This document shows positions 1-64,000 of a stretch of 64,000 bases of DNA, in pieces; position 1 is the first letter of the stretch, and the number at the start of each line of letters is the position of its first letter. Made by a program: the position numbers and the translations under genes. The stretch lies in the NCBI GenBank assembly GCA_963693055.1, contig OY843751.1, positions 640,001-704,000 on the forward strand, written 5' to 3'. The DNA is from a bacterium. Its GTDB lineage: Bacteria; Zhuqueibacterota; Zhuqueibacteria; Residuimicrobiales; Krinioviventaceae. The notes beneath the pieces are model-generated. The model ran no database searches. It saw only the letters and a program-made list of their open reading frames with translations, and had not been told where the DNA came from.

Positions 1-64
1 CATTTTTTTAATATAATAATCCTTAACGATAAAATAAACAAAGAGTTTTAATTAGATATTTCGC

Positions 65-93
65 TTGCAAAAACACAAGCGAACCTTTATATT
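65..93 (+). promoter_or_regulatory. Putative sigma70-type promoter of the ychF-carotenoid operon
   Basis: TTGCAA(65-70)-N17-TATATT(88-93), ending 38 nt before the ychF ATG; the same hexamer pair recurs at 25811-25783 on the minus strand. Confidence 0.55.
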
Positions 94-131
94 TAGCCAT
101 AACAAAGTATTGATTTAATACAGGAATATTT

Positions 132-1220
132 ATGAAGATTGGAATTGTAGGTTTGCCGTTGTCCGGTAAAACGGCCTTGTTTAATGCCCTGACAGGTTCT
201 ACGATAGATACCGGCTTTTCAGGTGGCAAAAGTGAAGCACACCAGGCTATTGTACAGGTGCCGGATGAACGCATTGAAAAATTGAATGAAATATTTGAAC
301 CCAAGAAAAAGACCCCGGCAATTATTGATTATATCGATTTGTCAGGCATGAGTGGATCTGAGCAAAAAAAGGGCGGATTCAGTGATAGCTTTTTGGGCCA
401 GCTTCGTACAGTAGATGCTATTCTTGTGGTACTACGTGCGTTTAAAGATGAAAATATACCTCATCCACAAAATTCAGTGAATCCGGTCAGAGATTATGGA
501 ATTGTTGAATCTGAATTTATGTTAAGTGATTTGTCGATCATAGAAAACCGTATGCAGCGGTTGCAAAGACAGCTCAAAGCCAAAAAGAACGATCAGGATG
601 TACGCGAACTGGCGCTGTTGGAAAAATGCCAACAGTATCTTGAAGAAGAAAAGCCCCTGCGATCTTTGGAAATGAGTACGGATGAAGAAATGATGGTCCG
701 CGGTTACCAGTTTTTGACCAAAAAACCCTTGATCGTTGTGGCCAATATTGGTGAAGATGATATCGCCGATGAAGAAAAAATCATCGGTCCGATCAAAACT
801 GTAATGGCAGATACTAAATCAACCATTATTGCTATTTCAGCGCAGATTGAAATGGAGATTCAGCAACTATCGGATGAAGAAGCCGAGAGTTTTCGAAATG
901 ATCTGGGTATTACCGATTCGGCAATGGAAAAGTTGATTCGCACTTCGTATGACTTGCTGGGTTTGATATCCTTTTTAACTGCCGGTACTGATGAAGTGAG
1001 AGCCTGGACGATCCGGGATGGAGAGTTGGCACCGCAGGCAGCGGGAGCGATTCATACGGATATTGAACGCGGTTTTATACGCGCGGAAATCGTCCATTAT
1101 GATGACTTTATAAAACATGGCACCATGGCAAAATGTAAAACCGAAGGTCTGGTGCGGCTGGAAGGTAAAGAGTATGTTGTTAAAGACGGGGATATTATTA
1201 ATTTCAGGTTTGCGGTATAA
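132..1220 (+). CDS. ychF: Redox-regulated ATPase YchF (Obg family)
   Basis: GIVGLPLSGKT P-loop, TAGxDEVRAWT, APQAAGAIHTDIERGFIRAE and C-terminal RLEGKEYVVKDGDIINFRFAV. Confidence 0.96.
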   Translation: MKIGIVGLPLSGKTALFNALTGSTIDTGFSGGKSEAHQAIVQVPDERIEKLNEIFEPKKKTPAIIDYIDLSGMSGSEQKKGGFSDSFLGQLRTVDAILVVLRAFKDENIPHPQNSVNPVRDYGIVESEFMLSDLSIIENRMQRLQRQLKAKKNDQDVRELALLEKCQQYLEEEKPLRSLEMSTDEEMMVRGYQFLTKKPLIVVANIGEDDIADEEKIIGPIKTVMADTKSTIIAISAQIEMEIQQLSDEEAESFRNDLGITDSAMEKLIRTSYDLLGLISFLTAGTDEVRAWTIRDGELAPQAAGAIHTDIERGFIRAEIVHYDDFIKHGTMAKCKTEGLVRLEGKEYVVKDGDIINFRFAV

Positions 1221-1767
1221 CAGGTGCCATTGGTGTTTTTCTATACTTGTAGTTATCTTAATTTTTTCAAATATATCATGGCCCGCTGATTCTAGCGGGT
1301 CTATGCTTGAACAGGGGCGGCAGCTTTTTTATAAAAGTGTGGATAAAGAATCTTATATCGATCAGGCTATTGCCGTATTTGAAAAGTTGCAGCAGGATCA
1401 GGATAAAGGTCTTGCTTTGACATATATCGGGGCCTTGACTGCACTACGCGGTAAACATGCATTCCTACCACAGAACAAGCTAAAATGGACAAACAAGGGG
1501 CTGGAGATTATGGATAAGGGCATTGAAGCCAGTCCTGAAAATATTGAAGCCTTGTTTATACACAGCTCTACCTGTTATTATCTGCCTTTTTTCTTTCATC
1601 GTGCAGACCAGGCACAGGAAAATTTTAATAAGATTTTGCAGTTGATGCCTGAGCATAAGCAGGATTATGATGCTGAAATGATTCAAAATGTTCTCAAGTT
1701 TATTCAAGAGAATGGAGAATTAGATAAAAAAGATCAAGAAATGATTAATGGGATGTTGGAGCAATGA
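1174..1767 (+). CDS. Exported TPR-like helical protein in the carotenoid operon (start uncertain)
   Basis: Hydrophobic N-terminal segment ending SWPA, followed by TPR-like helices (YIGALTALRGKHAFLP..KLKW..KGLEIMDKGIEASPENIE); stop overlaps the next start (ATGA at 1764-1767). Confidence 0.65.
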   Translation: MLLKTGILLISGLRYNRCHWCFSILVVILIFSNISWPADSSGSMLEQGRQLFYKSVDKESYIDQAIAVFEKLQQDQDKGLALTYIGALTALRGKHAFLPQNKLKWTNKGLEIMDKGIEASPENIEALFIHSSTCYYLPFFFHRADQAQENFNKILQLMPEHKQDYDAEMIQNVLKFIQENGELDKKDQEMINGMLEQ

Positions 1768-2450
1768 AGTTAGAGTATTTGCTATTTAACCTAATAGTCA
1801 TCACCGGTCCGATTGTTTTTAGTTTTGATAAAACGGTAGTCTATTATAAAAACTGGTTGCGTGCATTCTTGGCAACATTGCTGTCCTTCATTCCGTATAT
1901 TGTTTGGGATATTGGGGTGACGGGAAAACATTGGCATTTTAATCCTGAATTTACCACAAATTTGAGAATAATAGGCTTGCCGCCAGGTGAGTGGTTGTTT
2001 TTCATTACCGTACCATTTGCCTGTTTGTTTATTTGGGAGATTCTGAGCACAAAAAATAATGTTAAAGATTTTTTCAAAATACCGGTTAAAATCATTGCTC
2101 CTTTGCTAATTATTTTAATTATTGTATTATTTGCAGCAAAAAAAGAATATACTTTTTTAGTTCTTACCGCATTGTTAACCGTCGTGTTGCTTGATAAAAT
2201 CCTAAAGACAAATTTGCTCTTTCAGCAAAGAACCGTACGATTATTATTGATTGTTACCGGATTGATTCTGATATTTAATGGATACCTGACTGCTCGCCCG
2301 GTTGTATTATATAATGATGCTGTGAATCTGGGTGTGCGAATTTTTACAATACCGCTCGAAGATTTTTTTTATGGAATATCTCATGTTCTGTTAACGGTTA
2401 TTTTCTATGAAAGGTTGGAGAGGTTTTCATGGAAAAAACAGTTTCTGTGA
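1764..2450 (+). CDS. crtY: Lycopene cyclase domain protein (fused CrtYc/Yd type)
   Basis: Two membrane repeats with GLPPGEWLFF and TIPLEDFFYG motifs plus FNGYLTARPVVLYN; lies in the crt cluster. Confidence 0.85.
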   Translation: MKLEYLLFNLIVITGPIVFSFDKTVVYYKNWLRAFLATLLSFIPYIVWDIGVTGKHWHFNPEFTTNLRIIGLPPGEWLFFITVPFACLFIWEILSTKNNVKDFFKIPVKIIAPLLIILIIVLFAAKKEYTFLVLTALLTVVLLDKILKTNLLFQQRTVRLLLIVTGLILIFNGYLTARPVVLYNDAVNLGVRIFTIPLEDFFYGISHVLLTVIFYERLERFSWKKQFL

Positions 2451-3925
2451 TTGGTGGTGGATTAGGTGGTTTGGCCGGTGCCATTCGATTAGCAAAAAGC
2501 GGATTCAACGTCCAATTGTATGAGAAAAATCGGTCTCTTGGTGGCAAGATGAATGAAATCAAAGCGAACGGGTATCGCTTTGATACGGGTCCTACCCTTG
2601 TAACAATGCCTTTTGTATTAAAAGAGTTGTTTGAATTTTCCGGATTTAGTTTTGAAGAATATATAAACCTGGTAATGGTTGATCCGATTTGCCGTTATTT
2701 TTTTCCGGATGGAACTGTCTTTGATGCAAGTTCCGATATGAATAAAATGCTAGCTGCCATTGAATCCATTTCACCAGTGGATGTAGAAAATTATAAACGC
2801 TTTTATGATTATTCTCAACGCATTTATGATATAACTGCCGATCTTTTCATGTTTTCGGCTTTGCATGAACCGGAAATACTTTTGAACCGGCGAACCCTTC
2901 TTAAACTCTTAAAAGTTAATCAAATCGATCCCTTTCGTACTGTAGATAAAGCAGTGCGTTCTTTTTTCAAAGATGAACGTCTTGTGCAGATTTTTAATCG
3001 ATACAGCACCTACAATGGTTCTGATCCTTTTCAGGCGCCTGCAACGTTAAATATAATACCCTTTGTTGAATATGGATTGGGAGGATATTATATAAAAGGA
3101 GGCTTGTATAGACTTGTTGAAACTCTTGAGCATATTGCATTACAGTTGGGAGTAAGAATTTATAAAGAAACGTCAGTGGAAAGGATTTTGCATAAAAATA
3201 ATCAAATTTCCGGGATCAAAGTTGATGGTGAAACAGTAGCAAGTGATTATGTGGTTTGTAATGCAGATATTGTATATACATTTAATCACTTGATTGCAGA
3301 AAAGCCGGAAATTACCCGTAAAATGAACCGATTTGAGCCTTCTTTGTCAGGTTTGGTGTTTTTATGGGGAATGAAAAATGATGTATTGATGTTGAAACAT
3401 CATAATATATTTTTTTCAGAGTCATATCGAAATGAATTTATAGATATTTTTGATCGAAAAACTGCGCCCGATGATCCTACAGTATATATTTCAATTAGCA
3501 GCAAGCAGGATGTCGACCATGCTCCACCAGGTAAAATGAATGCTTTTATATTGATCAATATGCCCTACCTGAATAGTAATCTGGATTGGATGCATATTGA
3601 AAAAGAAATGAGAAATAAAATATACAAAAAATTTCAAATGCTGGATATGGATGTGCAAGGTCAAATAGAATTTGATAAAGTCATAACTCCACAAATGTTT
3701 TGTGACATGTATCATAGTAATCGTGGCAGTATTTATGGCATTTCTTCAAATAACAAAAGTATGGCTTTTAAACGACCGGCAAACAGAAATCGGCAAATCG
3801 ACGGACTGTATTTCTGTGGAGGATCAGTCCATCCCGGTGGTGGGGTTCCGTTGGCTTTATTATCCGGGAAATTGGTGTCAGAATTAATTGTAAAAAGGTC
3901 GGGAAAAGAAAAGAGAAAAACATGA
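2429..3925 (+). CDS. crtD: Phytoene-desaturase family protein, probably 1-hydroxycarotenoid 3,4-desaturase
   Basis: GGGLGGL FAD motif, FDTGPT, FNRYSTYNGSDP, GSIYGISSN and GGSVHPGGGVPLALLSG; second CrtI-family paralog next to cruF. Confidence 0.7.
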   Translation: MEKTVSVIGGGLGGLAGAIRLAKSGFNVQLYEKNRSLGGKMNEIKANGYRFDTGPTLVTMPFVLKELFEFSGFSFEEYINLVMVDPICRYFFPDGTVFDASSDMNKMLAAIESISPVDVENYKRFYDYSQRIYDITADLFMFSALHEPEILLNRRTLLKLLKVNQIDPFRTVDKAVRSFFKDERLVQIFNRYSTYNGSDPFQAPATLNIIPFVEYGLGGYYIKGGLYRLVETLEHIALQLGVRIYKETSVERILHKNNQISGIKVDGETVASDYVVCNADIVYTFNHLIAEKPEITRKMNRFEPSLSGLVFLWGMKNDVLMLKHHNIFFSESYRNEFIDIFDRKTAPDDPTVYISISSKQDVDHAPPGKMNAFILINMPYLNSNLDWMHIEKEMRNKIYKKFQMLDMDVQGQIEFDKVITPQMFCDMYHSNRGSIYGISSNNKSMAFKRPANRNRQIDGLYFCGGSVHPGGGVPLALLSGKLVSELIVKRSGKEKRKT

Positions 3926-5442
3926 AAAAAATAGCAATAATTGGATCTGGGTTTGGAGGATTGTCTGCTGCAATACGGTTGCAGGCAAAAGAAGATATTC
4001 AGGTAACACTCTTTGAAAAGAATAATAAAGTCGGTGGCCACGCATATCCATTGGAACAAAATGGTTACAAATTTGATATGGGGCCATCACTCATAACAGC
4101 TCCGGATATCATTGATGATATCTTTCAAGCAGCAGGAAAACGATTGGCAGATTATCTGGATTTGATCAAACTTGATCCGTTTTATCGTATCTATTTTCAT
4201 GATAAAAGCTATATCGACTATGTTGATGATGCTGAAAAGATGAAAGAACAAATGATAAAGTTTAATCGTCAAGATGCTGCAAACTATGATGAATTTATTC
4301 AAGCATCAAAAGGCATTCATGATGTCGTTATAGGCCAGGGATTAGGCTCAGTTCCTTTTATGGATTGGGGCTCTATGTTAAAATTTTTACCTAAAGCGCT
4401 GAAATTAAATGCATTACTGCCCACATTTAACTTTGCCAAAAAGTATTTTAAAGATTTTCGTCACCGGTTTGTGTTTTCTTTTCATCCACTTTTTATTGGG
4501 GGCAACCCATTCCGAGCTCCTTCTGTTTATCAGATGATCCCTTATTTGGAAAAGGAGGGAGGAGTCTGGTTCACCCAAGGAGGAATGTATTCACTGGTGC
4601 AGGCTTTTGAAACTGTATTTAAAGAATTGGGCGGAGAGGTCAAAACCGGATTACCGGTAACTAAAATCCAGGTTAAAGATGGCCAAACCACCGGTGTGCA
4701 AACGCAAGATGGTTTCTTTAAAGCGGATGCAGTGATCTCAAATGCGGATTTTATTCATACATATAAAAACCTGATTGGTTCAGAATATCGAAAAAAATGG
4801 ACTGATAAAAAACTACTTAATCTTGATTATTCCATGAGTGCATTTTTGCTTTATCTGGGTGTACGCAAACAATACCCTGAATTAAAACATCATACACTGA
4901 TTTTATCTGAGCGATACAAGCCATTGATTACGGATATATTTGACAAAAAGATATTACCTGATGATTTTTCAATGTATCTACACGTACCTACGAAAACGGA
5001 TCCCCAAATGGCACCCGCAGGATGTGAAAGTATGTATGTTCTGGTTCCGGTAACCAATCTGCAAGGAAACGTTGATTGGAATGCACAGGGAGAATTGTTT
5101 AAAAATAAAGTATTGGCATTTCTGGAAAATGATTTCGGTTTAACCGGATTGCGTGAAAATTTAGAGGTTTGCAGTATGTTCACCCCGGCTGATTTTCTGG
5201 AAACGCGTAATAATTTCTGGGGTAGCGCCTGGGGTGTAGAGCCCCGGTTGTCGCAAACGGCTATATTCAGACCGCATAATCGCTGTAGTGATATTAAGGG
5301 ACTTTATCTTGTGGGGGCAAGTACGCATCCGGGAGCAGGTTTGCCCGGTGTGATGCTGACAGCAAAAACAACCGAAAGAATTATTCTTGATGATTTTGAA
5401 CGAGGCTATTTGCAAGCTGCAAGAGAGGTGAAATATGGATAA
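3922..5442 (+). CDS. crtI: Phytoene desaturase
   Basis: GSGFGGLSAAIRLQA, FDMGPSLIT, FSFHPLFIGGNPF and LYLVGASTHPGAGLPGV. Confidence 0.92.
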   Translation: MKKIAIIGSGFGGLSAAIRLQAKEDIQVTLFEKNNKVGGHAYPLEQNGYKFDMGPSLITAPDIIDDIFQAAGKRLADYLDLIKLDPFYRIYFHDKSYIDYVDDAEKMKEQMIKFNRQDAANYDEFIQASKGIHDVVIGQGLGSVPFMDWGSMLKFLPKALKLNALLPTFNFAKKYFKDFRHRFVFSFHPLFIGGNPFRAPSVYQMIPYLEKEGGVWFTQGGMYSLVQAFETVFKELGGEVKTGLPVTKIQVKDGQTTGVQTQDGFFKADAVISNADFIHTYKNLIGSEYRKKWTDKKLLNLDYSMSAFLLYLGVRKQYPELKHHTLILSERYKPLITDIFDKKILPDDFSMYLHVPTKTDPQMAPAGCESMYVLVPVTNLQGNVDWNAQGELFKNKVLAFLENDFGLTGLRENLEVCSMFTPADFLETRNNFWGSAWGVEPRLSQTAIFRPHNRCSDIKGLYLVGASTHPGAGLPGVMLTAKTTERIILDDFERGYLQAAREVKYG

Positions 5443-6358
5443 AAATACTATCAAACAGCATTATTCTTCTTTTATGTATGCTAAACATTTAACTGCCGAG
5501 TATTCAAAGAGTTTTTATATTTCTACAAGATTATTACCGAAACGTAAACAATGGCCGGTTTTTTCTTTGTATGGCTTTTGCCGACATGCTGATAATTTGA
5601 TTGATAATCCCCGTGATCGTGCTCCTGATGAAGTACTAAAAGAAATAAAGAATTTGAACAAAGAGTTAAGAATTGCCTATCGGACAGGAGAATCTGAACA
5701 TCCTGTACTTTCTTCATTTATTATTGTTGCGAAATATTTCAAGATTGATAGAAAATATCCCAAAGAATTGATTCGAGGGGTTATAATGGACTTGAATAAA
5801 TGCCGTTATGATACCTTTGACGATCTGTATTTATTCTGCTATCGTGTGGCTGGTGTTGTTGGCCTCATGATGACAACAATTTTGGGATACAAGGACAAAG
5901 ATGCAATGATCTATGCAGAAAAACTGGGAATTGCCATGCAATTGACCAATATTTTACGTGATATTCAAGAAGACAAAGATATGGGGCGAATTTATTTACC
6001 AAAATCTGAGATGTCTGATTTTGGTATAACTGAACAGGATGTTCTTAATGAACACATGTCTCCCCAAATGCATGATTTTATAAAATTTCAAGTTGAACGC
6101 GCTCACCGGTATTATGATGAAGCACAACCCGGTATTCAGATGCTTGAACCGGATACAAGGTTTGCAATTCAATCTGCCAGTCTTATCTATCGCGGGATTT
6201 TGAGAAAAATAGAAGAGCGTGATTATAATCCGTTTTTGGGAAGAGTATATGTTCCCCAAACCCGGAAACTGAATATATTACTACGAGAAGTTATTCGATC
6301 CAAAATACAAATGGCCAATGAAAAATTGCGTCTTGCAACCATGACGACGGATTTTTAA
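5435..6358 (+). CDS. crtB: Phytoene synthase
   Basis: SKSFY, YGFCRHADNLID, CYRVAGVVG and LGIAMQLTNILRDIQED..GRIYLP. Confidence 0.93.
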   Translation: MDKNTIKQHYSSFMYAKHLTAEYSKSFYISTRLLPKRKQWPVFSLYGFCRHADNLIDNPRDRAPDEVLKEIKNLNKELRIAYRTGESEHPVLSSFIIVAKYFKIDRKYPKELIRGVIMDLNKCRYDTFDDLYLFCYRVAGVVGLMMTTILGYKDKDAMIYAEKLGIAMQLTNILRDIQEDKDMGRIYLPKSEMSDFGITEQDVLNEHMSPQMHDFIKFQVERAHRYYDEAQPGIQMLEPDTRFAIQSASLIYRGILRKIEERDYNPFLGRVYVPQTRKLNILLREVIRSKIQMANEKLRLATMTTDF

Positions 6359-7080
6359 TGATTAAAGCAAAGCATTCAAAATTTGCACATGGTATTTTTA
6401 ATATCTATTTACATATGCTTTTCAGGTCCCATTTTCATTCATTTCATCTTTTAGGAAACGAGGGAGTTGAGTTTAATCAATATCCGGTTTTACTGATTGG
6501 TAATCACAGCAGTTGGTGGGATGGATTTTTGGTTTATTATTTAAACCGAATATCATTTCATAAACAATTGTATTTGATGATGCTTGAAAAAGAACTATTA
6601 AAAAATTCTTTTTTTTCGGGTGTTGGTGCATTTTCAATCGATCAAAATTCTATATCAGCTATTAAAGAATCATTGCTGTATTCATCTGAAAAATTGAATG
6701 CTGATGAGAACAATCTAGTATGTATCTTTCCGCAGGGGGAATTGCTACCCTGGCATACACGGCCCCTTGGTTTTGACAGAGGTGTTGAATTGGTTTTGAA
6801 AAGGATCAAAACTCCGATCAATATTTGTCTGTTGGGTATGCGCATTGAAGATATGGGTGAGCAGCGTCCATTTGTTTTTTTTCAATTCGAAAATAAAGTA
6901 TATGAAAAGCCTGAAACATTAAAAATTATTGAACTGGAAACCGAATTAACAAATCTTCTCGACAATATGCAAAACCGGATAGTAGAAAAAGAATTGGGAA
7001 AACAGATATTTTCCGGAAAGCAATCCATTAACCGAATGATGGAAGCTTTATTAAATCGTGAACATCGGAGGCAGTCTTGA
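6358..7080 (+). CDS. PlsC-family acyltransferase, probable carotenoid-glycoside acyltransferase (CruD-like)
   Basis: NHSSWWDG (HX4D) and IFPQGE motifs; lies between crtB and the GT2 gene. Confidence 0.8.
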   Translation: MIKAKHSKFAHGIFNIYLHMLFRSHFHSFHLLGNEGVEFNQYPVLLIGNHSSWWDGFLVYYLNRISFHKQLYLMMLEKELLKNSFFSGVGAFSIDQNSISAIKESLLYSSEKLNADENNLVCIFPQGELLPWHTRPLGFDRGVELVLKRIKTPINICLLGMRIEDMGEQRPFVFFQFENKVYEKPETLKIIELETELTNLLDNMQNRIVEKELGKQIFSGKQSINRMMEALLNREHRRQS

Positions 7081-8183
7081 TATACTTGTCGATTTTGGTC
7101 CATGTGTTTTTATTTATAATCTTTTTGGTTTCTCTGTTTAACGTGATTACCGCACCCATGTTGTCTCATTGTCCTGAATCCAAAGACTATCCCAGGGTAT
7201 CTGTGCTTGTTCCTGTTCGAAATGAACAGGATACAATTGGAAAGTGTTTGCAGGGCCTGCTTGAGCAGGATTATCCCGATTATGAGATTATTGTGCTTGA
7301 TGATAATTCAACAGACCGGTCGCGAGAGATTATTGTTGATATGCAAAAAACCTCGTCCATTCGGTTGGTTGATGGTGAACCTATTACACCCGGTTGGACC
7401 GGGAAAAATTATGCCTGCCATCAACTTTTAAAAGCTGCCACGGGAGAAATTTTTATCTTTACCGATGCAGATAATTTTCATAGACCCAACGCTTTAAAGG
7501 CAACAGTTGCCTGGATGCAAAAATATGATCTGGGATTGCTTTCTGCTTTTCCGCAGCAAGTTACCACCTCCCTTGCTGAAAAACTTGTAATCCCGGTTGT
7601 GGATATGTGGGTTTACAGTATGCTTCCTTTGTGGTTGACACGTTTTAGTAAACGGCCTTCGCTTGCTGCTGCAAATGGACAATGGTTGGCATTTACTCGT
7701 GAAGCATATGAAATAACAGGCGGGCATGCTGCTGTAAAAAAAGAAATAGTTGAAGACACTCATTTGGCACGAATAGCGAAACAAAAAGGGGTACACATTC
7801 TTACACTAGCCGGACGGGATGTTGTTTATGGCAAAATGTATAATAACTGGAGCCAGGTGTATAACGGATATTCAAAAAATCTTTTTGGAATTGCTGGTTA
7901 TAATGCTATAGGATTTTCACTTTTTTTATTTCTCATGTTGATGTCTTTTGTGCTACCGTTTGTGCTTGTATGGGGTTGGCCCTTTTTGTGGTTGTACCCG
8001 ATACTGATCAATTTTGGAATCCGTACAATGATCGCTCTAAAATATAAACATCCTGTTATGGAATCAGTTATTTTTCATCCGGTTGGAATATTTTTATTTA
8101 TTGTTATAGGGATCAGGTCTATGGTTCGATACTATAAAGGTGGAGTCGAATGGAAAGGACGAAATATTGTTTTTGAAAAATGA
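7077..8183 (+). CDS. GT2 glycosyltransferase, probable hydroxycarotenoid glucosyltransferase (CruC-like)
   Basis: VSVLVPVRNE, LDDNSTD, GWTGKNYAC, FTDAD, ANGQ, IVED, C-terminal TM helices and WKGR. Confidence 0.85.
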   Translation: MIYLSILVHVFLFIIFLVSLFNVITAPMLSHCPESKDYPRVSVLVPVRNEQDTIGKCLQGLLEQDYPDYEIIVLDDNSTDRSREIIVDMQKTSSIRLVDGEPITPGWTGKNYACHQLLKAATGEIFIFTDADNFHRPNALKATVAWMQKYDLGLLSAFPQQVTTSLAEKLVIPVVDMWVYSMLPLWLTRFSKRPSLAAANGQWLAFTREAYEITGGHAAVKKEIVEDTHLARIAKQKGVHILTLAGRDVVYGKMYNNWSQVYNGYSKNLFGIAGYNAIGFSLFLFLMLMSFVLPFVLVWGWPFLWLYPILINFGIRTMIALKYKHPVMESVIFHPVGIFLFIVIGIRSMVRYYKGGVEWKGRNIVFEK

Positions 8184-8817
8184 ACGAATTCAAATTTTTT
8201 TATTGTACCTGGTATTTATAGCAGGTGGCCTCTGGCATCTTTTGTGTATGTTTCAACTGATAATGAAATGGATGGCAGCTCCTTTATTGATATTCGTTTC
8301 TCTTTTAATATTCATTGGGATTTACAAACAGAATCCTGAAATACAAAATAAATACACTATATGGTGGATACTGGTTTTTATTTTTTCAATTATTGTTGAA
8401 GCTATTGGAGTAAAAACCGGAATGATATTCGGGCAGTATCAATATGGTGATGTTTTATATCCCAAAATATTGGGAGTACCTCTGGCTATTGGTTTTGCAT
8501 GGACATTGATTTTACTTTCATCACTTGCGGTTGTTAGATCAATAAAGATTAATCGTTCACTTTTGCTGTTGTTTGTTGTACCCTTGTTTATGGTTTTGTT
8601 TGATTTCTTGATGGAGCCAGCTGCTACGGTTTTGGACTATTGGGCCTGGAGGGGGAATACAATTCCTGTATTGAATTACATTGCCTGGTATTTTATCAGT
8701 CTGGTGTTTGTTTGTGGGGGGACGTTTTTCGGATTGTTTCGATTAAAACTACCTGCATTTGTTAAGCATGTATATTGGAGTCAATTTATATACTTTATAA
8801 TTGTTCGGTTGGGATAA
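8140..8817 (+). CDS. cruF: Carotenoid 1,2-hydratase family (CruF/DUF422); start may be TTG at 8173
   Basis: EAIGVKTGMIFGQYQYG, GVPLAIGFAW, FDFLMEPAA..LDYWAW and PVLNYIAW. Confidence 0.85.
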   Translation: MESNGKDEILFLKNERIQIFLLYLVFIAGGLWHLLCMFQLIMKWMAAPLLIFVSLLIFIGIYKQNPEIQNKYTIWWILVFIFSIIVEAIGVKTGMIFGQYQYGDVLYPKILGVPLAIGFAWTLILLSSLAVVRSIKINRSLLLLFVVPLFMVLFDFLMEPAATVLDYWAWRGNTIPVLNYIAWYFISLVFVCGGTFFGLFRLKLPAFVKHVYWSQFIYFIIVRLG

Positions 8818-8823
8818 TAATTG

Positions 8824-11655
8824 TTAATCGTGTTTTTTTCTTGCCAACAAAGATTGTATGGTTTGATATAATTTGTTTGATGTATAAGGCTTTTGGAGAA
8901 ATACCGAGTCAGTTTGTTGGATAAATTTATAATACTCATCATTACAGTGATAACCGCTCGATATAATGATTGGCAGATCTGGTTTTATTTTTAGCATTTC
9001 TTTGGCACAATCAATCCCTTCCATGTCGGGTAGTGAAATATCAAGAATTGCCAGATGGAGAATTGCTTTATGCTGTTTCAGTAATTCAATTCCCTGATTC
9101 GCGGTTTCACCGCTATAAGTGTCGAAACCGAAATGTTTAAGTGTAATACTGTTTACTTCAATAATTCCGGGATCATCGTCAATTAACAAAATCTTTTGTC
9201 GGGTTACCAGTTCGTTTTCTTTCCCGTCTTTGTTTCTTTCAATTACAGGGAAATAAAGCGATACTATTGTGCCCTGATTGTCCAGAGTCTTGATAGTGAT
9301 AAAGCCATTATGGTTTTTCATTATACCGTAAACCGATGCCAACCCCATACCTTTGCCAAAATCTTTAGGATTTGTGGAAACAAACGGTTCAAACAACTGA
9401 TCGCGGATAGAAAGTGGAATACCACGTCCGGTATCAATAATCTCTAGTACAATAAATACTCTGCCAAATGAGCTGGGTATGTTTAAATCCTGATTAGATT
9501 GAACATGGTGTTGCCTGGTATGTATAATGATCTTGCCGCCATTTGAATAAGATTTTGCGGCATTCTGTAATAGCGTTTTTAATATATGTTTTAATTGTTT
9601 GTTATTGACCTGTATCTTGCCAATGTTATCACGCAAATTCAACTCTATGGTCATGTTCTCGGGGACCATGTTGTTAAGCGTTTTATCCCATGATTTTATT
9701 TTTTTGTTCAGATCAATTTGATCCATGTAGGGCTTTTCAAGATTGCTGAAATAATAAAGTTCTTGTTTCAATACAGAAGTCTTTTTTGCCAGCTTTTTTA
9801 TATTCACAATATTGGATCGTGTTTCATCATTTATATCTTTATCTAAAAGAATGGATGAGGTATTGTGATACAATTCACTCGATATAAAATCAAAGTTTTT
9901 CGCTATAGACGTAAAATAGTGCTGCAGCAGTTCAAGCTTTTCTGTTTTGTTGATGGTGTTTTTAGACAATTTTTCTGCTTTTTCAGGAGCTTTGGAAAGG
10001 TCCAATTGCAGTAGTGTTTTTTCTGGTGTTAACAGTTTTTTAACATGTAATTGAATGATCTGACCATCAAGAATATCCTGTGTGCACTGGGCAATAATTG
10101 TTTGCGTTGTGCTCTTTGAGATATTTCTGCTTTGGTTCAATAATTTATCAATATCCTCAGTCAAGACCAAAGACAGGTTTTTATTTAAGAGTTCATCTTT
10201 TTCTGCTTTCAAAAATTGGCAGGCATTGTCGGTAATATACAGGATTTTTCCATTCAATGAAGTTACAATTGCCGTTTGATTGGAAAGAAGCTGACGAGAG
10301 ATATCGTTTGTTTCAAATTCAGTTGTATTTTCTTGATCTGCAATGTTTAAAAGAGTGACCAGTAAATAAGGATTGTTGTTAATAAAGCTTTTTCGAATTG
10401 CAAGCTGCATTGAGATTTTAGAGCCGGTTGGTAATACAAAGGTAAATAAATGATCCGGATTCTTTTTATCAAGTTTTTTTGATTTAATTTCTTTCCAAAC
10501 AGATTGCGAGTTTTCATCCAAAAGGGTTTTAAAATCCTGCCCTATCATTTCCGCATTGGTTTGATCAAATATGTTTTCAATTTCACGGTTCCAAATACAT
10601 ATTTTATCCTGTTCATCAAGCACAATTACCGGGTATGGCATTGCTTTAACAAATTCTGAATAGGGGGGCTCTAGTTCGGTATGTGAATTAGTTAGGGGTG
10701 CAGACAAGCTGCTGCCATTTTCAGGTTCTTGAACAATATCTGCAAAATTTATTTTATGCTTTGGCTGTTCATCCTTGCTGATTTTGTTGAAATGAAAATG
10801 ATATTCATATCCTAAAACAGAATCGTTCAGCAACTGGGGAATGACCCTGATTTTTGTATCTGAGAATGTATAACCATTTACCTTTAATGTGGAAAACAGC
10901 CATTCCTGTTTCTTGTTTTTGATTTTAAACAAGGCGTTTTTGTCATTAGAGATAGAATCAAGATGTGATATCAGGTTTTGGCCGATCAGGGTGGAAGAGT
11001 TTATGTAACCCAGTTTTTTTAAAACAGATGGTGTAGCATCAATGACAATATGTTCTGCAGTAGTAAAAATGAGATAGTTGTCAGAATCAACATCCGTTTC
11101 ATCTTTAGGTTCAACAGGCATTTCAGGGGGAAGGAATTCCGTGGTTTCTTCTTTGGTATTTTGAAACAGTTTATAACGCTGCCAACCGGATTCTGTAAAG
11201 TGAGCAAGATCTTTTTTTATGTTATCAATCGGTTCTATTAGTTCGGTGACCGGAAGGTTATTAAAGGTAATATCTGGTTCAGGGTTTTTTGATTCTATTG
11301 AAGCAAGTTGGTCAGGGTACGCATTCAGGATCCCTACAATCATCAAAGGGTGATTGTCGCAATCGATATTAAAATAGACACAATCAATATTTCCATTTTC
11401 TATTTCCAGATAGACCGTTTTCCCATCGGATAATAATGAACGGGTATGTAATTGTGCGAGGGGAATGGATAACGACTCGTTCAAACGTGTATGCAGGTCA
11501 GGATTACAATTGGGAGCAAAAGCAATAGCCTCCGGTTTGTATTCTGCATTATAAATACCAACAGTTAGCTGGTATTTTTTTGCAAAAGAATTCAGTAATT
11601 CTACAAGAATTTCCTGATCAATAATCTGGTTCAACTTGACAATTGTATCAATCAA
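8824..11655 (-). CDS. Cytoplasmic hybrid sensor kinase-like protein (PocR-like N-terminus, PAS domains, degenerate HisKA, HATPase, receiver)
   Basis: DTGRGI, LFEPFVST and GKGMGLASVYG ATPase boxes; receiver LLIDDD..LDISLP..KPY; H-box reads SIAKNFDF with no His. Confidence 0.85.
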   Translation of the reverse strand: MIDTIVKLNQIIDQEILVELLNSFAKKYQLTVGIYNAEYKPEAIAFAPNCNPDLHTRLNESLSIPLAQLHTRSLLSDGKTVYLEIENGNIDCVYFNIDCDNHPLMIVGILNAYPDQLASIESKNPEPDITFNNLPVTELIEPIDNIKKDLAHFTESGWQRYKLFQNTKEETTEFLPPEMPVEPKDETDVDSDNYLIFTTAEHIVIDATPSVLKKLGYINSSTLIGQNLISHLDSISNDKNALFKIKNKKQEWLFSTLKVNGYTFSDTKIRVIPQLLNDSVLGYEYHFHFNKISKDEQPKHKINFADIVQEPENGSSLSAPLTNSHTELEPPYSEFVKAMPYPVIVLDEQDKICIWNREIENIFDQTNAEMIGQDFKTLLDENSQSVWKEIKSKKLDKKNPDHLFTFVLPTGSKISMQLAIRKSFINNNPYLLVTLLNIADQENTTEFETNDISRQLLSNQTAIVTSLNGKILYITDNACQFLKAEKDELLNKNLSLVLTEDIDKLLNQSRNISKSTTQTIIAQCTQDILDGQIIQLHVKKLLTPEKTLLQLDLSKAPEKAEKLSKNTINKTEKLELLQHYFTSIAKNFDFISSELYHNTSSILLDKDINDETRSNIVNIKKLAKKTSVLKQELYYFSNLEKPYMDQIDLNKKIKSWDKTLNNMVPENMTIELNLRDNIGKIQVNNKQLKHILKTLLQNAAKSYSNGGKIIIHTRQHHVQSNQDLNIPSSFGRVFIVLEIIDTGRGIPLSIRDQLFEPFVSTNPKDFGKGMGLASVYGIMKNHNGFITIKTLDNQGTIVSLYFPVIERNKDGKENELVTRQKILLIDDDPGIIEVNSITLKHFGFDTYSGETANQGIELLKQHKAILHLAILDISLPDMEGIDCAKEMLKIKPDLPIIISSGYHCNDEYYKFIQQTDSVFLQKPYTSNKLYQTIQSLLARKKHD

Positions 11656-11873
11656 ATTTCGCTATCCCGATGTATTAAACCTGCTTCAATACTATTAATC
11701 AAAGTCTTGGTTGCAAAATTTATACCGGTAGTCAATAATATATTGGATGGAGAAGTGTTTATAGGTTGTGTGAAAACAATGCATTGTGGTTGATGAAAGA
11801 AAAAATATTTTTGTCCCATTCAACCACAATATATTTATCAGGAACTTTTACCCTGTTTAGGAAAAATTGCCCA

Positions 11874-13277
11874 CTATTCGATTATAAAGTCTATTACTTT
11901 ATCAATGGATTGCTGACATACAGGGCAAAAATCAATAACTCTTTTGGAAAACATTCTACAGTCGGTTGTTGGCCGGTAAATGCCAGTAGATGAATATCCT
12001 GCACCTTCAAAACAACCAATTTTATTTTTCCATTTTGATTCATCCATTACTTGACGCATTTTCACTTCTGTAGCTATATACTCGGGTGTATCTCTAACAT
12101 ATGAGCGTAATATGGTTCCGAGTGAATCGTAGGTGCTTTTTTCCCAAGGCGTTGGAATTTGTATTCCTGGGGTGAGCATGGATTCCCATTTCGGATGTTC
12201 AGGATCCAAAAGACAGGTTATATTGGGTTCCCAGGGATCTACACCCGGCGGATAAAATTCATCATAAGATGTATTCGATGTATAGTATTCGTCTGCTAAA
12301 CCGCCAAAGGCATGACCAAATTCGTGTACAAAAACATAATCTGACCACCACTCCACTTTGTCCGGTTGTTGACCGGTAAAGCTGGTAGACATCCAGTTAT
12401 AAATACCACCACCGCCATACCGGTTTGAATTTACAAGAATGTAAATCTGGTCATAAGGTACCATGCCGGCAATATCGCGTAGTGTTTTGTTATCGGTAGT
12501 TAAAACATATCGGGGGGAATCAAGCGAGTTAAAATGTGTATTCAATACAGTGTTTCGCCAAATATCTTTACGGGGCTCGTCAATACCAGAGTCCCGAGAT
12601 TCTACATCAATGGTCCATATGTTAAAATCTTTTCTTCGGCTGTCAAAGGGTTTTGTGGTAAACAAGTCTTTGGTATACCGTTCAACATCTTGGTGAAATT
12701 TGTATATTTCATCATGCGTGTAACCATCGCCCAGTATGACAATATCTACCTTGTTTGCTGAAGGACCGTTGTTGATAAATTTATTGATCTTGTAGGGAAA
12801 TTGTTTTTTTTCACGATTTACAAAACGAGAGTTTGGGTCAATTGTTGTGCTGAATTTTTCTTCGAATATGTTCCTGCTGTTTCGAACGGAGATAGTGATT
12901 TGTACCGGTTTCTTGGGAAACGGGCACCGAACACTTTCATGCATAGTTGCATGGATACCATTTTTTGCATCCAATGTGGTTTGATATTCTCCGAATATTG
13001 TACTGTAACCATAAGAGTAGATTAATTGATTGGTAGCAAGATCATATACTTTGAACAGGTATTTGCCATAATTAAGTGTGTCAATAAGATTTACTCTGCT
13101 TCCTGGCCATTCACCAGCCATAAACATTTCATCGAGACTAAAGTATTCATTTTGAAATGTGCCGGTGTGAAAATAATCAACGCGAAGCGTTTTGTTGATA
13201 AAGTATTGATCAAAGTCCGGTTGAGCACTCGATAAACAGGCACTCATAAGAATGATTAGAAAAACGGGTCTAAGCAT
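11874..13277 (-). CDS. Secreted M64-family metallopeptidase
   Basis: Signal peptide, KTLRVDYFHTG, DIVILGDGYT, YGGGGIYN, HEFGHAFGGLADEY and C-terminal CRM..FCPVC. Confidence 0.9.
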   Translation of the reverse strand: MLRPVFLIILMSACLSSAQPDFDQYFINKTLRVDYFHTGTFQNEYFSLDEMFMAGEWPGSRVNLIDTLNYGKYLFKVYDLATNQLIYSYGYSTIFGEYQTTLDAKNGIHATMHESVRCPFPKKPVQITISVRNSRNIFEEKFSTTIDPNSRFVNREKKQFPYKINKFINNGPSANKVDIVILGDGYTHDEIYKFHQDVERYTKDLFTTKPFDSRRKDFNIWTIDVESRDSGIDEPRKDIWRNTVLNTHFNSLDSPRYVLTTDNKTLRDIAGMVPYDQIYILVNSNRYGGGGIYNWMSTSFTGQQPDKVEWWSDYVFVHEFGHAFGGLADEYYTSNTSYDEFYPPGVDPWEPNITCLLDPEHPKWESMLTPGIQIPTPWEKSTYDSLGTILRSYVRDTPEYIATEVKMRQVMDESKWKNKIGCFEGAGYSSTGIYRPTTDCRMFSKRVIDFCPVCQQSIDKVIDFIIE

Positions 13278-13374
13278 ATAATACCTTTTCTAAAATTTTA
13301 TTATTTTTATATGTTAAATATAGTTAATCGTTACAAAAAGACAATAAAAATTTAAGAAAATTACATGTCTAGAG

Positions 13375-15492
13375 TTAAATGCTTACAGTGATAGATTCTT
13401 TTAAAACAGTCCTCACTTTTCTTGCAAGATCATGGACCGTAAATGGCTTTTGCAAAAAGAAACAGTTTTTATTGATATTGGGGGTAAGGTTTTGGTTCGA
13501 GTATCCCGATATGTAAAGGACTTGAAGAGAAGGATTGATCAACTTTGCTTTTAAAGCCAGTTCATTTCCGTTAATAGAGGGCATTATATAATCTGTAATT
13601 AATAACTCTGGTTGTATAGTGCCATGCTCCAGTTCTTCAAGTGCTTTAAGCCCATCTGAGAATCCGTAAACGCGGTACCCAAAAGATTTCAAGACTTCTA
13701 TGGTAAAATCAAGTACATTGGTATCATCTTCTACCATCATAATGGTTTCTTTGCCATAATATTGTGATAATGGTTTCTCTTTGCCCAAATTTTCATTTTC
13801 AGTTTTTGTAGCAATGGGCCACAATATATGAAAAGATGTGCCCTGGCCTATTTCACTATATACATGAATATTGCCATTGTTTTGGTGGATAATGCTATAT
13901 ACCAGTGCCAGCCCCAAGCCGGTTCCGCTTTCTTTTGTTGTATAGAATGGTTCAAAAATATTTTTTAACGTACCTTTATCCATTCCAATACCATTATCGG
14001 TAATGGACAATTGTGCATATGTTCCTGCTGCCAGTCCTATATGTTTTTGAATATATTCATCATTCAATTTTCTCAAGCTGGTTTCAATTGTGATCTGCTT
14101 TTTGTGGTCTGTTTTCTTAACCATATTTACAGCATCTCTGGCATTAACTACAAGATTCAAAACAATCTGTTCAATATTGCCCAGATCTGCTTTGATGTTG
14201 GGTATTTTGTTGTCAAGTTTGGTAATTATTTCTATATCTTCATCAATGAGTCTGCGGGTCATTTTATTCAGGTCTATAATGTTTTTATTGAGGTCAATTA
14301 TTTTTGAACTGGATGTTTGTTTTTTACTAAAAGATAAAAGTTGTCGGGTGATAAAGATTGCTTTTTCTCCTGCATGAAAGATGGCTTTCAAGTCATTGGA
14401 AACAGGGTGGTTGTCATCAAGTTTTTCAAAGGCTATCTCGCAGTGTCCGTTGATAATGGTAAGCAGGTTATTAAAATCATGTGCTACACCACCCGCAAGT
14501 GTACCAATGGATTCCATCTTTTGTGCTTGAAAAAGCTGCTCTTTTAATTTTTTTAACCGAGTTGTATCTTTCATAGAACCAATGATTTTCAAAGGTTTAT
14601 TGTTTTCATCGTATACAAGTTTGGCAGCTACAGTTAAATAATAGTTGTTTTCATTCAAAGTTAAATTCAATGACTGGTTGTTGATGTATCCGATTTTTTT
14701 AATAGTATCAATAAATTCATAGTATGTGCTTTTATCGTGAAAGAATTGTTGAAAATATGTGTTAATAAATGTTTCTTTGTTTTCATGAGTACCCAGTAAC
14801 TCGTTGGGACTGATATCCAGAATTTTGCCATCCATGGTGATTTCGAAATAAATATCCTGAATATTTTCAATAATATTTAAATATTTTTCTTCATTGCTTT
14901 TAGCAAGTTCCAGTTGATGAAGCAGAGTGTTGGTGAGTATTCGGGTTACTATGGCCTGAATGATATAAATTAAGGATACGATAAAAAAACACCAATAGGT
15001 TGTATAATAACTAAAGGGAGTATGAACAATACCGATTATATTAGCATGAACAACCAGAAAAATAGATAATATGGTTGCAGTTATAATGGTAATATACATT
15101 GTTGTACTCAGTAACAAACTCGCTACCAGTATGATTGAGGGATATAAAATTAATGCATAATCATAAATTCCTTGTCCATATGCTAATAGGTATACGGTTG
15201 TAAAAAAGGTTAATATTGTCGATAAAAGAATTGAAGCCAGGTTTGTTTTTCCCATCTTGTTTATATATAAAAGCATTGCAGAAATAACTGTTTGAGACAA
15301 GATAATTAAATATAAGTATCCCCAGTTTGCAAGAAAGGCAATCAGGGATGTCAAAATCCCCATCAGTAGAGTAAATGTTAGGATGATAGATAGGAAATTA
15401 GATTTAAGCTTTTCTTCGTGGCTCAAAAAGCTTTTGGGAGCTAAAAAAGAGTATAGTGTTTTCATCATCGCTCGCATGTGGGTTGAAAGCAT
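13375..15492 (-). CDS. Membrane-bound hybrid histidine kinase (multi-TM, PAS, HisKA, HATPase, receiver)
   Basis: QKMESIGTLAGGVAHDFNNLL, NLVVNARDA, DNGIGM, FEPFYTTK and GTGLGL; receiver VEDD..TDYIMP..KPF. Confidence 0.92.
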   Translation of the reverse strand: MLSTHMRAMMKTLYSFLAPKSFLSHEEKLKSNFLSIILTFTLLMGILTSLIAFLANWGYLYLIILSQTVISAMLLYINKMGKTNLASILLSTILTFFTTVYLLAYGQGIYDYALILYPSIILVASLLLSTTMYITIITATILSIFLVVHANIIGIVHTPFSYYTTYWCFFIVSLIYIIQAIVTRILTNTLLHQLELAKSNEEKYLNIIENIQDIYFEITMDGKILDISPNELLGTHENKETFINTYFQQFFHDKSTYYEFIDTIKKIGYINNQSLNLTLNENNYYLTVAAKLVYDENNKPLKIIGSMKDTTRLKKLKEQLFQAQKMESIGTLAGGVAHDFNNLLTIINGHCEIAFEKLDDNHPVSNDLKAIFHAGEKAIFITRQLLSFSKKQTSSSKIIDLNKNIIDLNKMTRRLIDEDIEIITKLDNKIPNIKADLGNIEQIVLNLVVNARDAVNMVKKTDHKKQITIETSLRKLNDEYIQKHIGLAAGTYAQLSITDNGIGMDKGTLKNIFEPFYTTKESGTGLGLALVYSIIHQNNGNIHVYSEIGQGTSFHILWPIATKTENENLGKEKPLSQYYGKETIMMVEDDTNVLDFTIEVLKSFGYRVYGFSDGLKALEELEHGTIQPELLITDYIMPSINGNELALKAKLINPSLQVLYISGYSNQNLTPNINKNCFFLQKPFTVHDLARKVRTVLKESITVSI

Positions 15493-15602
15493 AATCGGGT
15501 ATTACTCTTATTCGTAAAAAGATTAGTATAATATTTGTTTTATTGAAAAATCTAATGAAAAACTTAACAAATATTATGCCATTTTCGCAAATATATAAAT
15601 TT

Positions 15603-17666
15603 TTATCGATTAATTGTTTTTCTGACGAATTCGGCCAATTCGGTCACTGTGAAGGGTTTTTGTAAGAAAAAGAACTGATTTTCTTGTTCCATTGATGATG
15701 TAACAAGTTCTTTGGTAAAACCCGAAGTTAATATTACAGGGATATGAGGATGTAAGGTATGTAGTTTGGAAATAAATTCTTTGCCGTCAATTTCGGGCAT
15801 AACCAGGTCTGTTATAACCAAGTTTACTTTGCCATTGTGGGTTTGGATAAACTCTAATGCTTTGTAACCATTGCTAAAGCCAAATACCCGGTAGCCAACG
15901 CTTTTTAATACTTCAATAGTGAAATTTAAAAATTCAATATCATCTTCAACCAGCACAATGGTTTCAGAGCCATGCTGCAAAACTGTTTGTTCCGGGTGCT
16001 CAATGGTCTGTTTTTCATAATCCACGGGCCAGTAAATGTGAATTGTTGTGCCATGGCCTGGCTCACTGTAAATATTGATAATACCGTTATTCTGCTGAAT
16101 AATACCATAAACAGTAGATAATCCTAATCCATTATGGTTGGATTTAAGACTGAAAAAAGGTTCAAAAATATTGTTTTGTACATCTCTATCCATACCAATT
16201 CCATTGTCTGAAACAGAGAGTAAAATATAATCACCTGCCTGGATATTTTTACTGGATCGGCCTTGAATAAAGGTTGTATCTAATTCTTTCATACCGGTTT
16301 GTATGAATATGGTTTTTGAATCCGTTTGTTGTTTTGTTTGCAGGGCTTCGTTCGAATTTTTGACCAGATTTACAATGATTTGCTCAATTTGTCCGGGATC
16401 TGCATTGATTAATGGCAGATCTGTAGAAAGATCAATCTCCAGGTTAATATTTTTGTCAATAATTGTGTTCAAGATGCTCTGCATTTCCAGAACACATTGA
16501 TTCAGGTTCATGCTTGATGGTTTAAATGCCTGGTTTTTACTAAAGGTGAGCAATTGTCTTGTTAATACAGAGGCTTTTTCGCCAACAACCTGGATTTTTT
16601 TTATATTTTCAAGCGCTTGTGGATCATTATACCTGCCTGTAGCAAGCAATCCGCATTTGTCATTTATTATGTTTAACAGCTTTTCAAATTCATTGGCAAT
16701 ACTACCAGACATTGAGCTGATAGATTCAAGCTTTTGCATTTGCATCAACTGTTGTTCCATCTTTTTTTTGTCTGTGATATTTCGAATACTGCCAACTATT
16801 TTGGGCCCCTGTTTGTCTTTGGAATCAAGAACTCTTGCACTGATTATTATATTCAGGTGCGCACCATTTTTATCCAAGAGGACTTGTTCATAATTTCGGA
16901 CTCTGCCTGCATGTCTTGTTGAATTGATAAATTCTTTAGCATTGGAAGGTTCTAAAAAATAATTGTTAATATGGGTATGCAACACTTCTTGAACAGTATA
17001 TTGTGTATTGATATCAATGGATGGGCTTATCTCTATTATTTCTCCTTCAAAATTTAATTCAAAATAAACATCCTGAATGTTTTCAAATATATAGCGATAT
17101 TTTTCTTCACTGGTTTTTAATTTTTTAATTGTTAATACCAGAGAACTAAACAAATAACGGGTAAATAAAGCAATGACTATTAATACTATGGTTAACAAAA
17201 TAAAGCTTAGAATTACAGCACCCTTGTTAATGATGATATTAATACTGCCAGTTAATTGTAAATATGCTACAAATAAAAGTGATAAAATAGTTATAGCAGT
17301 GTATAGAAAGTAATATCTAAAATCCATGATTTGACTGGCAATCAGAATAATAACGGGAAAAACAATGATGCCCGGATCATTCAAGCCATCACCAGAATAT
17401 ATAGATATTGTGAGAGTTGTTAACAGGTAAATAACAAAAAGATGAGCGGATAATTTTTCGTGTTTATAATATAATAGAACCAGTAAAAATATTATAATTA
17501 TCAAGGTAACAGATGCACTTTTTAATGTGTTGTGCCAGTTGGAGAATATTGCAAATATACCAATTAAAATGGTCCCGGCCAGGGTCAATAGTAAAATATA
17601 GTGTAATAAAGAAAATTCATGATTGTTGTTTTTGCGTTGCAGAAAGGGGATTTTGGGTAATAACAT
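15603..17666 (-). CDS. Membrane-bound hybrid pseudo-histidine kinase, tandem paralog of the adjacent kinase
   Basis: Same architecture and shared ENIQDxYFE PAS start; H-box SGSIANEFEKLL has Asn for His; ATPase and receiver motifs retained. Confidence 0.88.
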   Translation of the reverse strand: MLLPKIPFLQRKNNNHEFSLLHYILLLTLAGTILIGIFAIFSNWHNTLKSASVTLIIIIFLLVLLYYKHEKLSAHLFVIYLLTTLTISIYSGDGLNDPGIIVFPVIILIASQIMDFRYYFLYTAITILSLLFVAYLQLTGSINIIINKGAVILSFILLTIVLIVIALFTRYLFSSLVLTIKKLKTSEEKYRYIFENIQDVYFELNFEGEIIEISPSIDINTQYTVQEVLHTHINNYFLEPSNAKEFINSTRHAGRVRNYEQVLLDKNGAHLNIIISARVLDSKDKQGPKIVGSIRNITDKKKMEQQLMQMQKLESISSMSGSIANEFEKLLNIINDKCGLLATGRYNDPQALENIKKIQVVGEKASVLTRQLLTFSKNQAFKPSSMNLNQCVLEMQSILNTIIDKNINLEIDLSTDLPLINADPGQIEQIIVNLVKNSNEALQTKQQTDSKTIFIQTGMKELDTTFIQGRSSKNIQAGDYILLSVSDNGIGMDRDVQNNIFEPFFSLKSNHNGLGLSTVYGIIQQNNGIINIYSEPGHGTTIHIYWPVDYEKQTIEHPEQTVLQHGSETIVLVEDDIEFLNFTIEVLKSVGYRVFGFSNGYKALEFIQTHNGKVNLVITDLVMPEIDGKEFISKLHTLHPHIPVILTSGFTKELVTSSMEQENQFFFLQKPFTVTELAEFVRKTINR

Positions 17667-17736
17667 GCCTGCACCTATATTTTTTTTAATATGTAAACAA
17701 GAATGAAAAAGTGCAAGTATTTTTTCTGATATGAAT

Positions 17737-17772
17737 AAAAAAACGCCCGGTTAAAATAAAGTACCGGGCGTT
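17737..17772 (-). terminator. Rho-independent terminator after ahpC
   Basis: AACGCCCGGT(17742-51)/ACCGGGCGTT(17763-72) stem followed by a U-tract on the minus strand. Confidence 0.75.
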
Positions 17773-17777
17773 AAAGT

Positions 17778-18383
17778 TTATAGCGCGTCTACATTTGATT
17801 CCAAATATTCAGCAACTCCATTTGAGGAGGGTTTCATGGCTTCGTGGCCTTTTTCCCAGCCGGCGGGACAAACCTCACCGTATTCTTCGGTGTATTGTAA
17901 CGCGTCAATGACACGCAGCATTTCATCAATATTTCTACCAATGGGTAAATTATTTACAACCTGATGCTGTACAACACCATCTTTGTCAATCAGGAAGGAC
18001 GCACGCAGTGCAACACCGTCCGGGTGTTCAATTCCATATTCCTGAGTGATGGTGTGTTTAACATCCGCAACCATGGGGAAACCAACATTGCCAATGCCAC
18101 CCTGGTTGGTGGGTGTGTTTTTCCATGCAAAATGTGAATATTGGGAATCGATTGAAACACCAATAATTTCTACATTACGCGCTTTGAATTCATAAAGTCG
18201 TTTATTGTGTGCAATAATTTCAGTAGGACAAACAAATGTAAAATCCAGTGGCCAGAAAAAGAGCACTACATATTTGCCACGATAATCTGATAACTGAAAA
18301 TCATCATTAATTGATCCATTGGGCATTACAGCCGGTGCTTTAAAATCGGGTGCTTGTTTAGCTACCAATACACTCATATCCAT
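17778..18383 (-). CDS. ahpC: Typical 2-Cys peroxiredoxin
   Basis: FWPLDFTFVCPTE, GRNIDEMLR and GEVCPAGW. Confidence 0.93.
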   Translation of the reverse strand: MDMSVLVAKQAPDFKAPAVMPNGSINDDFQLSDYRGKYVVLFFWPLDFTFVCPTEIIAHNKRLYEFKARNVEIIGVSIDSQYSHFAWKNTPTNQGGIGNVGFPMVADVKHTITQEYGIEHPDGVALRASFLIDKDGVVQHQVVNNLPIGRNIDEMLRVIDALQYTEEYGEVCPAGWEKGHEAMKPSSNGVAEYLESNVDAL

Positions 18384-18546
18384 ATCCTTTCTATATTAAG
18401 GTCATTCTGTTTTTAAACAGTGTATTTTGAAATTGTTTTTGGATTGTCATTGAAGGTGGGAGACCTTGCAATGAGAAATATTAACAGAAGGAATTGGCTA
18501 ATTATTTCAGTCCAGATGCAAAAAAATGATTTTTTAAGAGGTTATT

Positions 18547-20115
18547 TTATTTTCTAAAATCAGAATCGTTTACCCAGCCCCAGTTCAGATTTTCACCTTT
18601 CATATAGCGTTCGTAAAAATGAGCACCGGATTTATCTGCATATTCATATTGATCAAAAATATATCCATTGCCTAAAATTCGTGGGTCCTGTTGCTGTTCC
18701 AGCTCTGTGACCAATTGATTTTCGAGCTTTTTCAAAATATTCTGATATTCTGGTACATCCGCAAGGTTATTCATACAATCCGGATCTGTCTTGCGGTTGT
18801 ATAATTCTTTTTCCGGTCGTTTGCCAAAATTCCATTGCCAGAATTTTGCTGTAGCAGGATTTTCTTTCGCATCCAGATTGACCGTTTTGGTTGGGCTGCC
18901 ATCGCAATTGAGATACCCGGTTTCGGGATTGCCCGCAGGCCAGCGCTCCGGATTGAAATTTTTAATCAACAGGTATTCCTTTGTTATGATACCGCGGATT
19001 GGATATCCCTGGTCATTTGGACGGCCAACATCGTGGCGTTCTTTACCAATCAGCACATGGTCTCTCTCTTGAATGATATTATGGTCTTTAACAGAGTAGA
19101 AAATATCCGTCAAACTTTTACCCTGTATGGGTTGCATGCCTGCATTTTCTGCGTCTAGCCGTGCAAGCTCGAGGAATGTTGGCGCAAAATCGATAAAGCT
19201 GACAAAATCATCAACCGTTCTACCCGTATTTTTAATTCCACTGGGCCACATTACAGCCAATGGCAAGTGGTTGGAATATTCGTATTCCTGGCCTTTTATT
19301 CGTGGAAACGGCATACCATTGTCTGCCGTCACTACAACCAGAGTGTTTTCAAGCTCGCCTTTTTCTTTGAGCAGATTAATCATCTTTTGCAGGTGCTGGT
19401 CAAAATATTCTATTTCAAAAGCATAATCGAGCATGTCGGTTCGAACGGTTTCATTATCAGGCCAAAAAGGGAAAACCCGGTCAATTTGAGATGGTTTTTT
19501 ACCACCTTTGGCAATTCCCGCTCCATATTCGTATCGTCTGTGTGGTTCGGTGCTGCCATACCAAAAGCAAAAGGGTGTATCTTTGGGTTTGTCATCAATA
19601 AAGGATTTGAAATTCTCTGCATAATCGTTACTGTTGATAAACTTTGCGGGGGGTGTTGTTTTATGTTCGTTGTAAGGTTTGCCTGTTAACTGGCGTTTTA
19701 CTCCATTAATTTCGCCGGCAACTCCGGGCGCCCAACCTTTTGCGGTATAGCCCACATGATATCCGTTTTCGGATAATGCTTCAACATAGGTTTTAAATTT
19801 TTGGGGGAAATAACACCAGTGGTTTGCGGCTTCTTCAAGCTGCCATGAATTACGACCGGTCAGGATGCAGGAACGCGAAGGCGCGCATTTTGCGTTGGGT
19901 GTAAACGCCTGAGTGAAAAGGATTCCATTTTGGGCAACATAATCAAACGCAGGGGTATTGATCCAGCTGCATCCATATGCGCCCATATGAGGATAAGACG
20001 CATCATCAGCAATACAGAATAAAATATTTGTTTTTTTTGTTCTATTGTAACAACTTTTTAATGTTGTAGAAATCAGTACCAATGATGAAAATTTTAAAAA
20101 ATGTCTTCTTTTCAT
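18547..20115 (-). CDS. Cys-type sulfatase (S1), Tat-exported lipoprotein, N-sulfatase-like
   Basis: [12 protein letters not shown] signal, [20 protein letters not shown] and [12 protein letters not shown]. Confidence 0.9.
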
Positions 20116-20193
20116 TTTACATCCTTGTTTGATTGATTTATCATAAGAAATTCATTTATTACTAGAAAAACAAGTGTTTTTGAATGTATATTA

Positions 20194-20219
20194 TGAAACC
20201 CCTGATACAAAATGGCGTA
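20194..20219 (+). promoter_or_regulatory. Putative ECF-sigma promoter (SigW-type)
   Basis: TGAAAC(20194-99)-N16-CGTA(20216-19) upstream of the ATG at 20262. Confidence 0.5.
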
Positions 20220-20261
20220 TAGGTTGAGTGAATTAAAAAATCAATTAAATTGAGGGGAAAT

Positions 20262-20783
20262 ATGGCTGCAACGAATTCTACTCCCAAGGTTAATAAACAT
20301 CATCCGGATTTGACCGGAGAACATTTTTATGGAGATTTGCTGCAACTGATATTTTTTTTGGTGTTTCTAGCTATATGGATTGCTGATTCTTTTTTTATGC
20401 ATTTTTCAGATATTTCTACGCTATTACCACTTTGGCTGCGATTGGTTGCAGGCTCTATTGTTCTGATTGTTTCCGGTTATGTTGCAAATACAGGATTAAA
20501 GATTGTTTTTGGAACACCACATACAGAGCCCAAAGTTATTGATTATGGGGTTTTCAAGTGGGTAAGGCACCCTATCTATATGAGTGCTATTGGGCTGTAC
20601 CTGGGTTTACTGTTGATTAAGATATCAATTGCGGCATCAATTGTTTGGGTATTTGCTATTATACTGTATTATGGTTTGAGTCGCTTTGAGGAAAAGTTGT
20701 TATTGGAGCGATTTGGTGATGACTATGCCTTGTATATGACTAGTGTACCCATGTTGTTACCATTCATTAGGAGGGGGAAATAA
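20262..20783 (+). CDS. Isoprenylcysteine carboxyl methyltransferase/PEMT-family membrane protein
   Basis: TM helices, GVFKWVRHPIY and EEKLLLERFGDDYALYMTSVP; GAGGGG RBS before the ATG. Confidence 0.82.
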   Translation: MAATNSTPKVNKHHPDLTGEHFYGDLLQLIFFLVFLAIWIADSFFMHFSDISTLLPLWLRLVAGSIVLIVSGYVANTGLKIVFGTPHTEPKVIDYGVFKWVRHPIYMSAIGLYLGLLLIKISIAASIVWVFAIILYYGLSRFEEKLLLERFGDDYALYMTSVPMLLPFIRRGK

Positions 20784-20784
20784 A

Positions 20785-21258
20785 ATGAAAAAAACGATTT
20801 TGTTTTTGGGACTTTTATTAAGCATTACGCTGTTATCAGAAGTTGTTTTGGGAAAAGGTTTGAGTGATATATGTGGCACCTGGCAGGGCAAAGGAAGGGT
20901 GTTTCAATCTCATTTTACACGTAGCTCGGCAGATTCTTGTAAAACAGATTCTGTTGATATTTTTTTAGTAATTCACCCTGACAATCGTGTGAGCGGCCAT
21001 ATTGGAAAAGCCGAGTTTGTGGATTGCATTGTAAAAAAGAACAGAGGCTGGTTGGGGCGATTGTTAAATTTTAAAACCGATTATATTATTACCGGAGGTA
21101 CAATTGCTGGGAATATTGTGCCGGTAGATACTGTAATACAAAAAAAAATTACAATTCCATTTAATATTGTCGATAATAATATTAAAGGTACGCTTATGCA
21201 GACCTATAAATGGAAATACCCTGATCCTTTGATACGGGTTTTAGTATCAAAAAAGTAA
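20785..21258 (+). CDS. Hypothetical secreted protein
   Basis: MKKTILFLG signal peptide after a GGAGG RBS; GTWQG beta-rich start. Confidence 0.65.
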   Translation: MKKTILFLGLLLSITLLSEVVLGKGLSDICGTWQGKGRVFQSHFTRSSADSCKTDSVDIFLVIHPDNRVSGHIGKAEFVDCIVKKNRGWLGRLLNFKTDYIITGGTIAGNIVPVDTVIQKKITIPFNIVDNNIKGTLMQTYKWKYPDPLIRVLVSKK

Positions 21259-21350
21259 GTGTTGTAAAAAAAATAGAAAGATAAGAATCAGCAAATATTG
21301 TATTGAATTGAATTCATGTGTTGATTATCTTAAATTTTATTGGAGTTGAA

Positions 21351-21728
21351 ATGAATATCGAGTATAACCGACCGTTGAATTGCATGCAGATCCATTTAGA
21401 GGGTACACTCTCTACTCAGGATATTCTTGATACATTTGATGAAATGGTCAAACACCCTGATTTTGTAGAAGGTAGTGATGCGCTTTGGGACCTTTGTGAT
21501 GCATCGCATCCTGATTTGACTGTTACGGATCTTTATAATATAGGTTCGCATGTTCAAAAACATGCCGAAAAAAGAGGGGCTGGCAAAACAGCATGGATTG
21601 TTTTAAATCAGGTTGATTTTGGAATTGCGAGAATGTTTGAGATGCTGACAGACCAGGATATATCTATAAAGTTTCGTGTTTTTGATTCTGTGGAGGAAGC
21701 AAAGGATTGGATTAAGACCGGAGAGTAG
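21351..21728 (+). CDS. SpoIIAA-like (STAS/SEC14) protein
   Basis: LEGTLS..D, LWDL, GKTAW, FGIARMF and C-terminal VFDSVEEAKDWI. Confidence 0.7.
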   Translation: MNIEYNRPLNCMQIHLEGTLSTQDILDTFDEMVKHPDFVEGSDALWDLCDASHPDLTVTDLYNIGSHVQKHAEKRGAGKTAWIVLNQVDFGIARMFEMLTDQDISIKFRVFDSVEEAKDWIKTGE

Positions 21729-21743
21729 TATTATTTAAAAAAT

Positions 21744-22115
21744 ATGATTTCGAATATTAAAAAAATTCCGGAAGGGGTTTGCATTGAATTAACCGGCAAG
21801 GTTACATTAGATGCATTGATGCTGCATTTCCAACAAATACTGGAATCGACAGAGTTTGAAAAAGAAATGGGTATTCTTTGGGATGCTACACGGGTTTCGG
21901 AATTTGATCTTACATCGCAAGATATGGACCAAATGGGTGATTTTCTTAAAGATAAGTTTATTAAGCGTGGTGGTGGAAAATCCGCATGGCTTTTAAATGA
22001 TACTATTCATTTGGGGATGGCCCAAATGTTTACAGAAATGAATGAAAAAAGTTTGCCAATTCTGGTCAAGGCGTTTCTTGAAAGGTCAAATGCTGTCGAA
22101 TGGTTGAAAAATTGA
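21744..22115 (+). CDS. SpoIIAA-like (STAS/SEC14) protein, tandem paralog
   Basis: LTGKVT, LWDA, KRGGGKSAW, LGMAQMF and FLERSNAVEWL; aligns with the preceding gene. Confidence 0.7.
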   Translation: MISNIKKIPEGVCIELTGKVTLDALMLHFQQILESTEFEKEMGILWDATRVSEFDLTSQDMDQMGDFLKDKFIKRGGGKSAWLLNDTIHLGMAQMFTEMNEKSLPILVKAFLERSNAVEWLKN

Positions 22116-22226
22116 ATTGATAAATAATTATCAGTTTTATTTTGAATATTCATATTATATCTAGTATTTATTATATTTTTGTTAGGTTAATGTCAGTTTA
22201 ATGTAATACATGCAGGTTAACGTATT

Positions 22227-23327
22227 ATGAAAACAACAAAACAAAAATTTCTTGCCAGATACTCTATGATCAAAATTATAATGAATTTTTTGTTTTATTT
22301 TTCAAGCCTGTTATTGTTGATTGTGGGTATATCTACTGCAAACGGACTGATTGATAGCATCCCCTGGTTTAATATTTTCAATAAAGTTTTGCGTTTTATT
22401 TTTACCATATTTTGGTTGGTTTTGATCCAACGGGTGGATAGAAATAAAAGAATCTATTTCCCCATGATGTTTGGGTTTTCCATGTTTTTTTGGGGACAAA
22501 TAGTTGACTTGCTGGAGGATTTTTATAACCTGATTTATTTTCTTGGCCGCTATGAGAATATTGTTATGAGTTTGGGCCTTGGTATTGCCAGTGTGGGGGT
22601 TATCTATTGGATTCGAGATAAGGAAAAGCGTGAACAGGAATTGTCTGATGTAAATGATCAGTTGAAATTTATTGTTGATGAACAAAAAGAAACTGCCGAG
22701 CAATTAAAACAGTTGGTGAATGAAAAAGAAATTTTGAACAAGGAAATACATCACCGGGTTAAGAATAATCTTTCAGTGATTTCCAGCATGTTGAATTTGC
22801 AGGCCGCACAGATTGATAACGATGAAGCAAAACTTTATTTGCAAAACAGCCGTGACCGTGTTCATTCCATGGCATTGATACATGAGCAGGTATATCAATC
22901 GAACGATATGAATTATATTGATTTCAAAGCCTATATTGAAAATATTGTCAAAGAGTTGCAGGCTATTTATGGCGAACCAGAAAGCCATTTAAGAATTATA
23001 GCCGAATTGCAGGATGCCAGTTTGCATGTCAATGTAGCAGTGCCATGTGGATTGCTCTTGAATGAACTGGTTACAAATGCTATAAAATATGCCTTTCCTG
23101 AACCTGATGATGGTAACCGAATCATGATAACATTAGAGAATAATGATCACTCTATTCAACTCTGCATTCAGGATAATGGAATTGGTCTACCCCCGGATGA
23201 AGAGATTAAGAATAAAAAATCTTTGGGGATAAAAATTGTACAGGTGCTTGCAGAACAGATAAATGCTCAAATCACAATTGAGCGTAACAAGGGGACCCGT
23301 TTTATTATTACTGTACCCAATAACTAG
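22227..23327 (+). CDS. Membrane sensor histidine kinase, HisKA_2 type
   Basis: Four TM helices, coiled coil, EIHHRVKNNL, SMALIHE, NELVTNAIKYAF, DNGIGLP and SLG. Confidence 0.9.
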   Translation: MKTTKQKFLARYSMIKIIMNFLFYFSSLLLLIVGISTANGLIDSIPWFNIFNKVLRFIFTIFWLVLIQRVDRNKRIYFPMMFGFSMFFWGQIVDLLEDFYNLIYFLGRYENIVMSLGLGIASVGVIYWIRDKEKREQELSDVNDQLKFIVDEQKETAEQLKQLVNEKEILNKEIHHRVKNNLSVISSMLNLQAAQIDNDEAKLYLQNSRDRVHSMALIHEQVYQSNDMNYIDFKAYIENIVKELQAIYGEPESHLRIIAELQDASLHVNVAVPCGLLLNELVTNAIKYAFPEPDDGNRIMITLENNDHSIQLCIQDNGIGLPPDEEIKNKKSLGIKIVQVLAEQINAQITIERNKGTRFIITVPNN

Positions 23328-23427
23328 ATAAAATTTTATATTACATTTATCTGCATCTTTTTTGAGGGAATGGCATCTAATGGTTTGAGTAAATTTGTAT
23401 ACTATATTCAAAACCATTGGAGATACC

Positions 23428-23622
23428 ATGATTCATGTGAATGCCGATTATTGCCCGCAAAACCACCCCTGTCCTGTTACTCGTGCTTGCCCTGTAGGAG
23501 CTATATCGCAAGTTGGTTTTTCTGCACCTACCATAGATGAAGAAAAATGTACCGGTTGTGGCAAGTGCGCCAAACTTTGCAATGTTTTTTCAGTCAAAGC
23601 GGATTATCATAAAGCATCCTGA
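23428..23622 (+). CDS. Small 4Fe-4S ferredoxin-like protein
   Basis: CPQNHPCPVTRACP and CTGCGKCAKLC motifs; GGAG RBS. Confidence 0.8.
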   Translation: MIHVNADYCPQNHPCPVTRACPVGAISQVGFSAPTIDEEKCTGCGKCAKLCNVFSVKADYHKAS

Positions 23623-23683
23623 TGGATAGACCCTCTGTCCTGACAGTTTGATGAAATACCCATGTAAAATGTACAAACAATAT

Positions 23684-23712
23684 AAATCTGCCTGAATTTT
23701 TCAGGCAGATTT
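23684..23712. terminator. Bidirectional terminator between the convergent ferredoxin and MarR genes
   Basis: Perfect 13-bp inverted repeat AAATCTGCCTGAA-TTT-TTCAGGCAGATTT. Confidence 0.8.
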
Positions 23713-23745
23713 TGTTTGAGAATTTGATGAAAAGTGGGGTGTGCT

Positions 23746-24186
23746 TTACGGCTCTATTTCTTTTAAATTGTTAAAAATACGTTTCAGCATACTTTCAAAA
23801 ATTTCCATTTCACTATCTGAAAATCCTTTGTAATAGTGGGATGTCATTTCATCTGAAACCGCAACATATTGCTTTTGAAAGGATTTGTCTTTTTCAGTCC
23901 GCCAGATGCAGATTTTGCGCCTGTCCTTGCTTGAAGGTTCTCTTTTAATAAAACCGGTTTGTTCCAACCGGTCTAGCATGCTGGTGAGTGTGGACTTGCT
24001 CAGGGACGTTTCTTTTGCCAACTCGTTAATGGGAATACCATCGTTCTGCCACAGTACAAACATAATTCTGCCCTGGGCGGGATTTATTTCGTTCACGCCA
24101 TAATCTTTAAGCATGCGCGCAAAAATTCGCCCCGAAAGCTGATGGATCTTTGATATGTAAAATCCCCCTTTGCTGTTTTTACTCAA
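23746..24186 (-). CDS. MarR-family transcriptional regulator
   Basis: INPAQGRIMFVLW..ELAKETSLSKSTLTSMLDRLEQTGFIKREPSSKDRR. Confidence 0.92.
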   Translation of the reverse strand: MSKNSKGGFYISKIHQLSGRIFARMLKDYGVNEINPAQGRIMFVLWQNDGIPINELAKETSLSKSTLTSMLDRLEQTGFIKREPSSKDRRKICIWRTEKDKSFQKQYVAVSDEMTSHYYKGFSDSEMEIFESMLKRIFNNLKEIEP

Positions 24187-24201
24187 CCAAAACTCCTGTT
24201 C

Positions 24202-24663
24202 TTAAATTTTGAATTCAAATTTATCTGTTTGATACCAGCCTCTTGCGAGTTCGGGTGTTACCCGCAGCAATGTATAATCGTCACCCTCAAGACCGCCCTC
24301 ATAAAACTGGATCCAGCCGTCTTGCCAGAGCGCTTTACGTAATTCCTCGTCCTCTACTACTCTCATGGTGCCGATGAGTGATAATCCGTGTGTTTCAGGG
24401 AAACTGCAATAATAGAGACAGACATTGGGATTCTTTTGGATCTGGTCCATTTTAAGCGACAGCCGGTTGGTGGACATGTAGGTGATAAAATCATGCTCAT
24501 GTTGTTTGAAAAAATCTGCCAGACTGCCAAACTGCTCCAGGTTCCACAAGTTGCCCATGGCCCGGGTTTGGGGACAATTGTTTTCATCCACTGTAGATAC
24601 ATAAACCAGATCGGTTGTCTGCATGAGTTGTGTACATACTTTTTTTAAACTCTGTTCATTCAT
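24202..24663 (-). CDS. Pyridoxamine 5'-phosphate oxidase-like FMN-binding protein (general stress protein 26-like)
   Basis: VSTVDENNCPQTRAM, STNRLSLKMDQIQKNPNVCLYY and LW..GW..FY. Confidence 0.82.
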   Translation of the reverse strand: MNEQSLKKVCTQLMQTTDLVYVSTVDENNCPQTRAMGNLWNLEQFGSLADFFKQHEHDFITYMSTNRLSLKMDQIQKNPNVCLYYCSFPETHGLSLIGTMRVVEDEELRKALWQDGWIQFYEGGLEGDDYTLLRVTPELARGWYQTDKFEFKI

Positions 24664-24708
24664 GTTTTCCCTCTCGAGTTTAGTGATAATACTGATATTT
24701 TACCAGGG

Positions 24709-25743
24709 CTATTTTGTAAACAATCCCGCTCCCATATCTGCGCCCAATGTTCCTACTTCCACCTGCAGATAGCGTTGGGGTATTCCCAAATCCAGTCCCG
24801 CGCCTTTGACAAGGGTGATTTTGCCGGATTTGTCAATATTATGCTCAACATAAGGCATGTCTGCTCCCGATTCGCTCAGCTCAAAATTGGGGCCGCATGA
24901 ACCTGAAAAGAAATCGGAATTGTTGATGATACAGTCCCGGACGTTGTACGTGTTTTTATTGCTTTGATCGCGCATAAATGCGTATTGACAACGGGTTATA
25001 ATGTTGTGATGGAATTCAAAATCTTCACCGGTCTGGCAGAGCCATACACCGGAAACGTATCCACCGTCTATAATGCAGTGGGTCATACTGTTGTTTTTGC
25101 TTATACCGCCATCGGCGTTCCAGAACACGACGGCGTTGGCACAGTCGTAAAACACACAGTGATCAATTTTCAATCCGTGCCCGTGAGCAATGATTGCTAC
25201 ATTCGAGCTGGTTACATACTGGCTGCACAGGAACATGCATTGCGAAACCACCAAATCGTCAAGACTTTTGCCTGTTCTGTAAATAGGATAATACATGACG
25301 CCGGGAAGGGGTGTGCCGATGAATTTCAACCCACGGATTTTTACATGGTCCATTTCCACCTTGAATGCCCATGTCTCAATGTATTTTGCGTTTTCAGGCA
25401 CAACCGGATTAAGCGTAGATACAATGATGGGCATGTCATTGGGCTTCCAGTTGGGATCGTCCGGCAGAATAGCCGCTTCGATGGTCAGTGGATTTTCTGA
25501 CGAGTACCCGGATTTGCTGTTGATGTTGCATTCTTTATCCAGAGCATAGAGTCCCGGGGCGATCTTGATGGTAGCCGGTGCATCGGACGCGTTGAGCACA
25601 TCCACCGCTTTTTGGATGGTTTTAAAAGGCAGGTCGCTGCTGCCGGGATTGGTATCGCTACCGCTATTGACATCCACATAAAGGGTACCTGTGGCTGACG
25701 TGCCGGCAAGGCAAATGAGCAGAGATGTGATTAATGTTTTCAT
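24709..25743 (-). CDS. Secreted DUF1565/right-handed beta-helix protein
   Basis: Signal peptide, LYVD..GSDTNPGS..PFKTIQKAV, IKIAPGLY and parallel beta-helix repeats (IDHCVF, HCII). Confidence 0.78.
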   Translation of the reverse strand: MKTLITSLLICLAGTSATGTLYVDVNSGSDTNPGSSDLPFKTIQKAVDVLNASDAPATIKIAPGLYALDKECNINSKSGYSSENPLTIEAAILPDDPNWKPNDMPIIVSTLNPVVPENAKYIETWAFKVEMDHVKIRGLKFIGTPLPGVMYYPIYRTGKSLDDLVVSQCMFLCSQYVTSSNVAIIAHGHGLKIDHCVFYDCANAVVFWNADGGISKNNSMTHCIIDGGYVSGVWLCQTGEDFEFHHNIITRCQYAFMRDQSNKNTYNVRDCIINNSDFFSGSCGPNFELSESGADMPYVEHNIDKSGKITLVKGAGLDLGIPQRYLQVEVGTLGADMGAGLFTK

Positions 25744-25782
25744 ATTGGTTTTCCCTCGTTTGGATTAAATTTAATTCTACAT

Positions 25783-25811
25783 AATATAGTACGATATGGT
25801 ACTAATTGCAA
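25783..25811 (-). promoter_or_regulatory. Promoter with embedded palindromic operator (probable MarR site)
   Basis: Minus-strand TTGCAA-N17-TATATT; TAGTAC-N6-GTACTA palindrome at 25787-25804 fills the spacer. Confidence 0.6.
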
Positions 25812-25822
25812 GAGGTTTTTAA

Positions 25823-25857
25823 GTGAGACGGCAGACGGCAAATGTGAGAAGTAGTAC
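25823..25857. repeat. Degenerate 7-mer tandem repeat
   Basis: GTGAGAC GGCAGAC GGCAAAT GTGAGAA GTAGTAC. Confidence 0.4.
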
Positions 25858-26063
25858 AAAAAAATGAAGAGTTTTGTAATATTAAGTGAACATTGAGACT
25901 GATTAATGAATTAAATATAATGAAATAATAGTTGATACTAATACGAATCCATTCCCATCCGTGTTTGTCCGTAGTTAATATTTTTGTTTTTCCCCCTTGT
26001 CATTCCCCGATCTTTTCCTATATTACAAATGAAAATAGTATTGAAAACAGAGGGACCCCATTC

Positions 26064-27566
26064 ATGGACCGACGTCGTTTTATCAAATCCTGTGCTGTGG
26101 GACTGGGAGCTTTGGGCAGCGGATATTTGTCCGGCTGCGGCAAATCCGCAAAAAGCGGACTTGCGAATATTGTGGTGATTCTGGCGGATGATATGGGATA
26201 TGGCGACATCCACGCATATAATCCCGAATCGACAATCCCCACGCCGAACCTGGATGGTCTGGCGGCAGACGGAGTGCGCTTTACCGACGCCCATTCCGGT
26301 TCATCGGTGTGCACACCCACGCGCTACGGACTGCTGACCGGTCGTTACGCCTGGCGCACATGGTTGAAAAAAGGTGTACTGTTCCCACCTAAAGACAAGC
26401 CGCTTATAGATACAGACCGCCTGACGGTGGCGGGATTGTTAAAAAAACGGGGTTACAAAACCGATATGGTGGGTAAATGGCATTTGGGATTCGGTTGGGC
26501 AAAAGATGAGCAGGGAGAGGTGGATTTTAACAAACCGCTCAACTATGGGCCCACCGATTCCGGATTTGACAGCTTTTTCGGCATTGCCGGTTCACTGGAT
26601 ATGGTCCCTTATGGATTTTATAAAGATCATGATCCGTATCAGCCTTTTAACAGGGAACAGCCCGAACTGAAATTCCCCCATTTTGTCCGTCAGGGCCCCA
26701 AAGCCGAGGGCTTTGAGCCGGTAAATGCCCTTGATGATTTGACAAAGCAGGCGGTTTCCGTGATTGAAAAACGGGCCGCAGGCAGAAATCCGTTCTTTTT
26801 GTATTTTGCCATGACCGCACCGCACAAACCCGCGTGGCCGCATAAACGGTTTGAAGGCAAAACCGGACTCGGCCCCTATGCGGATTTTGTGCACCAGACC
26901 GACTGGACCGTTGGCCAGGTGCTGGAAGCGCTGGAGCGGACCGGCGCTTCCGATAACACCCTGGTGATCTATACCAGCGATAACGGATCGTACATGTATC
27001 GACGCGAAGCAGGCGGTATTGATCATGTGACCATCCCTACCAACCAGGGTTACAGTCCTGAAAACCACAAACCCAATGGCGACTGGCGCGGTACAAAGGC
27101 TGATGTTTGGGAAGGGGGACACCGGGTGCCCTTTATTGTGCGCTGGCCGGGCAAAGCCGCTGCTGGTACAACCTGTAAAAAGATCATCTGCCTGACTGAT
27201 ATTATGGCAACCTGCGCCGAGGCCGCGGGTATCGCTCTGCCGGATTCAGCGGGAGAAGACAGTTTTAGCCTGGTGCCGCTGGTGCAGGGCAAGGACTGGT
27301 CTGTTCCGCGAGCTCCGGTGATCAATCACTCTATTGACGGCATGTTTGCGGTAAGAGACGGACGCTGGAAGATGGTGTTTGGCAATGGTTCCGGTGGACG
27401 AGAAAAGCCCAAAGGCGAGCCCTTTGGTGAGCCGTACATGCTGTACGATCTGGCAAACGATCCAGCCGAGACAACCAATGTGATCCATCAGCACCCGGAT
27501 ATTGCACAGCAGCTGACATCCATATTGCAGCGCATCCGCCAGAGTGGAGGGAGCAAGCATATATAA
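26064..27566 (+). CDS. Arylsulfatase (S1, Cys-type), Tat-exported lipoprotein
   Basis: MDRRRFIK..LSGC signal, ILADDMGYGD, CTPTRYGLLTGRY, GKWHLG, TSDNG and EGGHRVP. Confidence 0.93.
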   Translation: MDRRRFIKSCAVGLGALGSGYLSGCGKSAKSGLANIVVILADDMGYGDIHAYNPESTIPTPNLDGLAADGVRFTDAHSGSSVCTPTRYGLLTGRYAWRTWLKKGVLFPPKDKPLIDTDRLTVAGLLKKRGYKTDMVGKWHLGFGWAKDEQGEVDFNKPLNYGPTDSGFDSFFGIAGSLDMVPYGFYKDHDPYQPFNREQPELKFPHFVRQGPKAEGFEPVNALDDLTKQAVSVIEKRAAGRNPFFLYFAMTAPHKPAWPHKRFEGKTGLGPYADFVHQTDWTVGQVLEALERTGASDNTLVIYTSDNGSYMYRREAGGIDHVTIPTNQGYSPENHKPNGDWRGTKADVWEGGHRVPFIVRWPGKAAAGTTCKKIICLTDIMATCAEAAGIALPDSAGEDSFSLVPLVQGKDWSVPRAPVINHSIDGMFAVRDGRWKMVFGNGSGGREKPKGEPFGEPYMLYDLANDPAETTNVIHQHPDIAQQLTSILQRIRQSGGSKHI

Positions 27567-27584
27567 CATTTTTTTCAAGACCGG

Positions 27585-27619
27585 AAGGCCCTGTTTCATA
27601 AAAAAGCAGGGCCTTTTTT
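27585..27619 (+). terminator. Rho-independent terminator after the arylsulfatase
   Basis: AAGGCCCTGTTT/AAGCAGGGCCTT stem followed by a T-run. Confidence 0.75.
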
Positions 27620-27622
27620 ATA

Positions 27623-27651
27623 TTGATTTTATTTCTGGAAAAAGTTATACT
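27623..27651 (+). promoter_or_regulatory. Putative sigma70 promoter of barrel gene 1
   Basis: TTGATT-N17-TATACT. Confidence 0.5.
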
Positions 27652-27725
27652 GTAATTGTTCATGGGGAATTGCCTTGTACCGGGTACATTTCTAAGAAAT
27701 ATTTTTACTTGGATTGGGAGGGAAT

Positions 27726-28958
27726 ATGAAAAAGATTGTATGTTTAGTGTTGATTCTATCAAGCCTGTGCCTGGCTCAAGGATTTGATTTTATGAATTCT
27801 GCGGTTAAGGGCGGTACCCGTTCGTTTGCAATGGGCGGGTGTTTTACTGCAATTGATTATGGTATTGACGCCATGCTGGGGAATCCGGCTGGACTGGCAG
27901 GGATGAATTCATCGGAAATCCTTTTGAATGGAAGAATGATTGTGGTGGGTGACATGGGTTTTGATGATGATTTTTATGAGGTTGAGAGAGAGCAAAAAAA
28001 CTCGTACAATGATAAAATTAATATCAAACCATATTCATTGGGAATTGCTTTTCCCCTCAGATTACCGGAGTCGAATGTGAATATTACCGGCGCATTGGGA
28101 TATAGGTGTTATTATGATATGAGTTCCACCCGCAAACGAGAATATTCTAATTATGAAGAAAATACAGTTTATGAATCGACAGAAAAAGTTAAGGGATTGT
28201 TGAATGTACTCTCTGCGGGATTCGGTGTTCAACTTTCAAAACAGGTCAATATCGGTGTTGTGTTCAATGTGCCGCTGTTTTCAAAATATGAAACGATTAC
28301 TGAGAATGAGAACCTGTACAGCGAAGCGATCACGAGTGTGAAAAGTGATATTTCAGGAGATGGATTTTTTCAATTGGGCACGCAGATAAATATGCATCCC
28401 CGTTTATCTTTGGGGGCAGCCTATTTTATGGGTCACAAGATAAAATATCATGACCGGGAAATTAAACAAAAAAATGATGACGATTACAGACCTTATGAAT
28501 CTGAAGATTCTGAAATTGAGCATCCGGATTTTTGGAGTGTGGGTTTTCAATTTAATGCATTGGATGATTTGTTATTAACTACCGAAATTCAGAGCTTTCC
28601 ATGGGAAGACACGAAAAGCCGTATGGGGGCAAGTTATTATAAAACTGGCAAAGATCTTCGGGTGGGCCTGGAATATGGCAGAGAGATCAAACTCCGGTTT
28701 GGGTATTATACCAACCAAATCCCCTTAAACGATGACGGTTCCGATTTCATGGATAAATACGGATTCAGCGGAGGAGCTGGATTCAACACCAGCAGCATGC
28801 GTTGGGATGTGAGTGGCGTTTATCGAGTTTTATCACATACGAGTACGGTGAGGACCATCTTTAATCCTGAAAGTGTTGGCGAGTATGAATACAAAGTTCG
28901 GCAGTTTTTAATTTACGCCTCTGTTATCTATACGTTTGATTTTGGATTGGGATTTTGA
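27726..28958 (+). CDS. FadL/OmpP1/PorV-like outer-membrane beta-barrel, paralog 1
   Basis: Signal peptide, GGTRSFAMGGCFTA..MLGNPAGL hatch motif, amphipathic strands and C-terminal Phe. Confidence 0.78.
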   Translation: MKKIVCLVLILSSLCLAQGFDFMNSAVKGGTRSFAMGGCFTAIDYGIDAMLGNPAGLAGMNSSEILLNGRMIVVGDMGFDDDFYEVEREQKNSYNDKINIKPYSLGIAFPLRLPESNVNITGALGYRCYYDMSSTRKREYSNYEENTVYESTEKVKGLLNVLSAGFGVQLSKQVNIGVVFNVPLFSKYETITENENLYSEAITSVKSDISGDGFFQLGTQINMHPRLSLGAAYFMGHKIKYHDREIKQKNDDDYRPYESEDSEIEHPDFWSVGFQFNALDDLLLTTEIQSFPWEDTKSRMGASYYKTGKDLRVGLEYGREIKLRFGYYTNQIPLNDDGSDFMDKYGFSGGAGFNTSSMRWDVSGVYRVLSHTSTVRTIFNPESVGEYEYKVRQFLIYASVIYTFDFGLGF

Positions 28959-29016
28959 TGTGGAATTGCGGAACAGATGTTCCAGTATGATATTTTGCAT
29001 TACAGTAAATAGTAAT

Positions 29017-29178
29017 TTAGCCACAGATCAACACGGATGAAACACGGATTGGTTTTCTTGTTGTTTCTGAGATGATTGATATATTAAATTATAAATTTAT
29101 TATTTCAAGAAATATAAATTGAATCCATGATCAATACCTGTAAATAATCTGTGTAGATCTGTGTAAATCCGTGGCTGA
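29017..29178. repeat. Decamer-array inverted-repeat element, copy A
   Basis: TTAGCCACAGATCAACACGGATGAAACACGGATT (29017-50) and AATCTGTGTAGATCTGTGTAAATCCGTGGCTGA (29146-78) are imperfect reverse complements around a 95-nt AT-rich core. Confidence 0.75.
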
Positions 29179-29247
29179 TTAAGTTTTTGAATAGTGGAAT
29201 GCTGCGCTGGTGATATAAATTATGATTTGAAATGGGGATTATGAAAT

Positions 29248-29292
29248 ACGGACCAGAATTTTATTGCTTTTGGTCCGTTTTTCTTTTATTAT
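29248..29292 (+). terminator. Terminator-like hairpin overlapping a putative promoter for barrel genes 2-4
   Basis: ACGGACCA(29248-55)/TGGTCCGT(29271-78) plus a T-run; TTGCTT(29264-69)-N17-TATTAT(29287-92). Confidence 0.5.
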
Positions 29293-29354
29293 AATACAAG
29301 AACTGCTCGGGGAAGTAATACCAGCAAATGTTGCTCATTCTATTTGGAGGGGAC

Positions 29355-30569
29355 ATGAAAAAACTACTTTTAGTATTGTTCTTGTCTACAAGTATATGCA
29401 TGGGGCAAAATTATCGTTTTTTTAATATGCAGAATATAGGCGGTACCCGTGCCTATGCAATGGGAGGATGTTTCACCGCGTCCAATAATGGAGTAGAATC
29501 CATGCTGGGGAACCCGGCGGGGTTGACTCGAGTTAAAAGCATACAAATTATGGCAACTGGCCGTACGTTTATCTCTGGTAGTGAAGACTATGAAGACCAT
29601 GTTAAAGAGGGAACAGCCGCTCCTCAAGCTACCCATGAAACTGAGGTCGTACATAAATTTTACAATGCGTCTGTAGCATTTCCAATATTCTCAGAAATGA
29701 AAAAGAAAATTGTTGGGGTGATTGGGTATCGAAATTTTTATGATTTATCTTTTAAAACGAATATCTCTACAAAATATAATATTGTACCACCACGCAAGCG
29801 ACAAACAATCCGGGAATACAATGGCTTGTTAAATGTGGTTACCCTGGGAACAGGTATTCAACTTGATGAAAAGGTGAGTTTCGGATTGATGTACAATTTG
29901 CCAGTAAATACAGAATACCGCTCAGTGATTGAACAAGTATACCCAGGCAGCAGGCGTATTGGGCTTTACAAAAATATAGAAACAGCAGATGTTTCAGGAA
30001 ATGGATTTTTTCAGGCGGGTGTGCAAGTCCGGCCTGTACCGCGCTTGACGCTGGGAGCTATGTATATAACGAGCCATACCATAGAGTATAAAAGCAGGGT
30101 TGAAAAAAAATACGATATTGAAAATAGTCTGGATGATTATGAAAAGCAATTCCCCCGATACTGGAGTGTGGGTGGACAATATTGTCTGTTTGATGATCTG
30201 TTATTTACTTTGGATGTGTCAAGTTTTGATTGGTCGGATGTATATAATAAAGATTATTACAAAACCGGAAAGACCTGTCATTTGGGTGCAGAGTATGTGA
30301 AATTTCTAAAGTGGAGAGCAGGGTATTATACATCTGATTTACCTGTTGGTATCTCCAACAGCGATCCTTTTGAAAAGCATGGTGTGAGTGCGGGTTTGGG
30401 ATATGGTTTTAAAGGGTTAGAGCTGAATTTAGCTGTAGTGTATCGTAAACTGGATTATGATGCTGTAATTGAACAAAGCCTTTATGATCCGGTTGATGCA
30501 GATGATCAGGATTATGAGATGCATGATTACTTGTTGCTTGCATCCTGCATTTATAATTTTAATTTTTAA
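29355..30569 (+). CDS. FadL/OmpP1/PorV-like outer-membrane beta-barrel, paralog 2
   Basis: GGAGG RBS, signal peptide, GGTRAYAMGGCFTA..NPAGL; ends SCIYNFNF. Confidence 0.78.
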   Translation: MKKLLLVLFLSTSICMGQNYRFFNMQNIGGTRAYAMGGCFTASNNGVESMLGNPAGLTRVKSIQIMATGRTFISGSEDYEDHVKEGTAAPQATHETEVVHKFYNASVAFPIFSEMKKKIVGVIGYRNFYDLSFKTNISTKYNIVPPRKRQTIREYNGLLNVVTLGTGIQLDEKVSFGLMYNLPVNTEYRSVIEQVYPGSRRIGLYKNIETADVSGNGFFQAGVQVRPVPRLTLGAMYITSHTIEYKSRVEKKYDIENSLDDYEKQFPRYWSVGGQYCLFDDLLFTLDVSSFDWSDVYNKDYYKTGKTCHLGAEYVKFLKWRAGYYTSDLPVGISNSDPFEKHGVSAGLGYGFKGLELNLAVVYRKLDYDAVIEQSLYDPVDADDQDYEMHDYLLLASCIYNFNF

Positions 30570-30584
30570 TTGTTGAGAGTGAAT

Positions 30585-31802
30585 GTGAAAAAAATAATTT
30601 TTGTATTGTGTTGTTCTATGAGTTTGTGCATGGGGCAAAATTATCGTTATTTTAATATGCAGAATATAGGTGGGACCCGTGCCTATGCAATGGGGGGATG
30701 TTTCACCGCGTCCAATAATGGAGTAGAATCCATGCTGGGGAACCCGGCAGGATTGACAACAGTTGATAACCTACAAATCATGGCAAGTGGTCGTTCGTTT
30801 TTAGGAATTGATGAAGGCCCTATACTCAAAAATGGAGGAACATCATCGTGGAGAACCACAACAGATACAAAAATTGATAATAAATTTTATAATGCTGCTA
30901 TTGCTTTCCCGATTAAAACGGATAAAGACAAGAAAATTGTCGGGGTGATCGGGTATCGCAACTATTATGATATTTCTTTTAATACAAGTATAATTTCTAC
31001 ATATGATTATGAGGATTATACCAGCAAGAATAAAAAGGCCCTTGATTATGATGGATTGTTAAATGTCATTACCATTGGAACAGGAATACAGCTTGATGAA
31101 AAGGTGAAAATTGGATTGTTGTACAATGTACCGACTCGTACAAAAAACAGATTAATGAGAAGGCAAGAAAATCAAACCAGCGAGCCTTTTAGAATATATG
31201 AAACAATCACAACGGCAGATATGTCCGGCAGTAATTTTTTTCAATTAGGAGTGCAGTTCAAACCTATACAACATTTGACCATTGGTGCAATGTATATAAT
31301 GGAACACACTGTTGAACAAAAAAGCAGGGTTGAAAAAGGGGGCAATGTCAAAGCCAGCCTGGAAGATACTATATTGGAATTCCCTTATTTTTGGAGTGCG
31401 GGACTACAATATCAACTGCCTTCCAAACTGATTATAGCCGTAGAGATGCAAAATTTTTCATGGGATGATTATTTAGGACGTTCGTATTACAAAACCGGGG
31501 ACTCGTGGCACATTGGTGCCGAGTATGAAGAAATATTGAAATGGAGACTGGGATATTTTTTAACCCGATTACCCTTTGATGATTCCAAGAACAAGCCTTA
31601 TGATACCTATGGTATAACCGGTGGCGCGGGATACACATTCAAAAACCTCAATATGAACCTGAGTGCATTATACAGGATAATGAAATCTGAAGGTACTGAA
31701 TATTCTCATTATGGATATGAAGTGATTGATTATGGAGAATATCATAATTATTTTCATGATATCCTTGTATATGCATCCTGTATTTACAATTTTAATTTTT
31801 AA
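30585..31802 (+). CDS. FadL/OmpP1/PorV-like outer-membrane beta-barrel, paralog 3
   Basis: GTG start, same hatch motif and SCIYNFNF end as paralog 2. Confidence 0.78.
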   Translation: MKKIIFVLCCSMSLCMGQNYRYFNMQNIGGTRAYAMGGCFTASNNGVESMLGNPAGLTTVDNLQIMASGRSFLGIDEGPILKNGGTSSWRTTTDTKIDNKFYNAAIAFPIKTDKDKKIVGVIGYRNYYDISFNTSIISTYDYEDYTSKNKKALDYDGLLNVITIGTGIQLDEKVKIGLLYNVPTRTKNRLMRRQENQTSEPFRIYETITTADMSGSNFFQLGVQFKPIQHLTIGAMYIMEHTVEQKSRVEKGGNVKASLEDTILEFPYFWSAGLQYQLPSKLIIAVEMQNFSWDDYLGRSYYKTGDSWHIGAEYEEILKWRLGYFLTRLPFDDSKNKPYDTYGITGGAGYTFKNLNMNLSALYRIMKSEGTEYSHYGYEVIDYGEYHNYFHDILVYASCIYNFNF

Positions 31803-31819
31803 TTGTTGGGGGGGGACAA

Positions 31820-33058
31820 ATGAAAAAAATACTGGTTATTTTATTACTCACCACGTCCGTTACTTTTGCGCAGATTTATCAGTTGCTGAATTCACCGGTT
31901 AATGGTGGTACACGTGCCTTTGCCATGGGGGGATGTTTTACTGCCACCAGCATGGGGATTGAATCCATGTTGGGGAATCCGGCAGGATTGGTTGACATGT
32001 CTCAATCTCAGATTCTGATAAATGGACGGTTTATGGTTACCGGCAATGAGACATATAATGATGAATATTATCGGCAGGTGGGTTACAAGGACTATTCCGC
32101 ATCGTACAATTCGCAATTCAGGCCCTTAACCCTGGCAATTGCGGTTCCATTTGTTCTGCCCATGTTAAATATAAACATGACCGGTGCTGTGGGATATCGC
32201 TGTTATTATGACTGGAATTATAATATTGAAAAAAATATAACGGCTATGCAAAATAGAAAATCTGTTTATCAAACCGAGCACAGGGGAATACTCAACGTAT
32301 TGACAATGGGACTGGGTATGCAAATATCAGAACGTGCTCAGTTTGGAATTCTGTATAACGTGCCTATGAATTCCAAATGGGAAAAGAACACAGAGGAAAT
32401 ATTTAGAGATACAAAGTCAGTGTCCGGGAACCGGGCAGATATTTACGCAAACAATTTTTTCCAATTTGGCGGACTGTTTCATATTACGGACCGCTTTTCT
32501 GTGGGTGCTGCCTATTATACGGGACAAACTCTTGAATACAAGAATTTCGAGGTGAAAGCCGATGATGGAATCTATTATCCTCACGAATATCCTTATGTGG
32601 AAAAATATGAATTTCCGCAATTTTGGAGCCTGGGTTTTAAAGCGGATTTGGATAAACGTATGATGGTGTCTGCTGAAATACAGAGCTTTCCCTGGGAAGA
32701 TTATAAATATAAAAAATATGATATGAATTTTTTCAAGACTCCTATGGAAGTACATGCCGGATTGGAATTTCAACATGGCATACAGTATCGTCTGGGAGCA
32801 TATACAAACTTTTTTTTTCTACATCGGGATGAAGCAGAATATGTTTCCAGGTATGGTTTAACCGGTGGGGTAGGATTTGATGCAGGCGGATTCAGTTTTG
32901 ACGCCAGTGGTGTTTATCGAATCGTTGCGGATGAATCTCCGGTCAATGTTATTATCATGGAAGATGGTCACGGCGGGTTTGATTTTGATTACAGCACCAA
33001 AGAGTTTGTTTTGTATCTGTCTTGTATTTACAGCTTTGATCCGGGTTTTGGATTTTAA
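31820..33058 (+). CDS. FadL/OmpP1/PorV-like outer-membrane beta-barrel, paralog 4
   Basis: Signal peptide, GGTRAFAMGGCFTA..NPAGL; ends DPGFGF, like paralog 1 (DFGLGF). Confidence 0.78.
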   Translation: MKKILVILLLTTSVTFAQIYQLLNSPVNGGTRAFAMGGCFTATSMGIESMLGNPAGLVDMSQSQILINGRFMVTGNETYNDEYYRQVGYKDYSASYNSQFRPLTLAIAVPFVLPMLNINMTGAVGYRCYYDWNYNIEKNITAMQNRKSVYQTEHRGILNVLTMGLGMQISERAQFGILYNVPMNSKWEKNTEEIFRDTKSVSGNRADIYANNFFQFGGLFHITDRFSVGAAYYTGQTLEYKNFEVKADDGIYYPHEYPYVEKYEFPQFWSLGFKADLDKRMMVSAEIQSFPWEDYKYKKYDMNFFKTPMEVHAGLEFQHGIQYRLGAYTNFFFLHRDEAEYVSRYGLTGGVGFDAGGFSFDASGVYRIVADESPVNVIIMEDGHGGFDFDYSTKEFVLYLSCIYSFDPGFGF

Positions 33059-33128
33059 TAGAGAAAAGTCTGATTGAGATGTGGTTAAGTTTGAATAGCT
33101 TGTGAGACAAATGTTTCAATGAAAATTC

Positions 33129-33152
33129 CGTGATGCAGACATCTGCATCACG
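33129..33152. repeat. Perfect 11-bp palindrome (REP-like)
   Basis: CGTGATGCAGA-CA-TCTGCATCACG. Confidence 0.6.
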
Positions 33153-33159
33153 ATCGGGT

Positions 33160-33341
33160 TGCATTGTTTTTATCCGTGCAGATCTGTGTGAATCCGGGGC
33201 TGATTAAAAAGTTTTTCCAGTAGAGTTGGGGGTGACTGTTCTTGAATGATATACAGAGCCAGGGAACTCTTAATTTTCGGTAAAGTGATGTATTAGCCAC
33301 AGATTTACACGGATGGAACACGGATCAATAAAAACAGTGCA
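33160..33341. repeat. Decamer-array inverted-repeat element, copy B (arms in opposite order to copy A)
   Basis: ATCCGTGCAGATCTGTGTGAATCCGGGGCTGATTAA (from 33172) matches the right arm of copy A; TTAGCCACAGATTTACACGGATGGAACACGGAT (from 33293) matches its left arm; the IR extends by TGCATTGTTTTT/AAAAACAGTGCA. Confidence 0.75.
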
Positions 33342-33439
33342 GAATATATCTTGAATTAACGGATCAGCAGGTAGGTATCTGCCGAATGGGGAAATTGGGG
33401 CGGTAAGAGTCTGGTAAATAGTGATATGGATGCTGATTG

Positions 33440-33829
33440 TTAACCACTCAGCGTGAAATTCTCGTCACCCATTTCTATATACATTAAAATTATCAATCCA
33501 ACCATTGTGAGTAAAACCGTACTGACAACATGTTTTATTGCCTTGTCCCGAAATCTTGATACTTTGAGAATGTCATCATAAAGAACGCTATACTCTTTTC
33601 CAGCAAAAACGCCGCTTACAGATTTATCCGTAATTTCGGTAACTTTGAATTGTACTCTGTTGCTGTCCGTTTTCAGGATTTTAACAAGCTGGCCTATATG
33701 GAATTGTTGCTTCCAATAGTTGTTATTTGCCTGTTGGGTTTCCGGTTTGACCATGGTCGAATAGCAGGATATATTAACAATTTGCGTTATCAACAGGAGC
33801 AATGTTATTCCGATTAATTTTCGGTGCAT
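33440..33829 (-). CDS. Hypothetical lipoprotein with C-terminal TM helix
   Basis: GAGG RBS, signal peptide with ISC lipobox and a hydrophobic C-terminus. Confidence 0.6.
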   Translation of the reverse strand: MHRKLIGITLLLLITQIVNISCYSTMVKPETQQANNNYWKQQFHIGQLVKILKTDSNRVQFKVTEITDKSVSGVFAGKEYSVLYDDILKVSRFRDKAIKHVVSTVLLTMVGLIILMYIEMGDENFTLSG

Positions 33830-33901
33830 AATTGTTTCCTCAGACTTGGGGACGGATGTCCCTGTTTCATATATCGTGATGAAGACAACTTTTGTGATCT
33901 G

Positions 33902-33925
33902 ACTGACAACTGATCACTGAAAACT
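33902..33925. repeat. 7-mer tandem repeat
   Basis: ACTGACA ACTGATC ACTGAAA ACT. Confidence 0.5.
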
Positions 33926-33997
33926 ATTTACTACTTGATATATTTGTCAAACAGCAAGGGGAACCACCCCCCCCCCTGGCTTTTATTGATTAATTTA

Positions 33998-34483
33998 TTA
34001 AAGGTATTTAGTCATTCGCAAAGCTTTAATGGGCATTTCCGGGTATTTATTCACGGTTTCCAGCGAGTGATTGAATCCCATTTTTTTATAAAATCCGCTA
34101 TTATTGTCTGGTACAATCGTATCCACAAACATTTTGTTGACTGAACTCCAGTTATCTCTAATCCACAATTCAGCAAAATGGATACAAGAGGTCCCAATTC
34201 CCTTGCCCAGAAAATCCAGATGCAGATAGATCAACGGAATTTCAGCGGTGGTTTCGTCAATACGCTTGATCATGAAAAATCCGGCAGCATCATCTTCATA
34301 TTCTACTATAAAGACTTTACTGGTTTTAGACATTTCAATGAAATCATCTGTTGTATATGCAGTAACAGCAGCGGAGACCTGTTGTGGAGACAACTCGCCA
34401 TAAAATTTTTGAATAAACGCGTCAATTCGGATTTTGAAACAGAAATAGGCGTCGTCACGGTCAAAGGGTCTTATCTTCATCAT
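33998..34483 (-). CDS. GNAT-family acetyltransferase
   Basis: IYLHLDFLGKGIGT acetyl-CoA motif and FYKKMGF. Confidence 0.85.
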   Translation of the reverse strand: MMKIRPFDRDDAYFCFKIRIDAFIQKFYGELSPQQVSAAVTAYTTDDFIEMSKTSKVFIVEYEDDAAGFFMIKRIDETTAEIPLIYLHLDFLGKGIGTSCIHFAELWIRDNWSSVNKMFVDTIVPDNNSGFYKKMGFNHSLETVNKYPEMPIKALRMTKYL

Positions 34484-35712
34484 AGCTCCTGTTGTTGGTT
34501 TTTATCGAATACCTGCTCCCATTTGATTTTTGCAGTGATCTGCATAAGTATAAACAGCGTTATTACTGAACAGATGGTGACAATCACACCTGTAAATCCT
34601 TTGAAAAAGAAGGAATATGAAAAAACAATCAGATACAGAACCTGAGTTACCGGTGCAACCAGTAATGCAAATTTTGCGGGTGTGAACAGGCGCAGATAAC
34701 TGATTGTGAGAAAAAGTGATACAACTGAAGCGATTGCAAACGTCAGGTACAGATTGAGATGGTCTGAAAAATAAGAATACATGAGATGGAACGAGAAAAA
34801 AGTTGCAGCCAGAAAAAAGTAATTCATGGGGTGCAAACGGGTTTTGAATGTGATGGAAAAGATGAAAATTACAATAAAAAAGAACAACAATGAAACCGGT
34901 GCAAAAAAGGTCACACGAGAGACAATTTTGCCGGGATTCAGCTTGTTGGGGATATTCAGACCAATGTCTTTACCCGTAACCGAGCTGTCCAGGTTCCATT
35001 CAAGAGTATAGCCATCTTTTGTTTCGGTTTTGCTGGTGGGCGACATCATATTGTTGGGAAAATCAATGTTTTTAAAATCAGTGGTCATGGTCAGGTTGAA
35101 ATTGTTGATCTGGCTAATGTCTTTGTCTTTGGGCGTTATAAAATAGCGAATGTTTTCCATTCCGGTACAGTCGTACGAGATTTCAAGCTGTATGTTGCCG
35201 TTCTCATCGGGAACAACGGGGATGGGCTCACTTTGGACCAAAGGCAGGATATCGTTTTGCTGTTCACCGTTAACCCATAGCGTGATATTGTTGTAAATCG
35301 AATTTGTAGAATGTAAAGACGCGTAAATGTAAAAAGTCTCTTGAGGAACAAAATTATCAATCGTAAACTCGTATTTGCCAATGAATTTGGATTTGAATGT
35401 GGGAAACCAGAGATTGCCTTTTTTACGCTGGTCTAATTGGGTGCTAATGGAAATATCTGACTTTTCGGGCCCCATTTTTATAAAATCATAAGGCTCTTTA
35501 TAGTCTTTGAATTGGTCTGCGAATACATGTCGTGTTCTTGAACAATAGGGCGCATTGATAACCAACTCATCGCCATAGAGATTGACAACCATGCTTTTGA
35601 TTGAAGAAAATGAAGAATCGGTACGAATTCCGGTAGAAACCCCCAGTATCATCCATGCTATAGTGGTGCTGAGATAGATGAAAATGATCGCAATAATGCG
35701 TTTTACACTCAT
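34480..35712 (-). CDS. CreD-like inner membrane protein
   Basis: N-terminal TM helix, large soluble domain, six C-terminal TM helices with RLHPMNY..FHLMYSYFSDH and LFILMQITAKIKW. Confidence 0.75.
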   Translation of the reverse strand: MSVKRIIAIIFIYLSTTIAWMILGVSTGIRTDSSFSSIKSMVVNLYGDELVINAPYCSRTRHVFADQFKDYKEPYDFIKMGPEKSDISISTQLDQRKKGNLWFPTFKSKFIGKYEFTIDNFVPQETFYIYASLHSTNSIYNNITLWVNGEQQNDILPLVQSEPIPVVPDENGNIQLEISYDCTGMENIRYFITPKDKDISQINNFNLTMTTDFKNIDFPNNMMSPTSKTETKDGYTLEWNLDSSVTGKDIGLNIPNKLNPGKIVSRVTFFAPVSLLFFFIVIFIFSITFKTRLHPMNYFFLAATFFSFHLMYSYFSDHLNLYLTFAIASVVSLFLTISYLRLFTPAKFALLVAPVTQVLYLIVFSYSFFFKGFTGVIVTICSVITLFILMQITAKIKWEQVFDKNQQQEL

Positions 35713-35725
35713 AGGTCCCCTTTCT

Positions 35726-35756
35726 GTGTAATGTTAGACGGGCTATAACATTACAC
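35726..35756. promoter_or_regulatory. Perfect 11-bp inverted repeat just upstream of the RBS of the CreD-like gene
   Basis: GTGTAATGTTA-N9-TAACATTACAC. Confidence 0.5.
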
Positions 35757-35810
35757 TCTCGGAGTAAACGCAGGTTCCAAATTGAAAACCAGTTTTTTTA
35801 TTGATTTCAT

Positions 35811-36122
35811 TCAGACAAGTGCTGTAACAATCCCCACCAGAGTCCCCAAAACTGCAGAAAAAATGGCAATGGGAACTATACTTTTGGGACTGTCTTTGAG
35901 CTGTTGAATCATGACCGGTATAGCAGCCATTTCTGCAACCAGAAAGCCTTTAAGCCAGGGCGCAATCGGAATTTGTATATAGGCGATAAAAATGGTAACG
36001 ACAATCCAGTGAACAAATGCCGAGATATTGGCATATTTGTCCAGTTTTTGAATGACCATGGGGATCACGTCAATGATTCCCGCAATAATTCCGATAGATA
36101 TAATAATTAAAAGTTTGAACAT
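35811..36122 (-). CDS. Small four-TM membrane protein
   Basis: AAGGA RBS; hydrophobic throughout (GIIAGIIDVIPM, SAFVHW). Confidence 0.7.
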   Translation of the reverse strand: MFKLLIIISIGIIAGIIDVIPMVIQKLDKYANISAFVHWIVVTIFIAYIQIPIAPWLKGFLVAEMAAIPVMIQQLKDSPKSIVPIAIFSAVLGTLVGIVTALV

Positions 36123-36164
36123 GATTTTTTCCTTAACTGCTAGTGTAAAAGAATTTTGGGAAAA

Positions 36165-36746
36165 TCAAAATTTTCTGACATATCCAAGGGAAGCAGCTAT
36201 TGTAGTATTCTCTTCCATATAACCTGCCTGAGGGCCAAATATTATAAAACTTTTTGTTGTAATTCTTTTGCTGAATGATAGTGAGAAATTATATTGAGCA
36301 TTTTGCATTGTTTTTGAACCAGCGTTGATAACTGACATACCTCCACCAATATAAGGATATATTGAAAAAGTGTTGGTAGCTTTAATTTGGCTGTATAGTC
36401 CGATCCCAATACTAACGGATGTATAATTGGGTTTAATACCTAAATATGATACTGATAGCATTGGGCAAACCGGAAATTTTTCACTGCCTTCCTTTGGCAA
36501 ATATAAGGATAATGATACATTTGGACCACCGTTTACATATTTATCAGATTTGACATAGCCAACCTGTAAATCAATGGATCTGTTTATTGATAAAGCCGAT
36601 TCAATCAGAACCATGTTGAGATTGTTTTCCGGGTCTGATATATAAACGCTATTCACCCCCCAACCCGAATGCGGATCCAGTACAAAGCCTTGAGAATATA
36701 CCATTTGTGCGCAAAACAGACAAACCAGAAATGTAATTTTTTTCAA
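36165..36746 (-). CDS. Small outer-membrane beta-barrel-like protein
   Basis: GGAGG RBS before TTG 36746, signal peptide, alternating strands and terminal ASLGYVRKF. Confidence 0.65.
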   Translation of the reverse strand: MKKITFLVCLFCAQMVYSQGFVLDPHSGWGVNSVYISDPENNLNMVLIESALSINRSIDLQVGYVKSDKYVNGGPNVSLSLYLPKEGSEKFPVCPMLSVSYLGIKPNYTSVSIGIGLYSQIKATNTFSIYPYIGGGMSVINAGSKTMQNAQYNFSLSFSKRITTKSFIIFGPQAGYMEENTTIAASLGYVRKF

Positions 36747-36774
36747 CCTAGCCTCCATATGGGTATGCATTGTG

Positions 36775-37533
36775 TTAAATTTTATTTGGAATGCGATTAA
36801 CCATTTTAATAGTATTTTGGATAAATTGTTCAGCATTTGGGGACGAATATTCCGAATATTCACTGTCTGCCCAAAGGACTTTGCCGGTTTTTGAATCAAC
36901 AATGTATAATGTGATCTGATAGTGAGAAACCTGATAAAAAGAAGCATAACCCATTGTTAATAAACCGGTCAACAAGCCCTGACCAATAGACTTTGACAAT
37001 GGCACTTTGTTGCCTTTACCTTGAATTAATACAAGTGGTTTTATGGGGGTTTGAGAAAGTGACTTGTGACCCTGGGTTCCTATTGAAGCCAGGCAGCTTT
37101 CAAGCATATTCAATAATCCGGGATCAGTACCGGTGCTGTCAAAATAAAAAGGAGCATGATGTACCGGCAATTCTTTGTGGTTCCAGGATTGTTGCTGTTC
37201 TGTTTCTATGGTTTTAGCGACTGCTTGTCCATCCAGAAATCTGCCAACTGTTGGGGGAATCACGTTTTCTATGTAATACCCTTTTTCATAAAATGCCTTT
37301 GTAAGCGTGTCTGATAAGGATTCTCCGATGTTATGACTGGATAATACATCTACAATCATTGTGTCGTTTTTACTGCCATGTGTTACCACAATGTCTGTAA
37401 ATATTGAGCATGATTCAAATTCATCTTTTTGCACGGAAAAATGCGGATATTTTTTAGCAGGATTCCCAGCAGCACAATTTAATAATATACATGACATTGT
37501 AATAATGAATACCATCCCACATGATTTTTTCAT
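36775..37533 (-). CDS. Hypothetical lipoprotein
   Basis: GGGGA RBS, LLNC lipobox and the IVDSKTGKVLW motif seen in CsgG/LpoB-like folds. Confidence 0.65.
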   Translation of the reverse strand: MKKSCGMVFIITMSCILLNCAAGNPAKKYPHFSVQKDEFESCSIFTDIVVTHGSKNDTMIVDVLSSHNIGESLSDTLTKAFYEKGYYIENVIPPTVGRFLDGQAVAKTIETEQQQSWNHKELPVHHAPFYFDSTGTDPGLLNMLESCLASIGTQGHKSLSQTPIKPLVLIQGKGNKVPLSKSIGQGLLTGLLTMGYASFYQVSHYQITLYIVDSKTGKVLWADSEYSEYSSPNAEQFIQNTIKMVNRIPNKI

Positions 37534-37623
37534 AACATCCCCTTGAATGATGAGTTTGATTTTTAATAGGTTTTTACCCAGAGTGTCAATTATTATTGAC
37601 ACTCGAATATATAAAATTCCATA

Positions 37624-37659
37624 GAAAAAGCAAAGACCAAAAATGTTGTGGCCTCTGCT
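37624..37659 (-). terminator. Terminator after the GHL10-like gene
   Basis: Minus-strand AGCAGAGGCCA/TGGTCTTTGCT stem (with G:U pairs) followed by a U-tract. Confidence 0.6.
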
Positions 37660-37676
37660 CTGAAATGATTTTTACT

Positions 37677-38951
37677 TTATGCTTTAGGTTCCTTGACGTA
37701 TTTGTCCCCATCTTTGAGCCAGCGTTCAGGACGTGACCAGCTTTCGGGATTTACATAGGCAGTCCTGTCCGTACGCTCCAGTGTTTTCAGTAATTCCGGA
37801 TCGCCCAGCTCACGGAATATCTGATCTTTTGGATTAAACCGGTTGAATGTATAGATACCGTCTACACCGGCTTTCCAGGCGTTCAGCGCTTCACCACGCC
37901 AGATTTTTTCTTCGGTAACGCCTTCGGGTTCACCGCTGGATTGAATACGGCGTTTGACAAAACACGCGTATGCCGGTACATCATACTTTTTGCCCAATGC
38001 GGCCCAGTTTTCCCAGGGTTCCAGTTTAAAATAACCACTGCCTACAATGAGATCCACCAGATCGTCAGCCAGCCATTGTTCCAGATCAATGCCCAATGCT
38101 TTGCAATAATCCACCGAATCCGGTACCCGGATACCTATCAGAAAAGGTCTGTGGCGCTTGAGGCCGATTTCTTCGGTCATGGTGCGGATGCGTTTCATGA
38201 GGCCTGTCATAAGGTCGCAATACTCCTGCGTTACCGGTTCACCAGTCATTTGTGGTTTGAACAGTACAGGGTGACGGAAAAAGTCCAGTTCTATACCGTC
38301 AACATCATAGCGGGTACATACATCCTGCAAAATGCGGAGCACCTTGTCCTTGACCGGTTGCAGTCCATAATCCACAGACGACCATCGATTGGCACCATAG
38401 GGCAGGGTAACGCCTTTGGTGCCTACCATATAATCGGGATGCGCCTTTTTCCACTCGCATAAAGGCACAGAACTGCCGGAATCGTGCGTGTCGTTCATAC
38501 GCATGGACCAGAATATTTCAAAATGATTTTCCTGGCAGTACTGTATCATGATTTTGAGAGGATCGGTACCGTTTTCATTCAGGTGTTTCAGAAAACGATG
38601 CGTAATGTCGTTGCGGCCCTCGCGCAGGAACCACTCGCTTTCATTGCTGGGATGGTAATAATAATTAAACACGCCGGTACAATAAAAGATAGAATCCACA
38701 TGTGTGCCCGGCAGACCATAACTGCGTTTTTGCAGCATGGTTTCGGCGGTAAAGGGTTCGTCTGCTTTAATCAAAACCGGTTCGTTACCATCATTATTCA
38801 TAATCATGCGGCGTTTACGATGCGCGGCCTGTTTGCGGTCTTGTCTAAGTTCGGCCAGACTGTATTTTTTGCTGCAGGCGGGTATCATTGAGGTGAGGGA
38901 TACAGCACCCACGCTTTTTAAAAAACTTCGACGACTGGTAGAAATTTGCAT
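37677..38951 (-). CDS. Tat-exported TIM-barrel glycoside hydrolase-like protein (GHL10/DUF187-like)
   Basis: SRRSFLK..IPAC signal, NNDG, SMRMNDTH, RYDVDGIELDFFRHP and GVDGIYTFN. Confidence 0.72.
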   Translation of the reverse strand: MQISTSRRSFLKSVGAVSLTSMIPACSKKYSLAELRQDRKQAAHRKRRMIMNNDGNEPVLIKADEPFTAETMLQKRSYGLPGTHVDSIFYCTGVFNYYYHPSNESEWFLREGRNDITHRFLKHLNENGTDPLKIMIQYCQENHFEIFWSMRMNDTHDSGSSVPLCEWKKAHPDYMVGTKGVTLPYGANRWSSVDYGLQPVKDKVLRILQDVCTRYDVDGIELDFFRHPVLFKPQMTGEPVTQEYCDLMTGLMKRIRTMTEEIGLKRHRPFLIGIRVPDSVDYCKALGIDLEQWLADDLVDLIVGSGYFKLEPWENWAALGKKYDVPAYACFVKRRIQSSGEPEGVTEEKIWRGEALNAWKAGVDGIYTFNRFNPKDQIFRELGDPELLKTLERTDRTAYVNPESWSRPERWLKDGDKYVKEPKA

Positions 38952-39074
38952 AGCCAGCTCCTGATTTAAAAGAAAGAATATATCGTTACAGGGATAGTTA
39001 TTAGCTCTGTTTTAAAATTCATTATATTTACGGCTGTATGTATAGTATATGAGATTTTGGGAGAAATGCAATGT

Positions 39075-39119
39075 AAAAAAATACCCTGTATCCGTCTAGT
39101 ATGCAGGGCATTTTTTTTT
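39075..39119. terminator. Terminator after the sorting-domain protein
   Basis: ATACCCTGTAT/ATGCAGGGCAT imperfect stem flanked by A and T tracts. Confidence 0.6.
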
Positions 39120-39129
39120 ATATCAGGTG

Positions 39130-41091
39130 TTATTTAACCAGGCTGATCTTTCGGGTAAGTGTTTGTGATGTTTGTTGTGTTTTGATATCTGCCTGAATCA
39201 GATAAATACCACTGGGATAGCTGGCCGCATTGAATTGAACACTGTGCTGTCCCGTGTCATAATGACGGTTTGTCAATAATGCAATCTCTCTTCCCCGTAT
39301 ATTATAGATGCGAATCTCAACTTTTGCCGGTTTGAACAATATAAAGGGAATGGTTGTGACAGGGTTAAATGGATTGGGATAATTTTGTGTTAATGAAAAT
39401 AACGATTCATTGTTCACAAGATTGGTGTTCAGAGAATCTAAAATTGTACTGTCACTGTTGACAATGTTTTTAATTTCTATATCAAAAGTTTTAACAATCT
39501 GCACGGGTACAAAATCGGGGCCTGCGTTATATGGCACCAGTTCTGCCAATATTGCTGCTTTGACCGTTTGTAATGCTTTTTCTCCGGTTGCGTGGGTGGG
39601 CAATTGAAAAGGATTTTCTGTTTCCACTTGAGCGGAATTTACATAATGAAATGTTTTCCGATATTCATCATCGGGATCCGAATTGCTGGTTACCTTGAAT
39701 GAGCTAATGTCTTGTTCCGTAGAGACAAAAGAGAATTTGACCGTACTTTTGTTGGTATCAAATACATATGGATTAATAACAAAGGATAAATCTCCGTTTA
39801 TTTTAAAATAATCATCATATTGTGTTGTATAAAGATTGTTGTCTTTATTTTTACGTATACTTTTTATTTTGCATGTATGATCTACCTGTGGTTTTGAAAA
39901 CATGTTAAAAATGCCCAGCGGTTTGTCATACAGGGGGAGGGTGTTTGATGTCACCGCAAAGAGAGTGTCGGGTAGAACGCATCCTGGCAGGTAAAAGAAT
40001 AATGAATAGAGCCCCTGGCCGGTACTTGTATTTTCAGGGAAGGCTATTTCTGTGGGTAAACCTGAAAACGTTCTGGGTAACAAAGAATTGTCCGGTGAAC
40101 CGCCGCCTTTGAGGAATTTATATAATGTAGCAAAGGGTGCCATTGCGGGAATCCATTGATCATATAAAGTAGTTTCAGCGATTGATAATATATTGTCTGT
40201 ATACCAAGTCTTGGTGTCCTTGTTGCCCAGGGCCCATTCCGCAAATGCATTTTGCGCTTGTTTCACATTTTGATATTTGATTCTCATGTTTTGAAATGGA
40301 TAGACATTATTCTCATAGAACCCGGCTGGGTTTGCGCCTTCAAGTTGGTTGTAAACAAGCCCCCTGGATGTATTGAATAAGGTTGATTCAAGATACTCTG
40401 CATTTTCGATTTCATTTTTATCAAAGTTTCGTAATGTCTCAATAGAAATGCCAGCATTGAATATTTTGGAACCAATGTCCGGATCATATCCTGAAACATC
40501 AAAGTCAACATAGTTCCATTGATAGGGAGCATACACACCTAAAACATGTATTTCTTCAAGTACGTCTGCATCGGCCAAATCGTCAATATAACCGCAATTA
40601 TTCAGATAACCGAGCTCAAACACTGGCGAGTTTTTATCTATTCTGCCAAAAGGAGTGTACTCTTTGTTGTTCAAATATAATGTGGCCAATATATAGGATG
40701 TTTCTGCTTTTTTGGCACCATAATAAATATACCGAAGTATGCCATGGTATTCATTGTAAAGAATGAAATATGGATAGGATGTTGAATGGTTTTCATTTCC
40801 CAAATCGCGTAAAAATAATTTCCACCCCTGTGATGGATAAATATCATATTTATCTCTGCCTTCTTTATTATAAAAGATGGGAAAGATAAAAGAACCTGAT
40901 TCATTCCAGGGTAGTGTAAAGTTGTATACTTTACCACCATGAAAGTTCAAATCGATTTTCATATTAGGATCAGAGTGCCAGTCCCAGTTTTTGTCTCGTC
41001 TTTCATCATCAACTGATCCCATTGTGCCTGCATCTATTGAATTGAAAAGCATCAAAAACAGGATTATTAAAAAATATGCAAATGTTTTCAT
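39130..41091 (-). CDS. Secreted protein with a C-terminal T9SS-type-A/FlgD-like sorting domain and an unknown N-terminal body
   Basis: MKTFAYFL signal after a GGGGA RBS; C-terminal LTQNYPNPFNPVTTI..IYNIRGREI..SGIY..KISLVK. Confidence 0.8.
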   Translation of the reverse strand: MKTFAYFLIILFLMLFNSIDAGTMGSVDDERRDKNWDWHSDPNMKIDLNFHGGKVYNFTLPWNESGSFIFPIFYNKEGRDKYDIYPSQGWKLFLRDLGNENHSTSYPYFILYNEYHGILRYIYYGAKKAETSYILATLYLNNKEYTPFGRIDKNSPVFELGYLNNCGYIDDLADADVLEEIHVLGVYAPYQWNYVDFDVSGYDPDIGSKIFNAGISIETLRNFDKNEIENAEYLESTLFNTSRGLVYNQLEGANPAGFYENNVYPFQNMRIKYQNVKQAQNAFAEWALGNKDTKTWYTDNILSIAETTLYDQWIPAMAPFATLYKFLKGGGSPDNSLLPRTFSGLPTEIAFPENTSTGQGLYSLFFYLPGCVLPDTLFAVTSNTLPLYDKPLGIFNMFSKPQVDHTCKIKSIRKNKDNNLYTTQYDDYFKINGDLSFVINPYVFDTNKSTVKFSFVSTEQDISSFKVTSNSDPDDEYRKTFHYVNSAQVETENPFQLPTHATGEKALQTVKAAILAELVPYNAGPDFVPVQIVKTFDIEIKNIVNSDSTILDSLNTNLVNNESLFSLTQNYPNPFNPVTTIPFILFKPAKVEIRIYNIRGREIALLTNRHYDTGQHSVQFNAASYPSGIYLIQADIKTQQTSQTLTRKISLVK

Positions 41092-41338
41092 GGTTGTCCC
41101 CACTATTAATAGTACTTTTGGGTACAAGAAAAGATAATCAAGTTAGTAGTGCTAAAATTTTGATCAAGATTATTGTAGATTTTCTCATATTTATACCCCT
41201 TGTAATATCTAAATAAAATCTATTATTTTTAACTAATAAAAGCAAGTCTATTTTTACAAGAGCCGGATTTTGATAAAAAATCGGTTGAATTCCTGCTCAG
41301 GTTTTAGTAATATTCTCAAACAAAAAGAGAGAGAGAAA

Positions 41339-42109
41339 ATGGACAATCATGACGAACAATTCATGTCATCTCTGGATGCGTGCGATCACGGAATCATCGA
41401 GTTTATCCCTTATCTGCTACAGGATTTGTGGGAACTGGGTTCCAGACCGTCGTTGATGTTAGAGATGATAGAAAAGCATATTGAAAATCCTGCCAAAATG
41501 CAGGTGCTGGACCTTTGCTGCGGTAAAGGCGCGGTGCTGGTGCAGATGGCGGAGCGATTCGGCTGTACCGGCGTGGGTGTTGATCTGCTGCCGGATTTTA
41601 TTGCTGAAGCCAATGAAAAAGCGAAAATGCATAGTGTAGCTGAAAAATTACAGTTCATGCTGGAAGATATTGTAGAATCTGTTGAAAAATATCATGACAA
41701 AGATCTGGTGGTATTTGGTTATGATACAGAAGTGCTGGGTGACATTGGCGAGTCGCTGAGTAAAATTCAACCCTGTTTAAAACCGGGTGGATTTGTTCTG
41801 CTTGAAACGGTATTTGCGGTGGATGAAGAACTGCAATCCGAAGGACTAGTCAGTCGCGATCTGCTCATTCAAGAGATTGAGCAGACAGGCGCTGTTATTG
41901 TTGATTCTTGTGAATGGACACAGGAAGATATGCGGCAGTTGAATTCTGACAATACTGCCAAAATCCGCAAACGTACAGAAGAGTTGATTGAAAAACATCC
42001 TGACCACCGGGAGATGTTTGCGGAATATATTGAAAATCAGGAAGCGGAATCTGCAATGCTGGAAGAAGAGATGCGGGGCATTACACTGCTGTTGAAACTG
42101 GAACAATGA
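41339..42109 (+). CDS. Class I SAM-dependent methyltransferase
   Basis: VLDLCCGKG, GVD and LKPGG motifs. Confidence 0.88.
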   Translation: MDNHDEQFMSSLDACDHGIIEFIPYLLQDLWELGSRPSLMLEMIEKHIENPAKMQVLDLCCGKGAVLVQMAERFGCTGVGVDLLPDFIAEANEKAKMHSVAEKLQFMLEDIVESVEKYHDKDLVVFGYDTEVLGDIGESLSKIQPCLKPGGFVLLETVFAVDEELQSEGLVSRDLLIQEIEQTGAVIVDSCEWTQEDMRQLNSDNTAKIRKRTEELIEKHPDHREMFAEYIENQEAESAMLEEEMRGITLLLKLEQ

Positions 42110-42116
42110 GGACGCT

Positions 42117-43166
42117 TTGAAATTTAAACTATTCTTGATCGTGTTTGTGGGACTGCTGTTAACAGCCTGTTCTCACAAAGACATCCGGCAGATTAGTCCG
42201 GAAACCATGCAATCTATATATGAAACGGTAAAAACCCCCTATAAATATGGTATTGTTTTTAAACATCCGGATGATAAAAAAATGGTGGATTCTCCAACTA
42301 TTTTTCGTCATCAGGGCCAGTGGTATATGAGCTATATTGTGTTTGACGGCCAGGGGTACGAGACTTGGTTGTCGCAGAGTGATGACTTGTTACATTGGCA
42401 GTCACTGGGTAAAATACTGGACTTTACCGAAAATACCTGGGATGCTAATCAGAAAGCCGGTTATATCTCGCTGGTAGATATTAACTGGGGCGGCAGCTAT
42501 TCTGTTGAGAAATACACCGGTAAATACTGGCTTACCTACCTTGGCGGCGCCACTGAAGGCTACGAAGCCGGTACACTGGGGGTAGGATTGGCTTTTACCA
42601 ATGAACTGACACAGCCGGAACCCTGGCAGCGCTTTGAAAAGCCCATTCTGCTGCCGGGTGATAATGATGCCCGCTGGTTTGAAAAAAAGACAATCTATAA
42701 AAGCCTGGTGTTTAGGGACCCGGAACCGGTTACCGGCCATCCCTTTGTCATGTATTACAATGCCAAGGGTGATACTGCAAATTACGAGAGTATTGCCATG
42801 GCAGTCTCGGATAATATGACGGACTGGCAACGCTTTGGCGATGACCCGGTTATTACCCGTTATAAGGGCATTTGCGGAGACGCGCAGATCGTCAAAATTG
42901 GGGATGTATATGTTATGTTTTATTTTGGCGCGTTTTGGCGAGACGGAGCGTTTGATACTTTTGCCTGCTCATATGATCTTGTCAACTGGACGAATTGGGA
43001 CGGAGAAGATCTTGTAGCTCCATCCGAACCTTTTGACAAAAAATACGCGCATAAACCCTGGGTGATTTATCACAATGGTACGGTTTATCATTTTTATAAC
43101 GCTGTTGGTGACCAGGGGCGTGTTATTGCACTGGCAACATCGAAACCTTTGAATGAAATGAAGTAA
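42117..43166 (+). CDS. Lipoprotein five-bladed beta-propeller glycosidase, GH137-like (beta-L-arabinofuranosidase)
   Basis: LTAC lipobox; KTPYKYG, DSPTIFR, GYETW, WGGSY, YLGG..GYE, GDAQI, YVMFYF and AHK..YHFY resemble the N-terminal domain of BT0996 as recalled. Confidence 0.72.
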   Translation: MKFKLFLIVFVGLLLTACSHKDIRQISPETMQSIYETVKTPYKYGIVFKHPDDKKMVDSPTIFRHQGQWYMSYIVFDGQGYETWLSQSDDLLHWQSLGKILDFTENTWDANQKAGYISLVDINWGGSYSVEKYTGKYWLTYLGGATEGYEAGTLGVGLAFTNELTQPEPWQRFEKPILLPGDNDARWFEKKTIYKSLVFRDPEPVTGHPFVMYYNAKGDTANYESIAMAVSDNMTDWQRFGDDPVITRYKGICGDAQIVKIGDVYVMFYFGAFWRDGAFDTFACSYDLVNWTNWDGEDLVAPSEPFDKKYAHKPWVIYHNGTVYHFYNAVGDQGRVIALATSKPLNEMK

Positions 43167-43176
43167 AGGAAAGTAT

Positions 43177-43476
43177 ATGCAATTTGTAGTCGTGGCGTAT
43201 GACCACAAGGATGAAAACGCGCTTGAAAGGCGCATGGCAGTACGGGAAAAGCATTTGTCAGATGCTTTTAAATATTATGATGAAGGAAAATGGTTGTCTG
43301 CGGCAGGGCTGCTTGATGATAATGGAAAAATGATAGGTTCCATGATAGTCTGTGAATACGAGTCCAGAGAACAGTTGGAAATTGAATGGCTGGAGCATGA
43401 ACCATATGTTCTGAATAATGTTTGGGATACCATCAATATCCATCCTGCAAAAGTAGCACCCTTTGAACAAAAATGA
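43177..43476 (+). CDS. YciI-family protein
   Basis: AYD..ALERRMAVREKHL, GSMIV and EPYV..VW. Confidence 0.85.
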   Translation: MQFVVVAYDHKDENALERRMAVREKHLSDAFKYYDEGKWLSAAGLLDDNGKMIGSMIVCEYESREQLEIEWLEHEPYVLNNVWDTINIHPAKVAPFEQK

Positions 43477-44092
43477 TAGTGAGGAATTTGTGGAAAAACT
43501 GATAGCGAATTTGAAAAAGCGTAAAATGAATGGATATATTGTAGAAAGTATAGAACAGGCAGTTGAAAAAATATATGAATTGTTGCCTGTAGGAGCATCT
43601 GTAGGCTTTGGCGGCAGTGTAACTCTTGAACAGATTGGTATTCTGGACGAATTGCGTCAACGTAGTGATTTTGATCTGCTGGACCGCACCCAGATCAAAG
43701 ATCCCGCAGATTTGCCGGCATTGTACCAGTGTATGTTTGCCGCGGATGTGTTTTTGAGCAGTTGTAATGCCATTACTGAAAAAGGCCAGATTGTTAATGT
43801 GGATGGACGCGGAAACCGTGTAGCTGCAATAACGTTTGGACCGAAAAAAGTTGTTATTATAGCGGGTAGAAATAAAATTACTCCGGACCTGAACTCTGCT
43901 ATGGACCGTGTTAAAAAAGTGGCAGCACCGATGAATGTAAAACGAGTGAATGAAGCTGCAAAAGCTTCAGGGAATGCGGCTGCATTTGAATGGGATGATG
44001 AAAATATATGGGGACAGGTGAGTATTATTGAGCGCCAACTGGACCCTGAACGTATACATGTGATTTTGGTGAATGAAGAATTGGGATATTAA
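43463..44092 (+). CDS. LUD-domain (LutC/YkgG-like) protein
   Basis: VGFGGSVTL, NAITEKGQIVNVDGRGNRVAA..FGP, GRNKI and LVNEELGY. Confidence 0.85.
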   Translation: MNKNDSEEFVEKLIANLKKRKMNGYIVESIEQAVEKIYELLPVGASVGFGGSVTLEQIGILDELRQRSDFDLLDRTQIKDPADLPALYQCMFAADVFLSSCNAITEKGQIVNVDGRGNRVAAITFGPKKVVIIAGRNKITPDLNSAMDRVKKVAAPMNVKRVNEAAKASGNAAAFEWDDENIWGQVSIIERQLDPERIHVILVNEELGY

Positions 44093-45171
44093 TTCAATGG
44101 CACTCCATGCGTGAAAGTCAGGTGTGGGGCCGAGTGTCTGGCTGTTAACGGACGATTCGTTTTTAATAATTCTATGGCCGTATCATTTTGCCAATGACGG
44201 TTCAGAATTTCAAAATAGCTGTAATAATCTGTGCCATGCATTTCTTCGGGGTTGCCATCCCAATATGGAAAAGATGCAGGGTTTTGGGACCATTCTGCAA
44301 TGGGACCCGTATACGCAAGCTTTAATGACCTGTTGTTGGGGGCCACATAGTCAAACAGATTGTATCCGCTATTGTACAGGATCTCTGCGGCCAATGTCTG
44401 CGGCATGAGAGAAAAATGGGAATACCAGATGCCCGAGCGTCCGTTGTTTCGATGGATTTCATGCGGCAGTATCCCGTTCTCATCAATCTGGCTTTCAATA
44501 AAATATTTCCAGCGCTCTGCACAAGTCGTGAGTTTTTCATTGTCGCCAAGATAAGCAGCGCACGATGCTGCCAGCACAATCCCCCAGTTTCCCCAGTTGT
44601 TTTTGCGGTGCATGGTATTCATGTCATAGGCTTTATCCCGCAGAAAAGTGCTGAACACTTTTTGTTTTGATTCACGCCATGCTCTGGTATTTCTCAATAA
44701 ATCCGCGGCAAAAATCATTGCGGGGAAATGATAGCTGAATGAGAGCAGGGAATCATCGGCGCGGCTCATGCTGTCTACTTTTGTGGCCCATGCGTTTATA
44801 ATGCGCAATGCTGGTTCTGCGTATTTCATGTCCCCGGTTATGCGATAACAAAGGGCAAAGGTATAGCTGAGGTTGGCATCGTTTTGCAGTACATTTTTTG
44901 CAGAAAGGTGACCTTCTGCATCGCGGTAATATCCCGGAACGTACCAGATGGTCGGGGGTAAAGGAGTATGGTTTATGTTGGCATCGGCTTCTTTTTTGAG
45001 CGCCAGAAACGCGCTGTACTGCGGTTCTGATTTATCATCTACAGCGGATTTCGATACTTTTATACGGGCATCTGAAATCAAAACCGGATTATGGTTTGGC
45101 TTATTATGTATTGTACAAGAGAGTAGCAATATAAAAACGAGAAATGAAATATGTAGGTTTTTCGGCCGCAT
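44089..45171 (-). CDS. Alginate-lyase family (alpha/alpha toroid) polysaccharide lyase lipoprotein
   Basis: LLSC lipobox, YAEPALRIINAW, NNWGNWG and GILPHE..R..GIWYSHFSL. Confidence 0.75.
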   Translation of the reverse strand: MRPKNLHISFLVFILLLSCTIHNKPNHNPVLISDARIKVSKSAVDDKSEPQYSAFLALKKEADANINHTPLPPTIWYVPGYYRDAEGHLSAKNVLQNDANLSYTFALCYRITGDMKYAEPALRIINAWATKVDSMSRADDSLLSFSYHFPAMIFAADLLRNTRAWRESKQKVFSTFLRDKAYDMNTMHRKNNWGNWGIVLAASCAAYLGDNEKLTTCAERWKYFIESQIDENGILPHEIHRNNGRSGIWYSHFSLMPQTLAAEILYNSGYNLFDYVAPNNRSLKLAYTGPIAEWSQNPASFPYWDGNPEEMHGTDYYSYFEILNRHWQNDTAIELLKTNRPLTARHSAPHLTFTHGVPLN

Positions 45172-45403
45172 GTTTTTCCTTTGTTGATTTTTAATAAGTT
45201 AGAAAATTTTGAAAAATTTCCAAGTTTGAAAATAAATGTAAACACATTTGGGTTGAAATTCGTTATATTAGAAACACCCCCGTAACCAAATAAATATTAA
45301 AAACAACTGCTGAAGTCATGGAAATATGAATTGTAGATCAGTTCATTAAATGACCATGTTGGGGATTAGCATGTAGTGACTATTTTTGAGGGAGAGAAGA
45401 GAA

Positions 45404-46789
45404 ATGCGTATTAAAAAGATCATGTTGTGCCTGTTGTTGTTTGCTGCCGGAATGTACGCGCAAGAGTCTGTGGGATTCAAAGATCCGAATGATATACAGC
45501 CTCTGCTGGACTATCGCCTGCCCGATTGGGGGTACAATGTCTTTCGACTTTCTTTGGATTTGAATGGCTCTGATAATTCATCTAAGCAAAGGGGTTATGA
45601 ACGAAACGCAAATAATAATTCTTTAAACCTGGTTCCTGGAGTTAAAATATATAGAGAAAGTGAAAAACAAATTTTGACATTAAATGGATCAGTAGGTATA
45701 TCTCGAAAGACAGAAAGTAATACAAGCATTTCAATACTACCAGATAGTATATATTCAAAAAGTAATTATAAACAATATACTGTTGCATATAATTTTGTGG
45801 TTGACTGGAATTATTATTTAAAAGGGCGACATTTTCTAGATCTGAAATTGAATGTTAATCAAAAATATGAAGAAGTAAAAGGAAAGAGTTTATATCAATA
45901 CCGCTCTGTTGGTCAAAGTCGTTCCAGTAAAACAGTTCAGCAGCGTGTTGAAACATACTCTTTATTGGGTTATGGTTTTGGACGCGTGCGGGATGTGACG
46001 CATACTATACGGGCAATGCGTTTTCGGGAAAGAGCCCGGGTCGTCGGAATTGATGCGCTTGATGATCCTAAAGCCGTTTATAAAATAGCGGAATTGTTAA
46101 GCAAATATAGCAGCTATAGAACCGTCTATGACAGGTCTCAAAAGTATTTTTGGCGGGATTATTACGAGTTATTTTCAGATCTGGAATTTGATGCATATAA
46201 ACATTATTATATTGCCGATGCTCTTTCAGAAAATATTGGGTCCCGATTCGAAGGATGGAAAGTAAGCTTTGGATTAAGTCATATAACGTATTTTAATCAA
46301 AGTATGAGCACATCAATTGAAAAATCAAAAAATAAAAGATATGGTGCTTATTTAAATTTTCAATATTATAAAAATTACAGCCTGAGAAACCAGTTCAGTA
46401 CTAAAATCTCGGGTAATTATGAGGATTTATCTGTTGATGAATTTGTTAGGTACAATCCCAAATCAAACTTTAGCTGCGAAATTAGGAATCTTACAGTTCT
46501 TACTGATCGAATTACCTGGTCCAATATATTTTCAGCCAGGGTAAATTATTTTAAATTTAATCCAAAGGAGGAGGATATTACTGATCTGGAATCAAAATAT
46601 TATTTGGACCAAAAATCGTTTGATTTAAGTACAATTTTCAGATATTATATAGAAGATAATGTTGTTTTGACAGCAAATATGCAATATCTTTTGTCGCGTC
46701 CTGAATTTAACAATCCAAGATTTAATAGGCAGAACAGCTTTACATATAATATTGGCATTGATTATTATTTCGACAAGAGTTTATTTTAA
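45404..46789 (+). CDS. Hypothetical outer-membrane beta-barrel protein
   Basis: Signal peptide, Tyr/Asn-rich amphipathic strands, GYGFGRVRDVT and terminal YNIGIDYYF..F. Confidence 0.65.
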   Translation: MRIKKIMLCLLLFAAGMYAQESVGFKDPNDIQPLLDYRLPDWGYNVFRLSLDLNGSDNSSKQRGYERNANNNSLNLVPGVKIYRESEKQILTLNGSVGISRKTESNTSISILPDSIYSKSNYKQYTVAYNFVVDWNYYLKGRHFLDLKLNVNQKYEEVKGKSLYQYRSVGQSRSSKTVQQRVETYSLLGYGFGRVRDVTHTIRAMRFRERARVVGIDALDDPKAVYKIAELLSKYSSYRTVYDRSQKYFWRDYYELFSDLEFDAYKHYYIADALSENIGSRFEGWKVSFGLSHITYFNQSMSTSIEKSKNKRYGAYLNFQYYKNYSLRNQFSTKISGNYEDLSVDEFVRYNPKSNFSCEIRNLTVLTDRITWSNIFSARVNYFKFNPKEEDITDLESKYYLDQKSFDLSTIFRYYIEDNVVLTANMQYLLSRPEFNNPRFNRQNSFTYNIGIDYYFDKSLF

Positions 46790-46797
46790 AATTGCTT

Positions 46798-48903
46798 TCA
46801 ATTCTGATCTACTTTGAAGCGTATTTTAAACGCAGCCCCGTTTTGGTTTTGAACGGTCATTTTTCCGTCAAGCTGTTGAGATAGCATGTGCATTAATTGT
46901 AGTCCAAGAGTATTGCTGTTTTCAATGTTGAAATCTTCAGGCAGACCTCTGCCATTGTCCTGAACAATCAATTCATAAGTCGAGGCGCTATCGGCTTGAA
47001 AAGAAATGTTGACCTTGCCATTGTTCGAGTTTAGAAACGCGTGTTTATAAATATTTGTAAGCAATTCGTTTAATACCAAACCACAGGGAATTGCGTGGTT
47101 GACATCGAGCTGTACATCTTTAACATCCATGTTGAGTTCTATGTCTTTTTCAGGTGCCAGGGTATGTTTAAGGTTAATGGCCAGGGTTTCTATATATTTT
47201 TTCATATCAACTTTTGAAAAGTCATCAGATCTGTACAAATGCTCATGAACAAGAGCCATTGAAAAAATACGGTTTCGACTTTCGTTAAAAGCTTCAAAGG
47301 CCTGTTCTTTGTCTATAATGGTTCGGGCCTGAAGATTGAGCAGACTGGTAATTATTGTGAGATTGTTCTTTACCCGATGGTGGATCTCTTTTAATAAAAC
47401 TTCTTTAACTTTCAAGTCGTCTTGTATTTGAATTTCAGCCAATTTATGTTCTGTAATGTCCTGGTGGGTGCCGGAACGTTTTATTTCTATACCATTTTCA
47501 TCATATGTACTGACCCAGTGATCATGAATATAGCAGATTTTGCCATCAGGGTGTATAATTCTGAATTCTAAAAGCGTTTCATTGTTGCCGTTTTGTGCTT
47601 TTTCTCTTGCTTTGGTCAAGATATGTAAATCATCTGGATGTAAAAGTGAAATCACAAGTTCAGAAGTTATGGTGGTGCCGGGATCTACTCCCCAAATTAG
47701 ATAACTTTCATCTGACCAGTATAAAGTTTGGGTCTTTAAATTTTCATGGAAATTCCCAATCTTTGCCATGTGCTGTGCTTCTAACAATTCATTCTGTTTT
47801 TGCAGAATCAAGGCCTCTGTTTTTTTTCTTTCCGAAACATCATGGTAATTCATGAGGATCCCTTGAATATTGGGATCATGGATGCGATTCACGGCAGTGG
47901 ATTTGACCCATTTATATTCTCCGTTTTTACATCTATATTTTACTTCCATAGTTTTAAAGACATTTTCAACCTTTGTAAGTTCATTAAAAATAGTATTAGC
48001 ATATTCTAATGAATCCGGATGCAAAAGTTCCCACGTGTTGCGACCAATCAGTTCTTTGGGTTTCCAGCCAAACCATTTTTCAAGATTACTGCTCTTGTAT
48101 TTAATAATTCCATCAAGACTAATAATTGCAATGACATCAGAAATGTTTTCCAACATGGCTTTCTGTTTGGCTTCGTTGGTTTCCAATTCTTGTTGAGCAA
48201 TATCTCGTTCTCGGGAATTTTTTTGGATCTGGCCCATCATGTTATTGAAACCATGATACAATTGTGCTATTTCGTCAGCGCCATTGCATTCCACACGTTT
48301 CGAGTAATCCTGTGTGCTTGAAATATTGTTGATTACCTGAGCAAGATCCAGAATGGGCTGAGACAGTGTTCTTTGAAAACGATTTGCCAGGAAAAATGAG
48401 ACAATTAGCATGGTAAGAAAAACCAAAATCATTGTTAATTTGTAATCAGATAATTGGTCCTCCATTTTTAATACGGATGCTTTAACAAAAATATAACCAT
48501 AAAGTTTATTATTATAATTTATGGGTTGTATGATATACAAATAATCACCTTCAAATGTACCGTTTATCTCCAGGTTGGGTCTTGGAAGACTATCCTGGGT
48601 TGAGGATTTGCTGACCATCGCAAAGATTTCATCATTACTATCGTACAACCAGCATTCATTAACCTGTTCAATTGTAAATATTTTAGATAAAAGTTTGTGA
48701 GCTCCATTGCGATCATCAAATGACAGGGGAGAAACACATATCTCGCCAACAAGTTTTGTCCCGGTTAATACTTCATTGGTGAGATTAGTTTTTTCTTCAT
48801 TAATTTCAAAAGTAAGTATTGCCACCAAACCGGATGTGGCAACGAGTAATACTATTATAATAACAATGAGGATGAGTTTATATTTTATTGATATACTTTT
48901 CAT
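46798..48903 (-). CDS. Sensor histidine kinase (TM, YfiN/CHASE8-like periplasmic domain, TM, HAMP, two PAS, HisKA_2, HATPase)
   Basis: PLSFDD..A..LL periplasmic motif, HAMP DEIAQLYHGFNNM, two LHPD PAS domains, EIHHRVKNNL and DNGRGLP. Confidence 0.9.
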   Translation of the reverse strand: MKSISIKYKLILIVIIIVLLVATSGLVAILTFEINEEKTNLTNEVLTGTKLVGEICVSPLSFDDRNGAHKLLSKIFTIEQVNECWLYDSNDEIFAMVSKSSTQDSLPRPNLEINGTFEGDYLYIIQPINYNNKLYGYIFVKASVLKMEDQLSDYKLTMILVFLTMLIVSFFLANRFQRTLSQPILDLAQVINNISSTQDYSKRVECNGADEIAQLYHGFNNMMGQIQKNSRERDIAQQELETNEAKQKAMLENISDVIAIISLDGIIKYKSSNLEKWFGWKPKELIGRNTWELLHPDSLEYANTIFNELTKVENVFKTMEVKYRCKNGEYKWVKSTAVNRIHDPNIQGILMNYHDVSERKKTEALILQKQNELLEAQHMAKIGNFHENLKTQTLYWSDESYLIWGVDPGTTITSELVISLLHPDDLHILTKAREKAQNGNNETLLEFRIIHPDGKICYIHDHWVSTYDENGIEIKRSGTHQDITEHKLAEIQIQDDLKVKEVLLKEIHHRVKNNLTIITSLLNLQARTIIDKEQAFEAFNESRNRIFSMALVHEHLYRSDDFSKVDMKKYIETLAINLKHTLAPEKDIELNMDVKDVQLDVNHAIPCGLVLNELLTNIYKHAFLNSNNGKVNISFQADSASTYELIVQDNGRGLPEDFNIENSNTLGLQLMHMLSQQLDGKMTVQNQNGAAFKIRFKVDQN

Positions 48904-48914
48904 GTTCTATATTC

Positions 48915-49484
48915 TTAATCATTAATAACTGTACCAGCTGCCTGAAGTAATAAATAACTCATTGACAAGTTAGATTGTTTAACTGTTGAATTGTTGATTG
49001 AAAAGCGTATTGAACCTTCGTTTATAAAAAAGTTAATGTGAACTCCTTTTTCAATACATGTTTTGCAATCACTTATTGTTAATATGGGTTTGTTTTTGGT
49101 GAAATTTAAAATGTTTATTAAATCCTGATCTGTTTTTGGAGATACAAGAAGAATATGGGTAGTTTGTAAATCCGTATGTGATTTAAAATACTTGAACGAT
49201 ATTTTTTTGTCTTTAATTTTGACTTTTTGTTCAGTGTACAATTGTTGAATATTGGAATTTAATTGATTATTACCAATAACACCAATTATAAATTCCTGGC
49301 TATTTAATGTCGAATCCTGTGGCCATTCAATAAACTGTGTAAAGCGTTCAACAAAGGCAGCTTTAACAATATAGCTTTGTGTCTGTCCAAATGCAATGGA
49401 TGATGATATGAAACCAACCACTAGTAAATAGAGAATGGTACTTTTTATTTTTTTAAAAATATAATGTAACTTTATGATAAACAT
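48915..49484 (-). CDS. yfiR: YfiR/HmsC-family (DUF4154) periplasmic protein
   Basis: YIVKAAFVERFTQFIEWP, FIIGVIG, PILTISD, GVHINF..IRFSIN and LSMSYLLL. Confidence 0.85.
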   Translation of the reverse strand: MFIIKLHYIFKKIKSTILYLLVVGFISSSIAFGQTQSYIVKAAFVERFTQFIEWPQDSTLNSQEFIIGVIGNNQLNSNIQQLYTEQKVKIKDKKISFKYFKSHTDLQTTHILLVSPKTDQDLINILNFTKNKPILTISDCKTCIEKGVHINFFINEGSIRFSINNSTVKQSNLSMSYLLLQAAGTVIND

Positions 49485-49500
49485 TCACTATACCATTTTA

Positions 49501-51654
49501 TTAAAATTTTCTACCCAATGTTAACATGAATTCTCGTCCGTAACCCAAAGTGCCTTTATCTGCCCATCGATTATTAGTAAATGTTGGATATCTGATTTCT
49601 GAATCAAGCAGGTTATAAATATTCATATTTATAAAATATCCTTTATTAAACAGATCGTTATATCTGAAATTAATGCTGGTTAGAAAATAACCATCCGTTT
49701 TTTGTCCAATCCTTCCTATAGGAGTTTGATCGGGTTTGTGAATGTCAGGTTCTGTGTCCCAATATGTTTCCATGCTGCTGACATATTGGCCCAAAATTGA
49801 AGCTGATATCTGGTTGTTAATTCTATATCTGGCCTTGAGGTAGCCCAGCTTTTGTGGAGAATAGGCAACTTTGATATCATTAAATTCTGCCCTCTCATCA
49901 GATGTGTTTTGTAAAGAACCGCTTGTTTGAATGTAAAAATTGTTATAGATATCCAATGTGATCAATAATTCCATCCCATTTGTAATCATTCTACCCGCAT
50001 TTGAAAAATAGGATTGGTAATAATTTGTGTTTTCATCAAGCTCTGTTACTCGTGTAATAAGATTGTCTAGTTTATTGTGAAAAATGCTAAAGCTTGTTGT
50101 CAGATTTGAATTCAGGACAGATTGATAATTGAACTCTATTGTCTCAATTTTTTCGGGTTGTAATATGTCACTTTCTGCGCGTAGCTGTAAATAATCCTGA
50201 AAAAAAGAGGGTCGGTTTATCGCTTTGCCGAATAAGAGTTTCAGTATATGCCTGTTATACAAATTATAGATAGCAGCAATACGAGGGATAAATTCAATAT
50301 TTTCGCGATCTATCGTGCTCGAAAGTTGTTTATGCATCGTTGTTTGGTTATTTATATCTGCCAGTATTTCGTATTTTAGAGTTTTTTCAAGTCGTAAACC
50401 TGTAATAAACATGAGATTATGTGTTGGTTTATATTCAATTTGCGAAAATGCAGCCAGTAAGGTAATTCCTTCATCTTTAGGGATTGTAGTTAATGTGCGT
50501 TCAAACGAGGGTGTGTTAAATGAGGGTATATCATACAGGTTGTAAGCATCCAGAATACTTTTAAACAAAGTCCCGGAAGTTATATTTATTTTATTGTTCG
50601 GTTTGTAAAACATGTCTATTGTAAAATCCCACGCATTACTCTCCAACTGTTGTAAACCATAAAAGTTGCCATCAAAAAAGCTATATTTAAACCAGGCTCT
50701 ATCCTTGAAATAAGATAACTTGAAATCTAAATTTAATTTTTCAGTTAAATGGCTTTTATAACCTGTTGTAATATTGTAGTCAATGTACGAGTTTAAATTT
50801 CCTTCGCCATAAGCCGGAATATTATATTGCATACCTTGTTCTGTTTCGACCAAAACCAGATTATAATATATATTGTTTGTTGTACCACTGATGTCCAGAT
50901 ATTTATTATTTACCTGCATTTTACCACCCGTCGTATAATCGGATTTTATACCCCAATTTTGAAGTGGCTTTGTATTAGATACAAGTTGATCAATGTGTTG
51001 ATCAATTCCATCGGTGTGAAAACTCGCCGCATTAATAGAGAGTAAGCTGGTCTCTGTTTTGTTATTAACGCTTGCAAAAAAATTATGTGTGTTTGAGGTC
51101 CCTAAACTGGTTGCTGAATAAAAATGTGGATCTGTTTCTCCATTTGTGATAATGTTAATTGCTCCAAAAAAGGCGCCGCTGCCATAGATTACAGACATGG
51201 GTCCCCGAACCACTTCAATCCTGTCTATTGCTTCAACCGGAACCGGAATTTCAGGCAATGGATGGTTTGAAGCAACATTCTTGGTTTGAGGAATGTTGTT
51301 CACGAGTATTATCAAATTGTCGTTAGCAACACCGGACCAAAAGCCGCGAACTCCAAATTTTACACCATCGTATGAATAATCATTTATCATATAGAGGCCG
51401 GTAATGTTTTGTAAAATTTCACTCAGGCTTGTATATCCAAACGATTCAATTTCCTGACGTGTCAAAATGATAGTGCTTGCAGGGATTTCACTTATAGCCT
51501 GGGGTGTTTTGCCTGCGGTGGTAACTTTGACAGACAACAGTTCTTCAAGTGACATGTTGAATATTTGATCTATTTGTTGCGAGTTTGAATCTGAAGCGAA
51601 TAGTATTTCAGCAAATATAAATATGAATATTATCGATATTTTAATTGGATACAT
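49501..51654 (-). CDS. TonB-dependent receptor
   Basis: Signal peptide, NMSLEELLSVKVTTAGK, plug IDRIEVVRGPMSVIYGSGAFFGAINIIT, NLLD and terminal GREFMLTLGRKF. Confidence 0.92.
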   Translation of the reverse strand: MYPIKISIIFIFIFAEILFASDSNSQQIDQIFNMSLEELLSVKVTTAGKTPQAISEIPASTIILTRQEIESFGYTSLSEILQNITGLYMINDYSYDGVKFGVRGFWSGVANDNLIILVNNIPQTKNVASNHPLPEIPVPVEAIDRIEVVRGPMSVIYGSGAFFGAINIITNGETDPHFYSATSLGTSNTHNFFASVNNKTETSLLSINAASFHTDGIDQHIDQLVSNTKPLQNWGIKSDYTTGGKMQVNNKYLDISGTTNNIYYNLVLVETEQGMQYNIPAYGEGNLNSYIDYNITTGYKSHLTEKLNLDFKLSYFKDRAWFKYSFFDGNFYGLQQLESNAWDFTIDMFYKPNNKINITSGTLFKSILDAYNLYDIPSFNTPSFERTLTTIPKDEGITLLAAFSQIEYKPTHNLMFITGLRLEKTLKYEILADINNQTTMHKQLSSTIDRENIEFIPRIAAIYNLYNRHILKLLFGKAINRPSFFQDYLQLRAESDILQPEKIETIEFNYQSVLNSNLTTSFSIFHNKLDNLITRVTELDENTNYYQSYFSNAGRMITNGMELLITLDIYNNFYIQTSGSLQNTSDERAEFNDIKVAYSPQKLGYLKARYRINNQISASILGQYVSSMETYWDTEPDIHKPDQTPIGRIGQKTDGYFLTSINFRYNDLFNKGYFINMNIYNLLDSEIRYPTFTNNRWADKGTLGYGREFMLTLGRKF

Positions 51655-51899
51655 GGGTGCCTCTACTGCAATACTTCTGTACAGATTAATAAAAAATATT
51701 ACAATTTATATGCCATTATTTACAGTTTAGTTAAAGTTGGTGTATAAAATTGTAATAGTTGGTTATAATCAGAAAACGTTAAAAGGCTTGATCTAAATTC
51801 CCCTTGTTGTAATATTTTATTTTAATTATATTTTATTTTAACCTGGGGCATTGACGTTCTGAATGGTCCGAGTGTTTCATAATTTATTTGGGGATGTAA

Positions 51900-54800
51900 A
51901 TGAATCAGTTTACTAGAATTATGATTTTTCTTTTTGTGGTAACCAGTGCTGCAAGTGCTTTACCCCTGCGATATGGATTTGTACTGTCAGATGAGGCAAC
52001 CGTTTATGCAGATTCCAGTTTAGATGCGGAGGTGCTTGAAACATTGCAGATGACAGACTATCGATATGTTGCCGGTGAAGCAGTTGATGATGAATACAAT
52101 TTTAATTTCAATGGTTGGGCCAAAATCTTAACCGCAGATAGTACCTGGGGGTGGATTGATTATCAAAATTTATTGATTTCCAGCATGTTGTCAGTTTTTG
52201 TTGCCAAAGATCAACCACTTTATGACCAATATGGCCCTGGCGCTGTGCCAATAGATTCAGTCTATTTAGATATGCAAATACAGATTTATGATGGTTTAGT
52301 AATTAATAATGAGTATTGGTTCAAAGTTAAATACTATAATAAAATGTACTGGTACAAATCAAAAGATTCAGTGCAGAATTATAACTTTTGGGGACACATG
52401 TTTGCTGCATGTGAGTATCTGTTATATGGACACAGCTCATCCGCACGAGAAGGATTTCTCGAACATCCGGATATTCGATATTGGTATGATGAGGCAGAAC
52501 AATTTGCATTGCAATTAAAATCTATGGTTGATCCATATGCTGGTGTCTTTATTTTGCCTATTAACGAAACTGAATCATGTTGGGTTGAATATGGTGCGGG
52601 AGCATTGTTAAATTATCAACTTGCAAGAATTTATAAAACAGAAGAACGCTGGCAAGATGCAATAAACATTCTTGAAGAATCGGTTTTAAAATATCCCCAC
52701 CAACAAATTGTATATTATAAAGCTGGACCAAGTGCGTGTCTGGATATGGCACGTATTTACAGAGACAAGTTGGATGATGAAGAGAAGGCACTTGAAAAAT
52801 GTCACTTTGTTATTCAAGAATATCATCAATGCAAAATGCAGGGACGGGAGGGTTATTATTATGCAGATGTGGCTGCTGCGGATTACATATATGATTTAAT
52901 TTATATGAAATCACCCGAGTATATTCAGGAACAAATAAATCAGATCGCCCGGGAAACCTTTAACCCTTCTGTGAGAATGATTGCACGCAAACTTGCCGTA
53001 TTGAAATATGCCATGGAAGGGAAATTAAGATCAGTTGGTAATGTTGCATATAATGCGGTTTTAGATTATCCTGATGAGCGAATACATTTGTATATAAAAG
53101 ATCAGCGTAATATTTCATCCGAAGTTGTCGAGTTAATGTTTTCTATATATCAAGACAGTCTAATGTATGATGAGTGTATTTATTGGGCGGATAAAATTAT
53201 TAAAGAAGCCTCTCATTATCCGGTAGCAGGTTTTTGTGCATTCAAGAAAGCAGAACTTTTGGATTATTTCAATCCTGATATAAAATATGTCAAAGATCTT
53301 TATAAAGCTGCTGTTGATAGTTTCCCAGAATTTTGGTTTACAAGTATGGTTTCAGATGTAGGTTATAATATTTATATGCCAAATTTGCGTTATAATGTAT
53401 TAAATGAATATGTGGATGTGAATGTAACTGCAACTGTACTGCTTGATAGTACGCTTGTCTATCAGATTCCCTATGATTCTACCACAGTGATGGGTGTTTT
53501 CTCAAAAGATGATGTCGTTACGCGTTTGTCTACTGATCTGCAAATGATTGATTATCATGATCATATTTATGTACGAAACCAGGAGCATGCTAAAATTTTA
53601 TTGCCAGACTCTACCGTTGGTTGGGTGCTCTCCCGCAATCTGTTTGTAGAAAACTTGGAATATAGTATGACTGACCGCAATGCAAAAACCTGGCGTATGA
53701 GCAAAGGCGATTCAGAGAACAATCTCTATTTTTCAGGACCGGATATTATAGATCCCGTGATTTCCGGTAATGTTTTTAATCAGTCCTTTTCTGATATTCG
53801 GTTTTATGATATGAATGATGATGGTGTGCTGGATTTTGTCTTTCAAGGCGTAAACGATACAGTTATTACAATCATTAACGGAACAACCCACAAGTCGATT
53901 AGTACAATTAGGTCAAATGTAAGGGAATCTTTTCCAGTTGTTGCGAATGAAAGAATAATTTATAAACGAGCAGAATATAACAGGAATACCGGAGAGTATG
54001 ATTATAATTTAAAATGTAGCGGAATCTATGAACGAAAGGAGCCCTGGGAGCTGGAATGCCTGGAGCTAGGCGCGCCTGTGGTGAAAGATAGCAGTATATA
54101 CTATATTTCCGCAGACAGTTCAATCGCTTGCGCCAATACGTCAAACGGTACTATTTTATGGCGATTTGAAAATTCTGGGGATACTCCGGTTGCTTTGGCG
54201 GTGAACAACAAGGCGTTGGTCATATCGAATAAGCGTTCTATTCAAGCGATAAATCCCAAAACAGGTGAAAAAATATGGAGCAAGAATACCAGTGAAAGCC
54301 TGGATGAACAAATTCCTGTTTTGGATAATGACAATTTATATTGTATGATCGATAAAAAGACATTTGCTGCCATTGATCTTGAAAATGGAGAACTAGAATG
54401 GACTTCGAGTAATGGTAATTCCAGTTACTTTAATTTTCAACCTATTGTTACGCCGGATTATATAGTATACATGCAATACAAAGACGCTTATATCGTATTG
54501 GACAAGTATACCGGCAAACGCATCTATTCAAATTTGTTTGACAAAATTGTTGATTCGTATTGTGTGGGCGGAAATACGATATATGTCCAGTTCAAAAGTA
54601 AAAATGATTTTTACGATCCAAATTTTGAACCCAATCTATATGCCTTTAATCTGACTACTGGTAAAGAACAATGGCGCAGATATTTCAGTAATGACGCGCA
54701 TATTGTTTATCAGGCGGGCAAGCTGTTTATCTCGGGTGAGAGCGGGGTTGTGATTGTTGAAGATGGTGAAACGCTGAAAGCCCCAGCGGACAAAGGATTC

Positions 54801-55070
54801 ACATTGTACCCCAATTATCCCAATCCTTTTAATATGCGCACGGTTATTCAATATGTGCTGTACAAAGACAGCCAGGTTAATGTGGATGTATTTAATATAC
54901 TGGGGCAAAAAGTAGCTTCGATTGTAGATGAAAAACAGCTCAAAGGGGTGTATCAAGCCTCCTGGAACGGGCGTACGGAGACAGGCCAACCGGTGAGCAG
55001 CGGTGTATACCTGTGCCGGATAAACGTCGGGGGAGAGGTTGAAACCCGAACCATGATGTTGTTAAAATAA
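51900..55070 (+). CDS. Large secreted protein (SH3b-like repeats, TPR region, PQQ-type beta-propeller, C-terminal sorting domain)
   Basis: Signal peptide, repeated AKILxxDSTxGW, TPR-like YQLARIY/LDMARIY, TGExxW propeller repeats and NYPNPFN..SGVY..MMLLK. Confidence 0.78.
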   Translation: MNQFTRIMIFLFVVTSAASALPLRYGFVLSDEATVYADSSLDAEVLETLQMTDYRYVAGEAVDDEYNFNFNGWAKILTADSTWGWIDYQNLLISSMLSVFVAKDQPLYDQYGPGAVPIDSVYLDMQIQIYDGLVINNEYWFKVKYYNKMYWYKSKDSVQNYNFWGHMFAACEYLLYGHSSSAREGFLEHPDIRYWYDEAEQFALQLKSMVDPYAGVFILPINETESCWVEYGAGALLNYQLARIYKTEERWQDAINILEESVLKYPHQQIVYYKAGPSACLDMARIYRDKLDDEEKALEKCHFVIQEYHQCKMQGREGYYYADVAAADYIYDLIYMKSPEYIQEQINQIARETFNPSVRMIARKLAVLKYAMEGKLRSVGNVAYNAVLDYPDERIHLYIKDQRNISSEVVELMFSIYQDSLMYDECIYWADKIIKEASHYPVAGFCAFKKAELLDYFNPDIKYVKDLYKAAVDSFPEFWFTSMVSDVGYNIYMPNLRYNVLNEYVDVNVTATVLLDSTLVYQIPYDSTTVMGVFSKDDVVTRLSTDLQMIDYHDHIYVRNQEHAKILLPDSTVGWVLSRNLFVENLEYSMTDRNAKTWRMSKGDSENNLYFSGPDIIDPVISGNVFNQSFSDIRFYDMNDDGVLDFVFQGVNDTVITIINGTTHKSISTIRSNVRESFPVVANERIIYKRAEYNRNTGEYDYNLKCSGIYERKEPWELECLELGAPVVKDSSIYYISADSSIACANTSNGTILWRFENSGDTPVALAVNNKALVISNKRSIQAINPKTGEKIWSKNTSESLDEQIPVLDNDNLYCMIDKKTFAAIDLENGELEWTSSNGNSSYFNFQPIVTPDYIVYMQYKDAYIVLDKYTGKRIYSNLFDKIVDSYCVGGNTIYVQFKSKNDFYDPNFEPNLYAFNLTTGKEQWRRYFSNDAHIVYQAGKLFISGESGVVIVEDGETLKAPADKGFTLYPNYPNPFNMRTVIQYVLYKDSQVNVDVFNILGQKVASIVDEKQLKGVYQASWNGRTETGQPVSSGVYLCRINVGGEVETRTMMLLK

Positions 55071-55104
55071 AACGTGCAATTGCAAAGGATGGGTAAAGGA
55101 TTTT

Positions 55105-57060
55105 ATGGGACCGTTTAAGGGGCTGTTGAAGGTTGTTTTGCTGTTGTTATTGATTTGTTGTGTTGATTCTGGTTTTGGACAATTGTTATTTCATGGCCTG
55201 GGGTATATACCTGAAACTCAACGGGTGGACTGGAGTTCTGCAGGGCTTGTTTCAAACGTGCACCGTGTAGCGGATCATGTCTTTGATGTAACACAAGAGC
55301 CCGGTGAAACACTGTATCAACAGTTTTATTCCGCATTAGACAAGGCTAGAACATATTCCGCATTACCTTTTAATGAAATGTCGGTAATCTATTTCCCTGG
55401 TGGTGAATATTTTTTAGATTTTCCTATAAATTTTTCATATGGTGACAGTAATATTGTCATTCAGGGAGACGGCGCCGGGGGAGAGAATCCAACTGTTTTA
55501 AAGTTTCAGGTAGGTAAAGATAAGAATTGTATTGTAGCCAGAGGTTATCCGGTTGGAGATGCCGTTCAACTGAATGCGGACATACCCAAGAATACCCATA
55601 TGTTATGCCTTGGCCAGGAAAGTCCCATAGGGCTTCAAAGGGATGACTGGCTAATGTTTTGGGAAGAAGCATTGCCCGAGGCTGCCGGATATTCAATTGG
55701 TCAGGTAGAGCAAGTCTGTTCAGTATCTTTAAATCAAATAAAATTAAAAGAGAGCGCTTCAAAAGACTATTCAATATCTAACAGAATTTGGGTTCAGCAA
55801 ATCAGACCGGTTAAAAATATTGGTATAGAAAATTTCAAAATTGTGCGTTTGGATGAAGAAAAATCAACAGAAAATTTATATGATAAAGGGTCTAATGTAT
55901 TTTTGCTCAATGCGGTTAATTGCTGGGTTTGCGGTGTTGAATTTGAGCAGACTTGCAGACACCACATTTTTGCTATTTACTGTTCTCATATTGAGGTCAG
56001 TGGCTGCTATTTTCACGAGTCCCGTTGCTATGGCGGCAATTCTTATGGTTATGGTGTGATTCTGGCAAACAACAGTACCCATTGTCTCGTTGAAAATAAT
56101 ATTTTTCAGAAATTGCGACATGCCATGTCTTTGTCTGTTGGGGCCAATTGTAATGTTGTAGCATTTAATTATTCTACGGATCAGTATTCTACTATGGCTT
56201 TGGGCGGGAGTGAAATCCCGTACCCTGATTCAGATATTTGTATTCACGGTCGTTATTCTTTTGCCAATTTGTACGAGTATAACCGGGTCGTGTTTATTGA
56301 AGCAGATGATGTGCATGGCAACAATGGACCGTTTAACGTGTTTTTGCGCAATATGGCGCAGTTTCAACTGGTTCTGTGCAATACTCCCGAAGCGGGGGTA
56401 ATGGGCTGCGTTATTCCATCGGTCACTCCGTATGGCTCTACCAGTTTCAGCCGCTTATGCTATGCTCAAAATTTTTGTTGCCTTGCAGATTCTGTTTGCT
56501 GGATATCTCATGGCGAGATTTTAAATGACTCCTTGGAGCATTGTGCCGTGCTTAAGGATGTGTCGTATTATTACAGTGAGCGACCTGATTTTTTTGGACC
56601 GGAATGTGATTGGCCAACCATAGGCCCGGCTGCCTATAGAGGGGGACAATGTGGGGATAACGAAATACCTGCGTACACGCGTTCTGATCAATCATGCAAA
56701 ACATTTATTGAAAATACAACAAGTGTTGAGGGATGGACTCCCTCAACTGGGATTAATGAAACGGATTATGCACAATCGAGTTCGGATTTTACGCTTCAGG
56801 ATTGCTATCCCAATCCCTTTAATATGAACACAGTAATCTCATACACGCTGCACAGGGATATGCATGTTAAAGTGGATGTATATAATGTACTGGGACAAAA
56901 AATAGTTTCGCTTGTTGATGAAAATCAAGTCAAAGGGAAGTATCAAACATTATGGGACGGCTGCACAGATACAGGCCAGCCAGTGGGCAGTGGAGTGTAC
57001 CTTTGCCGGATAGCGGTTGCGGGCGAGGTGGAAACCCGGACCATGATGTTGTTAAAGTGA
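55105..57060 (+). CDS. Secreted pectate-lyase-like beta-helix protein with a C-terminal sorting domain
   Basis: VDWSSAG, IYFPGGEY, IVIQGDG, beta-helix repeats (LVENNIF, NVVAFN) and CYPNPFN..MMLLK. Confidence 0.78.
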   Translation: MGPFKGLLKVVLLLLLICCVDSGFGQLLFHGLGYIPETQRVDWSSAGLVSNVHRVADHVFDVTQEPGETLYQQFYSALDKARTYSALPFNEMSVIYFPGGEYFLDFPINFSYGDSNIVIQGDGAGGENPTVLKFQVGKDKNCIVARGYPVGDAVQLNADIPKNTHMLCLGQESPIGLQRDDWLMFWEEALPEAAGYSIGQVEQVCSVSLNQIKLKESASKDYSISNRIWVQQIRPVKNIGIENFKIVRLDEEKSTENLYDKGSNVFLLNAVNCWVCGVEFEQTCRHHIFAIYCSHIEVSGCYFHESRCYGGNSYGYGVILANNSTHCLVENNIFQKLRHAMSLSVGANCNVVAFNYSTDQYSTMALGGSEIPYPDSDICIHGRYSFANLYEYNRVVFIEADDVHGNNGPFNVFLRNMAQFQLVLCNTPEAGVMGCVIPSVTPYGSTSFSRLCYAQNFCCLADSVCWISHGEILNDSLEHCAVLKDVSYYYSERPDFFGPECDWPTIGPAAYRGGQCGDNEIPAYTRSDQSCKTFIENTTSVEGWTPSTGINETDYAQSSSDFTLQDCYPNPFNMNTVISYTLHRDMHVKVDVYNVLGQKIVSLVDENQVKGKYQTLWDGCTDTGQPVGSGVYLCRIAVAGEVETRTMMLLK

Positions 57061-57062
57061 TG

Positions 57063-58469
57063 CTACCCTTTATTCAACGTATGCATCTTGGCATTCACGG
57101 ATTTTAGCCAGTCGTCCAGTTTTTTATAAAGTTCTTGCACTATTTCCGGCATTTGTTCGGACAGGTCGTGCTGCTCGCTGAGGTCATTTGACAGATCATA
57201 AAGCTCGGTTTTTACGGGATCGTAAAAACGGACGAGTTTGAATTGTCCATCACGCACTGCCGCGGAGGGCTGCTTGGCCTGGGGACTGTAATGGGGATAG
57301 TACCAGTATAATTCACGTTCCGCAAGTGGTTTTTTGCCAGTCAGCACGGATTTCAAACTTTTACCTTCAACACCTTGAGGCATGTGTGAGTTGTGAACAA
57401 TGTCAGCGATTGTGGGGAGAATGTCGTGGCTGATGACCGGGGTGTCACTTTTGCTGCCGGGTTGGGTTTTGCCCGGCCATTTAACGATCATGGGCACACG
57501 GATGCCACCCTCGTATAGAAATCCTTTTCCGGCGCGCAGGGGAGTGTTATTGGTGACCGTTGCCAGTCCGCCATTGTCGCTTACCAGAATAACCAGTGTG
57601 TTATTGTCAATCTCCTTTTCTTGCAGAAATGCCATCAATCGCCCCACATTGGTATCCACTTTTTCTACCATGGCAGCATAGACAGCGTTTTTCTGAGATT
57701 TATCGTGCTCCAGCTTTTTTTCATATTTTGCAATCAGCTCCTGCGGTGCCTGAAGCGGCGTATGCACGGCATAGTAGGGGAGATAGACGAAAAAGGGTTG
57801 CTCGCCGGATTCCCGCATTAAGTTGATGGCTTTGTCTGTTAAGCGGTCTGTAAGATACTCGCCCGACTTGCCGCCATGCAGTGTGGGGATGCCGGGGTTC
57901 CATTCTTTATCCGGATCGGTATAGGGCCAAAAATATCCCGGGGGACTGCCATGGTTATAGCCTGCAATGTTGACGTCGAATCCCTGTGCAGTGGGATAAT
58001 ATTTCTCCTCATCACCCACATGCCATTTACCGATGCTGGCACTGCGGTAACCGGCAGGTTTTAGCGCTTCGGCAATGGTGGTTTCTTCCAATCGGATGTG
58101 CATCCGATCGTCCGGCGGGATGATTCGTGAGTTCTCGGGGTGACGGTGTCTGCCAATGGCTGTAATATGTCCGGTAAACTGTAACTTTGCCGGACTCTTG
58201 CCTGTGAGCAGGGCCGCGCGAGTGGGTGAGCAAACCGGACAAGAAGCGTAGGCATTGGTAAAACGCATGCCCTGGCTTGCGAGACGGTCAACATTGGGTG
58301 TTTCGTAAAACGAACTGCCATAACAGCCCAGATCTGTCCATCCGAGATCGTCCACTACAATCAGCAGGATGTTGGGGTTCGTCTGCTTTTTTGTGCAGGC
58401 TGTCAATCCAACTGTGGATATTGCAGCGGTTCCTATTGTCAGAGATTTGAGAAATGTACGACGTTTCAT
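57063..58469 (-). CDS. Cys-type sulfatase (S1), Tat-exported lipoprotein
   Basis: MKRRTFLK..LTAC signal, PNILLIVVDDLG, CSPTRAALLTG, GKWHVG, SDNGG and YEGGIRVP. Confidence 0.93.
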   Translation of the reverse strand: MKRRTFLKSLTIGTAAISTVGLTACTKKQTNPNILLIVVDDLGWTDLGCYGSSFYETPNVDRLASQGMRFTNAYASCPVCSPTRAALLTGKSPAKLQFTGHITAIGRHRHPENSRIIPPDDRMHIRLEETTIAEALKPAGYRSASIGKWHVGDEEKYYPTAQGFDVNIAGYNHGSPPGYFWPYTDPDKEWNPGIPTLHGGKSGEYLTDRLTDKAINLMRESGEQPFFVYLPYYAVHTPLQAPQELIAKYEKKLEHDKSQKNAVYAAMVEKVDTNVGRLMAFLQEKEIDNNTLVILVSDNGGLATVTNNTPLRAGKGFLYEGGIRVPMIVKWPGKTQPGSKSDTPVISHDILPTIADIVHNSHMPQGVEGKSLKSVLTGKKPLAERELYWYYPHYSPQAKQPSAAVRDGQFKLVRFYDPVKTELYDLSNDLSEQHDLSEQMPEIVQELYKKLDDWLKSVNAKMHTLNKG

Positions 58470-58477
58470 GCAAGAAC

Positions 58478-59152
58478 TCAAAAATGAGCAGTGATCAGGT
58501 TTATTGAAAGCGTGTTATTGTTTAATTTAAAAAATGTTTGTTCATTATCAATCATGATTTTTGGAATGCCAAGGCATATTTTGTCTTTTTCAATGTTTAG
58601 CATACCCCATGTGTCATCATCATTTTCTACTTTTATCTTGTCCGATAGATTATAACCTATAATTGAACCGGCTGTTGTGGTTGCAAAAGTGAACATTATT
58701 TGAACAAGCGCTGCTATGCCAAAGACATTATTTTCATTATTGTGGAATAAAAGCGTACCCACTCCTAATCCTACGGTGCTTCCCAGAAATGTTGCTGTTA
58801 ATGAGCCGTTGTGTCCTTTTAGTTTGCTGATTAGATAAACGCCCAAGGTGCTACCTACTGTATAACCACCCAAATATGACCATAAAACAGTCTTGGTTTC
58901 TCCCTCTTTGGGATTAACAGCAAGACAAGTCGCATAACCCATACCTAGGCCTGCCATAGTACTGAATCTATATTGCCATGTAAAAAGGCTTGGTTCATTA
59001 TATTTGACTGAAATGAATTTTGCACTTTGTTCAAGCGTAGAGGCTGCTACATAAACGTTCTCCATAGATAACTCTGGATTCTTAAATTCCAACGATTGTC
59101 CAAATACTGCGATGCTTGTAAGTATTAATAAACTGATGATGCGGATTATCAT
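58478..59152 (-). CDS. Hypothetical membrane protein with Gly-rich TM helices
   Basis: Signal peptide and several GxxxG-rich hydrophobic segments. Confidence 0.65.
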   Translation of the reverse strand: MIIRIISLLILTSIAVFGQSLEFKNPELSMENVYVAASTLEQSAKFISVKYNEPSLFTWQYRFSTMAGLGMGYATCLAVNPKEGETKTVLWSYLGGYTVGSTLGVYLISKLKGHNGSLTATFLGSTVGLGVGTLLFHNNENNVFGIAALVQIMFTFATTTAGSIIGYNLSDKIKVENDDDTWGMLNIEKDKICLGIPKIMIDNEQTFFKLNNNTLSINLITAHF

Positions 59153-59164
59153 AACTTCTCCTTA

Positions 59165-60199
59165 TTAATATATATGATAACTGCAATTTAAAATAAACCT
59201 GTTTATGCCATGGTTTGTAAGCTTTGTAACTGTTTTTTGATCAAAATCCATTTTGAAAAACGCCCCTTCATCATTACCAACTGATCCCTGGTAATAAAAC
59301 GCGTTATCGTCTGTCATAAAAAGGGAAAGAGCATAGCGATATTCACCCCTGTCAACCGTGCTCACAAAAGTATCGTTTTGATATAAACTGAAATTTTTAT
59401 AATTGTCAGCATTTGTATAAATCGCATTATTGCTATTTTGATATAGCAACTGGCGATCAGCGTCCGAATTGTTATGATATGAATAGGTGTTGTCTGTCAG
59501 GTTATATGAGATATGGCCCCCATTTTGCAGTTTCAGGATCAGCGTATTGTCCAGGTAAAAAGGGGGCTGCCAGGAAGATATTTCGCTTTCCGCTGATATA
59601 GTGTTCCATGTATCGGTAGCAATGTCGTAAACTCCAAATTCATAAATATTATAATAAAATAAACGTGACTTTTCATTCAAGGCATAATAATAGAATAAAT
59701 GTGGTGATTCTCTTTCTATTTGTACATTTCCTTGTGTATCCAGGATAGTGAATAAGGTCTTGTTGTCTTTGTATTTTGATACAATGATTGTATTGTTGTC
59801 AAGCCAGTTGAGCGCAACAATGCTAGAGCTATCAGTAAAAATCTCTCGGGTACTTTTTCCACAATCGTCAGAGATTGATATGACAGGGTTATCGGTTTGT
59901 ACGTAACCAAACCATGGGTGTAACAATGCATTCTTTAAATAAGCGATTGTTTGTCCATTGGGACTTGCACAAATCATAGACCTGAAAACGTCATCATCAA
60001 ATAGCGGATTTGACTCACCATTATTGTAGAGATAAAGCTGTGTTGCAGAACCACCGTTTTCTGTTTCGTAAAGTATTGTGTAATAAATCGCAATGCCATC
60101 CAATTGGCTGGTATTGATCAAGTCAGGTGAGGTTGGGTTCTTTTCGCATGCTAAAAATAAAATGATTATGGATGGAAAAACAAATATTATTTTTTTCAT
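59165..60199 (-). CDS. Hypothetical lipoprotein, TolB-like beta-propeller
   Basis: LACEKNPTSP lipobox, SPNGQTIAY blade motif and GGGG RBS. Confidence 0.68.
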   Translation of the reverse strand: MKKIIFVFPSIIILFLACEKNPTSPDLINTSQLDGIAIYYTILYETENGGSATQLYLYNNGESNPLFDDDVFRSMICASPNGQTIAYLKNALLHPWFGYVQTDNPVISISDDCGKSTREIFTDSSSIVALNWLDNNTIIVSKYKDNKTLFTILDTQGNVQIERESPHLFYYYALNEKSRLFYYNIYEFGVYDIATDTWNTISAESEISSWQPPFYLDNTLILKLQNGGHISYNLTDNTYSYHNNSDADRQLLYQNSNNAIYTNADNYKNFSLYQNDTFVSTVDRGEYRYALSLFMTDDNAFYYQGSVGNDEGAFFKMDFDQKTVTKLTNHGINRFILNCSYHIY

Positions 60200-60290
60200 A
60201 ATACCCCCTTGAGCGTATTCGTGAGAGTTTCCGTTGTTATTATGAAGGATTTGTTATTATTCTACCCTGTATCCTGTAAAAGGTTCAGTT

Positions 60291-61118
60291 TTAATGTTCA
60301 ATCTTTTTGTTTAAAATAATCTCTGCAACTAGATTGGGGCGTGTTTGGGCTCGACTTGCAAGGGTGCGCAGATTATCATTTGCTGATGCTGTTATGCCGC
60401 CAGATTTTAACCGGTCAAGTCCGGTTTGCACATCAATTCCCGCTTCATTGCACACCTGGGCAACGGATTTTTGTCCCCAACCGGCGCCTTGACCGCTTGC
60501 ATTGGATTGCTGCTTTGCCTGGGTTGCTCTGTAAATATCGGCAGGAGAGATGTTGTTGTTTTGGGCGATGGTTTTGATCGTTTGTTCTGGAGAGAATTTC
60601 CAGTTGTGCCGCTGCATGCTCTGTTCAAAGCGTTCAATGTCCAGATTGATTTGTTTACAGAATTCCGTAACTGTCATCTCTTCGGCATGGGGAATGGGGG
60701 GCTGGTTTTCAGCTTCGTATGCCCAATAGTCTTTTATGTCTGTATTCCAACGGATAATTGTAGCAAAGGGTTGGATGTCGGCAACTGAAGCCCAGATAAT
60801 AAAAAGTGAAAAAACAAGAGCAAGCGCAAGCTCTAGTTTTAGGTTCATGGCTTTTTTAAATCTGCTGTAAATGTAGCCGGTAATGGCCCGCCAGTTGTAG
60901 TAAATATGAAATACAGCTATAATAAAAAAGATCAAAGATGAATTGATATGCAAAGCACCCCATGTTTCTTTATCGAGGCCCCAATATGTCCAGTTGGTCC
61001 AGTGTGCGATTTTACCTTGGGGAGTGAAATAGAGAACAATACCCGATATGAGGGAGATGATAAAACTGAATGTGTTTAACAGCGAAACAAAACCGCGGAA
61101 CCTGAAGTTCTTTTTCAT
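60291..61118 (-). CDS. DUF4405-type membrane protein (putative b-type cytochrome) with repeated helical soluble domains
   Basis: SGIVLY..P.G.IAHW..W..WGL.K..W..LH..HIYYNW and two C-terminal helical repeats. Confidence 0.72.
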   Translation of the reverse strand: MKKNFRFRGFVSLLNTFSFIISLISGIVLYFTPQGKIAHWTNWTYWGLDKETWGALHINSSLIFFIIAVFHIYYNWRAITGYIYSRFKKAMNLKLELALALVFSLFIIWASVADIQPFATIIRWNTDIKDYWAYEAENQPPIPHAEEMTVTEFCKQINLDIERFEQSMQRHNWKFSPEQTIKTIAQNNNISPADIYRATQAKQQSNASGQGAGWGQKSVAQVCNEAGIDVQTGLDRLKSGGITASANDNLRTLASRAQTRPNLVAEIILNKKIEH

Positions 61119-61170
61119 ATGTATTTCCTTAAAAAACTATTCAAATTTTAATTAATTTAAGAAATTTGGG

Positions 61171-61228
61171 AATAAGAACAAAATAGTATCTGTTGAATGG
61201 TTTAAATGAGACTAAAATGGTCCTATTT
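61171..61228 (+). promoter_or_regulatory. Candidate tandem Rrf2 operator sites
   Basis: Imperfect palindrome AAATGAGAC-N7-GTCCTATTT (61204-28) and related ATAAGAACAAAATAGT (12/16 identical to ATGAGACTAAAATGGT). Confidence 0.45.
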
Positions 61229-61237
61229 GAGAGAAAG

Positions 61238-61639
61238 ATGTTTAAACTAAGTAAAAAGACAGAATACGGCCTGCTGGCCCTACAGTATTTGGCTGATAGA
61301 CCCGAAAATGTAGCAACGGTAAGAGAGATTGCAGAATTTCACAATGTTTCTAAAACTTTGCTTGCAAAAGTACTGCAAATGCTTGCAAAGAAAAATATAG
61401 TCGAATCGGTTCAAGGTGCGCAAGGCGGTTATGTCATTGCTGATAATATAGATAATATTACCATAGCGCGAATCTTGGAGGCCATTGACGGTCCTATTCA
61501 CATAACGGACTGTTATGATAAAGAATCCGGTTGTGAGCGTACCAGCGATTGCACGTTAAAACATCGTTTTGTACCCATACAAAAAGGAATTATGCAGCAA
61601 TTGAGCAGTATGTCACTCGCGCAGTTTTTTAAGGAGTAA
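61238..61639 (+). CDS. Rrf2-family Fe-S cluster regulator of the suf operon
   Basis: [25 protein letters not shown] and three Cys in [14 protein letters not shown]. Confidence 0.9.
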
Positions 61640-61641
61640 TT

Positions 61642-63090
61642 ATGGCAAGTGAAACAGATTTTTTGAATGAATTTGCAAACCGTGAGTATAAATACGGATT
61701 TGTTTCTGATATTGAGAGCGAGGCGGTCCCCAAGGGATTAAATGAAGATGTAATCCGTTTGATCTCGGCAAAAAAAGATGAACCCGAGTTTTTGCTTGAA
61801 TGGCGCTTGAAAGCGTTTCGTCATTGGCAAACCATGAAAGAACCGAGCTGGGCGAATGTAAAATATGATCCAATCGATTATCAGGATATTGTTTACTATT
61901 CTGCTCCCAAGAGTAAGGCAGATGGCCCCAAGAGCCTGGATGAAGTGGATCCTGCGATACTTGAAATGTATAACAAGCTTGGCATTCCCTTAGAGGAGCA
62001 GGAAGCTTTAGCGGGTGTGGCTGTTGATGCAGTTTTGGATAGTGTGTCTGTTGCAACCACGTTCAAAGATAAATTGTCCGAGTTGGGCATTATATTTTGT
62101 TCATTCTCAGAAGCGGTTAAGAATCATCCAGACCTGGTCAAGCAGTATCTGGGCAGCGTAGTGCCTTATGCAGACAACTTTTTCGCGGCCTTGAATTCCG
62201 CAGTGTTTAGTGATGGATCTTTTGTTTTTATTCCCAAAGGTGTCAGATGTCCTATGGAATTGTCTACCTATTTCCGAATCAATGCGGCAAATACCGGACA
62301 GTTCGAGAGAACACTGATCATTGCTGAGGATGACAGTTATGTCAGTTATCTGGAAGGCTGTACAGCCCCCATGCGGGATGAAAATCAACTTCACGCTGCG
62401 GTTGTAGAGTTGGTAGCGTTAGATAATGCACAGATCAAATACTCGACTGTTCAAAACTGGTATCCGGGTGACAAGGATGGCAAAGGCGGTATTTATAACT
62501 TTGTAACCAAACGCGGATTGGCTAAAGGTGTTAACTCTAAAATCTCTTGGACTCAGGTAGAAACCGGTTCTGCAATAACCTGGAAATACCCGGGCTGTGT
62601 GTTGCAGGGTGACGGATCGGTTGGCGAGTTTTATTCGGTAGCCTTGACTGCAAACAGGCAGCAGGCCGATACGGGTACCAAGATGGTGCACATTGGCAAG
62701 AATACCAAGAGTACTATTATTTCTAAAGGTATCTCTGCGGGATTTGGACAAAACAGTTACCGCGGGCAAGTCAAGGTGTTAAAGGGTGCTACCAATGCGC
62801 GTAATTTTTCACAATGTGATTCCATGCTTATTGGAGACAAATGCGGCGCGCATACGTTTCCGTACATTGAAGTGAAGAACAGCACCGCCCAGGTAGAGCA
62901 CGAGGCAACCACCTCGAAAATTGGTGAAGATCAGATTTTTTATTGCAATCAGCGTGGTATTAGTACAGAAGATGCTGTATCTATGATTGTAAATGGTTTT
63001 TGTAAAGAAGTATTGGCTGAATTGCCTATGGAGTTTGCGGTTGAAGCACAAAAGCTGCTGGGTGTAAGCCTTGAAGGCAGTGTAGGATAA
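61642..63090 (+). CDS. sufB: Fe-S cluster assembly protein SufB
   Basis: [42 protein letters not shown] and [20 protein letters not shown]. Confidence 0.97.
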
Positions 63091-63115
63091 GGATAACGTT
63101 TTATTGGAGATAAAT

Positions 63116-63880
63116 ATGTTAACTATAAGAAATTTACATGCTTCCGTAGAAGGAAATGAGATTTTAAAAGGTATAGATTTAGAGGTCAAGGCGGGTGAGA
63201 TCCATGCAATTATGGGCCCCAATGGTTCAGGAAAGAGCACCCTGGCTTCTGTATTGGCAGGTCGTGAAGAATATGAGGTAACAGACGGATCTGTTGATTT
63301 TGATGGAAGTGATCTTTTAGATATGGATCCGGAAGACCGTGCCAGAGAAGGATTGTTTCTGGCTTTTCAGTACCCTGTTGAGATACCCGGTGTAAATACA
63401 TCCTATTTCTTGCGTACAGCTTTGAATGAAAAACTGGATTATCAGGGCAAGGATAAAATCAGTGCAGGTGCATTTTTAAAGCTGCTTCGAGAAAAGATGA
63501 AGCTCGTACAAATGGATGAAAAGTTTTTAAAACGTTCTGTAAATGAAGGTTTCTCTGGTGGTGAGAAAAAACGTAACGAGATTTTACAAATGGCAGTGCT
63601 TGAACCTAAACTTGCAGTGCTTGATGAAACTGATTCCGGTTTGGATATTGATGCACTCAAGATTGTTGCCAATGGTGTGAATACATTACGCAGTAAAGAT
63701 AATGCGGTTATAGTTGTAACTCACTATCAGCGTTTACTTGATTATATTGTACCGGATTATGTACATGTGTTGTACAAGGGCAAAATAGTTAAATCCGGTG
63801 ACAAAACACTGGCCCGTGAACTTGAAAGGCAGGGTTACGACTGGTTAAAAGAGCAGGAACCTGCTGCGGCTAATGTTTAG
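63116..63880 (+). CDS. sufC: Fe-S cluster assembly ATPase SufC
   Basis: GPNGSGKST, FQYPVEIPGV, NEGFSGGEKKRNE, LDETDSGLDID and THYQRLL. Confidence 0.97.
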   Translation: MLTIRNLHASVEGNEILKGIDLEVKAGEIHAIMGPNGSGKSTLASVLAGREEYEVTDGSVDFDGSDLLDMDPEDRAREGLFLAFQYPVEIPGVNTSYFLRTALNEKLDYQGKDKISAGAFLKLLREKMKLVQMDEKFLKRSVNEGFSGGEKKRNEILQMAVLEPKLAVLDETDSGLDIDALKIVANGVNTLRSKDNAVIVVTHYQRLLDYIVPDYVHVLYKGKIVKSGDKTLARELERQGYDWLKEQEPAAANV

Positions 63881-63892
63881 GAGTGTGAAACT

Positions 63893-64000
63893 ATGAGTAC
63901 AGTTAATGATAATAAAATTTGGCCCTTGCTGAACTTTGACACGTTTGAAAAACAATTAAATGGCCAGGCGGAATCTCCTTTGCACGATTTGCGTAAAAAA
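63893..64000 (+). CDS. sufD: 5' end of probable SufD (runs off the window)
   Basis: GGAG RBS after sufC; open frame MSTVNDNKIWPLLNFDTFEKQLNGQAESPLHDLRKK; assigned by position in the suf operon. Confidence 0.65.
   Translation, partial: MSTVNDNKIWPLLNFDTFEKQLNGQAESPLHDLRKK

Follow-up and report, generated by a model that had tools for sequence, protein, structure and literature searches.

A TonB-dependent receptor, a YfiR-like protein and a histidine kinase: a candidate sigma-independent relay with a predicted docking motif beside the TonB box

Signalling through TonB-dependent receptors (TBDRs) is known mainly via STN domains and sigma factors. The gene trio examined here points to a widespread sigma-independent alternative, recognizable in genomes by its sequence tag and open to mutation of its interface at the level of single residues. 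Parts of such a route have been described. YfiR-sensor pairs without YfiB, with kinase, GGDEF/EAL or MCP outputs, were reported in 2012 together with AAVVF, the YfiN motif that binds YfiR, in a paper whose main text does not contain the word "TonB" (Malone 2012, PMC3375315). In 2023, a TBDR-to-kinase relay was reported in Cycloclasticus sp. P1 (PahS/PahP/PahK/PahR, PMC10570129), where FRET between PahP and its receptor falls from 19.7% to about 5% upon ligand in cells, and where ligand-loaded PahS binds PahP 30-40-fold tighter in vitro. That paper maps no docking site, and "TonB box" has 0 occurrences in it; the pahS locus, with PahS encoded by Q91_0827, gave 0 matches in metagenome contigs and in 0/401 genomes. 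Moreover, the NCBIfam families NF053590 (TOL_0244 family TBDR), NF053591 (TOL_0243 YfiR-like) and NF053592 (YfiR-associated kinase) represent the same trio, and the literature searched links them to no mechanism. Culturable bacteria carry the set too, examples being Thalassolituus (TOL_0242-0244) and an Alcanivorax locus. The operon layout is thus already known, and what this analysis adds is a docking motif and the prediction that YfiR reads the TonB box. The original prediction for this locus had noted similar trios in other bacteria, which holds, and the lack of any established mechanism, which goes too far in view of these NCBIfam families, the 2012 pairs and the PahS/PahP/PahK relay.

Operon layout and its three proteins

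The trio lies on the minus strand of the window (the whole stretch of 64,000 nucleotides that was analysed) and consists of a TBDR, a YfiR-like protein and a CHASE8-HAMP-PAS-PAS-HisKA_2 kinase, with intergenic gaps of 16 and 11 nt (Table 1). ORF and domain calls confirmed the co-orientation and spacing predicted at the outset, and Pfam and NCBIfam scans bore out the view of an operon devoid of YfiB, GGDEF, STN and sigma factor. The operon holds no response regulator gene, ABC transporter genes are absent from the receptor, periplasmic protein and kinase cluster, and the flanking ORFs had no Pfam matches to anti-sigma factors or ECF sigma factors. We noticed that NF053591 and NF053592 are the top NCBIfam matches of the YfiR-like protein and the kinase, and that all three scores fall below the curated cut-off (score/cut-off: NF053590, 81.8/645; NF053591, 107.5/125; NF053592, 150.4/194), so that the window's trio is a divergent branch. 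A cognate YfiB encoded elsewhere, which had been named beforehand as refuting the idea, was not found: the complete genome contains no YfiB-like lipoprotein, as its 8 OmpA-domain matches all belong to ORFs 240-977 aa long and an E. coli YfiB query recovered only larger OmpA/MotB-type proteins. The same genome has 12 TonB_C matches and 21 ORFs with a HisKA_2-type H-box. Rfam elements (riboswitch or other RNA), sought as a clue to the ligand, gave 0 matches across 13 loci, and searches for promoters and terminators yielded about as much as shuffled sequence did (31 vs 26.2 and 3 vs 3.1, respectively).

Table 1 Features of the receptor-YfiR-kinase operon (window positions).
Feature	Position	Strand	Basis
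Inner-membrane kinase, 701 aa, TM-CHASE8-TM-HAMP-PAS-PAS-HisKA_2-HATPase	46798..48903	-	Pfam; NF053592 150.4 bits
SPLSF, residues 58-62, equivalent of the YfiR-binding AAVVF motif of YfiN	48718..48732	-	Phe conservation
YfiR-like periplasmic protein, 189 aa, single domain	48915..49484	-	PF13689 (DUF4154/YfiR) E 5e-31; NF053591 107.5 bits
YfiR edge strand start, residues 157-160, predicted contact of the TonB-box strand	49005..49016	-	Predicted complex
Helix 1 of YfiR (residues 34-51), where the receptor is mainly predicted to bind (V40, A43, F44, R47)	49332..49385	-	Predicted complex
TonB-dependent receptor of 717 aa with plug and barrel, STN-free	49501..51654	-	Pfam; AF2 pLDDT 87.3
Plug domain, residues 55-164	51163..51492	-	PF07715 E 5e-20
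TonB-box position, residues 42-47 (VKVTTA), predicted YfiR edge-strand contact	51514..51531	-	Register vs other genome TBDRs; predicted complex
Acidic amphipathic helix-turn-helix motif, residues 28-41, predicted YfiR docking site	51532..51573	-	Genome motif count, L39 conservation, predicted contacts

The kinase has the YfiN-like periplasmic domain, HAMP, two PAS and HisKA_2 that were originally assigned to it: the YfiN model NF007423 aligns with residues 9-241 (E 1.6e-19), HisKA_2 is matched by PF07568 (E 2.5e-27), and the H, N, G1 and G2 boxes are all present (residues 506, 612, 649 and 665). Its CHASE8 domain scored 24.5 bits in one scan (cut-off 27) and 28.4 bits, over the cut-off, in another. 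The phenylalanine of SPLSF (F62) is kept in 72/74 aligned CHASE8 sensors and in all 4 classical ones, and a GGDEF output, absent from this HisKA_2-HATPase kinase, occurs in 3/73 related sensors.

The YfiR-like protein matches the YfiR fold (TM 0.72-0.78), and its family profile retrieved the YfiR structure from the PDB at 2e-15. RmSBP, a one-domain relative by fold, is described near an MCP gene (PDB 5Z6V; PMC10805632). It carries its own CxxC (C140/C143) and lacks the classical YfiR cysteines; the C145-C152 disulfide positions are Ile144 and Asn151, and cysteine occupies them in 3/84 and 0/84 receptor-linked YfiRs. Residues invariant in 4 classical YfiRs (L166, R171 and P178 equivalents) vary among the linked ones, where the YfiB/YfiN pocket is moderately conserved (median entropy 2.27 vs 2.62 overall). 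As for the receptor, Pfam matched no STN domain, the plug begins at residue 55 and its motifs are intact. Foldseek placed Fiu, PqqU and BtuB as structural neighbours at 13-16% identity, and a ligand guess from them was dropped because no neighbour exceeded 16%.

The N-terminal motif and its distribution

Residues 28-40 of the receptor (IDQIFNMSLEELL) stand just before VKVTT (residues 42-46). The motif family has the consensus D-L-x-x-[ML]-S-L-E-E-L-[ML]-N, and L39 is leucine in 81/84 linked receptors. The original prediction had placed a short amphipathic helix before the TonB box; the position stood, and the single helix gave way to two short helices and a turn, which the AlphaFold model shows with low confidence for this part (pLDDT 40-54 over mature residues 1-20). 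The motif is exposed in that model, so YfiR could bind it without ligand. VKVTT is indeed in the right place for a TonB box, an assignment made by position only, and its hydrophobic pattern is shifted one residue from the usual register.

The motif occurs in 2/54 TBDRs of the genome, both adjoining a yfiR-like gene, with profile scores of 52.3 and 40.5 bits; the next best receptor scored -1.7, which ruled out a chance motif. A paralogous pair lies at C1:3755624-3758448. In a Pseudomonadota sample searched with a profile built solely from the window's own phylum, 52 genomes had motif and yfiR, 0 the motif only, 9 yfiR only and 140 neither, and the corresponding counts in the own phylum were 46, 4, 14 and 87. 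The motif is therefore tied to yfiR rather than equally common in unlinked TBDRs, given the 2/54 above and 0/140 yfiR-negative Pseudomonadota genomes. The four own-phylum genomes with a motif and no PF13689 match comprise one divergent yfiR, two cases of a PF04392-like binding protein and one genome that is 84% complete. Motif receptors form three plug-tree clades without non-motif receptors; thus, co-occurrence does not count as independent evidence.

The gene order TBDR-yfiR-kinase is found in 58/73 trios, and YfiB homologues were detected in 3/146 loci, none of them with a TBDR. Motif receptors outnumber yfiR genes (18 vs 4 in one genome, 5 vs 1 in another), six stand in tandem at a single locus, and most are mutually just 16-22% identical, suggesting that they probably serve different ligands. 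No TBDR lay in the fetched stretch of 15/60 own-phylum yfiR regions, some of which end at a contig edge. Two motif receptors adjoin genes for a PF04392-like binding protein of 331 aa and for a hybrid kinase with HAMP, with yfiR absent. In one natural fusion, a YfiR-like head is followed by a ~150-residue coiled-coil-like stalk and then a kinase, and no YfiR-TBDR fusion was seen, since 15/15 scanned motif matches, chosen from 150 listed, have a plug and 0 a YfiR domain. Matches to the tag region number 7,066 sequence clusters, of which many are fragments, and a genome-contig scan queried with a single YfiR protein returned 2 loci only.

The predicted complex and the direction of signalling

The proposed binding of YfiR to the N-terminal peptide of the receptor was strongly supported by complex prediction: YfiR with receptor residues 21-60 gave an ipSAE of 0.85 (0.84-0.86 in 3 runs), and the best of 3 controls 0.02. 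The pass mark is reached by 116/157 solved complexes and 2/215 mismatched pairs, rates that are only approximate with our own alignments. At least 70% of contacts are common to the runs (partner pLDDT 68); those on the receptor involve I31, F32, M34, L36, L39 and L40, and peptide residues 19-27 (full-length 39-47) lie inside the predicted interface, so that both the motif and the TonB-box position are covered. On the YfiR side, the helix 1 face of receptor-linked YfiRs reads V/L/I, A/V, F/Y, N/K and differs in 4 classical YfiRs, and K/R occupies position 158 in 63/84 and position 160 in 53/84 linked YfiRs. Among 84 pairs, the face predicted on YfiR carries net positive charge in 88% and the peptide net negative charge in 98%, a basic surface against an acidic tail. 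Corrected mutual information was 0.035 at predicted contacts vs 0.000 at other pairs of the same columns (3/10,000 draws), and 12% of the top 25 covarying pairs fall at interface positions vs 15% expected; because the complex model used the same alignments, covariation is not counted as independent.

Model memory is an unlikely source of the result, since 0/31 PDB matches of the motif profile (E up to 10) are TBDRs and YfiB binds mainly a different part of YfiR. The predicted receptor site overlaps little with the YfiB/YfiN pocket and takes in the TonB-box strand, so any titration of YfiR would be tethering at a distance and not competition for the pocket. We also weighed mimicry of the YfiB N-terminal helix and discarded it: this helix mediates YfiB dimerization and shows no order when YfiB is bound to YfiR, and the site predicted here is a different one.

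We consider it probable that receptor, YfiR and kinase form a relay, in one direction or the other; the natural fusion of a YfiR-like head to a kinase also speaks for it. The direction that we favour, tentatively and at somewhat below even odds, is capture, in which YfiR, predicted to bind the receptor tail, likely shuttles to CHASE8, and ligand outside would switch the kinase. By analogy with YfiBNR, YfiR would at rest occupy the SPLSF site of CHASE8 and lock the kinase in one state. In BtuB and FoxA the TonB box is known to undock upon ligand binding (PMC11658791), and a loaded receptor may likewise free its helix and TonB-box strand to dock onto helix 1 and the edge strand of YfiR, the contact predicted above. 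YfiR would then be tethered below the outer membrane with CHASE8 out of reach, the kinase would flip and could signal to a response regulator encoded elsewhere, and TonB, on engaging that box in turn, would push YfiR off and bring about a reset. The surplus of motif receptors over yfiR genes suits capture by any loaded receptor.

The opposite sign is unlikely, in our judgement, and draws on some of the same observations. Here YfiR would cap the TonB box of an idle receptor until ligand and TonB free it to reach CHASE8 and switch the kinase, which is in line with the TonB-box strand in the predicted interface, the exposed motif in the lone receptor model, the FecA signalling domain that is described as covering the TonB box at rest and being displaced by TonB (PMC11658791), and PahP, which sits with PahS in the resting state and with PahK once ligand is present (PMC10570129). 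However, surplus idle receptors would re-capture the freed YfiR, and a docked TonB box would not be free to pair with it.

Rather less probable is that YfiR acts as a one-domain binding protein under the receptor, taking an imported molecule and handing it on to CHASE8 in the manner reported for PahP. The YfiR fold is shared with type I binding proteins (3LFT/3LKV), P. aeruginosa YfiR crystals bind vitamin B6 and L-Trp, and the two yfiR-less motif receptors pair with the 331-aa PF04392-like protein. Yet the YfiR profile did not align to that protein, the 189-aa single domain has no two-lobed cleft, the B6/L-Trp pocket residues vary in the linked family, and one motif is common to divergent receptors, several per yfiR.

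We regard as improbable a constitutive receptor-YfiR binding by which the kinase would report receptor abundance or outer-membrane assembly as an envelope-status sensor. The predicted exposure of the motif, the atypical TonB box and the description of YfiBNR as an envelope-stress sensor fit such a role, whereas intact plug motifs and divergent receptors in arrays suggest ligand variety, and the founder TOL_0244 is described as up sevenfold on n-C28 and as sharing 40.3% similarity with OmpS, an alkane sensor encoded by B5T_01485 (PMC6304351). Equally improbable is mere co-inheritance of a regulated transporter with a YfiR-kinase pair that has its own cue: such pairs were described in 2012 (PMC3375315) and exist here without a nearby receptor, and motif receptors are mutually related, but the controlled complex prediction, the matching conserved faces and the absence of the motif from 140/140 yfiR-negative Pseudomonadota genomes all argue against it.

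If the relay is true, it would supply the missing input of YfiB-less YfiR-sensor pairs, a gap dating from 2012, a protein other than TonB would bind the TonB box, and new receptors could be wired to kinases by a plug-in route; the question comes down to a peptide of 40 residues and a protein of 17 kDa. It is conceivable, if somewhat doubtful, that YfiR-like proteins are dedicated TonB-box readers and that, across thousands of receptor families, the N-terminal tag opens a general path for TBDR signals next to the sigma-factor one, with the undocked box bound by a periplasmic protein that is not TonB and occupancy passed on. The outputs would then be kinases, chemoreceptors or c-di-GMP enzymes, and the receptor might have fed the YfiR-CHASE8 core before YfiB took its place.

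Comparison with described systems

YfiBNR (TpbB/DgcN; HmsCDE) of P. aeruginosa and E. coli shares with this locus a YfiR-fold periplasmic protein, a TM-CHASE8-TM-HAMP sensor with the AAVVF-type phenylalanine, and a partner in the outer membrane expected to sequester YfiR (PMC3375315, PMC4655355, PMC4887326). Here a TBDR takes the place of the OmpA-type lipoprotein and a HisKA_2 kinase that of the GGDEF output, and the disulfide essential in classical YfiR is missing. The predicted face, helix 1 and the edge-strand start, differs from the YfiB/YfiN pocket, although the two have the edge strand in common and the predicted face also contacts the S57/Y58 equivalents.

The Cycloclasticus relay has the same gene order of TBDR, periplasmic protein and histidine kinase and is likewise sigma-independent, with PahP reported to bind receptor and kinase directly (PMC10570129). 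PahP is a 318-aa two-domain ligand-binding protein, in contrast to the one-domain YfiR fold here, and PahK is a HAMP-HisKA-HATPase-HPT protein said to be without a sensor domain (PMC10570129), in contrast to a CHASE8 kinase. PahP leaves its receptor upon ligand, which runs against the capture direction.

With cell-surface signalling (FecA-FecR-FecI, FpvA, FoxA), our locus shares the relay of TBDR occupancy via an element just before the TonB box. The operon lacks STN, anti-sigma factor, proteolysis step and ECF sigma, and in place of a signalling domain of ~80 residues it has a short motif and a diffusible protein.

Anatomy of the operon and a second set in the genome

An ORF check reproduced the positions, strand and spacing of the three co-oriented genes, 16 and 11 nt apart, on which the original prediction was built (see table). 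Pfam found no STN domain in the 717-aa TonB-dependent receptor (TBDR), as had been claimed, and a motif check of the kinase sequence found all of its catalytic boxes. A YfiB encoded elsewhere, which the original prediction had left to be checked, was not found: the genome is complete (a single contig of 6.5 Mb) and contains no YfiB-like lipoprotein. It has 12 TonB_C matches, and the operon itself contains no response regulator. A genome of the same genus also has the trio, with a YfiR 91% identical.

The YfiR-like protein model (pLDDT 91.7) matches YfiR structures with TM 0.72-0.78 and type I binding proteins more weakly. Another relative of the YfiR fold is PDB 5Z6V, a Rhodothermus "single-domain substrate-binding protein" whose gene lies near an MCP gene and which may be a component of such a module. 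The receptor is modelled as an ordinary TBDR (pLDDT 87.3), in which the acidic N-terminal motif (residues 28-41, consensus D-L-x-x-[ML]-S-L-E-E-L-[ML]-N) is drawn as a pair of short helices (pLDDT 40-54), while the TonB-box block reaches 74; the putative TonB box keeps its usual distance to the plug, with the hydrophobic pair shifted one residue earlier.

The genome carries a second set in the order YfiR-receptor-kinase, consisting of a yfiR-like gene, a 762-aa TBDR with MSLEELF, a CHASE8-HAMP-HisKA kinase and then two receiver proteins (a single receiver and a receiver-kinase). This second copy is an internal control for motif specificity. A pattern search independent of the profile found the motif in only 2 of the genome's 54 plug-containing receptors, both neighbours of yfiR; these scored 52.3 and 40.5 bits against -1.7 for the next, although both were rows of the scoring profile.

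Coordinates of the features discussed (window positions unless a contig or locus is named)
Feature	Coordinates	Strand	Description
TBDR	49501-51654	-	717 aa; Plug 55-164, barrel
YfiR-like protein	48915-49484	-	189 aa; DUF4154
Kinase	46798-48903	-	701 aa; CHASE8, HAMP, two PAS, HisKA_2, HATPase
CxxC of YfiR-like protein	49056-49067		C140/C143; in 1/84 linked homologues; perhaps a disulfide or metal site particular to the lineage
Gene convergent with kinase gene	45386-46789	+	Closes operon, 8-nt gap; 467 aa, secreted-looking, no Pfam match
GC content	46001-52000		Trio 33-35%; left flank 40-44%, right flank 36-40%
Several large secreted proteins	51900-57060; 39130-41127	+; -	C-terminal Por/FlgD-type sorting domains (beta-propeller, pectate-lyase-like); sulfatase-like and alginate-lyase genes nearby
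Second yfiR-like gene	C1:3757915-3758448		Within set C1:3752145-3758448 (L003)
Loci with PF04392-like protein	L069:3434-9892; L070:403-6623		Motif TBDR, HAMP hybrid kinase, 331-aa PF04392-like protein, 240-aa unannotated periplasmic protein; no yfiR
Receptor array	L072:59-19443		One CHASE8 kinase, then six motif TBDRs in tandem; genome has 18 motif and 4 yfiR matches
Tandem YfiR	L057:4993-6306		437 aa, two domains, ahead of CHASE8 sensor; no motif match in genome
Chemoreceptor locus	L067:1694-8173		Two motif TBDRs, CHASE8 chemoreceptor, divergent YfiR missed by PF13689 genome search
Fusion protein	L098:3042-5636		YfiR-like head, ~150-residue coiled-coil-like stretch, membrane helix, hybrid kinase in one chain

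Co-occurrence of the motif with yfiR

PF13689 was present in 60 of 151 genomes of the window's phylum, and we fetched 60 regions around 61 of its 92 matches, selected by the yfiR match alone. TBDRs were found in 45 of these regions. The motif was seen in 53 of the 54 receptor N-termini that could be read, and the lone exception is located past the kinase gene. A 36-position profile from own-phylum receptor N-termini was then run on those 151 genomes and on 201 Pseudomonadota (the phylum of a Burkholderiales record), the latter being a fair test because none of their sequences contributed to the profile; 15 of 127 own-phylum matches were discarded because a start at profile position 17 or later misses the helix. 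Genomes with both, motif only, yfiR only and neither numbered 46, 4, 14 and 87 in the own phylum and 52, 0, 9 and 140 in Pseudomonadota, and motif matches had a yfiR match no more than 10 kb away in 72/112 and 57/67 cases, respectively. The motif is thus not equally common in TBDRs unlinked to yfiR, which would have spoken against the original prediction. Since the plug tree places motif receptors in three clades free of non-motif receptors, however, these counts reflect shared ancestry rather than independent events.

Among the motif-only genomes, one has a divergent yfiR and a CHASE8 chemoreceptor, two combine a HAMP hybrid kinase with a PF04392-like binding protein of 331 aa, and one is 84% complete. 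Eight of the nine yfiR-only Pseudomonadota were inspected, revealing three YfiR-GGDEF loci without a TBDR, three receptors with a diverged motif, and two kinases with no receptor in the stretch. YfiB homologues occurred in 3 of 146 loci, none of the three with a TBDR. The order receptor-YfiR-sensor held in 58 of 73 complete trios, whose outputs were HATPase kinases (67, including 16 HisKA_2), GGDEF (3) and MCP (2). Beyond these genomes, 7,066 clusters at 50% identity match the tag region, many of them fragments; a plug was present in all 15 scanned among the matches listed.

Predicted YfiR-receptor contact and candidate signalling mechanism

Complex prediction for YfiR 34-189 and receptor 21-60, with paired alignments of 84 rows, returned the contact that the original prediction had anticipated, at ipSAE of about 0.85 (0.85, 0.86, 0.84) versus at most 0.02 in controls (0.01, 0.00, 0.02). 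Runs share at least 70% of contacts, with a partner pLDDT of 68. The pass mark was met by 116/157 solved complexes and 2/215 mismatched pairs, counts that are only rough given the self-made alignments. The PDB entries matched by the motif profile include no TBDR, so the model is unlikely to have reproduced a similar complex seen before. The modelling supports binding of YfiR to the receptor tail. The predicted interface comprises receptor I31, F32, M34, S35, L36, L39, L40 and residues 41-47, including the TonB-box position (42-47), and YfiR helix 1 (V40, A43, F44, R47), L82-V88, G157-R160, L179 and A182. The YfiB/YfiN pocket of P. aeruginosa YfiR (E163, A164, L166, I169, V176, P178, L181; PMC4655355, PMC4887326) aligns with 162-180, a different part of the surface, and its seven positions are all absent from the predicted interface; what the two sites have in common is the edge strand and the S57/Y58 equivalents.

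Sequence comparison supports this predicted face. Among 84 YfiRs paired with motif receptors, position 40 is V/L/I in 80, 43 is A/V in 75, 44 is F/Y in 71 and 47 is N/K in 64, versus A/N, Q/R/M, V/M and G in classical YfiRs (only four sequences), where L166, R171 and P178 are invariant but variable in the linked family. In 98% of pairs the receptor peptide carries a net negative charge, and in 88% the YfiR face carries a net positive one. The Phe of the AAVVF-type motif, by which YfiN binds YfiR (PMC3375315), is retained by the kinase and in 72/74 sensors. The classical C145-C152 disulfide is missing from the linked family, making a DsbA-linked redox input, as in YfiBNR, unlikely here.

This analysis shows the anatomy, co-occurrence and conserved faces and predicts the contact; a receptor-YfiR-kinase relay, in either direction, is probable. 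In our preferred version, held with slightly less than even confidence, YfiR on CHASE8 would repress the kinase; ligand would undock the TonB box, as ligands do in BtuB and FoxA (PMC11658791); YfiR would then take hold of the motif and TonB box and, retained at the outer membrane off CHASE8, let the kinase switch, with TonB possibly resetting the system. Release of YfiR from the receptor by ligand would have the opposite sign, and PahP does quit its receptor on ligand in cells (PMC10570129), which counts against capture. Yet motif receptors often outnumber yfiR genes within a genome; with capture such a surplus would give an OR gate, whereas with release it would buffer the signal. Release is judged unlikely. 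Carriage of ligand by YfiR from receptor to kinase appears less likely still. Ligand-independent titration of YfiR by the receptor, or no receptor-kinase coupling at all, are both improbable. As for geometry, the stalk of the fusion protein, at about 22 nm (1.5 Å per residue), would suffice to cross the periplasm.

Relation to known systems

Models for all three trio proteins exist in NCBIfam, and each window protein scores below its cut-off. Malone 2012 described YfiR-sensor pairs without YfiB and with kinase, GGDEF/EAL or MCP outputs, in a main text that leaves TonB unmentioned (PMC3375315). Wang 2023 reported a TBDR-binding protein-kinase relay based on CoIP, SPR, two-hybrid and FRET, with a two-domain binding protein whose docking site is unmapped in the accessible text (PMC10570129). 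Expression of TOL_0244 rises sevenfold on n-C28 (PMC6304351). Titles and abstracts of the literature searched, with subscription papers mostly outside reach, contained no YfiR-TBDR link or description of the motif. That YfiR-like proteins are general TonB-box readers is a bolder idea, somewhat less likely than not.

The PF04392-like loci resemble in layout the PahS/PahP/PahK set (TBDR, periplasmic protein and histidine kinase) of Cycloclasticus sp. P1, while keeping the tag. The gene set itself is ordinary by now; its new and testable elements are the sequence tag and the TonB-box contact predicted here. The trio would work like both YfiBNR and PahS/PahP/PahK but, judged by the components that define them, belongs to neither.
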